Shown here: positions 1-18,784 of the stretch, in pieces | Layout: each line of letters starts with the position of its first letter | Numbering within the stretch: position 1 is the first letter of the stretch | IMG/VR virus record: IMGVR_UViG_2778261171_000002 | Length of the DNA stretch: 18,784 bases | Strand: one strand, 5' to 3' | Source of the DNA: a virus | Lineage: Duplodnaviria; Heunggongvirae; Uroviricota; Caudoviricetes | Program-made: the position numbers and the translations under genes | The notes under the pieces: generated by a model | The model's input: only the letters and a program-made list of their open reading frames with translations | What the model was told of the DNA's origin: nothing | Databases searched by the model: none

Positions 1-24
1 AACACAACCCGCTACGGGGGAGAC

Positions 25-357
25 TTACCCGAAATCTGATTTATTCAACAAAGCCACTTCCCCGTCAACACAGACTTTCAGCTCACCATATGTCGGGTGG
101 ACAAGCGTGCCGGGACCGGGTTTATTCAGCGCTTCAATCAGGCGATCGCGCTGGTCAAAGCAGTCATCTCCCACCACATAAGCTGTGATGGACGGGCGGA
201 AAGTGACTTTTCCCAGATCTTCGGTATAGGGCTTGTCGCGGTTCGGGTATTCATGTGTTTCCACACGGCGACCGGTTCCCGCACTTTCTTCTTCAACCTT
301 AAACGGCACACCTCGAAATGACGCATCCTGAAGCCTGTCTTTCCACGTCATATACAC
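25..357 (-). CDS. Mu gpN-like DNA circulation protein, N-terminal domain only (110 aa; possibly truncated)
   Basis: N-terminus MxxTWKDRLQDASFRGVPFKVE resembles the DNA-circulation N-terminal domain of Mu-like tails; in-frame stop at 25-27 although family members are usually 400-500 aa; track start is GTG, ATG two codons downstream. Confidence 0.45.
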   Translation of the reverse strand: MYMTWKDRLQDASFRGVPFKVEEESAGTGRRVETHEYPNRDKPYTEDLGKVTFRPSITAYVVGDDCFDQRDRLIEALNKPGPGTLVHPTYGELKVCVDGEVALLNKSDFG

Positions 358-372
358 TCCGAAAATAAAAAA

Positions 373-392
373 GCCACCTATTAGAAGGTGGC
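373..392 (-). terminator. Rho-independent terminator downstream of the AT-rich moron
   Basis: Minus-strand hairpin GCCACCT-loop-AGGTGGC followed by TTTTTTATTTT, directly after the stop of the 413..943 ORF. Confidence 0.5.
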
Positions 393-412
393 CTTGTAAT
401 GAATTTTATTAA

Positions 413-943
413 TTAGCGAGTCAGAAACAACGAATCTTTATACTTTTGCTGTTGTTCATTTAAATACTTAGCTGTTTCATCGCTGGCAAATGGAAATATT
501 ACCGTATTTTTAGGCATGGTAATTTCTTTTTTGTCCAGCGTCAGAGTAAACATAGGAACATACTGAGCAGAGTAACGCACCGCAGAAACGAGCTCTAGTT
601 TAGACTCTTCAATAACACTTAAATTATCCAGGCTAACTTTCTCTTCATCTTTTTTCTTTGACGCATTTAAAGTTTTTATTACTTTATTTAATTTCTCCTG
701 AAAATCCTCCTTAAAGTTTTCAGGATTGCCGTCGACAACAAGAATCTGTTCACCCTGATTATCTGGAAAAATAATCTTTGCACTTATCAATTTATTTTCT
801 TTATAAACATCACCAAGTTTTATGGCTCCTCCAGATAACTGAATAATATGTTCATCTTTAAAGGAGATGTTGCCAGAGATTATGAGAGATGAAAAAATAG
901 CCGCTGCTCCAAGAATTACACTTGCTGTGATATAGCCTTTCAT
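413..943 (-). CDS. Hypothetical membrane-anchored or secreted protein (176 aa) in an AT-rich moron
   Basis: ATG start; hydrophobic N-terminal segment (ITASVILGAAAIFSSLIISG) then a K/E/D/N-rich domain; local GC far below the flanking tail genes; own terminator. Confidence 0.65.
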   Translation of the reverse strand: MKGYITASVILGAAAIFSSLIISGNISFKDEHIIQLSGGAIKLGDVYKENKLISAKIIFPDNQGEQILVVDGNPENFKEDFQEKLNKVIKTLNASKKKDEEKVSLDNLSVIEESKLELVSAVRYSAQYVPMFTLTLDKKEITMPKNTVIFPFASDETAKYLNEQQQKYKDSLFLTR

Positions 944-1034
944 TTTTCGCCTATTAACATTTTTCTAAATGTGCATTAATTCTATCACTCTATTTATGAC
1001 TTACAACCAGCAATACATGTGAGGGGAATCCTGG

Positions 1035-2867
1035 CTACCAAAATCGGGTATAGCCAACATCGTGATTTATATCAATGCCACTGGAGCGTGTTTCCGTAAC
1101 CCGCATACCTGGTGGCATATTTATAAATGATACCTTGATCTCACCATCAACTTTTGGCGCGGTAGCTTTATTAATCATGAAGGGATTCGAGCCTGTGGCA
1201 TCGGAGGCGTTGTTTGCCTGAGCCGGATCCACCGCCGGATAAGGAGTGTATCCCCGTGCCGGTATTCCCGTCCCATAAGCATCATAAGCACCCGCGCCCC
1301 ACTGCGCAGAGTTAATGGCATCGACCGTGTCACCGGAACTGTCGGTAAACCACTCAATAATTGGCTTCAGCTTGTCCCACATATCCTGAAACCACTTAAC
1401 AACCGGCCCCCAGTTATTGATCACCATCCCCATCGGCGACCAGGCAAAAACTTTCTTAAGGAGTTCCCAGCCAGCCTCAAAATAAGGACCAATGGTTTCC
1501 CAGAGCTTCTTGAAATAAGGTCCGACAACATCCCAGTTAGTGATAATTAATCCCGCAGCCAGGGCTATCGCCGTCGCAATCATGCCAATCGGCGTCATCG
1601 ACATGATCCTGCTGACAATGCTGATGGCACTGCCCACGCCCATCAATCCCAGTTTCAGAATCGCAAGACCGGCAGCAAGCCCGACGACGCCGCGAATAAC
1701 CCGGGGATTTTCATCCGCAAACTTCGTGAATTTTTCCCCCAACTCCCCCAGCCATTGCGTGATATTTTTAGCGTCACCAGAAAATGCGCCGCCAATAGCC
1801 GCAAGGCCGTTAGTTGCGGTCCCTGTCATTGCCTCCCACAGGTTGGACAGCGTACCAAGCTGTGCCTGAACACGTTTATTCAGGCTGGCCTGTTTATTCA
1901 TCTTCTGCTGGATCTGATCGTAGCCATCCTTTCCTTTATCGATTAGTGCATTGACCACCTGAAGGGTTTCGGCATCATCACCAAATATTGCCTTAAGTAC
2001 ACCGGTTCGCTTAACGTCGGTCAGTTTTCGCAGCTTTGCCAGTTGCCCGAACATGTTATCAAGACCGCCAAAACTCCCTTTGCCATCAGTAAAATCGAGC
2101 TGTACCCCGAGTTTCTGGCGGGCCATGATTTTATTGACGTCCCTGATTTTCTTAACGCTTAATCCGGACTGGATAACTTTTCGCAGGGCATTACCTGCCG
2201 ACTCCCCGTTCATCCCCATCTGATCCATCATGACACTGATGGGGGCAAGACTCTGTGCAGCCTGAAGACCGTCCTTATTCACCATCTTCAGAACAGAGCT
2301 GGTTTTAGTGAAGAATGACAGCATGTTGGTGTCGTCAACGCCCAGATAAAACGCCTTCTGAATTGTGTCGAACAGCCCCATCATGTCTTCTGAGGCCGTT
2401 CCGGTAGCATCCTGCATCTTTGCGGCAAACTCGGCAGCCGCTTCCGGTGTTTTTTTCAGTTGTACCGCAAGATAAGCTGTCGCTTTACCCACACCACCCA
2501 GAATGTTTTCTGCCGGGATCCCCTGACGCACCAGCATCTGCATCATGTTCTGGAAATCAGCCGTTGTACCGGGTAGCTGGTTACCCAGGCCAATAGCCAG
2601 TTTATTGATGTCCTGAAAGCTCTTTCCAACCTCGCCGTTCGCATCCATCATGGCGACTTTCAGCCCGGTAGCGGCGTTTTCCTGATCGGCATAAGATTTC
2701 AGGGAAAGCGTCAGCCCCGCTGCCAATCCGCCACCAAGCGCCAGCCCACCCTGTGACGCCTCTTCCGCCTGGCGTTTAAATCCCCGGATTTTCTTTTGCA
2801 TTTTCGACAGCGCGGGAGAAAGCCTGTCGACACCGGTGATCAACGCCTTAAGCTCAAATTCAGCCAT
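1035..2867 (-). CDS. Tail tape measure protein (610 aa)
   Basis: Located directly after tube and chaperone genes; long Ala/Gly/Leu/Gln-rich protein with a central hydrophobic segment typical of tape measure proteins; ATG start. Confidence 0.8.
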   Translation of the reverse strand: MAEFELKALITGVDRLSPALSKMQKKIRGFKRQAEEASQGGLALGGGLAAGLTLSLKSYADQENAATGLKVAMMDANGEVGKSFQDINKLAIGLGNQLPGTTADFQNMMQMLVRQGIPAENILGGVGKATAYLAVQLKKTPEAAAEFAAKMQDATGTASEDMMGLFDTIQKAFYLGVDDTNMLSFFTKTSSVLKMVNKDGLQAAQSLAPISVMMDQMGMNGESAGNALRKVIQSGLSVKKIRDVNKIMARQKLGVQLDFTDGKGSFGGLDNMFGQLAKLRKLTDVKRTGVLKAIFGDDAETLQVVNALIDKGKDGYDQIQQKMNKQASLNKRVQAQLGTLSNLWEAMTGTATNGLAAIGGAFSGDAKNITQWLGELGEKFTKFADENPRVIRGVVGLAAGLAILKLGLMGVGSAISIVSRIMSMTPIGMIATAIALAAGLIITNWDVVGPYFKKLWETIGPYFEAGWELLKKVFAWSPMGMVINNWGPVVKWFQDMWDKLKPIIEWFTDSSGDTVDAINSAQWGAGAYDAYGTGIPARGYTPYPAVDPAQANNASDATGSNPFMINKATAPKVDGEIKVSFINMPPGMRVTETRSSGIDINHDVGYTRFW

Positions 2868-3027
2868 GTGTGCGTTTCTCCTGCTCTATCCTGTTTGCCT
2901 GACTGACCAGCAAGGGAATTTCACTGATCGGCATATTCAGCAATTCGAAGGGATTAATGCGCCAGTAGCTGGCGCAGTCAAAGAAGCGATCAGTGAGGTA
3001 TTCAGCCGTCAGGCCTGGAGGAAAAAA
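2860..3027 (-). CDS. Frameshift extension of the tail chaperone (E'/GT-like), reached by -1 slippage at T_TTT_TTC
   Basis: Slippery heptamer TTTTTTC at minus-strand 3027..3021, just before the chaperone stop; the -1 frame stays open (FFPPGLTAEYL...) to a stop at 2860-2862 beside the tape measure ATG. Confidence 0.55.
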   Translation of the reverse strand, partial: FFPPGLTAEYLTDRFFDCASYWRINPFELLNMPISEIPLLVSQANRIEQEKRTHG

Positions 3028-3278
3028 CCAGCCACAAGCCACGCCGCTGCATTCAGGTCTGCCGGAGACATCTGGTCGACAGAGCTTTGCGGCACTTTCG
3101 CCAGCCGCACAATGTATTTCGACACCACATGCGCCAGAAGTCTGACGGACTCATCCTGATTCATCTGGTAGGGATACCCCAGCTCGCGGACATCCTTCCC
3201 GGTGGGTTCATCAAACTCCAGTACGGAGAGTGTCTCACCATGAGCGATAATCGGTTTCTTTAACTCAAGCTCTTTCAT
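3009..3278 (-). CDS. Tail assembly chaperone (P2 gpE / lambda G analogue, 89 aa)
   Basis: Small ORF between tube and tape measure genes; overlapped at its 3' end by a -1 frame ORF that runs up to the tape measure start. Confidence 0.7.
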   Translation of the reverse strand: MKELELKKPIIAHGETLSVLEFDEPTGKDVRELGYPYQMNQDESVRLLAHVVSKYIVRLAKVPQSSVDQMSPADLNAAAWLVAGFFLQA

Positions 3279-3634
3279 TACTGGTAATCCCCTTCTTCAC
3301 CGTGGAACTCAAGATCAACCGTGCCTTCTTCGGCATTATGGTTCGCTTCTCCGTGCAGCCAGGCGGACGACAATACATAGACCTGACCGTTCGCCAGCTC
3401 GGCAGTGATGGTCATCTCATCAGACGAGGTGATTTTGCTCACCGGAAAATTCTTCGGCACCTTGAAGGTCCCTTTGACATAAGGCGCACGGTGAGTTTCC
3501 TTGCGGTCCACTGAACCGTCCAGGCCGATGATGTCATCATTGACCGTCCTGTTCATGGGCACCTCAATGCCGCCGGTCAGCGATAGCTGCTGACCGTCAA
3601 TTTTGAAATAACAGGTTCCCCCGATACGGGCCAT
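3278..3634 (-). CDS. Tail tube protein (Mu gpM-like, 118 aa)
   Basis: Small acidic protein directly after the sheath gene with start/stop overlap; order sheath-tube-chaperone-tape measure. Confidence 0.8.
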   Translation of the reverse strand: MARIGGTCYFKIDGQQLSLTGGIEVPMNRTVNDDIIGLDGSVDRKETHRAPYVKGTFKVPKNFPVSKITSSDEMTITAELANGQVYVLSSAWLHGEANHNAEEGTVDLEFHGEEGDYQ

Positions 3635-5130
3635 TATGCAGACTCCTCTGAATACTGAAGACGGAACTGGTTAACCACGGCAAAGACACGCAACTGGTTA
3701 ACATAGTCAGGCGGGAACAGCGTGTTCAGGCGGTTCGGATCGCTGGCATCACGCTCCACAACCAGGTACTGCTTAAACAGTTCGTAGTTTTCCACGATCC
3801 CCGCACGCTCAAGCTGACGGTAGGTTGCCAGCAGTTCCCCTTTGATCACCGCCGGGGTGACAATCGCCTGACCGGGACCAAAGCGGGTACCGTCACTGGC
3901 AAGCTTGTGACGCCCGTACTTACTGGTAATGACGGATTTCAGTTTGCGCAGTACATACGCGCTGGTATGCAGTGTCTCACTGTCGAGGTAGCTGTTATCC
4001 GCAACCCCGTAAGCGTTTTTCCTGTACGTGGTGACATCACGCTGAATGCGCAGTACCCCGCTTTCGACATACGCCGTTGCCACGCCATGAGACAGCAGGG
4101 TCTGTTGTTCGGTCATCGTGAACCGTTTCCCCTTCGGCGCAGGCAGCATACCCACCAGCTCACCGGTCTGCGTGGGACGTGCCGGATCGTTGCGGATAAA
4201 CACCGCTGCGCGGGCGGTACGGCTTGCCGCAAGTTCGTCGGCAGGCGTCTGGGTCTCTTTTTCGTACCCTGCCAGGGTAATGTGCTGCTGGTTAAACTGG
4301 TCACCTGCGGTCACCAGTTCTGACAGCGTGCCGATCTTTGCCGTATACACATGACCATACAGCTGACGCGCATAGCTCCAGCGACCGCTGGTATCGTTCA
4401 TCTCGGTCACCAGCGTGTTAACGGAGGCCGTGTCGTTGAACGGCAGGCCGATATAATCAAACGGCTCATCCGCCATTGCAGCCACCGCGCCGGTGAGAAC
4501 CGGAGCACCCGTTCCGGCGGTACCCGTCGCCACGGCAATCTGTACGCCCGCTGGCAGCACTTCGCCCCCACCAAAGCCGTAGTAATTGAGGCTGACAGGA
4601 ATTTCATTCCCGCAAAGCCCCTTATGACGCGCGGTAAGTGTGACCACGCCTGCCGAAGATGAAGCCGTAAACGGCAGGGCCGGAACGGCATTGATGGCAT
4701 CTTTGATACTGCTGGCAATCGTCGTGACGTTATCGCCGTTGGTCACCGGAGCCTGCACGCGGGTACGTCCCACATAGACATTCACCGTGCCGCTTTCGGT
4801 TGCTTCCCCGGTCACCGCCAGCGTAACCGTTGCCGCCGCGCCTGTGGCTTCCGGAACGGCAATCACATACAGCTCACCAAACGGGTCTGTCTGGCGATAA
4901 GCCTCGACCATACGCGCCAGCTGACTTCCCGCACCACAAATCTGGCGTGCATAGTCTGCCGACGGCATCAGCACCAGACTGTTGGCAACAATCTCTGCAC
5001 CGTTATTGGCATGACCAATCAGCAGCGATGCTCCGCTGTCCTGTGCAGTATTCGCAGCCTGGTTATCCATTTCCGCATAAAACAGCGGAACCAGCGTATT
5101 CGACGGAATGGTGTTAAAGCTTATCGTCAT
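3634..5130 (-). CDS. Contractile tail sheath protein (Mu gpL-like, 498 aa)
   Basis: About 500 aa protein at the expected position upstream of tube; ATG start. Confidence 0.85.
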   Translation of the reverse strand: MTISFNTIPSNTLVPLFYAEMDNQAANTAQDSGASLLIGHANNGAEIVANSLVLMPSADYARQICGAGSQLARMVEAYRQTDPFGELYVIAVPEATGAAATVTLAVTGEATESGTVNVYVGRTRVQAPVTNGDNVTTIASSIKDAINAVPALPFTASSSAGVVTLTARHKGLCGNEIPVSLNYYGFGGGEVLPAGVQIAVATGTAGTGAPVLTGAVAAMADEPFDYIGLPFNDTASVNTLVTEMNDTSGRWSYARQLYGHVYTAKIGTLSELVTAGDQFNQQHITLAGYEKETQTPADELAASRTARAAVFIRNDPARPTQTGELVGMLPAPKGKRFTMTEQQTLLSHGVATAYVESGVLRIQRDVTTYRKNAYGVADNSYLDSETLHTSAYVLRKLKSVITSKYGRHKLASDGTRFGPGQAIVTPAVIKGELLATYRQLERAGIVENYELFKQYLVVERDASDPNRLNTLFPPDYVNQLRVFAVVNQFRLQYSEESA

Positions 5131-5284
5131 TGGTGTTCACCTTTTTATTCACGCGCCGGATATCACCCGCTGCTTCACGGCGCAGCCAGTAGTTGTTCTC
5201 GTCAACATTTCGCCCTTCGGCGGGCAAAAGGTCGCCGCGGGCAGGGTCAGGCACTGACCGCCCTTTAACAGGTTTGACAAACAT
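5114..5284 (-). CDS. Small hypothetical protein (56 aa) immediately upstream of the sheath gene
   Basis: ATG with a GAGGA Shine-Dalgarno 8 nt upstream; ORF ends overlapping the sheath start; below the size cutoff of the supplied ORF track. Confidence 0.35.
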   Translation of the reverse strand: MFVKPVKGRSVPDPARGDLLPAEGRNVDENNYWLRREAAGDIRRVNKKVNTNDDKL

Positions 5285-5292
5285 GAGGATCC

Positions 5293-5853
5293 TCAGGAAG
5301 GAAGGGTTATTTCGGTGTGATGTTCGATATCGCCGTCAGGCCCGTTACCGGGCTCGAGATAATCAACATCAATCGCCAGCGTTTGCAGTTCACCCAGACT
5401 GTTCAGATCATCCTGCTGGCGGGTATCGTCTTCAGTCAGCTCGCTGATGACCGAAAAATCGAACTGATAAATCAGCTCATGACGATTCAGATCCAGCAGC
5501 GTGCCGCCGTCATAGGTAATCGGGTTACCGCACGCTTCCGGGTTCCAGCCCAGCAGGGCCTTAAAGAGCATTTGCCGGACATCGTCCACCACATCATACG
5601 AGGAAAACTGACCGCGCTCATCACGCCCGTTACTCAGTATGACAACCACGGAGAAGCCCTCTTTCAGCTCCTGCCAGTAGTCGGTCTGGCTTTTGTTTTC
5701 TCCCGGAGAGTCATCACCCGGTACCACATACGCCGCCGGGAGTCTCAGCTTTCCGACCTCCGGCAGATTTTTGAACTGTGCCGCGCCTGCCACCCGGTTT
5801 TCAAAATACGGGCAGCGGGCACGCAGCGCAGCAATAACAGGCGTCAGTTTCAT
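5293..5853 (-). CDS. Mu gp37-like tail-associated protein (186 aa), possible tail terminator or sheath stabiliser
   Basis: Position between connector genes and sheath; acidic protein; ATG start. Confidence 0.45.
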   Translation of the reverse strand: MKLTPVIAALRARCPYFENRVAGAAQFKNLPEVGKLRLPAAYVVPGDDSPGENKSQTDYWQELKEGFSVVVILSNGRDERGQFSSYDVVDDVRQMLFKALLGWNPEACGNPITYDGGTLLDLNRHELIYQFDFSVISELTEDDTRQQDDLNSLGELQTLAIDVDYLEPGNGPDGDIEHHTEITLPS

Positions 5854-6356
5854 CTGTGTCGTCGCTCCGGCTTCAGTGATTTACGCAATTCCCGCGCCAG
5901 AAAATAGCGTGTCCAGCTGCGGTTCTTTTCAAGCGTTTCCACCATGAAGTTATTACGTGGAGCCAGTCGCCAGCCGCTGCCACCGGATGCACCACGATGA
6001 TGACTACGACGACGTTTTGCTCCTCCCCGGACACCAAAAAACAGAAACGCCGGATAGAAGTCACCAGAGATCATCCGGTTCCCCTTCCCGTTGCGCTGGT
6101 TAGGGGCAATGCGTGTCATAAAACCGGCTCGCTTTTTACTGGCTCTCGGCACCATATAACCAATCGAACGAGCCAGGCGTCCGGTCTGATAACCGGGGTT
6201 TTCACCCGGTGCCGACCGCGCACGGCGCATCACCAGCCGACGGGCATCACGCATATGACGCTGCCCAATCGTGACAAACGCCCGCCGGACACGGGCGCGG
6301 TTAAAGCGCATCTCGGCGGGCTGCTGAACATCAACGTGAAAAAAGGGAGTCGCCAT
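5850..6356 (-). CDS. HK97 gp10-like neck/tail completion protein (168 aa)
   Basis: Arg-rich protein in the head-tail connector block; 4-nt overlap with the next gene. Confidence 0.5.
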   Translation of the reverse strand: MATPFFHVDVQQPAEMRFNRARVRRAFVTIGQRHMRDARRLVMRRARSAPGENPGYQTGRLARSIGYMVPRASKKRAGFMTRIAPNQRNGKGNRMISGDFYPAFLFFGVRGGAKRRRSHHRGASGGSGWRLAPRNNFMVETLEKNRSWTRYFLARELRKSLKPERRHR

Positions 6357-6741
6357 TGCTGCCTCCGTGACTCTGCCTACATTCGCCCAGCTCCGTACAC
6401 TCCAGCAGCAGAAAGCGCCGCGCCCCGTTCAGATCACGCTGACGTTTCACCCGGTACACACTGTCATCACAGACCACCTCATAATCAGCAGTGATCCCCC
6501 GGCGGTAACGAATGGTGATGTAATGGGTGATGGCGTCCCCGGTCTGCGCGGTTTCCTGCCAGGTGGTGGCACTGGTCTGGATAACCTTCGCCCATGTCCG
6601 GAACGTAACCGGGTATTGAGACTCCACGCCAAAGTTATCCGCGGGCATATCCACCCGCTGGCGGATCAGGACGCGTTTATTCAGTTCACCGGGGTCCGGC
6701 AGAATGTAGGTTGCGCTGGTCTGCGCCTGACGAATTTTCAT
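6331..6741 (-). CDS. Head closure / head-tail joining protein (136 aa)
   Basis: Position after the gp6-like connector with ATGA-type overlap; size typical of head-tail adaptors. Confidence 0.5.
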   Translation of the reverse strand: MKIRQAQTSATYILPDPGELNKRVLIRQRVDMPADNFGVESQYPVTFRTWAKVIQTSATTWQETAQTGDAITHYITIRYRRGITADYEVVCDDSVYRVKRQRDLNGARRFLLLECTELGECRQSHGGSNGDSLFSR

Positions 6742-7061
6742 TGCGGAAAGTACCTGTACGGGCCGACAAGCCAGCCAAAACTCTGCGGCATGTCGAGTTT
6801 CTCCACTTCCGTAACCGACGAGCGGTTTTCGTAAAAATGGCTGATAAGCATCAGCATCCCCAGACGAATATCATCCGGCAGGTGCAGCCCGTCCGGATCG
6901 CTGTCCGGAATGGTTTCATCCGGTGCATAGAGCTTCCGGTTCAGATACGTTTCCGTCCGCTTTTGTGCCGCACAGGCCAGCAGTTGCAGATGGCGGTCAT
7001 CAGCATCGAAATCCTCATCCAGCCGGAGTTGGGCTTTAATCTCTTCCATTGTCAGAAGCAT
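6738..7061 (-). CDS. Head-tail connector protein (HK97 gp6-like, 107 aa)
   Basis: Small acidic alpha-helical-looking protein directly downstream of the capsid block. Confidence 0.6.
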   Translation of the reverse strand: MLLTMEEIKAQLRLDEDFDADDRHLQLLACAAQKRTETYLNRKLYAPDETIPDSDPDGLHLPDDIRLGMLMLISHFYENRSSVTEVEKLDMPQSFGWLVGPYRYFPQ

Positions 7062-7063
7062 AC

Positions 7064-7264
7064 TCAGCCCTCTTTACTGGTCGTGGCTTTTTTCTCTTTT
7101 GTCGCTTTACTGCTTTTTGCACTGGTTCCGCGCTCTGCTAACCCGGCCTGAAGTGCAATCTCCTGCACCCGGGCAGGAAGCGCCCCGTCGTCATACTCAC
7201 CGGCCCGAATGACCTCAACACGCATACCGTCCGGTGACCATTTCAGATCTTGTTTCAGGATCAT
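7064..7264 (-). CDS. Small hypothetical protein (66 aa) with a Lys/Ser/Thr-rich tail
   Basis: ORF between major capsid and connector genes; C-terminus KSSKATKEKKATTSKEG. Confidence 0.4.
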   Translation of the reverse strand: MILKQDLKWSPDGMRVEVIRAGEYDDGALPARVQEIALQAGLAERGTSAKSSKATKEKKATTSKEG

Positions 7265-7313
7265 GATTCTTCACCCGTCAGAACAGGGGGCGCGGTTCCG
7301 CGCCCCTGAGTGA

Positions 7314-8519
7314 TTACGCCGCTGCAATCTTCAGCAGTTTGATGGCCTGCGAATCGACCAGCATCCCGCCGGTGCGCTTGGTGGTATAAAAACCGACAAA
7401 CGGTTTATTGGTGTACGGGTCACGCAGAATGCGGGTGCCGATACGGTCAACGATGGTGTAACCCCGTTTGAAGTTACCAAATGCAATGGCTTTCGCATCA
7501 GCGGCGATATCCGGCATCTGTTCGTTTTCAGCGATACCGTAACCCGCCAGAGAGGACGGCTGCCCCAGTTCCAGCCCAGGACGCCACAGATAGTTACCCT
7601 CGGTGTCTTTCAGCAGACGGATGGCAAACAGGCTGTTGTTGTTCATCATGAACTTCGCGCCAGTGCGGTGTGCCTTTCGCAGCGTGTAAATCAGTTTGAT
7701 AATGGCGTCTGCGGTCACCGCAGTCGCGTCGCCGGATACAATATGCTGAAGTTTGCCGAACGCCCGGACCTTATCGGTTTCATCAGTGGACTCATACGCC
7801 AGGAACCCTTTCGGCTTCTTGGTGCCATCGCCGGAGGTAAAGGCAATTTCTTCCTGTTCGGCAAATTCGGTTGCCAGCTCGCTGTTGATCCAGGCCTCCA
7901 CGTTGAAGAAGGCATCGTCCAGCATTTTCTGGGTAGCCTGCGGGTTGCCGTAGATTTCCCCCATGAGAGGTTCAATCAGCTCCAGTCTGGAGGTGGCAGT
8001 CTGGGATCGCGTATCCGTTTCCCCCACCCATCCGGAAGCCGTACCGCCCAGATTCACCAGTTTTTTGTAGTCGGAACCGCCAACGGTGATCACCGTGGCT
8101 TCCTGACGCATCACCACTTCATCTTTCAGCAGGTTAAGAATGTTGCGATCCAGTTCTTCCGGCACGGCGTAGCCACCGTCTTCATCGGTGCCCACCTGCA
8201 ATGCCTTACGCTCCAGATCGCGCAGACCGTCTTCACGGCCTTTACGCAGGAAGCCCACAAACGCCTCTTTATGCTCGGTGGCCAGTTTATTTTGCGCTCC
8301 ACCTGCCGGACGTTTCAGCTCAAGCAGCTCTTTTTCAAGGTCGCTTTTGAGATTTTCCAGCTCGCTGAGTTTTCCGTTCAGGGTTTCCACCTGCCCGGCA
8401 AGTTTGCCTTTTTCCTGCTCAATCGCCTCAACGCGCTTGTCGTTCTTTGCTTTGAAGTCGTCAAACTTCTGCTGCAGCTCCTGCGCGACCTGTTCGACAT
8501 CTTTAATATCAACCGCCAT
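7314..8519 (-). CDS. Major capsid protein, HK97 family (401 aa)
   Basis: N-terminal coiled-coil delta-domain-like region (KLAGQVETLNGKLSELENLKSDLEKELLELK) followed by the capsid body; position after the protease. Confidence 0.9.
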   Translation of the reverse strand: MAVDIKDVEQVAQELQQKFDDFKAKNDKRVEAIEQEKGKLAGQVETLNGKLSELENLKSDLEKELLELKRPAGGAQNKLATEHKEAFVGFLRKGREDGLRDLERKALQVGTDEDGGYAVPEELDRNILNLLKDEVVMRQEATVITVGGSDYKKLVNLGGTASGWVGETDTRSQTATSRLELIEPLMGEIYGNPQATQKMLDDAFFNVEAWINSELATEFAEQEEIAFTSGDGTKKPKGFLAYESTDETDKVRAFGKLQHIVSGDATAVTADAIIKLIYTLRKAHRTGAKFMMNNNSLFAIRLLKDTEGNYLWRPGLELGQPSSLAGYGIAENEQMPDIAADAKAIAFGNFKRGYTIVDRIGTRILRDPYTNKPFVGFYTTKRTGGMLVDSQAIKLLKIAAA

Positions 8520-8533
8520 CGTATTTCTCCTGA

Positions 8534-9220
8534 TTAGAAGTTCAGATTTTTCAGTGCATTCAGTGCAGAGCCCACATCCTCAGCGTCGCGCAGGGACAGT
8601 GCGCCATAGCCCCCGGCCATGAATGCTTTGGCCTGGGTACGGGAGAGTCCGACATCACGCAGGACTCTTTCGATTTTTTTCTGTTCGGGGATTTCCCCGC
8701 GGGCCAGTGCGTTCTTGACGTCGCTGATCCGCGCCTCGTCGTTAGACGGGAACGTCACCAGGCTGACTTCCCAGAGGTCGATTTCTTTCAGCAGAAAGGC
8801 TTCTTTGCTCCGGTCGTATTCCCAGTCTTTCAGGACGTACCCAATAGAAAGGCCGGTTAACGAACCGGCCTTCATGTGTGCATGTGCGCGTTTTGCGAGG
8901 GGATCATCATCAATAAGCAACCGTCCCCTGACGTAAAGCCCGACATCGTCTTCCTTCATTTCGGTGTAAACACCGATGGGTTCATCCATGCGGTGCTGCC
9001 AGAGCAGCGCAGGTAACGCTTTTCTGTCACTCCACGCCCGCAGGGAAGCGGCAAATGCCCCTGACATCACCACATCATCGTGGCTGTCCTTTACACCAAA
9101 GACGGAGCCATACCCTTCAAACTCACCGGAGTCACTGACAGATTTCAGACTCAGCGGTACATCAAGACGTTGTTTCGTCTGCATTGGCGTTATCCTTCTG
9201 CTTACCGGCTTTACTGCCAT
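8534..9220 (-). CDS. Prohead protease, HK97 family (228 aa; true start probably internal Met near 9184)
   Basis: Position between portal and capsid; N-terminal region EFEGYGSVFGVKDSHDDVVMSGAF typical of HK97-type prohead proteases. Confidence 0.8.
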   Translation of the reverse strand: MAVKPVSRRITPMQTKQRLDVPLSLKSVSDSGEFEGYGSVFGVKDSHDDVVMSGAFAASLRAWSDRKALPALLWQHRMDEPIGVYTEMKEDDVGLYVRGRLLIDDDPLAKRAHAHMKAGSLTGLSIGYVLKDWEYDRSKEAFLLKEIDLWEVSLVTFPSNDEARISDVKNALARGEIPEQKKIERVLRDVGLSRTQAKAFMAGGYGALSLRDAEDVGSALNALKNLNF

Positions 9221-10403
9221 CGGAGGGTTTCGTGGTCATGTTCATCGGTGTGAGATAGACATCACCACCGGGACGCGGATTCATATCTTCCAGGTCGCGG
9301 CAGTCATTGGGAGAGTAAATTCCCCAATTGATCCCGGTAGCGTAGGCTTCAAAACGGGACTTCATATCCCCGCGCAGTAAGGCCCCGGCGTTAAATTTGG
9401 CGTAATAAACGCCCTGCTTACTTTTTCGTACCAGTCCGGTGTTGATCCGCTGCTCAATGCGGGTCAGATACGGCACCAGTGAATAGTTGATAAATCCCAG
9501 CCCCAGCTCTTCGATATTGTTGAAGGTGGCGCGATCGGTGTTCTGCACCATGTGCAACGGCACCCGGAACAGACGACAGATTTCTTCAAGCTGAAACTTG
9601 CGGGTTTCCAGGAACTGGCTGTCCTCGGCGTTCAGCGCCATCGACTTCCAGTCCAGCCCCATCTCAAGGATCATCGGGCGGTGAGCATTGCCAAGCCCGG
9701 TGTGACGCTCCTCAAAATCTTTCTTCAGGCGCTCATAAGCCTGATCTGACAGCGTCTGCTCTGTACGCAACACACCCGACGTCACCGCGCCATTGCTGAA
9801 CAGTCTGGCCCCGTGCTCTTCGGTCGCAGCTGCCAGCGATATTGCCTCGCGGGCATAGGCGATGGGATTCAGCCCCACCAGACCGTCCAGCGTCAGCGTG
9901 CGCACATGCCAGATATCTTCCTGGCTCAGTACATCCGTAGAGCCGTCCGGGAATGTGACCTGATAGACCGGCTCCCAGCTACTGTTAAGCTTCGGTACCA
10001 CACAGCCGGGATCGACGGGCAGCAGTTCAGCCACTTCGCCAAATGCTTTCACTTTGTAGGCGTAAAAGTTTCCCCGCAGGCACAGACAGGTGACCACCAG
10101 CTCCCAGAACTCCTGCGGCGTCATATAGCCATTGGGATGCGTGGAGATCAGCTTATGCAGACGCTCGCCGGTGGCTCTCTGTTTCAGGCTGCCGTTCAGG
10201 TGATACAGATTGCAGGGCAACATCCCGACCGACTCTGCCAGCACCCTGACGCAGGAAAAAACCGCCGTCAGTCGCATGGCCCGCTGGCTGCTGATCTGCT
10301 TTCCGGTATAGGTGTCGTAGGACAACCCGATAGCATCCGCCAGCTCTGCTGGCGTGGTCACCGGTGCGTCACTTTTTCGTTGAAATAATCCCGAAAAGAA
10401 CAC
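9162..10403 (-). CDS. Portal protein, HK97 family (413 aa)
   Basis: About 410 aa protein between terminase and protease; acidic C-terminus. Confidence 0.85.
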   Translation of the reverse strand: MFFSGLFQRKSDAPVTTPAELADAIGLSYDTYTGKQISSQRAMRLTAVFSCVRVLAESVGMLPCNLYHLNGSLKQRATGERLHKLISTHPNGYMTPQEFWELVVTCLCLRGNFYAYKVKAFGEVAELLPVDPGCVVPKLNSSWEPVYQVTFPDGSTDVLSQEDIWHVRTLTLDGLVGLNPIAYAREAISLAAATEEHGARLFSNGAVTSGVLRTEQTLSDQAYERLKKDFEERHTGLGNAHRPMILEMGLDWKSMALNAEDSQFLETRKFQLEEICRLFRVPLHMVQNTDRATFNNIEELGLGFINYSLVPYLTRIEQRINTGLVRKSKQGVYYAKFNAGALLRGDMKSRFEAYATGINWGIYSPNDCRDLEDMNPRPGGDVYLTPMNMTTKPSDGSKAGKQKDNANADETTS

Positions 10404-10585
10404 TATTTACCTCCGCCGACAGACGACTGTGTACGGTCGAGATATCGCGCCACCAGCCACGACCAGAACAGGCACAACGCCCCGGCAACAACAAACCCCG
10501 CCGGGGGATAAATCAGCCAGGCACCATACGCCAGCAAAAGCGCCCCCAGCACGCCCACCAGAGGCGCGAGAATCAGCATGATCAT
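10403..10585 (-). CDS. Small two-helix membrane protein (60 aa)
   Basis: Two hydrophobic segments ([23 protein letters not shown] and [16 protein letters not shown]); wedged between large terminase and portal. Confidence 0.4.
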
Positions 10586-10596
10586 AATTACCTCAG

Positions 10597-12330
10597 TTAA
10601 AGCGAGCGGATCCCATAGGACTCAATGTGGTCAGACAACGTGTCTTCTTTCTCGTACAGCATGGCTCTGCCAACCGCCATAATCAGCGCAACTGCACCAT
10701 CGATTTTGTTTTCCGCCTGCTCTTTGACGGGCTTCACCACATCATCGTTACCCGGAATGGTTTTGCCGACCACGTTGCCGATACACCAGGTCATGATGGG
10801 ATTGCCATCATGATGAAAGCGCCCCGATTCAATTGCCGCTTCCAGCTCTTTCATCGGGTCGGACATGTTGGTGTAGTTCTGAATGATAGTGACGGGATTC
10901 AGGTCTTCATCAGCAAGGTCATGTGACAACCCGGTCGCCCCGAAGGGGTCGATGGGTGACTCACTGACCGGGCTGATTTTGTTCGCCGCTTTGGCCTCCT
11001 CGAGGATGTAGCGATAATCCACCTCCGCACCATCGGTAACGGTCAGAACGCCCATTTCCACCCATTTCTGAAAGCGTTCGGCTGTCCGGCGATCTTCATT
11101 TTTCTCGACGCTGTACACCGTGTCATACGGTACCCAGAAGCGCGGAGCCACACTGTAGTAATGCGTTTTACCGTCAATCTCGCGGGTATAAAGTCGCGCC
11201 ATGCTGTTCATATCCAGCTTACGCGCCAGGTCAAAGGCCAGAATGCACGGTTGCCCCTCGAACTGTTCAAGGGTCAGTGATTTATCCTCGCAGCTCTGCC
11301 AGCTCACCAGGTTGAAATACGCCGAACGCGCCGACACCCAGATATTGAGGTGTTTTGTTTTAAAGACGTTTGCCAGACGGGCGTTATTTTTCGCACGCTG
11401 CTGCTGACTTAACAAAAATTCGCGATAAACCGACACGCCAATATTCGGGTTAGCTTTTTCCAGCACCTGCGGGTCGGTCCAGTCATCGCCTTCGTCAACG
11501 GTATAGATGATCCCGAACAGTTCATCGTTGGGTACCGAACCGTTGAGCATCTCGATAACTTCCCGCCGCTTGTCGTAGCACGGCCCCTCAATGTTGTACC
11601 CGGCGGTGGTGATGGCCCACATCAGTGGCTGACGTCGCGCGCCCATCCCGGTAAGCATCGTGGTATAAAGCGCATCGGTGGCGTGCTCGTGATATTCATC
11701 CACCACGGCACAGTGGGGTGATGAACCATCACCGGGGTTACCGATCAGCGGTTCAAACCGCGCGCCATCCTCCGGACGGTTCATGTTTGAGGCGTTAACC
11801 TCAATCCCGAACGCTTCCGTCAGCATGGGTGTGCGTTTACACATCAGTCGCGCCGGGCGAAAGACTTCCCACGCCTGTTTCTCTGTCGTGGCACCGGAAT
11901 ACACTTCCGCGCCAAACTCGTTATCACAGGCAAAACAATACAGGGCAACACCGGCAGAGATTGCCGATTTGCCGTTCTTACGGGGGATTTCGGTATACAC
12001 CTCCCTGAAGCGGCGCAGCCGGGAGCCTTTATTGACCCAGCCAAACGCACAGCAGATCACAAAGAGCTGCCACGGTTCCAGCGTGATGGGCATCCTCTTG
12101 AATGCCCACTCCCCCTTGGTGTGTGGCAACAGCTGAATAAATTTCGCGGCCCGTTCAGCCAGGTCCTTGTCGAAGCGGTAACGAAACGACTTACTTTTTT
12201 CCGCCATCAGGTCATCAAGATGGCGCTGGCAGGCCTGAATCACAAACTGGCAGGCCACAATCTTTCCGCGCACGACATCACGGGCATACTGATTGGCAGC
12301 ATTTACGTTGGGGTAAGATTTCCGGCTCAT
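10597..12330 (-). CDS. Terminase large subunit (577 aa)
   Basis: Walker A-like PRKNGKS motif; size and position downstream of the small subunit with a 4-nt overlap. Confidence 0.9.
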
Positions 12331-12830
12331 GATTCGATGATTTTCAGAAACTGGTTAGTGGCTTTCTTCTGCCCCGCCAGGCCAATCAGACGCTGGCGGC
12401 TGCTGGGGTCGAGTCCGAGCATTGCCCCCGTGCTGCTCATCTCGGACTCCTGTTCTTTCTTGGCGGTCAGCTCCGGATTTTTGACCATGCCACCCATTGC
12501 ACCGGTGATGGTGTTGCCCTGTCTGGCAATATTTTTCACGGCACGCCGCCAGAACTCGTAGGCCACGCACCACCGCTCAAGCACCGCGAGGTCAGTCACG
12601 CACAGCAGGCCCTGACCGCAGAGTTCTTTGGTTGTCAGTTGCCACATGATCGTGGCGAGAGGGAGATCTTCTTCAGCGAACCACTCCGGTGGCTCAACAC
12701 CTTTGATGGGCGTAAAAACAGGTTCATCTTTATTCAGGGCTCGCTTGCCGGGGTTTCCGGCCAGCGCCTTGCGCGCCGTTGGCTTGGGGCGACGCCCGGA
12801 ACGCCCCGCCGTTCCAGCCATATGCGGCAC
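12327..12830 (-). CDS. Terminase small subunit, P27 family (track start GTG; likely ATG start at about 12821)
   Basis: N-terminus [15 protein letters not shown] characteristic of P27-family small terminases; adjacent to HNH and large terminase. Confidence 0.8.
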
Positions 12831-12871
12831 TCCTGGTTAAATTTCATTTTTCGCGGGTATAAAAAAACGAT

Positions 12872-12920
12872 GGGGCGGGCAGTCCGGAAGACGTCAGGCC
12901 GCAGGGATTTGACCCGCCCC
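12872..12920. promoter_or_regulatory. Candidate cos / packaging-recognition region (8-bp inverted repeat GGGGCGGG ... CCCGCCCC)
   Basis: Inverted repeat arms separated by about 33 nt in the 116-bp gap between the HNH gene and the small terminase gene. Confidence 0.3.
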
Positions 12921-12946
12921 TCCCCTCAGGCAGTTGAGAATCATTA

Positions 12947-13297
12947 TCACTTCAACCGTTCACGGGCCGTCTTCGCCTTATGACACGGCCAGCACAGACT
13001 CTGCAGATTACAGTCGGCATCAGTGCCGCCATGCGCTTTAGGGATGATGTGGTCAACGGTTTTCGCCTCACGTACCACACCACCACGCAGACATAACTGA
13101 CACAGGCCTTTGTCACGCTTCAGTACACGTTCACGGATAGCATCCCATTTCGAACCGTAGCCGCGCTGATGACGGGACTGGCCTGGCTTGTATTGCCTCC
13201 AGCCTTCGCTTTTGTGGCTTTCGCAGTAGCCTGACGGGTCTGTGGTGGTATGGCGGCAGCCACGAACACGGCAGGCTTTTGGGATTCGTGATGGCAT
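12947..13297 (-). CDS. HNH endonuclease (116 aa from ATG at 13297; the track ORF extends to a TTG at 13396)
   Basis: Cys-rich zinc-finger-like N-terminus, HNH core DHIIPKAHGG...N...LCWPCH; GGAG Shine-Dalgarno before the ATG; sits next to the terminase as in HK97-type cos phages. Confidence 0.85.
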   Translation of the reverse strand: MPSRIPKACRVRGCRHTTTDPSGYCESHKSEGWRQYKPGQSRHQRGYGSKWDAIRERVLKRDKGLCQLCLRGGVVREAKTVDHIIPKAHGGTDADCNLQSLCWPCHKAKTARERLK

Positions 13298-13417
13298 ATG
13301 TACTCCAATGAAGAAGCCACCGACATAGCCTCCTCCATTCATCGTGAAACTATTTTCATCTACCCAGTAATGAATTCTTTGTAGAGTTGTGATCAATACA
13401 ACTCACTAATGGAGAGG

Positions 13418-13439
13418 CTTGTCCAACACGTTGGACAAG
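13418..13439. promoter_or_regulatory. 22-bp near-perfect palindrome CTTGTCCAAC-AC-GTTGGACAAG, candidate operator
   Basis: 10-bp perfect inverted arms with a 2-nt spacer in the divergent intergenic region between the HNH gene and the plus-strand small ORF and bor. Confidence 0.4.
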
Positions 13440-13519
13440 TTTCCTGTTTGATTTACTGGACACTATAGAAGGACAGAATGCCTTCATCACTCGAATAACA
13501 TCAATTAAGGAGGTTCAAC

Positions 13520-13642
13520 ATGTTTCATTCCACAAATCATCAGGCTGTAATTATGGCTGCATCAGCTTGTGCCACAGACCTTTTCCGCTTCACTTTGAGC
13601 CTGATTCATTTCTACCTGACCGGCTCGCCTCTATCTTTTTAA
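13520..13642 (+). CDS. Small hypothetical protein (40 aa) with a near-consensus Shine-Dalgarno
   Basis: AAGGAGG 6 nt upstream of ATG; ORF MFHSTNHQAVIMAASACATDLFRFTLSLIHFYLTGSPLSF; same strand as and upstream of bor. Confidence 0.4.
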   Translation: MFHSTNHQAVIMAASACATDLFRFTLSLIHFYLTGSPLSF

Positions 13643-13822
13643 TCCCCGCTTTATCCAAATTGCATTGCCAGAATGCCGACAACAGACTGACATTCAAATC
13701 CTGACTACCTCCAATAGTCTGACCGTACACCTATATAGTTTTAATTTTCATCAATCCATTTAACTATCGTTTAATTGTTGTCACATAGGATTCTGCCGTT
13801 TTTAACAATGCAGGATAATAAG

Positions 13823-14116
13823 ATGAAAAAAATGTTGTTTTCTGCCGCTCTGGCAATGCTTATTACAGGATGTGCTCAACAGACGTTTACTGTTGGAAAC
13901 AAACCGACAGCAGTAACACCAAAGGAAACCATCACCCATCATTTCTTCGTTTCGGGAATTGGACAGGAGAAAACTGTTGATGCAGCCAAAATTTGTGGCG
14001 GCGCAGAAAATGTGGTTAAAACAGAAACCCAGCAAACATTCGTAAATGGATTGCTCGGTTTTATTACTTTAGGCATTTATACTCCGCTGGAAGCGCGGGT
14101 GTATTGCTCACAATAA
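13823..14116 (+). CDS. bor: Bor lipoprotein (97 aa; the track ORF starts upstream at 13775)
   Basis: MKKMLFSAALAMLITGCAQQTF with lipobox LITGC; near-identical in memory to lambda Bor; opposite strand to the lysis genes as in lambda. Confidence 0.9.
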   Translation: MKKMLFSAALAMLITGCAQQTFTVGNKPTAVTPKETITHHFFVSGIGQEKTVDAAKICGGAENVVKTETQQTFVNGLLGFITLGIYTPLEARVYCSQ

Positions 14117-14147
14117 TTGCATGAGTTGCCCATCGATATGGGCAGCG

Positions 14148-14609
14148 CTATCTGCACTGCTCATTAATATACTTCTGGGTTCCTTCCAGTTGTTTTTGCA
14201 TAGTGATCAGCCTCTCTCTGAGGGTGAAATAATCCCGTTCAGCGGTGTCTGCCAGTCGGGGGGAGGCTGCATTATCCACGCCGGAGGCGGTGGTGGCTTC
14301 ACGCACTGACTGACAGACTGCTTTGATGTGCAACCGACGACGACCAGCGGCAACATCATCACGCAGAGCATCATTTTCAGCTTTCGCATCAGCTAACTCC
14401 TTCGTGTATTTTGCATCGAGCGCAGCAACATCACGCTGACGCATCTGCATGTCAGTAATTGTCGAGTTCGCCAGCTTCAGTTCTCTGCCATTTTTGTCGC
14501 GCTGGGCTTTGTAGGTAATGGCGTTATCGCGGTAATGATTAACAGCCCATGACAAGCAAACGATGATGCAGATAACCAGAGCGGAAATAATCGCGGTTAC
14601 TCTGCTCAT
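14148..14609 (-). CDS. Rz: Rz spanin, inner-membrane subunit (153 aa)
   Basis: N-terminal transmembrane segment and coiled-coil body; lambda Rz-like sequence; follows R with a 4-nt overlap. Confidence 0.9.
14207..14389 (-). CDS. Rz1: Rz1 spanin, outer-membrane lipoprotein (60 aa), embedded in Rz in the +1 frame
   Basis: Lipobox VVVGC and proline-rich [15 protein letters not shown]; entirely nested inside Rz. Confidence 0.85.
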
Positions 14610-15082
14610 ACCTCAATCTCTCTGACCGTTCCGCCTGCTTCTTTGAATTTTGCAATCAGGCTGTCAGCCTTATGCTCGAACTGACCATAACCAGCGCCCG
14701 GCAGTGAAGCCCAGATATTGCTGCAACGGTCAATTGCCTGACGAATATCACCGCGATCAATCATCGGTAAAGCGCCACGCTCTTTAATCTGCTGCAATGC
14801 CACAGCGTCCTGGCTTTTCGGAGAGAAGTCTTTCAGGCCAAGCTGCTTACGATAGGAATCCCACCAACGGGAAAGAAGCTGGTAGCGCCCGGCTGCTGTT
14901 GATTTGAGTTTTGGGTTTAGCGTGACAAGTTTGCGAGGGTGATCGGAGTAATCAGTAAATAGCTCTCCGCCTACAATGACGTCATAACCATGATTTCTGG
15001 TTTTCTGCCGTCCGTTATCCGTTCCTTCTGACCATGCCACCATATCGAGGAAAGCCTTACGCTGAGGATTAAGATTTTGCAT
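14606..15082 (-). CDS. R: Endolysin, lambda R-type lytic transglycosylase (158 aa)
   Basis: Sequence [45 protein letters not shown] closely matches lambda R as remembered; ATG start. Confidence 0.9.
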
Positions 15083-15374
15083 TTTTCACCCCTGTCAGTC
15101 GTTCCCAGAAGTACGTCAGTGCAACCGAACCCATCGCACCACTAATCCCCGCTGTCGCGAGAATCATGTAAATACTGAATCCACTTTCGATGCTGATCAG
15201 GCCACCAATAACACCGGTGAATCCTGATACCACTATCTGAGCCAGAGCATTTATCCAACTCCACGTTGCTTTACTCTGCTTCACATCTATCAGGTAGCGG
15301 ACCAGACCGCCCCAACCTGCGATGATCAGCAAAACGAGCCAGAACGCTCCGGCAAGGCTCTCTTTTTCGTGCAT
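15069..15374 (-). CDS. Putative holin (about 101 aa from ATG at 15374; track start is a TTG at 15386)
   Basis: Immediately upstream of and overlapping R; hydrophobic segments; not lambda S-like. Confidence 0.6.
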   Translation of the reverse strand: MHEKESLAGAFWLVLLIIAGWGGLVRYLIDVKQSKATWSWINALAQIVVSGFTGVIGGLISIESGFSIYMILATAGISGAMGSVALTYFWERLTGVKNAKS

Positions 15375-15489
15375 ATGAATAGCCAATATTTCGCCGCCGA
15401 CAAAAGGCCGGGACGTTAAATGTCAGAAATCAGGCTCACGGGGTAATTTAACGACAAAGCACGGAGTTGATGCTCCCCGCAAGCCTGGA

Positions 15490-15514
15490 ATAAAAAAGCC
15501 AGCATGTAGCTGGC
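15490..15514 (-). terminator. Rho-independent terminator in the Q-holin intergenic region (candidate tR')
   Basis: Minus-strand hairpin GCCAGC-TACAT-GCTGGC followed by TTTTTTATT, about 180 nt downstream of the Q stop. Confidence 0.5.
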
Positions 15515-15695
15515 AACAGAGGGTTAAGCAATATCAACTCAACAGCTGAAGACACCCTGGCTGGGGTAGGTTGGAAGGCTACTCACCGTCCAGAAACAGA
15601 AAAGCCCAAAGTTTTAAACCTCGGGCTTGAATTTGGATTACTGCCAGTGCGTACAACATTGGCAAAATATCAGATTTACACGAAATATATACTTT

Positions 15696-16385
15696 TTAAT
15701 CCATTTTTGCAATACTTTGCTGTGAAAATGTCGTCTTTTGTTTTGAACGTGCTTTCGTTAAAAGCAATAAAGCTTGGCTATCAAGCTGTAGAAAAATGTG
15801 CTTCATTGCAACCCAGCGTTCAGTGAATGTCTCAGACCAGTTTTTTGATGTCACTCCCACCAGTGATGCCAGCTCCTGGTATTCATAGGTCTTACGCCCT
15901 GCCAGCTCGTTCTTCACATCCTGTGCCGCCAGCCAGATCAACTTCTTCAAACGTTCCAGTGTTTTACCTGCAATTTTCCTGGTACCCAACAGAGTCTTAA
16001 ACTCGCTCCATGCCCACTGCGTTATGGTGACCTGATGTTCCCAGCGAACACTTTCGCTGTAACTCCACAGCAACCACGCTTTCTGATGTTCTTCGAGAGA
16101 CAGAACCGCGCGGCGCCATGACGAGGTTGAGAACTCAACCTGGCTGACCAGTGCAATGGATGAACCTTTTGCGTACGACTGCTTACCAGAAATCGGCGGA
16201 TTATCCAGCGTAATCATCCTGCCCGTTACCTCATCCAGAATGCGCGGCTTCTTTCGTTTATATGTACCAGTATCAAATTGTGCATGCTCCAGCCAGGCTT
16301 CAAGCTGGCCTTTCGTTGCTCCGCTCAAATCAGCAGTAGCCACAATGAGTTGCTCGCGGACATACTGTAAATATTGGGTATTCAT
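15696..16385 (-). CDS. Late-gene antiterminator Q (229 aa), assigned by position
   Basis: Located between the nin genes (rusA, ylcG-like) and the lysis cassette, followed by a promoter/terminator-like region; its start overlaps the ylcG-like stop (ATGA). Confidence 0.6.
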   Translation of the reverse strand: MNTQYLQYVREQLIVATADLSGATKGQLEAWLEHAQFDTGTYKRKKPRILDEVTGRMITLDNPPISGKQSYAKGSSIALVSQVEFSTSSWRRAVLSLEEHQKAWLLWSYSESVRWEHQVTITQWAWSEFKTLLGTRKIAGKTLERLKKLIWLAAQDVKNELAGRKTYEYQELASLVGVTSKNWSETFTERWVAMKHIFLQLDSQALLLLTKARSKQKTTFSQQSIAKMD

Positions 16386-16519
16386 GCGGCAGCTCCTTTC
16401 AGTGTTTTGGCGTAATTCTTCAGTATCCGGTAATCGGTCAAAACAGAACCGGGGAAACGATATAAGCGCAGGCGCATCCAGCGGTGGCGAAGACGTTCTG
16501 CCATATAAGACTCAAACAT
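16382..16519 (-). CDS. ylcG: YlcG-like small protein (45 aa), translationally coupled between rusA and Q
   Basis: ATG overlaps the rusA stop (TGATG) and its TGA overlaps the Q ATG (ATGA); translation [45 protein letters not shown]. Confidence 0.5.
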   Translation of the reverse strand: MFESYMAERLRHRWMRLRLYRFPGSVLTDYRILKNYAKTLKGAAA

Positions 16520-16881
16520 CATTCATCTCCCAGTTCAGTGATGGTCAGTTCCAGCTTCCCACCTTTGGTAACGGGCATCTTCACAACACGGTAATCAACG
16601 ACCTGAGCATCATCCAGCCAGAAACCTGCTTTGGTGAGTGCGTCAAAAGCGGCTTTTTGCAGATTATCCAGGTCACGGCGACGGCGATCCGGCATGTGGC
16701 ACTCAATACGGATTTTCACTGGCATAGCCAGGCCGATATCCAGCATGGAGCCTTTGATGATTCGGGCGACGTTATCGCGGTATGCCTGCCCTTCTGCGCT
16801 GATGTGTGTGCGCCCGCGATTATGGCGGTAATAGCGATTATTGCTCGGAGGCCAGGGTAATGTGATGCTGTAGGTATTCAC
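16519..16881 (-). CDS. rusA: RusA Holliday-junction resolvase (120 aa)
   Basis: [24 protein letters not shown]... matches E. coli DLP12 RusA as remembered; GTG start overlapping the upstream stop. Confidence 0.9.
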
Positions 16882-17168
16882 GCCTTAATAACCCCCTCTT
16901 TCAGCCAGATAACCTGTGTTCTCGCCATACCTTCCAGCGCGCATTCTTTTGCATACTCAGCATCGACAAAATGTGTGCGGCGGTCGATTTCGTCGTGACA
17001 GGCAGAACATGCGATGGTGGCAATCAGGTCTGGCGGTTTGATACCGGTACCGCACAATCCAGCCAGCCGGATATGTGCCAGTACAGACGTTTCAGAATTG
17101 CCATTACATACGCCAGGGATTCTTACCTGGCATTCCCGACCACGCGCTGCTTTTCTCAAATCAGCCAT
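16878..17168 (-). CDS. YbcO-like protein (Cys-rich, about 96 aa from the internal ATG)
   Basis: Cys-rich motifs ([14 protein letters not shown]); position between ninE and rusA as in DLP12; the track ORF starts further upstream at 17207. Confidence 0.6.
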
Positions 17169-17331
17169 GATTCCTCCTTGCTGCCAGTCGCAACCATTTT
17201 TTATCAACCAGGCTGGCGGTATATCCGAGCAGAGTTGGTATTTCGGATGGCTTCAGCTCAGGTTTACGCTTACGACGATTTGGTACTTTGTAGATGTGTC
17301 CGTTCATGACACGAATAAGCGGTGTAGCCAT
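17161..17331 (-). CDS. ninE: NinE-like protein (56 aa from the internal ATG)
   Basis: Basic small protein with RRKRKP motif; ATG overlaps the ninB stop (TAATG); the track ORF of 77 aa starts upstream. Confidence 0.65.
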   Translation of the reverse strand: MATPLIRVMNGHIYKVPNRRKRKPELKPSEIPTLLGYTASLVDKKWLRLAARRNHG

Positions 17332-17786
17332 TACGCCTCCTGCTTGTCGCGCAGCAGCTGGAACTCGCAGCTCTGTGGAATAGTCAGGTGGCAACCAATA
17401 TTCATCGCCCAGGCTTCAACCTTACACAGGAAGACATACATCTCTCCGGTATCAAGATCGGAGGTATGGCGTAACGACTGGATAGTGGTGATATCACCGG
17501 TTACGACATCAACCAGGTCTTTGGTTTCATAACCGAGATATGTGTGTTTGAGAGCATCTTTTACCCAAGCTGGAGTGGCGAACGTTTTACCCCTGCTGAT
17601 GAGGTATTCACTGATTTCGCTGTACCACATGTGGCTGAGTGCATTCTGGGAAAGACTGCGTTTCTCACGCCACGGTTTAAGCACCAGGCGAAAGCATTTG
17701 CCCTCCTCCAGATAAGGCTGGATCTGCCGACCGATAGCGGTGAAGTTGCCGCGATGTAATTTGATGCCGTCTTGTGAGAGGTTCAC
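17331..17786 (-). CDS. NinB (Orf) family recombination protein, YbcN-like (151 aa)
   Basis: [16 protein letters not shown] resembles the lambda NinB region SLDQNRKLWACLGDVS; GGAGG Shine-Dalgarno before a GTG start. Confidence 0.7.
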
Positions 17787-17818
17787 GCTTCCCCTCCGCA
17801 GAGGTCAAACGTTGGATG

Positions 17819-17845
17819 CAAAAAAACGCAGGTGCATTTCTGCAT
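17819..17845 (-). terminator. Candidate rho-independent terminator downstream of the orphan 251-aa gene
   Basis: Minus-strand hairpin AUGCAG-loop-CUGCGU (one G-U pair) followed by UUUUUUU, about 125 nt past the stop at 17971. Confidence 0.4.
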
Positions 17846-17970
17846 CTGTGAAGGGAGAAGAGAGTTTGGATTGTATGTGCGCATAAACGTCCCCGTTTAG
17901 CGCAGAAGTCACCGGAGTTGTTCAGGCTCCGATGACATGATTATGGCGGGTTGATTATTGAAAATCAAAG

Positions 17971-18726
17971 TTAATCGTACGAGTCGAGTATGTTCTGAAA
18001 CGCCCAGCCATCCTCCTTAGGAACACAAGACAGAATCGAATGAATTAGATCCCCTGCGGAAAGAAGTAACCCTTCTTGCCCTTCAAGAAAATAACGCCAT
18101 TTAGGTCCATGAAACAGATTGTTCCGTAACCGGAAACAAACGAACAAGCACACTGCAAGCTGAGTCTCAGGCTCGGTTGTCATAGCTTGCATGGCTGAAA
18201 AACAGTCATCTCTCGCCTTTTGAGAGGTGTGGTGTAATTCCCCGCATAGGCTTTCAAACTTGCTTTTATCATTTACATAGCGTTCTGAAAAAAAATCGTA
18301 TGTACACTTGAGAACCCCCAGATCCACAACCTCCATTTGCAAAAGACGATTGGCATATTTCGCACTTTTGCCTTGCCCCCCAGCGCAATTAAGAAGTAGA
18401 GACTCGAAGAAAGAGAAGTACAAAAAATAACGATTAACGGCGGTAAGGATAGATGGGGTAATCCTGCCTTCTGCATTAATCAACTCGTCAAATTCTGATG
18501 AAAAATCCAACTGTTCATCCTTTTCCATTATATTCGGCCATTTATTGATATTGCACATCAGTCGCTCTTGGCAATGACAGGTTTGCTCTCGGTAATGTCT
18601 CAAACGCCCCAAAAAGTAGTCTCGCAAATGCTCTAGGGAAGGTGCGAATAAGCAGGTCATTTCTTCCCAAGCTGACTCGCTGATTAAAATTTCGCGGATC
18701 TGGGCCGATTTTTTTCCCGCAAACAC
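17971..18726 (-). CDS. Orphan hypothetical protein (251 aa from GTG; 229 aa if the first ATG is used) with a C-terminal Rx4H (HEPN-like) motif
   Basis: Long ORF in a lower-GC segment upstream of the nin genes; RNNLFH encoded at 18109..18126; Cys/His-rich N-terminus. Confidence 0.65.
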   Translation of the reverse strand: MFAGKKSAQIREILISESAWEEMTCLFAPSLEHLRDYFLGRLRHYREQTCHCQERLMCNINKWPNIMEKDEQLDFSSEFDELINAEGRITPSILTAVNRYFLYFSFFESLLLNCAGGQGKSAKYANRLLQMEVVDLGVLKCTYDFFSERYVNDKSKFESLCGELHHTSQKARDDCFSAMQAMTTEPETQLAVCLFVCFRLRNNLFHGPKWRYFLEGQEGLLLSAGDLIHSILSCVPKEDGWAFQNILDSYD

Positions 18727-18784
18727 ATCGAATCAGCCTATTTAGGCTATTTTTTCCACCATTTCTGGCGTTATTTCCGGTTTT

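What the first reader, a model, noticed from the sequence alone, without database searches (positions are those of the whole stretch)
25..357. DNA-circulation-like gene stops after 110 codons: possible truncation or decay at the left edge
Seen in sequence: the ORF resembles only the N-terminal domain of Mu gpN-type DNA circulation proteins and has an in-frame TAA at 25-27. Established knowledge: these proteins are normally 400-500 aa and are followed by baseplate genes. Inference: either the tail module is truncated here (a defective prophage or a deletion junction) or this phage encodes the domain separately. Only 24 nt of sequence remain beyond the stop, so I cannot tell which.
Basis: partly seen in the sequence, partly recalled or inferred. 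Interest (0 to 1): 0.35.

Follow-up and report, generated by a model that had tools for sequence, protein, structure and literature searches.

The report
Phage tail gene cut by IS903B
The short "DNA-circulation" gene is an ordinary 442-codon phage tail gene cut after codon 99 by the insertion sequence IS903B, which supplies its last nine codons and its stop, and the sequence ends there only because a draft assembly broke at this repeated element.

Summary
A minus-strand ORF at 25..357 (110 codons from GTG, 108 from the ATG at 351) carries a complete Pfam DNA_circ_N domain and ends at a TAA at 25-27.

The cause is mundane. Window bases 1..55 are the terminal 55 nt of IS903B (IS5 family, 1057 bp, multi-copy in E. 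coli). The phage sequence starts exactly at base 56. The protein is identical to intact 442-aa homologues through residue 99. It then reads ALLNKSDFG-stop from the IS end.

Intact relatives keep one unsplit gene followed by the baseplate genes. These include E. coli prophages at up to 99.8% identity and the Shigella phages SfV, SfI and SfII at about 97%. So this is not a naturally separate domain.

The window is a complete 18,784-bp contig of draft assembly GCA_002230215.1. Its other end stops inside a second insertion sequence, ISKpn26. The edge is therefore an assembly break at a repeat, not evidence that the tail module is missing.

I could not settle whether the other 343 codons and the baseplate genes lie beyond the IS (simple insertion, which I favour) or were deleted. 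Either way the tube-initiator gene is inactivated and the prophage probably cannot build tails. This is ordinary and of low interest.

The parts
1..55 (.). Terminal 55 nt of IS903B (IS5 family). The 18-bp terminal inverted repeat GGCTTTGTTGAATAAATC, read on the minus strand, lies at 38..55. The rest of the IS lies beyond the contig end.
   Evidence: The 55 nt are identical to the IS903B end at L003 4001..4055, next to an annotated IS903B transposase. The stretch occurs at 4762 places in 1365 E. coli genomes, on chromosomes and plasmids. All prophage homologues align only from base 56 onwards.
56..64 (.). Predicted 9-bp target site (ACTTCCCCG). It would be duplicated on the far side of the IS if this is a simple insertion.
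   Evidence: The breakpoint is fixed at 55|56: window 56 onwards equals L001 8001 onwards with no mismatch until base 1030, while window 55 (C) differs from L001 8000 (A). The 9-bp duplication for IS903 is taken from PMC9282650. The second copy was not observed.
25..357 (-). Chimeric ORF. Bases 56..351/357 are the first 98 codons plus 2 nt of the Mu-N/gp43-type tube-initiator ('DNA circularization') gene. Bases 25..55 are the IS903B end, which completes codon 99 (GTG, still Val) and adds ALLNKSDFG and TAA.
370..395 (-). Terminator-like hairpin just upstream of the truncated gene's ribosome-binding site. It belongs to the AT-rich inserted gene at 413..943.
413..943 (-). A 176-aa AT-rich ORF of unknown function (a moron) between the tape-measure gene and the truncated gene. 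It is present in intact E. coli relatives and absent from SfV.
1035..2867 (-). Tail tape-measure gene (610 aa), the normal upstream neighbour of the tube-initiator gene.
   Evidence: Pfam PhageMin_Tail, E=1.7e-26. Gene order matches L001 and SfV.
18637..18784 (.). First 148 nt of ISKpn26 (IS5 family) at the opposite contig end. This shows that both edges of the window are assembly breaks in repeated insertion sequences.

Best explanation
An SfV-like (Mu-tail, HK97-head) prophage of E. coli or Shigella carries a copy of IS903B inside its tail tube-initiator gene, the gene annotated as 'DNA circularization protein' (Mu N/gp43 type). The IS junction falls after the second base of codon 99. Translation therefore runs 31 nt into the IS end, adds nine foreign residues (ALLNKSDFG) and stops at a TAA within the IS. 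The result is a 108-aa product that keeps only the N-terminal tube-like domain. The window stops 55 nt into the IS because it is a whole contig of a short-read draft assembly that broke at this multi-copy repeat, as it did at ISKpn26 on the other end. Shown: the IS identity, the exact breakpoint, the chimeric tail of the ORF, the unsplit gene in relatives, and the contig status. Inferred: (a) this is a simple transposition with a 9-bp duplication, and the remaining 343 codons and the baseplate genes lie on another contig (about 0.7 given the junction); (b) the prophage can no longer assemble tails, because in Mu the missing helix-rich/LysM domain of gp43 binds the baseplate wedges.
For:: all 171 long prophage matches in 5426 complete E. 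coli genomes begin at query base 56; bases 1-60 hit 4762 places in 1365 genomes, lying next to annotated IS903B transposase genes; window 1..55 is identical to the last 55 nt of a 1057-bp IS903B with 18-bp terminal repeats; window 56..1029 is identical to the intact PEC414 prophage, and position 55 mismatches; the protein is identical through residue 99 and then diverges; intact homologues are 442 and 447 aa and are followed by baseplate genes; about 97% DNA identity to the functional phages SfII, SfI and SfV; the window is the whole contig NLON01000080.1 of GCA_002230215.1; the right end is ISKpn26. (PMC11915804): Mu gp43 is the hexameric tube initiator, with an N-terminal tube-like domain and a C-terminal helix-rich/LysM domain that contacts the wedges. 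(PMC9282650): IS903 is 1057 bp and makes 9-bp target duplications.
Against: Only one IS end, 55 nt, is visible. The other junction, the target duplication and the rest of the gene were not found. Exact look-ups of 15 predicted IS-fusion C-terminal proteins failed. The junction is absent from complete E. coli genomes, GTDB representatives, IMG/VR and JGI metagenomes. These negatives are weak, because the look-up needs a residue-perfect guess and the assembly is not in those DNA collections. Loss of tail assembly is inferred from Mu, not tested.
Confidence: 0.9

Rival explanations
1. The same IS903B junction, but not a simple insertion. An IS903-mediated adjacent deletion, or recombination between two IS903B copies, removed or relocated the 3' 1.0 kb of the gene together with some or all of the baseplate and fibre module. 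In that case the tail module really does end here.
For: The predicted partner fusion protein was not found in 15 exact look-ups. An IS903B copy in another genome (L003) lacks matching 9-bp flanks and sits between two truncated genes, so such rearrangements do occur. The same contig carries a second IS at its other end, which points to an IS-active strain.
Against: Nothing positive supports it. The failed look-ups require a residue-perfect guess of a 364-aa sequence. From general knowledge, most IS junctions at draft-contig ends are simple insertions. The rest of the late region in the window is intact, with ORF lengths equal to those in PEC414.
Confidence: 0.2
2. The phage naturally encodes the N-terminal tube-like domain as a separate small protein. 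This is the first reader's second option, resembling the P2 GpU-like stand-alone proteins.
For: Stand-alone proteins of this fold exist: PHROG 16855, 'GpU-like tail protein' (profile length 158), matches the ORF. PMC11915804 notes that many simple myophages have tube initiators made of the barrel alone. The break falls 6 residues after the end of the Pfam domain.
Against: The stop and the last 9 codons are IS903B sequence. The closest relatives, with no mismatch until window base 1030, continue in frame to 442 aa. SfV, SfI and SfII have the unsplit gene.
Confidence: 0.01
3. The 55 nt of IS sequence were attached by misassembly or a chimeric read, and the gene is intact in the real genome.
For: The contig comes from a short-read draft assembly and ends in repeats on both sides.
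Against: A de Bruijn contig needs reads that span the junction. The exact 108-aa chimeric protein is on record on 3 contigs in 2 samples. The join is exactly at the terminal base of the IS, as expected for transposition and not for a random chimera.
Confidence: 0.03

Closest known systems
Phage Mu N / gp43 (DNA circularization protein, tail tube initiator), Pfam PF07157 DNA_circ_N, PHROG 184
   Same: The N-terminal domain matches the Pfam model end to end. The gene sits after the tape-measure gene. Intact homologues are followed by Mu P/gp45-48-like baseplate genes.
   Different: Only the first 99 residues remain. The helix-rich/LysM C-terminal domain, which in Mu contacts the wedges (PMC11915804), is missing from this ORF.
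SfV orf15 'tail/DNA circulation protein' and its equivalents in Shigella phages SfI, SfII and SfIV
   Same: About 97% DNA identity across the tail region 56..6000 and the same gene order.
   Different: SfV orf15 is an unsplit 447 aa. SfV lacks the 176-aa AT-rich ORF between the tape-measure gene and orf15. SfV has no IS.
IS903 / IS903B (IS5 family) insertions that disrupt genes
   Same: The visible 55 nt are identical to the IS903B end, including the 18-bp terminal repeat. The join is at the terminal base. The element is multi-copy on chromosomes and plasmids.
   Different: Only one end is visible. The transposase gene, the second end and the 9-bp duplication lie outside the contig.
E. coli K-12 e14 and other decayed prophages of this lineage (from my own knowledge of e14 gene names)
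   Same: Intact relatives carry ymfQ, ymfR and pinE, names shared with e14. This is another example of decay in a prophage tail module.
   Different: From memory, e14 lost its head and tail genes by deletion. Here the visible lesion is an IS junction, and the head and tail-shaft genes in the window are intact.

Membership tests
Mu N/gp43-type DNA circularization / tube-initiator protein | N-terminal DNA_circ_N (tube-like) domain | tested here: met
   Pfam PF07157, E=3.9e-35, model positions 2-88 of 88. PHROG 184, E=1.2e-55.
Mu N/gp43-type DNA circularization / tube-initiator protein | Full length of about 430-490 aa with the C-terminal helix-rich domain | tested here: not met
   The ORF covers only positions 2-102 of 411 of PHROG 184, and the intact homologue covers 3-408. 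The sequence diverges into IS903B after residue 99. It is a truncated allele of a family member, not a functional member.
Mu N/gp43-type DNA circularization / tube-initiator protein | Gene order: tape measure, then N, then hub (P), gp45, gp46, gp47, gp48 | tested here: inconclusive
   The upstream half is met, with the tape-measure gene at 1035..2867 and a moron in between. The downstream half lies beyond the contig end. It is present in PEC414 and SfV.
IS903B (IS5 family) | Terminal sequence with the 18-bp inverted repeat GGCTTTGTTGAATAAATC | tested here: met
   Window 1..55 is identical to the end of a 1057-bp IS903B copy in L003, and both ends of that copy carry the 18-bp repeat.
IS903B (IS5 family) | Adjacent DDE transposase gene | not testable with these tools
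   It lies outside the contig. In other genomes the same 55 nt directly follow an annotated IS903B transposase gene.
IS903B (IS5 family) | 9-bp target-site duplication | not testable with these tools
   This needs the other junction. The predicted duplication is ACTTCCCCG, and the 9-bp rule comes from PMC9282650. Searches for the predicted junction found nothing.
IS903B (IS5 family) | Multi-copy, mobile distribution | tested here: met
   4762 places in 1365 of 5426 genomes, up to 46 per genome, with 1226 of them on plasmids.
SfV-like temperate myophages | Collinear late region with high DNA identity to SfV, SfI and SfII | tested here: met
   97.1-97.5% identity over 89% of window 56..6000 in 8 phage records. 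Gene order is as in SfV. Head, terminase and lysis genes are as expected.

The most novel reading that the evidence does not exclude
The 108-aa remnant (tube-like domain plus a 9-residue IS-encoded tail) is still expressed from the tail operon. It acts on its own, for example as a dominant-negative cap that poisons tail-tube initiation of co-resident or superinfecting SfV-like phages. That would make an IS-generated truncation a selected anti-phage function rather than decay.
Probability: 0.02. Interest if true: 0.35.

Novelty: already known. Interest (0 to 1): 0.07.

Why it matters
It matters little beyond correct annotation. The ORF should be labelled as a pseudogene fragment disrupted by IS903B, not as a small DNA-circulation protein. 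The prophage should be scored as probably tail-defective. The case also makes a practical point for scans of draft assemblies. An ORF that stops a few dozen bases from a contig end should first be checked against insertion-sequence termini, because contigs break at repeated IS copies and the IS end can supply an in-frame stop.

Tried and rejected
1. I looked for the same junction elsewhere so as to read leftwards. It was absent from 5426 complete E. coli genomes, GTDB representative genomes, IMG/VR and JGI metagenomes.

2. I searched for the predicted far-side junction, GACCCGAACTTCCCCG+GGCTTTGTTGAATAAATC. There were no hits in IMG/VR or GTDB representatives.

3. I modelled a simple insertion. 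The IS903B left end is open in the gene's frame and would give a fusion ORF, MRDLILQLSKSSIYSTKP+GEVRVSTSK.... Exact look-ups of 15 versions built on different C-terminal variants were all negative. This is not decisive, because one wrong residue defeats the look-up.

4. I ran a homology search with the C-terminal 346 aa. The short hits (P0015, P0031, P0032, P0034, P0036, P0040) are contig-end partials or internal-start calls. None carries IS-derived residues.

5. I looked up the protein's contigs. This returned the window's own contig, which identified the window as a whole draft contig but gave no leftward sequence.

6. A literature search for the assembly accession found nothing.

7. The Rfam scan of the window gave no hits.

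8. I considered and rejected a natural split gene and a misassembly (see the rival explanations).

Full report
**Observation**

On the minus strand an ORF runs from 357 (GTG) or 351 (ATG, the start used by RefSeq for homologues) down to a TAA at 27..25, leaving 24 nt beyond it.
- It matches Pfam DNA_circ_N end to end: E=3.9e-35, model positions 2-88 of 88, residues 9-95.
- It covers only positions 2-102 of the 411-position PHROG 184, whereas an intact homologue covers 3-408.

**What lies at the left edge**

Megablast of window 1..3000 against 5426 complete E. coli genomes gave 171 long prophage matches. The listed matches all start at query base 56, never earlier.

Bases 1..60 searched alone hit 4762 places in 1365 genomes, up to 46 per genome, and 1226 of the places are on plasmids. 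In the two loci I inspected, the hit lies directly after an annotated IS903B (IS5-like) transposase gene.

In locus L003 the element is 1057 bp, with GGCTTTGTTGAATAAATC at both ends in inverted orientation. Window 1..55 is identical to its last 55 nt.

From base 56 the window is identical, with no mismatch until base 1030, to the intact prophage of E. coli PEC414 (L001 8001 onwards). Base 55 (C) differs from L001 8000 (A). The breakpoint is therefore exactly 55|56, at the terminal base of the IS.

**Consequence for the ORF**

- The protein equals the intact 442-aa protein through residue 99 (ATG numbering).
- Codon 99 is GT from the phage plus G from the IS, and still encodes Val.
- The IS end then encodes ALLNKSDFG and the TAA.
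- The break falls six residues after the end of the Pfam domain, which is why the remnant looks like a clean single domain.

**What the intact gene is**

In PEC414 the gene encodes 442 aa and is followed by baseplate genes: a baseplate assembly protein, a gpV-like protein, a GP46-family protein, baseplate J, YmfQ and the fibre genes.

The tail region is about 97% identical to the functional Shigella phages SfII, SfI and SfV. In SfV the gene is orf15, 447 aa, annotated 'tail/DNA circulation protein, similar to Mu N'. It is followed by orf16-20, which resemble Mu P, gp45, gp46, gp47 and gp48.

The cryo-EM study of Mu (PMC11915804) shows what gp43/N does.
- It is the hexameric tail-tube initiator.
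- Its N-terminal tube-like domain forms a beta-barrel ring.
- Its C-terminal helix-rich domain contains a LysM module and makes extensive contacts with the baseplate wedges.

The remnant here keeps the first domain and lacks the second. By inference, tail assembly should fail.

**Why the sequence stops**

The exact 108-aa chimeric protein is on record on contig NLON01000080.1 of assembly GCA_002230215.1. That contig is 18,784 bp, so the window is a whole draft contig.

Its right end (18637..18784) is the first 148 nt of ISKpn26, another multi-copy IS5-family element. It is inserted 12 nt inside a 225-aa hypothetical early gene.

Both edges are thus assembly breaks in repeats. The 55-nt overhang is what a k=55 de Bruijn assembly would leave, though that is my inference. 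The edge itself says nothing about whether the tail module continues.

**Simple insertion or deletion?**

IS903 makes 9-bp target duplications (PMC9282650). The predicted duplication is ACTTCCCCG (window 56..64).

In a modelled simple insertion, the IS left end is open in the gene's frame. It would yield a fusion ORF, MRDLILQLSKSSIYSTKP-GEVRVSTSK....

I could not find the far side:
- There was no hit for either junction in complete E. coli genomes, GTDB representatives, IMG/VR or JGI metagenomes.
- Fifteen exact look-ups of predicted fusion proteins were negative.
- The short C-terminal hits of a homology search are contig-end partials without IS residues.

These negatives are weak. The assembly is not in the DNA collections, and the look-up needs a perfect 364-residue guess. 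I favour simple insertion (about 0.7) on general grounds. An IS-associated deletion or rearrangement remains open (about 0.2).

**Comparison and novelty**

This is a truncated allele of a well-known gene in a well-known phage group, disrupted by a well-known insertion sequence and seen through a draft-assembly contig end.

Stand-alone tube-like proteins do exist elsewhere (PHROG 16855, GpU-like; barrel-only initiators in Pam3, XM1 and E217), but not here.

Nothing is new in kind, and interest is low. The practical lesson is to check contig-end stops against IS termini.

**Seen in passing**

- **AT-rich ORF at 413..943.** This 176-aa ORF has 30-37% GC against about 52% around it. It has its own promoter-like site and terminator hairpin, and it sits between the tape-measure and tube-initiator genes. 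It matches PHROG 5485 (unknown function) and has no Pfam or PADLOC hit. It is absent from SfV, which fits a classic moron.
- **Bor lipoprotein gene at 13775..14116.** It lies on the opposite strand beside the lysis genes.
- **HNH endonuclease gene.** It lies next to the terminase genes.
- **RNA families.** There are no Rfam families in the window.

Noticed in passing
window 413..943 (-), with hairpin 370..395 and promoter-like site 979..1006: A 176-aa AT-rich ORF (30-37% GC against about 52% around it) sits between the tape-measure and tube-initiator genes. It has a hydrophobic N-terminus, its own promoter-like site and a terminator hairpin. It matches PHROG 5485 (unknown function) and has no Pfam or PADLOC hit. 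It is present in intact E. coli relatives and absent from SfV, so it looks like a moron. Its terminator sits just upstream of the tube-initiator start.
   Followed up: partly
window 18637..18784: The right contig end is the first 148 nt of ISKpn26 (IS5 family), 100% identical to many copies. It is inserted 12 nt downstream of the start codon of a 225-aa hypothetical early gene. The listed ORF 17971..18726 therefore starts inside the IS. This is a second IS lesion in the same prophage.
   Followed up: yes
window 13775..14116 (+): A Bor lipoprotein gene (Pfam Lambda_Bor, E=1e-30) lies on the strand opposite to the late genes, next to the Rz, lysis and holin genes. It is the usual lambdoid serum-resistance moron.
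   Followed up: partly
window 12947..13396 (-): An HNH endonuclease gene lies immediately upstream of the small and large terminase genes. This is the arrangement typical of HK97-like cos packaging modules.
   Followed up: no
L003 2999..4055 (E. coli TUM14664): This IS903B copy has no matching 9-bp flanks and lies between two truncated genes (an aldose-1-epimerase fragment and a hypothetical fragment). It is an example of an IS903B-associated deletion or rearrangement in a genome with at least 40 matches to the IS903B end.
   Followed up: no
one search hits P0001-P0004, P0019, P0028-P0030, P0035, P0042: Several database proteins fuse the C-terminal part of this protein to unrelated phage domains such as tape measure, sheath, tail terminator, portal, terminase or HTH_36. 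Most are on a single contig each and probably reflect frameshifts, rearrangements or misassemblies.
   Followed up: no

Follow-up and report, generated by a model that had tools for sequence, protein, structure and literature searches.

The tail assembly chaperone gene of an SfV/SfII-like prophage very probably contains a programmed −1 ribosomal frameshift site, as judged from the gene itself and its relatives. This is how the site was read in the first-pass annotation of the DNA, and the reading is supported by a conserved heptamer, a −1 frame extension that ends at the start of the tape-measure gene, and a protein-coding signature in the −1 frame.

The stretch of DNA that was analysed, here called the window, is 18,784 nucleotides long (IMG/VR record IMGVR_UViG_2778261171_000002). 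It comes from an SfV/SfII-like E. coli/Shigella prophage whose tail module is contractile and Mu-like, and the window segment shows 98-99.5% identity to Escherichia phage vB_EcoM-689R6 as well as to the Shigella phages SfII, SfV, and SfI. The sheath, tube, chaperone, and tape-measure genes form one tight block, all on the minus strand (Table 1). The chaperone gene lies between the PF10618 tube gene and the PF10145 tape-measure gene, downstream of the sheath gene, in agreement with the earlier assignment of the region to a tail module. The stop codon of the tube gene and the ATG of the chaperone gene overlap in the sequence TAATG, and the tape-measure gene is preceded by the Shine-Dalgarno sequence AGGAG at 2882..2878. 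No promoter-like sites were found inside the block on either strand, and no terminator-like sites on the gene strand; the lone terminator-like match in the block is on the opposite strand and is within the number expected from shuffles.

Table 1. Coordinates of the tail genes and of the frameshift features in the window.
Feature	Coordinates	Strand	Characteristics
Tail sheath gene, 498 aa	3634..5130	-	PF04984, PF17482, PF17481; phrog_165; start of the sheath-tube-chaperone-tape measure block
Tail tube gene, 118 aa	3278..3634	-	PF10618 Tail_tube, E = 2.4e-33; phrog_185
Tail assembly chaperone, 0-frame product, 89 aa	3009..3278	-	PF10109 Phage_TAC_7, E = 2.4e-15; phrog_166
Slippery heptamer T_TTT_TTC	3021..3027	-	In phase for tandem −1 slippage
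−1 frame extension, 53 codons + TGA 2862..2860	2860..3021	-	Conserved peptide; third-position variability in the −1 frame
Tail tape-measure gene, 610 aa	1035..2867	-	PF10145, E = 1.7e-26; phrog_28, phrog_17727

The slip site and the predicted fusion protein

Two overlapping ORFs are found between the tube gene and the tape-measure gene. This is the layout of the G/GT-type tail assembly chaperone frameshift of long-tailed phages, which was reportedly described by Xu, Hendrix and Duda in 2004. The 0-frame product (3278..3009) is the analogue of lambda gpG and P2 gpE. It matches PF10109, a family that Pfam names 'Phage tail assembly chaperone proteins, E, or 41 or 14', with residues 4-86 aligned to profile positions 2-78 (56.7 bits, the cut-off being 25), and its RefSeq label is 'phage tail assembly protein'. 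The chaperone, the extension, and the fusion are all without a match in NCBIfam. A PDB sequence search gave no significant match for the chaperone profile, and only chance-level ones (E of 0.08 or worse) for the extension profile.

On the minus strand the 3' end of the chaperone ORF reads GTG GCT GGT TTT TTC CTC CAG GCC TGA, with the stop at 3011..3009. An 89-aa chaperone ORF ending at 3009 and the sequence TTTTTTC at 3027..3021 had both been reported earlier, and both are borne out. The distance of six codons from heptamer to stop given at the same time is right only for the GGT codon that supplies the first T, TTT being the fifth codon before TGA. Three sense codons separate T_TTT_TTC from the 0-frame stop. 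With respect to the 0 frame the heptamer has the phase X_XXY_YYZ (GG-T TTT TTC), and T_TTT_TTC at 3027..3021 is thus a slippery heptamer of the kind seen in G/GT-type frameshifts. Both U_UUU_UUC and U_UUU_UUU are among the efficient H_HH.U_UU.Y frameshift motifs in E. coli reporters (PMC4066793).

In the −1 frame the next codon after a slip is CCT at 3021, and 53 codons (PPGLTAEYLTDRFFDCASYWRINPFELLNMPISEIPLLVSQANRIEQEKRTHG) are read before the TGA at 2862..2860. The earlier annotation had correctly found this frame open to 2860-2862, but had placed its end next to the tape-measure ATG (2867..2865), while the stop in fact overlaps the start by 8 nt (ATGGCTGA). The predicted fusion has 86 + 53 = 139 aa, close to the 140 aa or so that had been proposed, and its CDS would be complement(join(2860..3021,3021..3278)). 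The junction is predicted to read …AGFF-PPGL…, in a peptide containing WLVAGFFPPGLTAEY.

According to the model, most ribosomes would translate GGU UUU UUC CUC CAG GCC, terminate at UGA, and yield the 89-aa chaperone. On a smaller share of them, the two tRNA-Phe in the P- and A-sites on UUU UUC would slip back one base onto U_UUU_UU, where both could pair with UUU, so that cognate or wobble pairing would be kept. Translation would then resume at CCU (3021) in the −1 frame and add 53 residues, giving the 139-aa fusion, with its end within the beginning of the tape-measure gene. If lambda G/GT and P2 E/E+E' are taken as models, the short form and the N-terminal part common to both products may bind the tape-measure protein, while the C-terminal part encoded in the −1 frame may recruit the tube protein, and the frequency of slipping would set the ratio between the short and the long product. 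Neither chaperone product is found in the virion in systems of the lambda/P2 type (PMC5009743).

Conservation of the site and the rival explanations

A single heptamer constitutes weak evidence, since in-phase X_XXY_YYZ heptamers are not rare in the window: there are 17 in about 5,800 ORF codons, or around one per 340 codons. Two of these 17 are followed by 53 or more open codons in the −1 frame, and a third by 48. Conservation among homologues had been named as a check on the original reading, and both the slippery site and the open −1 frame are kept in the relatives.

Phage relatives were found by tblastn on phage records. Counting the window, this set comprises eleven loci, in which the identity of the chaperone to that of the window is 27-79%; it includes SfIV, ST64B, phiP27, Yersinia YeP1, Pantoea AH07, and Edwardsiella EPP-1, as well as Burkholderia BgVeeders33, a Pseudomonas DVM-2008 element, and Stutzerimonas PG1. 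In seven divergent phages (SfIV, ST64B, phiP27, YeP1, BgVeeders33, DVM-2008, and PG1) the chaperone identity is only 27-48%. All eleven loci carry an in-phase T_TTT_TTN at the homologous Gly/x-Phe-Phe motif, followed by a −1 extension of 52-63 aa that stops from 3 nt before to 10 nt after the tape-measure start; the 0-frame tails past the heptamer vary from 3 to 23 codons and are not conserved. A scan of viral contigs with the chaperone returned 80 loci that were all 100% identical, and was of no use for conservation.

For the bacterial loci one genome was taken per bacterial species, and the search was anchored on the more conserved tube protein, the identity of which goes down to 41%. This gave 80 loci. 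The chaperone domain and the extension peptide were located independently of each other by profile HMMs on three-frame translations, and both profiles match 79 of the 80 loci. Of these 79, 77 have the extension in the −1 frame, together with an in-phase slippery heptamer within the stretch that is open in both frames. In nearly all of the 72 loci where it could be called, the −1 stop is within a few bases of the start of the downstream long ORF; in three of them it lies about 25-32 nt past that start. No stretch of 7-10 residues is conserved in the chaperone alignment. As the architecture is conserved across the relatives, the site is far beyond what chance would give.

The two loci in which the frame differs (L143 and L144) have 1-nt indels and come from insect-symbiont genomes; the slip site is still present in both. 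The chaperone gene of L143, from an Arsenophonus endosymbiont, has an extra G in a G-run, while that of L144, from Candidatus Pantoea bathycoeliae, lacks one G immediately ahead of the T-run. Both are probably pseudogenes in symbiont prophages undergoing decay, or else homopolymer assembly errors.

Nucleotide diversity was calculated pairwise by codon position for 14 distinct close relatives. Upstream of the heptamer the diversity at the three positions of the 0-frame codons is 0.17/0.10/0.52, and downstream it is 0.22/0.14/0.42 when the codons are taken in the −1 frame. The three-base periodicity thus changes register at the heptamer, which indicates that the −1 frame is under protein-coding selection from there on. 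Synonymous sites vary strongly (diversity 0.5-0.8) up to position −3 and are then invariant through the heptamer. The heptamer is the same in all 14, its three synonymous positions included, whereas the neighbouring wobble sites vary freely.

The 80 non-redundant relatives, which range from Enterobacterales to Burkholderiales and Pseudomonas, all have an in-phase heptamer at the homologous place. T_TTT_TTC is the most common (42 of 80), followed by T_TTT_TTT (28); T_TTT_TTG is found in two. C_CCA_AAG is present in seven members, from Gilliamella and Schmidhempelia (L132-L137 and L139), and C_CCT_TTG in a single one from Rhodoferax (L158). In 80 of 80 members, the codon before the heptamer ends in a wobble base identical to X. 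At T-heptamers this base is T whichever of seven amino acids (Gly, Ser, Asn, Arg, Pro, Val, and His) the codon specifies. Where the amino acid is glycine, T-heptamers are always preceded by GGT (52 of 52) and C_CCA_AAG always by GGC (5 of 5), while GGT makes up only 32% of the glycine codons elsewhere in the chaperone genes. The relatives with C_CCA_AAG or C_CCT_TTG represent a natural swap of the heptamer at the same place, with the preceding wobble base switched to C, and this covariation supports slippage by the ribosome.

The fusion would also be made if RNA polymerase added one U on the T6 run, such that some of the mRNAs encoded it in a single frame. The site is indeed a homopolymer run, with T6 in the window, T7 in 28 relatives and, counting the preceding T, T8 in one. 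One inserted U yields the same protein as a −1 slip, and sequence alone cannot separate slippage of the polymerase from that of the ribosome. However, the C_CCA_AAG or C_CCT_TTG found in eight relatives contains no long homopolymer, and these are classical ribosomal slip sites. Moreover, none of the runs departs from X_XXY_YYZ phase, and X and the wobble base covary, which argues against the polymerase, since phase and covariation are needed for re-pairing in the P-site only. For transcriptional slippage a long homopolymer would be the sole requirement, irrespective of phase, and the run in the window is only T6. Productive transcriptional slippage in E. coli generally needs runs of more than six. 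We consider this explanation very unlikely, and infer from the features above that it is the ribosome that slips.

The −1 ORF could alternatively be a small gene of its own. A GTG-initiated ORF of 60 aa (3042..2860) does appear in the ORF listing, it has been annotated as a 'hypothetical protein' in one phage record (ON470584) and in a few NCBI entries, and PHROGs has a corresponding family, phrog_32181. Yet there is no ATG, GTG, or TTG before the conserved −1 peptide in 58 of 81 sequences (80 relatives and P2), and where a start exists no Shine-Dalgarno match reaches −6 kcal/mol; the GTG at 3042 in the window scores +0.4 and has no Shine-Dalgarno sequence. The downstream ORF is thus without an initiation signal of its own and would be expressed only as a fusion, as in G/GT-type systems. 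When the 53-aa extension was used as a query, only 11 short 'hypothetical' fragments were found among 5.8 billion predicted proteins, which means that gene callers almost never find this ORF. An independent gene is accordingly highly improbable.

That the heptamer and the open frame are accidental, or that the chaperone gene has been broken by a frameshift mutation, would fit the frequency of in-phase heptamers and open −1 frames in the window given above, but can practically be dismissed: 77 of 79 loci, from several orders of Proteobacteria, retain the architecture, the −1 peptide is under purifying selection and the synonymous sites of the heptamer are fixed, the true pseudogenes of the symbionts differ in having their indels elsewhere in the gene, and the relatives are not recent copies of one sequence (chaperone 27-48%, tube down to 41% identity).

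Known frameshift systems and the search for a stimulator

The closest analogue of the ribosomal frameshift proposed here is found in P2, where the −1 frameshift that gives gpE and gpE+E' is experimentally established (Christie et al. 2002, as cited in PMC3091744). The site is annotated in NC_001895 as GGT TTT TTG on Gly-Phe-Leu. A likeness to P2 E/E' had been suggested by the first-pass annotation and is apt: the N-terminal domain is PF10109 in both (47.8 bits for P2 E), and the heptamers, T_TTT_TTG in P2 and T_TTT_TTC here, span a Gly-Phe-(Phe/Leu) motif that occupies the same positions of the profile, position 78 being the A-site codon in both (L85 in P2 and F86 here). Both sites are located between the tube and tape-measure genes of a contractile-tail operon. 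The product sizes are 91 and 142 aa in P2 against 89 and 139 aa in the window, and the stop of the fusion overlaps the ATG of the tape-measure gene (gene T in P2) by 8 nt in both, with the sequence ATGAGTAA in P2 and ATGGCTGA in the window.

There are also differences. The similarity between the two chaperones is below BLASTP detection, and the rest of the tail module in the window is Mu/SfV-like rather than P2-like. Four diverse extensions gave no match to PF06528 (Phage_P2_GpE) at E up to 10, while P2 E+E' matches with 1.2e-21. A weak collinear similarity between the extension and P2 E' was found by hhalign (E = 0.003, probability 10%), and a 75-sequence profile gave 10.8 bits, a score reached by 1 of 2000 shuffles. 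This is suggestive only of homology to P2 E'. Since there is no PF06528 match and only the weak collinear similarity, the extension is not filed in the E' family. The site therefore appears to work like that of P2 E/E+E' and has the same family of N-terminal domain, but without an extension that is recognised as belonging to the E' family.

The gpG/gpGT pair of lambda follows the same logic, with overlapping ORFs just upstream of the tape-measure gene and a −1 slip near the end of the first ORF. As summarised in PMC5009743 from Levin et al. 1993 and from Xu, Hendrix, and Duda (2004, 2013, 2014), lambda makes a short and a long chaperone in a fixed ratio, and neither is found in the virion. Unlike the prophage, lambda has a G_GGA_AAG heptamer and a non-contractile tail, and no sequence similarity to lambda G or T was detected for the proteins of the window. 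The surrounding module is like that of Mu (sheath L, tube M, tape measure, and DNA-circulation protein N). Mu gp41, however, is 144 aa long and belongs to PF23746, which is not matched by the 89-aa chaperone of the window; it also touches PF10109, just below the cut-off. A −2 shift is reported for Mu gp41, whereas the extension here is in the −1 frame (77 of 79 relatives), and P2 rather than Mu is for this reason the right analogue. Tandem slippage on an X_XXY_YYZ heptamer is further known from dnaX and from the IS3/IS911 family, and U_UUU_UUC is used by some IS elements as well (PMC4066793). The dnaX and IS3/IS911 sites have a Shine-Dalgarno-like element upstream, a hairpin or pseudoknot downstream, or both, and neither kind of element is conserved here.

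A search for a downstream stem-loop or pseudoknot had been proposed along with the site, and no conserved structure of either kind was found across 81 sequences (P2 included). The 55 nt that start 3 nt after the heptamer have a mean z of −0.53 in the family (81 sequences), while control windows have −0.38 and −0.47; in the sequences identical to the window, the z of this region is +0.2 to +0.3. Also the P2-like phages are without a recognised downstream structure (PMC3091744). The difference for an upstream Shine-Dalgarno-like stimulator is not significant (median −2.7 vs −2.2 kcal/mol, p = 0.08), and nothing in Rfam comes near the gathering score.

Two candidate structures were rejected. The 131 nt after the slip site fold with z = −3.05, but this signal is made up of a hairpin 44 nt downstream and of long-range pairs, the latter being broken in 3-5 of 12 close relatives. 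The hairpin, UGCGCCAG-CUA-CUGGCGCA (2976..2958, minus strand, 44 nt 3' of the heptamer), is strong and GC-paired. It is invariant in the close clade, where it falls inside the conserved codons C-A-S-Y-W-R, and degraded in distant relatives. Its distance from the slip site is too large for a stimulator of frameshifting.

In an E. coli reporter UUUUUUC gives 0.12% frameshifting without a stimulator (supplement of PMC4066793), and this rises to 0.89% when the IS911 stimulator is present and to 7.6% when the IS3 pseudoknot is (PMC4066793). Since the heptamer alone shifts so seldom, the frequency at the present site could be low, barring an unrecognised context effect. It is unlikely that the percent-level efficiency reported for the chaperones of lambda and P2 is reached here without a canonical stimulator; if it were, this would imply an unrecognised effect in cis. 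Two candidate elements may be pointed out, the first being CUCCAGGCCUGAC, a block 3' of the heptamer that hardly varies within the close clade. The second is an 8-bp complementarity, including one G-U pair, that is seen in the consensus fold of this clade between UUUUUCCU (3026..3019) in the slip region and AGGAGAAA (2882..2875). AGGAGAAA, some 140 nt further downstream, is where the tape-measure gene has its Shine-Dalgarno region. Such a pairing could link frameshifting, or translation of the chaperone, to initiation of the tape-measure gene. Both segments are invariant in the close clade, and covariation therefore speaks neither for nor against the pairing. CCUCC is absent from other clades.

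Annotation of the locus and its significance

The chaperone locus is found in 917 of 5,426 complete E. coli genomes (about 17%), as well as in SfV, SfII, SfI, and related phages. Every public record inspected, phage records and RefSeq alike, lacks an annotation of the fusion CDS. A 141-nt 'intergenic' gap is instead seen at window positions 2868-3008 in RefSeq E. coli (NZ_CP012376.1 2411204-2411344), SfV, SfII, SfI, AH07, and EPP-1, while the separate 60-aa hypothetical protein called in ON470584 is spurious. Nor was the fusion protein found among the 5.8 billion predicted proteins that were searched with the 53-aa extension. No description of the SfV-group site was found in searches of the open-access literature. 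The site is very probably an unannotated example of the known tail-chaperone frameshift, and SfV may already have been listed in the survey by Xu, Hendrix, and Duda from 2004.

Some features to the left of the tape-measure gene deviate from the related phages. An AT-rich island at 380-1035 (GC 0.31-0.39, compared with about 0.53 around it) lies between the tape-measure and DNA-circulation genes. It contains an ORF of 176 aa (943..413, minus strand) with a hydrophobic N-terminus, no Pfam match, and a match to phrog_5485, a family of unknown function. The phage matches to positions 1-1100 cover only 56-378, and the island is thus absent at this place from SfV, SfII, SfI, 689R6, and SKA5; it looks like a moron insertion. 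The DNA-circulation ORF (Mu N-like; 25-357, minus strand) has only 110 aa and contains the N-terminal domain PF07157. Its similarity to phage N genes stops at position 56, and a truncation or replacement of the gene at the left window edge is possible.

The understanding of tail assembly is left unchanged by the SfV-group site. Its main value is for annotation, where the predicted 139-aa fusion has been systematically omitted. The natural series of swapped heptamers with a covarying wobble base would be useful for the training of frameshift predictors, and the site bears on the question of how tail-chaperone sites without recognisable stimulators set their frameshift ratio.

Follow-up and report, generated by a model that had tools for sequence, protein, structure and literature searches.

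Gene order around the HNH–terS gap

The stretch of DNA analysed here (the window; 18,784 nt, IMG/VR record IMGVR_UViG_2778261171_000002) is an E. coli prophage of the SfV/SfI/SfII/SfIV group. Its late region is 96.7–97.4% identical to that group, and the segment from the HNH endonuclease gene through the adjoining gap to the small terminase gene (terS) shows 94–98% DNA identity to these phages and others. The best E. coli chromosomes match at 97–98% identity across 92–95% of the window, and at least 80% of the window is covered in 77 genomes. The late operon lies on the minus strand, phage sense running toward lower window coordinates, and its order is Q antiterminator, holin, an endolysin-sized ORF, Rz, a plus-strand bor/iss gene, HNH, the gap, terS, terL, portal, S78 protease and major capsid. 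The ORFs for HNH, TerS, TerL, portal, protease and capsid are uninterrupted. The genes and signals that frame the gap are:

15696..16385, minus strand: Q antiterminator gene, at the phage-sense start of this order
between holin and Rz, minus strand: endolysin-sized ORF with no Pfam match; its E. coli counterpart carries the annotation GH24 glycoside hydrolase
14148..14609, minus strand: Rz gene of the late operon
12947..13297, minus strand: HNH endonuclease gene (116 aa; Pfam HNH, 5.3e-15), homologue of SfV orf53, phiP27 L34 and HK97 gp74
12830..12834, minus strand: Shine-Dalgarno sequence AGGAG of terS, read directly, 8 nt before the ATG at 12821
12327..12821, minus strand: terS, small terminase gene (164 aa, P27 family; Pfam Terminase_4, 2.5e-21)
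10597..12330, minus strand: terL, large terminase gene of HK97 type (577 aa; Pfam TerL_ATPase and TerL_nuclease)

The HNH protein matches HK97 gp74 at 3e-10 across 46 aa in BLASTP and the HNH endonuclease structure PDB 5h0m at 3.8e-12. TerS has 665 homologues, named 'P27 family' in their sources, and TerL is 26% identical to HK97 gp2 over 522 aligned columns (E = 1e-29). The synteny is general across Enterobacterales: an HNH gene lies upstream of the site discussed below in 18 of 18 related loci in which this could be tested.

The first-pass annotation had described a 116-bp gap, 12831–12946, flanked by HNH and small terminase genes. The Pfam matches bear out both flanks, and the gap is real; its extent was wrong. 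The longest terS ORF would start at a GTG at 12830, whereas the start used in SfV is the ATG at 12821, and the methionine it encodes is invariant among homologues; the gap is therefore 12822–12946, or 125 bp. Two features remarked on earlier are present within it. One is a perfect inverted repeat with 8-bp GC-rich arms, GGGGCGGG at 12872–12879 and CCCGCCCC at 12913–12920, separated by 33 nt; the other is an A-tract, A7 at 12861–12867.

Three further elements of the neighbourhood deserve mention. Between Rz and HNH, at 13775–14116 on the plus strand and thus opposite to the late operon, lies a bor/iss-type lipoprotein gene (Pfam Lambda_Bor, 1e-30), whose counterpart in E. coli EC02 is annotated by PGAP as 'increased serum survival lipoprotein Iss'. 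A palindrome with 13-bp stems, GAGGCTTGTCCAAC ACGT GTTGGACAAGTTTC, at 13414–13443 (plus strand) and followed by a T-rich tail, lies between the divergent starts of HNH and bor/iss; the terminator scan called it on the plus strand, yet no plus-strand gene lies upstream, and it could be an operator or an antisense terminator. Between terL and portal, a 60-aa ORF at 10403–10585 (minus strand) has no Pfam match, is annotated as YmfR in E. coli EC02 by PGAP, and is conserved in the phage group.

Position of the cohesive end

When both termini of SfI virion DNA were sequenced by run-off and compared with the prophage, 10 nt were missing, 5'-TGCCCGCCCC-3', and these were taken as the cos cohesive end (PMC3636060). 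The same 10-mer occurs once in the window:

12881..12872, minus strand: 5'-TGCCCGCCCC-3' in phage sense, identical to the SfI cos determined on virion DNA; it consists of the proximal arm of the inverted repeat plus two bases

Three other phages place an end at the same point. In phiP27 (AJ298298) the homologous position carries a misc_feature, 21806..21815, labelled 'cos-site', with the sequence CGCCCGCCCC. For Edwardsiella phage EPP-1, whose authors describe the genome as 'corrected using PhageTerm' (PMC11043334), the deposited sequence ends in ...GTAC TGCCCGCCTC and starts at the base homologous to +1. The right end of HK97 aligns without gaps from a G-run to its last 10 nt (GGGGGGGGATCAAATC-21 nt-GAC CGCCGCCAAA), with 26 of 54 positions identical, a score equalled in 9 of 5000 shuffles, and the HK97 record ends at the aligned position. 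The deposited SfI record agrees as well, its first base being homologous to 12871 and its last to 12872. Since these four records (SfI, phiP27, EPP-1 and HK97) agree, the cut would fall at a single position, and +1 of the mature genome would be 12871 in the window. The placement of cos in SfV and phiP27 follows GenBank features and the account given in the SfI paper.

Some deposited coordinates differ from this position. In the linear SfV and SfIV records the first base lies 17 nt upstream of +1 as placed by SfI, EPP-1 and HK97 (the ends of SfV U82619.2 correspond to 12888/12889 in the window), so that the ends of these records are seemingly not physical termini. The SfII paper labels bp 59–125 as cos, which corresponds to 12888–12822. 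Both the SfV record start and the SfII label look like conventions rather than mapped ends.

We infer a 3' overhang, with the sense-strand nick between 12872 and 12871 and the nick in the complementary strand between 12881 and 12882, because the SfI run-off reads left a 10-nt gap, as expected of recessed 5' ends, rather than an overlap, and because HK97 likewise has 3' overhangs. The HK97 overhangs are given as 10 nt (PMC9410871, Figure 1 legend; PMC11331095), although PMC9410871 has 10 nt in one passage and 12 nt in another.

For the window itself, what is shown is the identity of the sequence, where it lies and how far it is conserved; the physical ends are shown in its relatives. Taken together they make it highly probable (roughly 0.9) that the gap holds the cos of a temperate myovirus, SfV/SfI/SfII-like and integrated in E. 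coli, with an HK97/P27-type packaging module (HNH, P27-family TerS, HK97-type TerL). The first-pass annotation had placed the genome ends in this gap and named comparison with HK97- and P27-like cos sites as a check; that comparison, with the homologous phiP27 10-mer and the gap-free HK97 alignment, indicates that its inference was right, and narrows it to the nucleotide. The locus is the cos already published for the SfI/SfV/P27 group and can be classed more widely as of HK97 type, so that the call is correct but ordinary.

Conserved blocks at fixed spacing

To define the footprint of the site, the region upstream of terS was aligned for 19 loci from different Enterobacterales species (TerS 73–98% identical), together with phiP27, a Klebsiella phage and HK97. 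The diversity in this set comes from genome contigs; the relatives among viral contigs were all 99–100% identical, too close to serve for footprinting. Identities below are to the window across 16 loci, and the neutral reference is the third codon positions of terS, at 53% identity in the same loci. Positions are relative to the cut, in phage sense:

12902..12924, minus strand: upstream block, -53..-31, GGGAGGGGCGGGTCAAATCCCTG (G-run plus TCAAATC), 86% identity
12886..12901, minus strand: spacer, -30..-15, 54% identity, which is the synonymous-site level; constant in length, free in sequence
12882..12885, minus strand: GGAC, -14..-11, directly 5' of the cohesive end, 89% conserved as G[G/T]AC
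12872..12881, minus strand: cohesive 10-mer, -10..-1, 81% identity
+1..+6, minus strand: spacer, 52% identity
12837..12865, minus strand: downstream block, +7..+35, TTTTTATACCCGCGAAAAATGAAATTTAA, 97.6% identity, taking in most of the A7 run at 12861–12867

From the upstream block to the cut there was not one insertion or deletion in 21 loci and HK97. The upstream block is unchanged in phiP27, a phage with a TerS only 49% identical to that of the window. The Providencia and Morganella loci have an insertion of about 40 nt before terS, and the downstream block stays at the cut site rather than at terS; it is thus part of cos and does not belong to the translation signals of terS.

The cohesive 10-mers fall into two classes. 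Class 1, TGCCCGCC[C/T]C, is found in the window, SfI, EPP-1 and loci of Serratia and Citrobacter. Class 2, CGCCGC[C/T]T[C/T]A, occurs in loci of Klebsiella, Enterobacter, Providencia and Morganella and is HK97-like, being closer to the HK97 end CGCCGCCAAA. Class 2 ends go with AAAG or AGAG in place of TCCG before G[G/T]AC.

These data bear on whether the gap might be an ordinary intergenic spacer that contains a repeat by chance, the phage packaging by the headful (pac) mode or being a defective prophage whose site is never used. The repeat taken alone is within chance expectation, a perfect inverted repeat of at least 8 bp arising in 114 of 1000 dinucleotide-preserving shuffles of the gap (11.4%). 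Genome annotation is likewise silent: of 40 hits to a 92-nt cos core sampled across the ranking of E. coli matches, 39 had no feature under the match, and the weakest, a partial match, lay in a hypothetical-protein gene. Against this, the cohesive end is identical to one determined experimentally in SfI and has recorded homologues at the ends of three other phages, the blocks are 81–98% conserved while the spacers between them sit at the neutral 52–54%, and the structural and packaging ORFs are intact. A chance spacer is therefore very improbable. The non-random feature of the gap is its conservation across relatives, not the repeat.

The inverted repeat

The first-pass annotation had presented the repeat as a recognition feature. 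Its proximal arm, 12872–12879, is part of the cohesive 10-mer itself, and its distal arm, 12913–12920, lies inside the upstream conserved block. The terminase or the HNH protein could recognize an element of this kind, binding it as a symmetric site or as a cruciform, and cos would then be defined by it. Consistent with such a role, the repeat is perfect over 8 bp, one arm falls within the cohesive end, both arms lie in conserved blocks at constant spacing, and an upstream G-run facing a C-rich cohesive end is seen in all relatives, HK97 included. The complementarity of the arms, however, is not maintained: one arm has changed without compensation in the Klebsiella, Enterobacter, Morganella, Providencia, Atlantibacter, Kluyvera and Citrobacter relatives and in HK97. 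In an alignment of 18 sequences, 75.7% of cells were standard pairs in the true register, which is only modestly above the 62–67% obtained when the register was slid by 1–3 columns, and is matched by the 77.1% found in column shuffles; there was no excess of compensatory change. The geometry also fits poorly, the centres of the arms being separated by 41 bp and the nicks by 10 bp. We consider recognition of the repeat as such unlikely.

The repeat and the adjacent T-run (A7 as read on the plus strand) might alternatively form an intrinsic transcription terminator on the minus strand, ending transcripts of the HNH or lysis genes before terS. Minus-strand RNA would have a GC-rich stem, GGGGCGGG/CCCGCCCC, which can be extended and is followed after 4 nt by U7, and the SfIV paper shows predicted Rho-independent terminators on its map, their positions not being given in the text. 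The loop would nevertheless be 33 nt long, the consensus terminator scan did not call the repeat, and folds of the minus-strand gap were no more stable than shuffles (z = 0.06 for RNA, -0.50 for DNA). Covariation is also missing: besides the pairing frequencies given above, the two central pairs are broken in 10–11 of the 18 relatives, and the RNAalifold consensus of these relatives reaches -3.95 kcal/mol with zero covarying pairs. The T-run, moreover, belongs to the block that stays with the cut site. With a Q antiterminator gene upstream, read-through of a terminator at this place would be expected in late transcription. Overall a terminator seems improbable. As a candidate it was rejected, the repeat failing to give the stable, conserved, GC-rich hairpin with a short loop and a U-run that identifies intrinsic terminators. 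An Rfam E-value scan of 12300–14200 found nothing in the gap and a single chance miRNA match outside it.

With cos as the preferred reading of the gap, the repeat is probably not itself the signal and is rather a by-product. A perfect repeat is a feature of the SfV/phiP27 subset, where it arises because the G-run block faces a C-rich cohesive end.

Packaging model and candidate terminase sites

The cos reading suggests the following course of packaging. During late growth TerL, helped by the HNH protein, would cut concatemeric DNA at 12881..12872 with a 10-nt stagger around 5'-TGCCCGCCCC-3'. The mature genome would extend from 12871 toward terS, and its other end would carry the 10-mer, unpaired, as a 3' overhang. 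The homology of both proteins leads one to expect that TerL cleaves and that HNH stimulates it, and HK97 gp74 (HNH) stimulates cos cleavage in vitro (PMC9410871; PMC11331095).

In HK97 the TerS nonamer binds 15 bp, +15..+29 (CTAACCCGATTTTTT), where Arg128 reads the C:G pair at position 21 and the adjacent A-tract is recognized through its DNA shape; once bound at this site, TerS makes the motor stall at cos (PMC11331095, PMC9410871). The invariant downstream block of the window contains TATACCCGCGAAAAAT at +11..+26. From this similarity of motif and from the conservation of the block, the most likely candidate for the TerS recognition site is the downstream block, 12837–12865, so that the small terminase would bind 7–35 nt inside the left end, at ACCCGCG between A/T tracts. 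The parallel with HK97 is not strict. ACCCG with its A/T tract lies inside the left end in both phages, at +18 in HK97 and at +14 in the window, that is 4 bp nearer the cut, and EPP-1 has GACCG instead.

The G-run/TCAAATC block, 31–53 nt before the cut, would sit at the genome end packaged last and is probably a second recognition or positioning element. It is possible, and we propose it with some doubt, that this block (12924–12902) represents an uncharacterised second cos element of HK97-type packaging, whose 28-nt spacing from the cut site is invariant from P27-family phages to HK97. It may act as a cosQ-like termination signal, or may be where TerL or HNH docks so as to be in place for the second nick. 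In the HK97 papers (PMC11331095, PMC9410871) only the downstream TerS site is mapped. To judge from the alignments, what is modestly new here is the architecture of three blocks at constant spacing, common to HK97 despite small terminases unrelated in sequence.

Comparison with other cos systems

SfI, SfV, SfII and SfIV share with the window the HNH-cos-terS-terL order, the TGCCCGCCCC cohesive end and, as far as the terS start, the same downstream block. Compared with SfI, the window has a few substitutions in the part of the gap nearest HNH (86.5% identity over that stretch), without substantive difference in the cos core. SfV differs in that its record annotates no bor/iss gene between Rz/Rz1 and orf53, where the window has one. 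The Stx2e phage phiP27 has the identical upstream block, ACCCGCGAAA downstream, the inverted repeat, a P27-family TerS and an HNH gene; it differs in the first base of the cohesive end (CGCCCGCCCC, TGCCCGCCCC in the window) and in details of the A/T tracts.

The likeness to HK97 extends to the HNH-cos-terS-terL order, a homologous TerL, a C-rich cohesive 10-mer following GAC, and a G-run with ATCAAATC at a distance of 28 nt from GAC, at which point HK97 has GGGGGGGGATCAAATC. HK97 has TGAC where the window has GGAC, a different cohesive end (CGCCGCCAAA) and no perfect inverted repeat. In the HK97 record about 320 bp separate the end of the HNH gene from the right end, as against about 65 bp in the window, and sequence similarity between the TerS proteins of the two was not detectable.

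Phage lambda cos (cosQ-cosN-cosB) follows the same general logic, in which the nicking site is flanked toward terS by the region that TerS binds and on the opposite side by a conserved element. Its overhang is 12 nt and 5', whereas that of the window is 10 nt and, as argued above, probably 3'; lambda has no HNH partner, and its TerS is Nu1 rather than a P27-family protein. The IHF consensus WATCAANNNNTTR had no match with one mismatch or fewer in 12822–12946. A lambda-type cos was rejected on these grounds: no IHF consensus in the gap, a TerS of the Terminase_4 P27 family, and a 10-nt cohesive end.

Distribution and use in annotation

Of 5426 complete E. coli genomes, 1632 contain the 92-nt cos core, in up to 6 copies each. 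The practical value of locating it lies in annotation, as it fixes the start and end of the linear map for a very common type of E. coli prophage. It also sets the direction of packaging, from 12871 toward terS, which matters for predicting flanking genes that could be co-packaged, or satellites that could borrow this cos. The cross-family footprint, three blocks at constant spacing common to HK97, yields testable candidates for the TerS site and for a second element, at a time when structural biology of the HK97 system is under way.

Sixteen of the places in E. coli where the cos core occurs lie on plasmids, which raises the question of whether such copies mark phage-plasmids, or satellites that borrow cos. 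The core, with one substitution, is also found on a 5.6-kb contig labelled MAG: Bacillota bacterium (JAEWTL010000102.1), which carries an HNH-cos-terS arrangement of Enterobacterales type and a TerS 98% identical to that of the window; its place in a Bacillota assembly is most likely due to contamination during binning.

Follow-up and report, generated by a model that had tools for sequence, protein, structure and literature searches.

What does a 40-codon open reading frame (ORF) behind a near-consensus ribosome-binding site, in the intergenic DNA of a lambdoid prophage, encode, and which RNA polymerase would read it? The locus lies in an 18,784-nucleotide stretch of a virus of the Caudoviricetes (IMG/VR record IMGVR_UViG_2778261171_000002; hereafter the window), and its two central elements are:

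13507..13513, plus strand: Shine-Dalgarno (SD) sequence AAGGAGG, 6 nt 5′ of the ATG and kept in all intact copies
13520..13642, plus strand: 40-codon ORF encoding MFHSTNHQAVIMAASACATDLFRFTLSLIHFYLTGSPLSF and then a stop, supported by conservation and substitution pattern and predicted to form a single α-helix

The start signals agree with the preliminary description: AAGGAGG (13507-13513) is separated from the ATG at 13520 by the 6-nt spacer TTCAAC, and the 40 codons that follow lie on the same strand (+) as the bor gene. Two matches to AAGGAGG-N4-9-ATG are present in the window, where shuffled sequences give an expectation of 0.24. The segment is also low in GC, as had been noted, with a GC content of 0.44 for the ORF and 0.40 for the stretch between the HNH endonuclease gene and bor versus 0.52 for the window. 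That the ORF is unannotated is true of RefSeq/PGAP, which has no feature beneath the match in the E. coli genomes listed, but not of other resources: GenBank ON470612 annotates exactly this ORF as hypothetical protein URC10065.1, and a few further database entries for the protein are titled "Uncharacterised protein".

The ORF and the upstream elements described below form a cassette that is present in 631 of 5,426 complete E. coli genomes (11.6%), where RefSeq leaves it unannotated, and the ORF family comprises 25 protein clusters in a collection of 5.8 billion proteins. Complete copies encode 40 amino acids in E. coli and Shigella and 38 in Klebsiella; none of the complete homologous copies recovered (about 92 copies in 24 distinct nucleotide versions) has lost the SD, the ATG, or the length of 40 codons. 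Among GTDB species-representative genomes, the 20-mer spanning SD and ATG gave only five chance matches in unrelated taxa, and the exact E. coli form was not seen there beyond E. coli and Shigella. In Shigella phage SfIV and in temperate phages of Klebsiella the ORF module also adjoins the spanin gene Rz1, with which the lysis cassette ends; the ORF is convergent with Rz1 there and runs into its 3′ end. In the window, the corresponding neighborhood is a mosaic:

12947..13297, minus strand: HNH endonuclease gene (Pfam HNH, RefSeq), the next late gene and the left boundary of the cassette's intergenic region
13590..13730, minus strand: remnant of the 3′-terminal part of an o-spanin gene of the SfIV type (Rz1/LysC), from alignment to SfIV, in which Rz1 ends at the homologous position
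13708..13822, no strand assigned: start of the lambda-type bor module, with a mosaic junction near 13708, which should hold bor's own upstream region
13823..14116, plus strand: bor/iss lipoprotein gene (Pfam Lambda_Bor, E 6e-31; iss in RefSeq), outside the cassette

The Rz1 relic is cut off by the bor-Rz-R module and lies antisense to the final 17 codons of the ORF; one GenBank record miscalls it a "DUF4347 fragment". A minus-strand ORF at 13356-13490 (44 amino acids, GTG start) was considered as a gene and rejected: SfIV retains the open frame but with differences at roughly one residue in four, and an SD is lacking. The ORF under study had been placed upstream of bor, and in a functional sense this is not supported, as homology to the bor module starts only at about 13708, 66 nt past the ORF stop. 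Lambda, 434, 21, and related phages match the window only from about 13704/13708 to 13823 (query positions 308/312-427), and bor itself starts at 13823, not 13824. The two modules also occur separately, the ORF without bor in SfIV and Klebsiella phages and bor without the ORF in lambda, 434, and 21. Among plasmids the cassette was found in only three records, so the iss region of ColV plasmids is without it.

Within 126 bases 5′ of the ATG, all on the ORF strand, lie two predicted promoters, P1 and P2, separated by a terminator-like hairpin:

13394..13416, plus strand: P1, predicted promoter for a T7-group (BA14/Berlinvirus-type) RNA polymerase, CAATACAACTCACTAATGGAGAG from −17 to +6, predicted +1 at G13411
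13414..13443, plus strand: hairpin followed by a T-rich tract, with the perfect palindrome CTTGTCCAACACGTTGGACAAG at 13418-13439 and a 13-pair stem in a terminator scan
13451..13473, plus strand: P2, predicted promoter for an SP6-group (K1E/ACG-C91, Vectrevirus-type) RNA polymerase, ATTTACTGGACACTATAGAAGGA, predicted +1 at G13468
13468..13485, plus strand: predicted 5′-terminal hairpin of the P2 transcript (GAAGGACAGAAUGCCUUC), then an unstructured 52-nt leader

By its sequence, P1 is an instance of the 23-bp consensus (−17 to +6) of T7-group promoters of the BA14/Berlinvirus type. Scored with a matrix built from 16 annotated BA14 promoters, most of which themselves score 22-36 bits, P1 reaches 26.3 bits; no other site in the window exceeds 8.5, and the highest score among 30 shuffles is 14.6. 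Its 19-mer from −17 to +2 (CAATACAACTCACTAATGG) is identical to promoter copies that occur two to five times per ~39-kb T7-like phage contig, the BA14 relative Yersinia phage PYPS50 being one phage that carries such copies, and the GGAG with which P1 starts is found also in BA14 phi1.5 and phi1.6. P2, read in the same way, is an instance of the SP6-group (K1E/ACG-C91) consensus of about 21-23 bp (−17 to +4/+6) and no other site in the window comes within three mismatches of the SP6 promoter (0 expected). With 36.4 bits it falls in the range of phage ACG-C91's own promoters (30-38 bits), and its 21-mer is identical at 21 of 21 positions to the commonest ACG-C91 promoter, of which that genome holds four exact copies, including those before the major capsid and tailspike genes. 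In IMG/VR the P2 20-mer is confined to this prophage cassette and to K1E-like phages, which have up to four copies per ~44-kb contig. In the K1E-like phages this promoter type is repeated on one strand 5′ of genes, and ACG-C91 encodes an RNA polymerase.

The hairpin between the promoters has a fold energy of −18.6 kcal/mol (z = −3.25), and the palindrome GTCTCACAYGTGAGAC is also found 5′ of three promoters in ACG-C91. We consider it a terminator-like insulator and/or the 5′ stem-loop of the P1 transcript; judging by its position directly after the P1 +1, some P1 transcripts might end there. In the predicted fold of the P2 transcript nothing but the 5′ hairpin is stable and the SD stays unpaired, and the layout of the leader resembles that of phage capsid-gene leaders (GAAGGGAG..CTCCC..TAAGGAGGTT..ATG).

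The preliminary description had the ORF expressed together with bor in the lysogen. A crude consensus scan of both strands from 13250 to 14200, which could miss a weak promoter, found none of the σ70 type; the only promoters found upstream of the ORF are of the types used by single-subunit RNA polymerases of virulent phages, and behind P1 stands the terminator-like hairpin. Co-expression with bor in the lysogen is not supported, and we regard a lysogen small protein made from a host promoter as quite unlikely. In its favor, the ORF shares the strand of bor and stands 180 nt before it, its SD is strong, its surroundings are low in GC and resemble a moron, and so crude a scan may overlook a weak host promoter; against it, the module is independent of bor, RefSeq has no gene there, and exact phage-polymerase promoters would be left unexplained. 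Co-transcription of bor with the ORF would occur only by read-through of a phage polymerase from P1 or P2 during infection.

Cassettes elsewhere carry other promoters in the same arrangement. P2 is of the SP6 type in SfIV-type cassettes, with a T at −3 that is absent from the promoter copies of SP6-like phages, and a third E. coli P2 allele (ATTTAATGGACACTATAGAGGG) had no cognate multi-copy phage in IMG/VR or INPHARED. In Klebsiella temperate phages the same gene, at the same place, lies downstream of a T7-group promoter of the Przondovirus type, which is present in 10-13 copies per genome in Klebsiella phages. Klebsiella cassettes also carry the promoter of Klebsiella SP6-like phages (three to five copies per ~45-kb contig), and copies of a candidate third promoter (AATGTTACACGAGTAGGA) were found in prophages only. 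The promoter types of the cassettes vary in step with the phages of the host genus. Separately, 213 E. coli genomes have exact promoters of the T7, K11, and Przondovirus types on an unrelated tRNA-Gly island.

Could the arrangement be a scar, in which promoter-bearing DNA of a virulent phage was captured by illegitimate recombination and has no function, the ORF being a chance frame that Rz1 on the opposite strand keeps open? Lambdoid phages have mosaic genomes, the 17 C-terminal codons lie opposite conserved coding sequence of Rz1, and certain promoter alleles seem imperfect; in some strains, the ORF has been lost through an IS element or truncation. However, the same ordered architecture recurs in two genera with promoter sequences that differ and are appropriate to the host. 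Between the hairpin alleles CCAAC/GTTGG and CTCAC/GTGAG there are two double changes, both compensatory. Tandem duplicates that lack the ORF have lesions in P1, hairpin, P2, SD, and ATG, whereas the adjacent complete copy retains all of them, and joint decay of all elements is seen only in such redundant duplicates. With the ORF frame more constrained than the Rz1 frame (see below) and the cassette present in 11.6% of complete E. coli genomes, we consider a mere scar very improbable.

By its substitution pattern the peptide falls into an N-terminal half that varies and a C-terminal half with a motif (LSLIHFYLTGSPLSF) that is almost invariant across homologues and has evolved mainly by synonymous change. 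In codons 21-40 we counted 10 synonymous versus 3 nonsynonymous changes (26% synonymous expected). Purifying selection was not seen in codons 2-20, which have 52 nonsynonymous and 7 synonymous changes and are as variable as the non-coding flank. The C-terminal conservation is partly confounded by the antisense coding sequence of Rz1. In lineages where Rz1 is only a relic, the ratio of synonymous to nonsynonymous changes in this half is 5:2, and across the Rz1 overlap each of six pairwise comparisons shows mostly synonymous changes when read in the ORF frame and mostly nonsynonymous ones when read as Rz1. Klebsiella versions carry AAGGAG or AAAGGAGG 5′ of the ATG and are otherwise unrelated in nucleotide sequence. 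The strong SD, the intact length of 38-40 amino acids in E. coli, Shigella, and Klebsiella phages, and the mostly synonymous changes in the C-terminal half indicate that the ORF very probably encodes a real small protein, as the preliminary description had supposed, and is a conserved gene of the lambdoid prophage.

The same data bear on whether the RNA rather than the peptide is the product, the transcript from P1 or P2 acting as antisense to Rz1, Rz, endolysin, and holin (here running through bor), or the invader's polymerase being titrated or derailed, with the ORF incidental. In SfIV and the Klebsiella phages such a transcript necessarily runs antisense into the lysis genes, and the N-terminal half of the ORF is free of purifying selection. 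Against this, SD, ATG, and a length of 38-40 codons are kept across genera despite unrelated N-terminal nucleotide sequences, the bias toward synonymous change holds in the ORF frame even against the Rz1 frame, the cassette was not lost when its downstream target was exchanged for bor, and a single-copy promoter is a poor sink for a polymerase. We accordingly give an RNA product little credence.

The peptide itself is predicted by AlphaFold2 to be helical over residues 2-34 (pLDDT 83.5). Its best 17-residue Kyte-Doolittle window averages 1.0-1.4 for the E. coli peptides and 1.5-2.1 for those of Klebsiella; on the same measure reference toxins range from 1.85 (LdrD) to 3.2 (Hok), so that the upper Klebsiella values overlap the low end of the toxin set. 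The earlier restraint about a toxin or membrane function remains apt for a peptide of such moderate hydrophobicity, and we offer a membrane-toxin mechanism only as a proposal because the E. coli peptides are only moderately hydrophobic. Searches of Pfam, PHROGs, PADLOC, and NCBIfam with four family members gave no significant match, one Klebsiella peptide having chance-level matches only (a PHROG of unknown function, E 0.019; MscL, E 0.15), and Rfam identified no family in the whole window. An antisense RNA antitoxin was likewise not detected, either as an Rfam family or as a host-type promoter on the opposite strand in the consensus scan. A tblastn search with the peptide against 50,697 phage records returned only the homologous temperate phages and none of the T7-like or SP6-like phages, so the payload was not copied from such phages.

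Taken as a whole, the arrangement reads to us as a natural "pET-like" cassette, a silent gene for a helical peptide that would be read by an invader's polymerase. The explanation we favor, at slightly better than even, is a self-contained cassette that carries the ORF as its payload, stays silent in the lysogen, and is read by the single-subunit RNA polymerase that an invading virulent podophage brings. The ORF would then probably be switched on by attack of a T7-like or SP6-like phage rather than expressed with bor in the resting lysogen. In the lysogen, the hairpin and T-tract after P1 would block read-through by the host polymerase, the hairpin doubling as the 5′ stem-loop of the P1 transcript. 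Once a BA14-like or K1E-like invader made its polymerase, P1 or P2 on the prophage would fire, and transcription by the phage enzyme could flood the cell with the 40-amino-acid helical peptide, which might harm the infection or the infected cell by damaging the membrane, triggering lysis prematurely, or blocking a phage function. The outcome would be exclusion or abortive infection, the most likely purpose of the cassette as we read its sequence, and sister lysogens would be protected. T7-like phages degrade host DNA, which would leave only a short time for expression from the cassette.

The same promoters would equally serve a peptide that benefits the temperate phage, through early holin or lysis triggering when an induced cell is superinfected, or through altered lysis timing. 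Such a role fits the constant position of the ORF, which in phages of all three genera (E. coli, Shigella, and Klebsiella) converges on Rz1 and overlaps its 3′ end. That position may, however, reflect mere common descent, and the lineage of the window has swapped Rz1 for a lambda-type Rz-bor module with the cassette still intact, which argues against a specific partnership with that Rz1. We judge this role unlikely.

We see an even chance that a "promoter trap" is carried by temperate prophages in E. coli, Shigella, and Klebsiella: a host-insulated array that mimics the promoters of local virulent T7-like and SP6-like phages and is wired to a tiny effector peptide, so that the response would be set off by the invader's polymerase. 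Alleles would be swapped between cassettes, following polymerase specificities, and would include the BA14, K1E, and SP6 types in E. coli and the Przondovirus, K11-like, T3-like, and Klebsiella-SP6-like types in Klebsiella. The trap is possibly general because the unrelated tRNA-Gly island also has exact phage promoters.

A search of the openly searchable full-text literature (by concept, promoter strings, and SfIV) returned no prior description of the cassette, and the SfIV genome paper mentions neither SP6-type promoters nor this ORF (PMC3851460). If the proposal is true, the sensing principle is one so far undescribed for bacterial immunity and possibly general: Autographiviridae would be detected through their own polymerase transcribing a resident gene, which is direct, hard to evade, and needs no protein sensor. 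Phage therapy directed at E. coli K1 and Klebsiella makes much use of these phages, and under the proposal an unannotated element of 250 bp, found in roughly one of every nine complete E. coli genomes, should confer resistance that differs between strains. The proposal would also explain the exact, "laboratory-looking" phage promoters in natural chromosomes, and the locus yields a new candidate small-protein family and a source of natural, orthogonal promoter and insulator parts. Size cut-offs and σ70-centered annotation would hide functional units of this kind in the intergenic DNA of prophages.

Each of several known systems shares part of this design. With T7 and SP6 phages and pET/pGEM-type cassettes the locus shares its order of parts (promoter, 5′ stem-loop leader, gene-10-type ribosome-binding site, ORF), and with the late genes of ACG-C91 a P2 identical to the capsid and tailspike promoters, a 5′ hairpin, and an SD of the TAAGGAGGTT type. 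In contrast to these, its home is a temperate prophage of lambdoid/HK97-like type without a gene for such a polymerase, and it combines the promoters of two polymerase families to drive a putative peptide of 40 amino acids. Like the lambdoid morons bor and lom, it is inserted between late genes but oriented against them, is low in GC, and brings transcription signals of its own. Morons, however, are expressed in the lysogen from promoters of the host type, whereas the cassette has only promoters for foreign phage polymerases and an upstream terminator-like hairpin. Exclusion or abortive infection through small peptides is exemplified by the exclusion of T4 by hok/sok, by lambda RexAB, and by type I toxins, with which the locus has in common a short, helical, partly hydrophobic peptide on a mobile element and a proposed failure of the virulent phage. 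It differs from type I toxins in that no antisense antitoxin or host promoter was detected, in its lower hydrophobicity and lack of a family match, and in its proposed trigger, which is transcription by the invader and not antitoxin decay. Engineered suicide cassettes follow the same logic of a silent lethal or inhibitory gene expressed only with transcription machinery that the invader supplies; Djordjevic, Klaenhammer, and colleagues reportedly built one in Lactococcus in 1997 by fusing a phage-inducible promoter to a lethal gene. The present cassette is natural, uses promoters of single-subunit phage polymerases, and has a payload that is only putatively inhibitory. Finally, the integrated virophage mavirus and phage satellites (P4, PICI, PLE) are activated by transcription factors of the virus that they exploit, so that there, as proposed here, promoters or operators of a resident mobile element respond to the invader's transcription system. 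Those elements mobilize and package themselves and present a site for an activator, whereas here a one-gene cassette in an ordinary prophage would mimic the promoter of the polymerase itself.

The prophage that makes up the window is lambdoid and has packaging genes of the HK97 type; the neighborhood of the 40-codon ORF is laid out as follows:

12327-12830, minus strand, small terminase gene (late), followed by the large terminase, portal and head genes
12947-13297, minus strand, HNH endonuclease gene (late)
13590-13730, minus strand, truncated Rz1/LysC relic (3' end of an SfIV-type o-spanin gene), from the SfIV alignment
13823-14116, plus strand, bor/iss
14148-14609, minus strand, Rz (late)
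14606-15082, minus strand, endolysin gene (late)
15069-15386, minus strand, holin gene (late)
15696-16385, minus strand, Q (late)

Lambda, 434, 21 and their relatives begin to match the window only at about 13708, and 13397-13709 aligns with 86% identity to Shigella phage SfIV, which is without bor and carries the homologous DNA between its HNH gene and its lysis cassette. Because 13590-13709 corresponds in SfIV to the final (3') part of Rz1, an o-spanin gene on the opposite strand, 13590-13730 of the window was assigned as a truncated Rz1 relic (labelled "DUF4347 fragment" in GenBank ON470607); the relic is overlapped in antisense by the final 17 codons of the ORF. Judged from these alignments, the relic is a leftover from the displacement of the original lysis genes by a lambda-type R-Rz-bor block, with a mosaic junction near 13708, and the ORF lies outside the bor module.

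Coordinates and GC counts bore out the preliminary description of the ORF itself. A Shine-Dalgarno (SD) sequence, AAGGAGG, at 13507-13513 (plus strand) is separated by a 6-nt spacer from the ATG at 13520, which opens 40 codons closed by TAA at 13640-13642, in a segment with a GC content of 0.40-0.44 versus 0.52 for the window. AAGGAGG followed by ATG after 4-9 nt occurs twice in the window, where 0.24 occurrences are expected. The only other one, at 17166-17179 (minus strand), presumably marks where the gene entered as ORF 16878-17207 (minus strand) truly starts; the ORF list begins that gene at a TTG farther upstream. The ORF had been called unannotated, which holds for RefSeq, where hundreds of E. 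coli genomes with the same DNA have no annotation at it, but not for one GenBank phage record, where it is entered as a hypothetical protein.

The SD, the ATG and the 40 codons are kept in all complete copies, whether these came from IMG/VR, from phages in GenBank or from the chromosomes of E. coli. Among 5.8 billion proteins, the search returned only 25 clusters, of 38 or 40 aa throughout bar a few longer mis-started calls; those with a source name came from E. coli or Klebsiella and were labelled "Uncharacterised" or "hypothetical protein". In the Klebsiella temperate phages Kp4864-1 and Kp4856-1, nucleotide similarity to the window is absent left of the Rz1 stop, and a strong SD and an ATG precede a 38-codon ORF that reaches into the antisense of the last Rz1 codons. 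All versions end in the motif F(T/L)LSL(I/A)H(F/Y)YLTG(S/Y)PLSF. The peptide is predicted by AlphaFold2 to form a single helix (residues 2-34, pLDDT 83.5), its hydropathy is moderate (higher in the Klebsiella versions), and no Pfam, PHROG, PADLOC or NCBIfam model matched it.

A minimum spanning tree of the unique cassettes served for counting substitutions, a cassette being the ORF with its SD and the upstream promoters and hairpin. The C-terminal half has 10 synonymous (stop-to-stop included) and 3 nonsynonymous changes, with 26% expected to be synonymous, and 5 versus 2 where Rz1 is only a relic. The N-terminal half, with 7 synonymous versus 52 nonsynonymous changes, falls into two alleles, deeply diverged and recombining with the promoter types, and is either unconstrained or diversifying. 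When the window, SfIV and both Klebsiella phages were compared in pairs across the 54-nt overlap of ORF and Rz1, most changes in each of the six comparisons were synonymous when read in the ORF frame and nonsynonymous when read in that of Rz1; the ORF is therefore the more constrained frame. The conserved SD and ATG, fixed length and frame-specific constraint argue against two alternatives, namely that the region is a recombination scar without function, or that it acts only as RNA through antisense transcription into the lysis genes. In our assessment, the ORF is very probably a genuine gene.

In the SfIV alignment, conservation is highest in a block upstream of the ATG. This block holds ATTTACTGGACACTATAGAAGG, which differs from the laboratory SP6 promoter at three positions (the SfIV allele differs at one), and a second promoter-like site lies upstream of it:

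13394-13416, plus strand, P1, T7-group (BA14-type) promoter CAATACAACTCACTAATGGAGAG, +1 at G13411, 26.3 bits, 57 nt upstream of P2
13451-13473, plus strand, P2, SP6-group (K1E/ACG-C91-type) promoter, +1 at G13468, 36.4 bits

When IMG/VR was scanned with the P2 20-mer of the window, the only matches were prophage copies of the cassette and contigs of about 44 kb with up to four copies each on a single strand. The latter are SP6-like coliphages of the K1E/ACG-C91 type (Autographiviridae, Molineuxvirinae, Vectrevirus), phages that have an RNA polymerase gene of their own; in phage ACG-C91, a P2-identical 21-mer precedes gp35, gp33, the major capsid gene and a gene block with the tailspike last. 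On a matrix built from ten ACG-C91 promoters, P2 scored 36.4 bits versus 30-38 for that phage's own promoters and 11.6 for the second-best site of the window. The P1 pattern ATAC[G/A]ACTCACTAATGG occurs in 2-5 copies per T7-like contig of about 39 kb, for example Yersinia phage PYPS50 (90.6% identity to coliphage BA14; Studiervirinae, Berlinvirus), and some copies share CAATACAACTCACTAATGG of P1 exactly. On a matrix built from the 16 annotated BA14 promoters, P1 scored 26.3 bits versus mostly 22-36 for BA14's own, 8.5 for the runner-up in the window and at most 14.6 for shuffles.

Between P1 and P2 there is a perfect palindrome, CTTGTCCAACACGTTGGACAAG (13418-13439). With its flanks it forms a hairpin of 13 pairs (-18.6 kcal/mol, z = -3.25), and a T-rich tract comes next, which makes the element terminator-like. 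Other cassette alleles have CTTGTCTCACACGTGAGACAAG, in which two base pairs are altered on both sides and pairing is kept. One allele has in this position the palindrome GTCTCACAYGTGAGAC, which in ACG-C91 lies just upstream of three promoters (about 6505-6525, 6690-6710 and 15125-15145) as a candidate host-polymerase terminator or binding site. In the predicted P2 transcript, a short hairpin, GAAGGACAGAAUGCCUUC, stands at the 5' end and the SD is left unpaired, the same layout as in phage capsid-gene leaders. No sigma-70 promoter was predicted across 13250-14200, and an Rfam search gave no match. An antisense 44-codon GTG-start ORF across both promoters and the hairpin (13356-13490, minus strand) has no SD and is probably no gene; its frame is open in SfIV too (43 codons), with about a quarter of the residues changed.

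The ORF had been proposed to be co-expressed with bor in the lysogen. The independence of the module from bor, the lack of a predicted host promoter and the terminator-like hairpin upstream all speak against this. The preliminary interpretation is partly supported: the gene is probably real, and the regulation and bor partnership are probably wrong.

Cassette promoter alleles differ at specificity positions. At -12 to -10 of P2, the window has CTG (K1E-type), SfIV and relatives have GGT (SP6-type) and a third type has ATG, for which no known phage counterpart was found; the SP6-type 20-mer occurs in several copies in SP6-like phages, invariably with TATAG where the cassette has TTTAG. Klebsiella cassettes carry Klebsiella-phage promoters at the corresponding positions, in the order T7-group promoter, same hairpin, then AATAGTGGCGAGTATAGAA, which is present in 3-5 copies per contig of about 45 kb of Klebsiella SP6-like podophages. 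The T7-group promoter is Przondovirus-type, TAATTAGGTAGCACTATAGGGAGG (10-13 sites per genome; 288 Klebsiella phage records), and K11-like or T3-like variants replace it in other Klebsiella prophages. Kp4856-1 likewise has a perfect 5' hairpin after the promoter, then the SD and the ATG. Further conserved blocks, TTTAATGTTACACGAGTAGGAACAG and GTTACACAATAGAA, lie between the SP6-like promoter and the SD in Klebsiella prophage loci (L209 560-640, L213, L217, L219 and others) and look promoter-like; no multi-copy phage counterpart of either was found.

In some E. coli prophages (IMG/VR contigs L028, L036, L070 and L182), the cassette is duplicated in tandem and a 5' fragment from the HNH region is repeated with it. 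Of the two copies, the first, which lacks the ORF, is mutated in P1, hairpin (broken), P2 (GACAGTATAGGGGGG), SD (ACGGAGC) and ATG (gone); the adjoining complete copy keeps all five. In strain ETEC1738 (L248 about 1620, NZ_CP122768), the start codon is the exact insertion point of an IS4-family element (ISVsa5/IS10-like, end CTGATGAATCCCC), and both promoters and the SD are intact. Elsewhere, one cassette copy is broken just past +4 of P2 (L055) and another has its left boundary within the hairpin (L011). In our assessment, P1 and P2 are very probably genuine phage-polymerase promoters.

This anatomy is most simply read as that of a cassette, silent and insulated, which would be expressed solely by a T7-group or SP6-group phage polymerase. 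The full explanation, a phage-polymerase-triggered cassette with a peptide payload, is in our assessment somewhat probable. Its outcome would most likely be exclusion or abortive infection via the peptide, since the cassette is prophage-borne, its promoter types track host-specific virulent phages and it would otherwise be off; a part in timing the lysis of the temperate phage itself is an alternative.

A promoter with the exact T7 consensus, TAATACGACTCACTATAGGGAGA, occurs in 213 of 5,426 complete E. coli genomes. It lies on a small island, unrelated to the cassette, that adjoins a tRNA-Gly gene; an integrase comes first on the island, followed by a DUF4145 protein, the promoters and finally KilA-N or hypothetical genes. 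Two examples, with no annotation beneath the promoters, are:

L249 2501-2526, T7 promoter island, NZ_CP050036 878897-878922
L250 2470-3050, T7 promoter island, NZ_CP024815 about 1662600-1663190

In the L250 strain, exact promoters of the K11 and Przondovirus types form a tandem array with the T7 promoter, and AT-rich ACTTAAAG repeats come next. The island could be a T7-like phage satellite or another promoter trap, and mobile elements may thus carry phage-polymerase promoter arrays more widely.

The full-text literature covered (mostly other than subscription papers) gave no account of the ORF gene or of phage-polymerase promoters in the cassette prophages, and the SfIV genome paper mentions neither (PMC3851460). 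The parts of the cassette, phage promoters, terminator and small ORF, are of known kinds; as a natural prophage device it appears new, with an earlier description possible, and it is both unusual and testable. In two E. coli prophages (L245 and L246, 1125-1319, minus strand), an additional 64-aa hypothetical gene is annotated between HNH and the cassette. The layout of the cassette follows the same logic as a pET vector, of which it would be a natural counterpart resident in a prophage, and its trigger logic is analogous to that of engineered triggered-suicide cassettes, satellites and the virophage mavirus.

Follow-up and report, generated by a model that had tools for sequence, protein, structure and literature searches.

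In Q antitermination, transcription starts constitutively at the late promoter pR'; the polymerase is then held by sigma70, which re-binds a -10-like element. DNA-bound Q82, together with NusA, loads onto this paused complex and renders it terminator-resistant (PMC4914094; PMC9388147). In the pR' promoter of phage 82, the wild-type transcript begins with AAA (PMC5001585) and the pause-inducing -10-like element carries a TG extension (PMC5001585; PMC3326312). A GCC discriminator is found at +15-17, and the major pauses are at +25/+26, with a U at +25 (PMC5001585). Moreover, 82 pR' has a '-35-like element' to which a sigma region 4-dependent pause at +14/+15 is due (PMC5001585; PMC3326312), and the segment from -31 to +30 is reported to contain the Q-binding element (QBE). 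The late promoter of phage 82 is reported to give rise to a short RNA regulated by antitermination (PMC7547250). Another short RNA, IsrJ of the Salmonella prophage Gifsy-1, was detected experimentally as a 74-nt species and has a reported role in invasion (PMC2330248).

The region studied here belongs to a stretch of 18,784 nucleotides (hereafter the window; IMG/VR virus record IMGVR_UViG_2778261171_000002). It represents the late-gene control region of a lambdoid E. coli prophage of the phage 82 type, and as such it is already known; the feature is ordinary because this control region of phage 82 is well studied. The same region is found in 900 of 5426 complete E. coli genomes, 791 of which carry it at 95% identity or more, and also in phage PhiR47_2. 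With a probability of about 0.88, we propose a phage 82-type mapping in which pR' would occupy 15712..15684, transcription would start at 15677 and run through a first terminator (T1) and then a second one (T2), with readthrough depending on Q82.

Gene context and mapping of pR'

The elements considered below are the following.

15696..16385, minus strand: Q antiterminator gene of the Q82 family, 229 aa (Pfam PF06323, E 2.8e-94)
15712..15707, minus strand: -35 hexamer of pR', TTGCAA (-35..-30), found by consensus scan within the last Q codons and also present in phage 82
15689..15684, minus strand: -10 hexamer of pR', TATATT (-12..-7), found by consensus scan with a 17-nt spacer and kept as TATAtT in relatives
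15677, minus strand: probable transcription start (+1), the first A of AAA, placed with the published 82 pR' anchors, 7 nt past the -10 hexamer
15672..15661, minus strand: sigma70-dependent pause element TGaTATTTT (+6..+14) with GCC (+15..+17), matching the published 82 pR'
15653/15652, minus strand: expected promoter-proximal pauses at +25 (U) and +26, the published 82 pR' positions mapped here
15665..15641, minus strand: leader stem-loop 1 (+13..+37), from the leader fold, suggestive only
15628..15593, minus strand: T1, a 12-bp hairpin (15628..15602) with the tail TTCTGTTTC, found by scan (-15.1 kcal/mol, z -4.8)
15514..15489, minus strand: T2, a GCCAGC/GCTGGC hairpin (15514..15498) followed by TTTTTTATT, found by scan (6 pairs, -10.7 kcal/mol, z -3.4)
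15487..15431, minus strand: S3, a conserved structured element that follows T2 in the late-mRNA leader and precedes the holin start (-27.6 kcal/mol, z -5.0)
15069..15386, minus strand: LydA-type holin gene, the first late gene (PF16083, E 7.5e-22), starting at TTG 15386 or ATG 15374
15082..14606, minus strand: open reading frame after the holin, overlapping its end by 14 nt and called 'lysozyme R' in the annotation of phage PhiR47_2

Every gene around the gap between Q and the holin lies on the minus strand. Homologues of YlcG, RusA, YbcO and NinB are found upstream of Q. Downstream, the open reading frame 15082..14606 has no Pfam match and is followed by Rz (PF03245). The Q protein matches PF06323 only, the Q82 family of antiterminators, for which the PDB copy searched holds no solved structure; it is 97.4% identical in amino acids, and 99% identical as DNA, to the Q of phage 82 (X92588.1). 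The holin frame has two candidate starts four codons apart (TTG...ATG, M-A-I-H-M, 15386..15372, minus strand), an arrangement reminiscent of the dual starts of holin/antiholin genes, and no clear Shine-Dalgarno sequence precedes either the TTG or the ATG.

The ends of the two frames, the Q stop codon (15698..15696) and TTG 15386, delimit a gap of 309 bp (15387..15695), as the initial annotation had stated. It had also described an AT-rich segment just after the Q stop, which is borne out by a GC content of 22.5% in 15660..15719. The gap is without cargo, again as first described: the tRNA scan found no tRNA in the window, no Rfam family reached its gathering score there, and a search for a hidden small gene in the gap returned only open reading frames overlapping the hairpins and 24-35 aa long. 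On the opposite strand, directly past Rz, there is a gene for a Bor lipoprotein (13775..14116, plus strand; PF06291, E 1e-30), so the prophage does carry a moron, but outside the Q-holin gap.

A consensus scan of 15000..16500 identified a single promoter-like site, TTGCAA-17-TATATT (15712..15684), overlapping the Q stop and the final codons before it. Because one match against 1.7 expected is not above chance, the weight of this promoter rests on conservation and on the literature anchors. The sole fitting GCC past TATATT is at 15663..15661. When +1 is set at 15677, all four anchors published for 82 pR' (the AAA start, the TG-extended -10-like element, the GCC and the U at +25) fall in register, the TG being at +6,+7, the -10-like TATTTT at +9..+14 and the GCC discriminator at 15663..15661. 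This composite promoter/pause pattern has a single occurrence in the window and is absent from all 200 shuffled sequences. The agreement of these elements with the published positions is a direct observation. The transfer of the 82 pR' map to this prophage relies on the four positional anchors and on homology, by which A 15677 is the probable start. Four features by which a phage 82-type region can be recognized are found here: a PF06323 Q gene upstream, a sigma70 promoter at its end, the set of anchors and a terminator past the pause.

The whole segment from -31 to +30 is present in the window with one substitution, at -27. At this position (15703, minus strand), the window has an A where phage 82 and every other collected locus have a C (AAAAATGG in the window, AAAACTGG in phage 82 and the other loci), and the change turns the C-terminus of Q from KLD into KMD. 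It can also be noted that TTGCAATACTTTGC (15707..15720, plus strand), which overlaps the -35 hexamer of pR', fits the CII-binding consensus TTGC-N6-TTGC. The equivalent site is annotated as the paQ CII site in the record of phage 434; its upstream TTGC is not conserved among the more distant relatives.

Conservation of promoter, pause element and leader

Two sets of related loci were used, 80 from viral contigs (Q 84-100% identical) and 27 enterobacterial loci taken from one representative genome per species (Q 59-76% identical). All 27 genome loci have TTGCA, a 17-nt spacer and TATAtT at the Q stop, then tAAATcTGaTAT; the same promoter, TAAATCTGATAT and a terminator come straight after the Q stop. 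Every one of the 106 related loci with the motif keeps the promoter, TTGCA being present in each of the 44 distinct promoter sequences, and the -10 hexamer TATAtT persists in relatives with Q proteins 59-99% identical. This conservation is observed directly in the collected sequences. Past about +15, the loci split into several unrelated sequence types.

The hexamer of the pause element varies among related loci (TATTTT, TATCGT, TATTGT, TATGCT, TATGTT, TACTTT), and every variant keeps the A at position 2 and the T at position 6, the bases of a -10 hexamer that are read by sigma region 2. Stem-loop 1 pairs the discriminator of the pause element with a downstream complement. Alignment of 23 leaders with MAFFT and RNAalifold gave a near-empty consensus (-0.58 kcal/mol), the hairpins of the variants being out of register, so that folds of single sequences were relied on instead. 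In these, a hairpin is found at the place of stem-loop 1 in most family variants, in differing registers and with z values from -1 to -3.3; the 434 type and Gifsy-1 scarcely form it. Support for a conserved stem-loop 1 is therefore moderate, and the folds are suggestive. TTGCCA was also considered as the counterpart of the '-35-like element' of 82 pR' and dropped, since from the geometry that element is more likely to be upstream; it possibly corresponds to TTAAAA at -22..-17.

A hairpin of at least 6 pairs with a U run is found within +38..+92 in 77 of 82 motif-carrying loci, and the median distance to the end of the T1-type stem plus 8 nt is 84 nt. The arms of the hairpin at this place differ among the sequence types and are always self-complementary. 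Since a hairpin with a U run is kept at the place of T1 across loci, the hairpin 15628..15602 is identified as the first terminator of the family. In loci of Kluyvera, Atlantibacter and Escherichia sp., this first terminator is immediately followed by the ribosome site of the gene that comes next, and in others by tRNA genes. Three loci from viral contigs (L020, L037 and L059) have the same Q, promoter and pause element, then unrelated sequence from about +27, which marks a recombination joint; no T1-type terminator was found in them by the rule of a hairpin plus U run. Other prophages switch sequence right behind the T1 stem.

Terminators and alternative mappings

Six terminator-like sites were found in 15000..16500, compared with 1.5 +/- 1.3 in shuffled sequences. 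The two hairpins that the initial annotation had placed near 15602..15628 and 15490..15514 were both recovered by the scan. Their description as weak and strong, respectively, has to be turned round as far as the stems are concerned, the first having -15.1 kcal/mol and the second -10.7 kcal/mol; the U tract is cleaner in the latter (TTTTTTATT) and interrupted in T1 (UUUUCUGUUU). The RNA predicted from pR' to T1 would be about 77-85 nt long and that from pR' to T2 about 188 nt.

Three other phages have homologues of about 15540..15430 directly before their holin genes: mEp237, whose Q is annotated as similar to that of the Qin prophage, UPF_BP1, a P22-like Salmonella phage, and ENT1, an Enterobacter phage of the Q82 type. 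This segment is thus not specific to Q82 regions. In the T2 hairpins, the arms differ (GCCAGC/GCTGGC, GCCCCG/CGGGGC, GCTCGC/GCGGGC) and the tail (T6ATT) is invariant. On this comparison, T2 is a second, tandem terminator travelling with the lysis cassette, and the Q-specific part extends from the promoter through the pause site. Both mEp237 and UPF_BP1 have a T1-like first terminator (AAGCCCTG.GG...CC.TGGGGCTT) upstream of their T2; therefore, tandem terminators are a common design of late leaders.

Between T1 and T2 (15594..15515, minus strand) lies an insertion slot of about 80 nt, empty here. In ENT1 (L114 336-570), genes for tRNA-Asn, tRNA-Gly and tRNA-Thr lie between the Q gene and the T2-like terminator, its own T1 not having been located, and in several other Q82-type loci tRNAs come straight after T1.

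Past T2, the outer stem of S3 is kept with compensatory changes in mEp237, UPF_BP1 and ENT1. On the four sequences (these three and the window), the paired cells amount to 91.7%, and 6 of the 12 pairs have changed on both sides; 2 of 500 shuffles equal this result, and controls slid along the sequence reach at most 60% pairing. S3 could act as a third terminator, or else serve in RNA processing or stability. Its conserved structure is a minor point that may be new.

The promoter had first been read as TTGCCA/AGTAAT. Both hexamers exist, at 15665..15660 and 15642..15637 (minus strand), with a spacer of 17 nt, and such a promoter would start transcripts near 15630 that end at the hairpin 15514..15498, giving an RNA of about 140 nt; this hairpin, with its T6ATT tail, is indeed a genuine conserved terminator. 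The hexamers nevertheless do not form the promoter. AGTAAT has a G at the essential A (position 2 of a -10 hexamer) and for this reason is not listed by the consensus scan. With +1 at 15677, TTGCCA falls at +13..+18, where it covers the last bases of the pause hexamer together with the discriminator, and AGTAAT at +36..+41, so that both lie within DNA transcribed from the start published for 82 pR'. TTGCCA is inside stem-loop 1 and AGTAAT overlaps its 3' end; relatives with a stem-loop 1 of the GTCGCC...GTCGAC type have neither hexamer, yet they keep the upstream promoter and the pause element. Moreover, a start near 15630 would sit inside the T1 hairpin. The promoter that we map is about 47 bp upstream of this pair, with its -35 inside the Q coding sequence, and a start near 15630 appears very improbable. 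Because the hairpin 15628..15602 is reached first, the main short RNA is expected to be about 77-85 nt long, rather than about 140 nt.

A different question is which terminator matters most. If T1 were leaky, pR' could be as mapped here while the principal Q-sensitive stop, and the main RNA of the lysogen, would be at T2. An RNA of about 188 nt would nearly match lambda 6S RNA (194 nt), the U tract of T2 is the more canonical one, that of T1 being interrupted, and T2-like terminators are conserved before holin genes in four phage lineages. However, T1 has the stronger stem, a terminator at its position is kept throughout the Q82 family, and in several relatives it is the sole terminator before the first late gene or the tRNAs. 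IsrJ of Gifsy-1, with its 74 nt, also ends at the terminator equivalent to T1. A main stop at T2 is thus unlikely, although less so than a start near 15630.

In the mapping that we prefer, with pR' at 15712..15684 and T1 as the first stop, the host sigma70 RNA polymerase would initiate constitutively at A 15677. Sigma70 would then re-bind TGaTATTTT (+6..+14) and the polymerase would pause at +25/+26 (15653/15652). Without Q, the polymerase would leave the pause and stop at T1, yielding a two-hairpin RNA of about 77-85 nt, and the polymerases escaping T1 would stop at the tandem T2 (about 188 nt). Once accumulated, Q82 would bind its DNA site near the promoter and load onto the paused polymerase, which, so modified, would read past T1 and T2 into the genes for the holin, the endolysin, Rz and the head. 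T1 and T2 would hence stop transcription in the lysogen, whereas induction would lead to readthrough of both. By extending the published system to this prophage, we infer where its transcripts start, how efficient each terminator is and how the prophage responds to Q. On the whole, what had been seen in this gap at first is partly confirmed, and the way it was interpreted is partly supported.

For annotation, it is useful to consider that the Q82-type late promoter overlaps the last Q codons, with a first terminator about 50-80 nt downstream; a promoter search in the middle of the gap would pick up the sigma70 pause element instead. The natural variation of promoter, pause element and leader collected here could also help studies of Q82 loading. 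Beyond annotation and variation, the finding is a textbook feature of a classic system of antitermination and sigma-dependent pausing.

Comparison with IsrJ, StxS and the late regions of phage 82 and lambda

When Rfam was scanned permissively, isrJ (RF01393) matched over its full length at 15680..15601 (28.5 bits, E 0.013), below the family's gathering score of 37 bits. By score, the window is therefore outside the family, whereas Gifsy-1 and 11 of the 19 loci scanned among the 27 related ones pass. In all 11, as in the window, the match starts 16 nt past the Q stop. The copy in the window, sub-threshold and at the same distance as in these relatives, is therefore regarded as a positional homologue with diverged hairpins, and T1 corresponds to the terminator of the Rfam isrJ. 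Gifsy-1 IsrJ shares with the present locus the promoter TTGCAA-17-TATATT, the first 14 transcribed bases as they stand in the Rfam model, and a two-hairpin layout closing with a terminator. In contrast, stem-loop 1 and the terminator arms are of other sequence, which accounts for the 28.5 bits obtained against 37, and no counterpart of the invasion role is known in E. coli. In Gifsy-1, unlike here, isrJ sits after anrP, an isrK-orf45-anrP module being inserted between Q and isrJ. This module matches the Rfam families of the C4 antisense RNA (P1-type) and c4-a1b1, and looks like a P1 immI-like insertion as judged from these matches.

IsrJ appears from this comparison to be the terminated leader of the Q82-type late promoter of Gifsy-1 (L001 1501-1610, 665-940). 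This identity, which was not found stated in the literature examined, may be new. The detection of IsrJ as a 74-nt species in turn gives indirect experimental support to a short RNA starting at the equivalent of about 15680..15677 and ending at the first terminator.

The StxS RNA of Shiga-toxin phages, compared here by description only, is likewise a by-product of a pR' that is constitutively active and constitutively terminated in lysogens (PMC7547250). It differs in that Stx phages have about 258 nt from pR' to tR' and that RNase E processes the RNA to 74 nt (PMC7547250); there are no stx genes here. A trans-acting role being reported for StxS and for the Salmonella homologue IsrJ, one may ask whether the leader RNA of this region, about 80 nt long and with two hairpins, could likewise be a trans-acting regulatory small RNA in the lysogen. 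By analogy this is conceivable, if rather doubtful. With pR' constitutive, such an RNA would be made continuously in about one sixth of complete E. coli genomes.

The likeness to phage 82 is much closer. The Q genes are 99% identical as DNA, the -35 hexamer is identical, and the AAA start, the TG-extended -10-like element, the GCC at +15-17 and the U at +25 are in register, one base differing, at -27. The comparison with phage 82 DNA reached as far as the Q stop, and the downstream lysis cassette may differ from that of phage 82 itself.

The initial annotation had proposed that this phage has the architecture of the lambda pR'/6S/tR' region. A promoter after Q, a short terminated RNA and the logic of Q control do hold, as in the region of phage 82; the positions given to the promoter and the first terminator do not, and Q is of another family. 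As in lambda, a constitutive promoter after Q is followed by a sigma70-dependent promoter-proximal pause at which Q loads, and transcripts made without Q end early as a short RNA (PMC4914094; PMC9388147; PMC7547250). In contrast, the Q of lambda belongs to PF03589, with no obvious sequence similarity to the PF06323 protein found here; the lambda pause is at +16/17, compared with +25/26 in 82 pR' (PMC5001585); and the short RNA of lambda ends at +193, compared with the 77-85 nt predicted here. The locus is thus not of the lambda type, having a Q that matches PF06323 only and a pause element placed for +25/26. Lambda, too, reportedly has tandem terminators after pR' (Luk and Szybalski in 1983). 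The resemblance to lambda is functional and not one of homology.

Follow-up and report, generated by a model that had tools for sequence, protein, structure and literature searches.

Does the low-GC reading frame that precedes the nin block of this lambdoid prophage encode a single-gene defence protein or toxin, and where does the gene begin? The window (the whole stretch of DNA analysed, 18,784 nt) lists a GTG-started ORF of 251 residues on the minus strand, in which residues 201–206 read R-N-N-L-F-H. The original prediction took this ORF to be an orphan moron that might encode a HEPN-type RNase. We found that the ORF exists as a mechanical translation but that its limits are wrong, as it reads through from an insertion sequence and a pseudogene. 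The gene proper, which we call gene X, encodes 185 amino acids (Table 1), and the 5′ end of the 251-residue ORF is an artefact. DNA alignment with relatives places their ATG (MQEN...) on the ATG at 18528 (MEKDEQ...); the closest homologues are likewise 185 residues long and begin ME[ND]..., and homologue lengths run from 183 to 203 residues. Codons 1–30 of the listed ORF are IS DNA because window positions 18637–18784 are an end of ISKpn26, and codons 31–66 comprise the decayed 3′ part of a theta gene and a short linker. An alternative 229-residue form from the first ATG falls with them, since that ATG, like the GTG, lies within the IS-encoded codons. Two E. coli chromosomes and one IMG/VR contig carry copies free of the IS, and the 558-bp coding sequence of X matches these at 100% identity. 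Residues R135/H140 of the 185-residue protein correspond to R201/H206 of the 251-residue ORF and to R145/H150 in the 195-residue numbering of our alignments and models.

Table 1. Features at the gene X locus, in coordinates of the window.
Feature	Position	Strand	Basis
ninB/ybcN homologue, first nin-block gene after X	17331..17786	(-)	Weak Pfam NinB match; YbcN in L001
Terminator-like hairpin	17824..17847	(-)	Scan; within the conserved lambdoid orf33/nin leader
Promoter-like site TTGATT-17-CATAAT	17940..17968	(-)	Consensus scan; putative -35/-10 in phage 82 record X92588
Gene X, 185 aa (MEKDEQ...DSYD)	17971..18528	(-)	Start from DNA alignment with relatives; all-alpha in AF2 models
ORF as listed, 251 aa	17971..18726	(-)	ORF list of the window; GTG start
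Candidate HEPN Rx4H motif R135-N-N-L-F-H140	18109..18126	(-)	Conserved in 143 diverse homologues (alignment A5)
Linker and 3′ remnant of decayed phage DNA polymerase III theta (HolE/Hot-like) gene	18529..18636	(-)	Weak theta matches; alignments with L007 and L002
CTAG target site at IS junction	18633..18636	.	IS-free L001 and L092 continue through; window diverges right after
ISKpn26 (IS5 family), terminal 148 bp	18637..18784	.	98.8% identity to copies; inverted repeat 18637-18652

The tail of the window matches ISKpn26 copies in 4,707 plasmid records at 98.8% identity and is annotated as IS5-family or ISKpn26 DNA in phage and plasmid records. Its inverted repeat, GGAAGGTGCGAATAAG, abuts a CTAG, and CTAG-type targets are used for insertion by IS5-family elements. 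A megablast search of positions 17800–18784 against 5,426 complete E. coli genomes returned two chromosomes at 99.6–100% identity with matches ending at 18636, while the last ~150 bp matched thousands of chromosomal and plasmid sites. The IS-free copies, in E. coli 24A16CRGN010 (L001), strain B1S11 and an IMG/VR contig (L092), are all continuous through the CTAG. In an annotated ISKpn26 copy (L091) the transposase gene ends at this same terminus and points outward, in the direction of the ORF; by comparison, the transposase gene of the window copy would lie past the window end, on the X strand and reading toward X. That annotated copy likewise carries a spurious read-through ‘hypothetical protein' across the IS end. 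The insertion lies inside the theta pseudogene, and here it would separate X from the early-right transcript of the prophage, with all native upstream signals replaced; read-through from the transposase gene could still reach X, whose coding sequence is untouched.

The theta remnant between the IS and X was recognised because weak theta matches in Pfam, PHROGs and NCBIfam cover residues 31–49 of the 251-residue ORF. That it shares the frame of X is accidental, and its upstream end is cut by the IS. The Klebsiella oxytoca prophage L007 has an intact theta gene of 85 residues, which overlaps the start of the X homologue by 14 nt; the annotation of E. coli LR-50 (L002) marks theta as frameshifted; and in the lineage of L001 and the window it carries an early stop and indels. 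There, a frame change has joined the C-terminal codons of theta to X, which accounts for the 225-residue RefSeq model of the IS-free copy in L001 (WP_024238538.1). Judging from the alignments, the first 40 residues of that model are probably spurious theta-pseudogene debris. Searches with theta (tblastn) located the gene, intact or decayed, directly 5′ of X in essentially all enterobacterial prophage loci. We considered theta as an antitoxin or obligatory partner of X and rejected it, given that at least 10 loci combine an intact X with a frameshifted or fragmented theta.

These rearrangements raise the question of whether the window copy of X is itself a silenced relic, cut from its transcript by the IS and without current function, whatever the family does elsewhere. 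ISKpn26 lies 108 bp 5′ of the start codon and has replaced everything upstream, and the adjoining theta gene is already a pseudogene. We regard this as a real but unlikely prospect: complete identity to the IS-free copies means that X has not decayed since the insertion, and a transposase gene that points toward X makes read-through transcription possible. The question bears, moreover, on the expression state of this copy and not on the nature of the protein.

Downstream, the flanking DNA is that of a typical nin block, and the predicted position stands, with X directly 5′ of ninB/ybcN-ninE-ybcO-rusA-Q. The lower GC content reported for the segment was also borne out, at 0.43 for positions 17971–18528; the nin block has 0.513 and the window as a whole 0.52. 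The ninB/ybcN homologue is annotated in the near-identical L001 as the DNA base-flipping protein YbcN. A promoter-like site occupies the 29 nt right after the X stop codon and opens the conserved nin-block leader. A terminator-like hairpin had been noted after the gene, and the one in Table 1 (read 17847..17824 in the direction of X) is probably the hairpin in question. It is the sole such structure downstream, lies 124 nt past the stop codon in the conserved leader rather than in the inserted segment, and is not X's own terminator; the 170-bp segment that bears it is 92–99% conserved across many lambdoid phages and prophages.

We then asked how widely X is distributed as a protein family. A word-indexed search returned 39 clusters. 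Every one comes from Enterobacteriaceae, is named ‘hypothetical' and lacks Pfam domains. When 1.84 billion representatives were searched exhaustively with a profile, 550 proteins were identified at E<=1e-3, mostly stand-alone and typically of 160–180 residues, in a family whose proteins measure ~165–200 residues. X, described as an orphan, has at least 550 related clusters when these are counted at 50% identity. Repeating the indexed search with a profile of 143 sequences likewise recovered only unnamed proteins, and Pfam, NCBIfam and PADLOC gave no family assignment for X relatives. The gene had not been recognised as any lambda, DLP12 or HK97 gene, and the 251-residue ORF has no Pfam, NCBIfam or PADLOC family for its X part; in PHROGs it matched phrog_27260 (E 1e-8), a group of no known function, besides the weak theta-related matches described above. 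Literature searches returned no paper on the family and no experimental data for any member.

The motif that drew attention to X reads in full R-x-R-N-N-L-F-H-G-x-K-W. It had been cautioned that a single short motif may arise by chance, and rightly so: composition predicts ~0.5 Rx4-6H matches in a protein like X. We therefore examined 143 diverse members, 18–37% identical to X, using the 195-residue numbering. R145 and N147 are present in 143/143, and H150, G151, K153 and R143 in 142/143 each, with E52 and R93 upstream retained in 141/143. Position 146, following the conserved arginine, is N in 131, H in 7 and D in 1 (139/143 together). The arginine and histidine of the originally noted motif are thus kept in every member and in all but one, respectively. 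As judged from this alignment, the motif in one protein is not beyond chance, but its near-total invariance across a family with only 20–30% identity is.

HEPN domains are characterised by an Rx4-6H motif whose arginine is mostly followed by N, D or H, by a four-helix up-down core that often has an insert between helices 2 and 3, and often by an upstream acidic residue (Anantharaman et al. 2013, PMC3710099). The X family shows both the Rx4-6H spacing and the polar residue after R. We modelled X with AF2 from 26 sequences (pLDDT 83.5, pTM 0.80) and from 143 sequences (pLDDT 87.4, pTM 0.84). Both models are all-alpha and place R145–L148 in the last turn of a helix spanning residues 130–148/149, with F149–H150 in the break before the next helix; a G-P break, a short helix (151–157) and a final long helix (161/162–177/178) follow. 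This predicted location, at the C-terminal end of a helix and the start of the following loop, is where HEPN domains carry their motif, between core helix 3 and helix 4. The invariant E52 is carried by the first long helix within F-E-x-[KR], not in the Ex3[KR] setting on helix 2, next to the motif, that is frequent for the acidic residue of HEPN domains, and three shorter helices are modelled between the first and last helical hairpins.

Profile and structure comparisons gave weak and unspecific results. No Pfam HEPN-clan model matched any of the 143 members even at E<=10, a Pfam scan of 40 diverse members for borderline HEPN matches returned none, and PDB sequence searches with family profiles gave nothing relevant; a bacterioferritin match at E 0.5 was rejected as noise. 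Foldseek against PDB and BFVD returned nothing with E<0.8. PADLOC gave no match to the window protein at E<=10, and for the 143 members it gave scattered, weak single-member matches to 14 families, none reaching threshold, of which three are HEPN models: Cas13-ApeA (1e-4), CARF_HEPN (0.007) and Cas13a (0.016). Aligning the family profile with three single neighbouring RNxxxH proteins by hhalign brought the motifs into register at a probability below 2%. One of these three (L131:4544-5002) was tried as a presumed DUF4145 HEPN reference and dropped, its relatives being without Pfam annotation.

No confident match to a non-HEPN fold appeared in any of the profile or structure searches that we ran. 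The idea of a HEPN-type RNase thus gains from the conservation of its motif and from the predicted helix position, but draws no curated HEPN profile match from any of the 143 members. On the strength of the alignment and the models, we consider HEPN the best-supported fold assignment for X, and one that is rather more probable than a coin toss would make it. The X family is probably a new HEPN-like family, outside every curated HEPN family, and a candidate solo defence nuclease.

Genomic context provides a further view of what such a protein might do. Across enterobacterial prophages X always comes after the replication genes, separated from them by accessory genes that vary, and directly precedes ninB/ybcN, ninE, ybcO/ninG, rusA and Q. 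One check proposed earlier was whether homologues occupy this position in other prophages; those of enterobacterial prophages do, always between theta and ninB. A divergent X subfamily, found at five loci (L114, L116, L124, L129 and L136), keeps the theta-X-ninB synteny; relative to the window its X proteins are only 27–30% identical, whereas theta is 60–73% and NinB up to 95% identical. The slot is therefore fixed and its occupant hypervariable, a pattern typical of conflict genes. X was present in 4 of 5,426 complete E. coli genomes and in 45 IMG/VR loci. Its absence from the 50,697 sequenced phage records searched counts against our main reading. Low GC, rarity in E. coli and a fixed slot with hypervariable alleles all fit the earlier suggestion that X is a moron.

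Distant homologues come mostly from Proteobacteria, and also from Bacteroidota and others. Their neighbours include genes for TIR proteins, DUF4365, AbiJ_NTD3-AAA_15, Schlafen-AlbA_2 and SMODS+SLATT proteins, and for an AAA_13 ABC ATPase together with a Piwi-domain protein (pAgo); these contexts are defence-island-like. One homologue comes right after a Cro/CI-type HTH gene, in divergent orientation to early phage genes. We looked for a conserved partner gene among 80 distant genome loci and rejected the idea, as neighbour clusters were common only to closely related islands. No nucleotidyltransferase neighbour was found in the enterobacterial prophage loci, beside X homologues at 74 distant genome loci or at 8 additional ones, and the contexts examined held no conserved antitoxin-like partner. 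In loci outside phages, a variable second gene of ~250 residues, such as a TIR or Endonuclease I gene, often comes after X, and these recurrent downstream genes are mutually unrelated by phmmer and hhalign.

The placement of X within the phage operon would also allow a role other than defence of the lysogen. In L001, and likewise in L007, a strong intrinsic terminator extends precisely to the theta ATG, and a consensus scan, which is an insensitive method, found no consensus promoter between that terminator and X. Because the terminator precedes theta and X with no consensus promoter after it, X may depend on antiterminated early transcription, as a delayed-early lytic gene that is not expressed in the lysogen. 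X could then be a HEPN-like nuclease serving the phage's own lytic cycle, made with theta from the antiterminated pR operon and cutting RNAs of the host or of rivals and so aiding host takeover, counter-defence or the exclusion of co-infecting phages. Besides the terminator and the missing promoter, this would account for the co-orientation of X with the early-right operon and its place between replication and nin genes, and the 14-nt overlap in L007 suggests co-translation with a replication-related phage gene. We nevertheless think it improbable. Given the insensitivity of consensus scans, X may have an independent promoter; low GC, rarity and allele hypervariability better suit a dispensable moron; and a large number of the distant homologues lie on chromosomes, in defence-island contexts or beside a CI-like repressor gene.

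The variable second gene found after X outside phages could make X a sensor or adaptor and not the effector. That X is a non-nuclease helical binding or regulatory protein (an anti-defence inhibitor, a sensor or adaptor for variable effectors, or a theta-linked replisome factor) in which R, N, H and K form a ligand or partner surface seems very unlikely to us, in that near-absolute invariance of the charged or polar set E, R, R-x-R-N-N, H and K at ~20% identity is more often the mark of a catalytic site, the motif agrees with the HEPN consensus in its sequence, in having a polar residue behind the Arg and in its predicted secondary-structure position, theta decays while X remains intact, and neighbour sets are common only to closely related islands.

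We therefore favour, as the likelier account, that X is a lambdoid prophage moron belonging to a large HEPN-like family, and propose for it an RNase activity with a role in abortive infection. The invariant R-N-x3-H motif and the predicted helical fold make a HEPN-type RNase engaged in phage–bacterium conflict plausible. In the mechanism that we propose, the X family would be a new branch of the HEPN superfamily and X a metal-independent endoribonuclease whose products would, as with HEPN enzymes, end in 2′,3′-cyclic phosphate. A dimer or higher oligomer would bring two R135-N-x3-H140 motifs together as a composite active site, in which H140 could act as general base and the Arg and Asn residues hold the scissile phosphate, and the invariant E42, R83, R133 and K143 (185-residue numbering) may assist catalysis. 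On the model of HepS and further solo HEPN Abi proteins, X would remain latent until it met a phage-derived cue; once activated, it might cut tRNA or mRNA and so abort infection by a competing phage.

HepS (STM14_3211) of the Salmonella prophage Gifsy-1 is a solo HEPN abortive-infection anticodon nuclease (PDB 9OIJ/9OIK). It is encoded in a Gifsy-1 accessory slot, forms a tetramer and is activated by the tail-tip protein J to cut tRNA anticodon loops (PMC13043305). The proposed role of X, as a latent solo HEPN RNase in a prophage accessory slot, is modelled on this protein. Unlike the MNT-HEPN or HepT-MntA type VII pairs (TTHA0636, 1wwp; HI0074, 1jog; AF0298, 2hsb; 7ae2; 8xdj), X has no adjacent nucleotidyltransferase antitoxin in the contexts examined and no Pfam HEPN or HepT match. 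Compared with classical HEPN domains it appears larger, with three extra helices predicted between the first and last helical hairpins.

With the anticodon nucleases of the PrrC, RloC and RemAIN type, which combine an ABC ATPase with HEPN, there is a similarity of neighbourhood, in that one group of distant homologues directly follows an AAA_13 ABC ATPase, of the type fused to HEPN in PrrC and RloC, and precedes a Piwi-domain protein. In this group, however, the ATPase and the X homologue are separate genes, the arrangement is confined to three near-identical islands and one other locus, and prophage X has no ATPase neighbour. Lactococcal and other HEPN Abi proteins (Abi_2/AbiD/AbiF, AbiU2, AbiV, AbiJ and ApeA) would share with X a common concept, that of a stand-alone or N-terminally extended HEPN nuclease carried on a mobile element and acting by abortive infection. 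One X-family member has a weak PADLOC Cas13-ApeA match (E 1e-4), but no X member belongs to any of these families at a curated threshold in Pfam or PADLOC.

A more specific extension of the abortive-infection reading would treat X as a second, sequence-unrelated solo-HEPN Abi family, whose alleles are swapped at the theta-X-ninB hot spot of enterobacterial lambdoid prophages, each tuned to a different phage trigger, and whose bacterial relatives elsewhere serve as a conserved RNase module with variable partners (TIR, nucleases, ABC ATPase, pAgo). We put this forward tentatively, as a possibility about which we have more doubt than conviction.

If X is an active HEPN RNase, the HEPN superfamily would gain at least 550 clusters (50% identity) that at present escape the function labels of Pfam, NCBIfam, PADLOC and PHROG. 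The family has gone unannotated until now, and its kind is most likely one already known, that of HEPN nucleases in mobile-element conflict. X would then also join the few prophage immunity proteins that consist of a single gene; among these, HepS is the one lambdoid case with a solved mechanism. With flanks up to 95% identical around X proteins as little as 27% identical, the theta-X-ninB slot would offer a compact natural experiment in allele turnover. For annotation, the locus shows that ORFs running out of IS ends can inflate gene calls.

A gene homologous to that for DNA polymerase III theta (HolE/Hot-like, PF06440) is common in lambdoid prophages of Enterobacteriaceae, and in the compared loci it is found repeatedly next to gene X, which encodes the candidate HEPN-like RNase. 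Besides the intact copy in the Klebsiella oxytoca prophage (see the table), theta ORFs lie directly 5' of X in L104, L097, L105, L094, L093, L114 and L118. An intrinsic terminator precedes the prophage theta gene, whose start coincides exactly with the terminator's T-tail; copies of the gene are frequently decayed. The linkage between theta and X is tight and long-lived.

Decay of theta probably also affects the annotation of X. In the RefSeq model of the IS-free copy, WP_024238538.1, the start has probably been placed 40 codons upstream of the true one, the N-terminus of the model most likely representing the out-of-context C-terminus of the decayed theta fused in frame to X (compare window 18529-18636). 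A separate source of spurious ORFs is the insertion sequence ISKpn26, whose terminus is crossed by an open reading frame that creates fusion ORFs at any landing site, the window being one instance; an annotated plasmid copy carries a 75-aa example.

Coordinates of the features discussed
Feature	Locus	Position	Strand	Remark
176-aa ORF	window	413..943	-	very AT-rich patch
Bor lipoprotein homologue	window	13775..14116	+	further low-GC patch
WP_024238538.1, 225-aa RefSeq model of IS-free X	L001	6172..6849
theta ORF	L007	5757..6014		directly 5' of X
Three-gene island (example)	L080	2315-4906, 4914-5438, 5450-7642
75-aa 'hypothetical protein'	L091	1454..1678	-	spans ISKpn26 end; plasmid annotation
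153-aa protein, motif E-R-N-R-L-N-H	L131	4544-5002		directly 3' of an X homologue
Cro/CI-type HTH gene, then X homologue	L137-L140	4736-4984, 5001-5495

Distant relatives of X occupy other contexts. Three loci (L077, L080 and L082) share an island, known from near-identical copies only, in which an 863-residue AAA_13 ABC ATPase, a 174-residue member of the X family and a 730-residue protein with a Piwi domain are encoded by three genes with gaps of 8–12 nt between them; it may constitute an Argonaute-associated system employing an X-like protein. Elsewhere, on contigs from gut metagenomes and isolates, an X homologue (20% identity) follows a Cro/CI-type HTH gene after a gap of 16 nt and stands in divergent orientation to a cluster of small phage-like genes, the classic place for exclusion genes expressed in the lysogen. 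The 153-aa neighbour of a further X homologue belongs to a sizeable family (501 homologues in our search) without Pfam annotation, possibly another unrecognised RNxxxH (HEPN-like) family.

The window prophage itself is a mosaic of several modules: a lambdoid early/nin/Q/lysis region, a packaging module of HNH endonuclease and large terminase, and a contractile tail with a sheath protein and a Mu-type DNA circulation protein. The 176-aa ORF, with no match in Pfam, among PDB sequences or in a tblastn search of 50,697 phage records, lies between the gene for the circulation protein (25..357) and a tape-measure-like gene (1035..2867). The GC content of its patch is 0.31–0.33, as against 0.52 for the window overall, and the ORF has the appearance of a second orphan moron, within the tail module.
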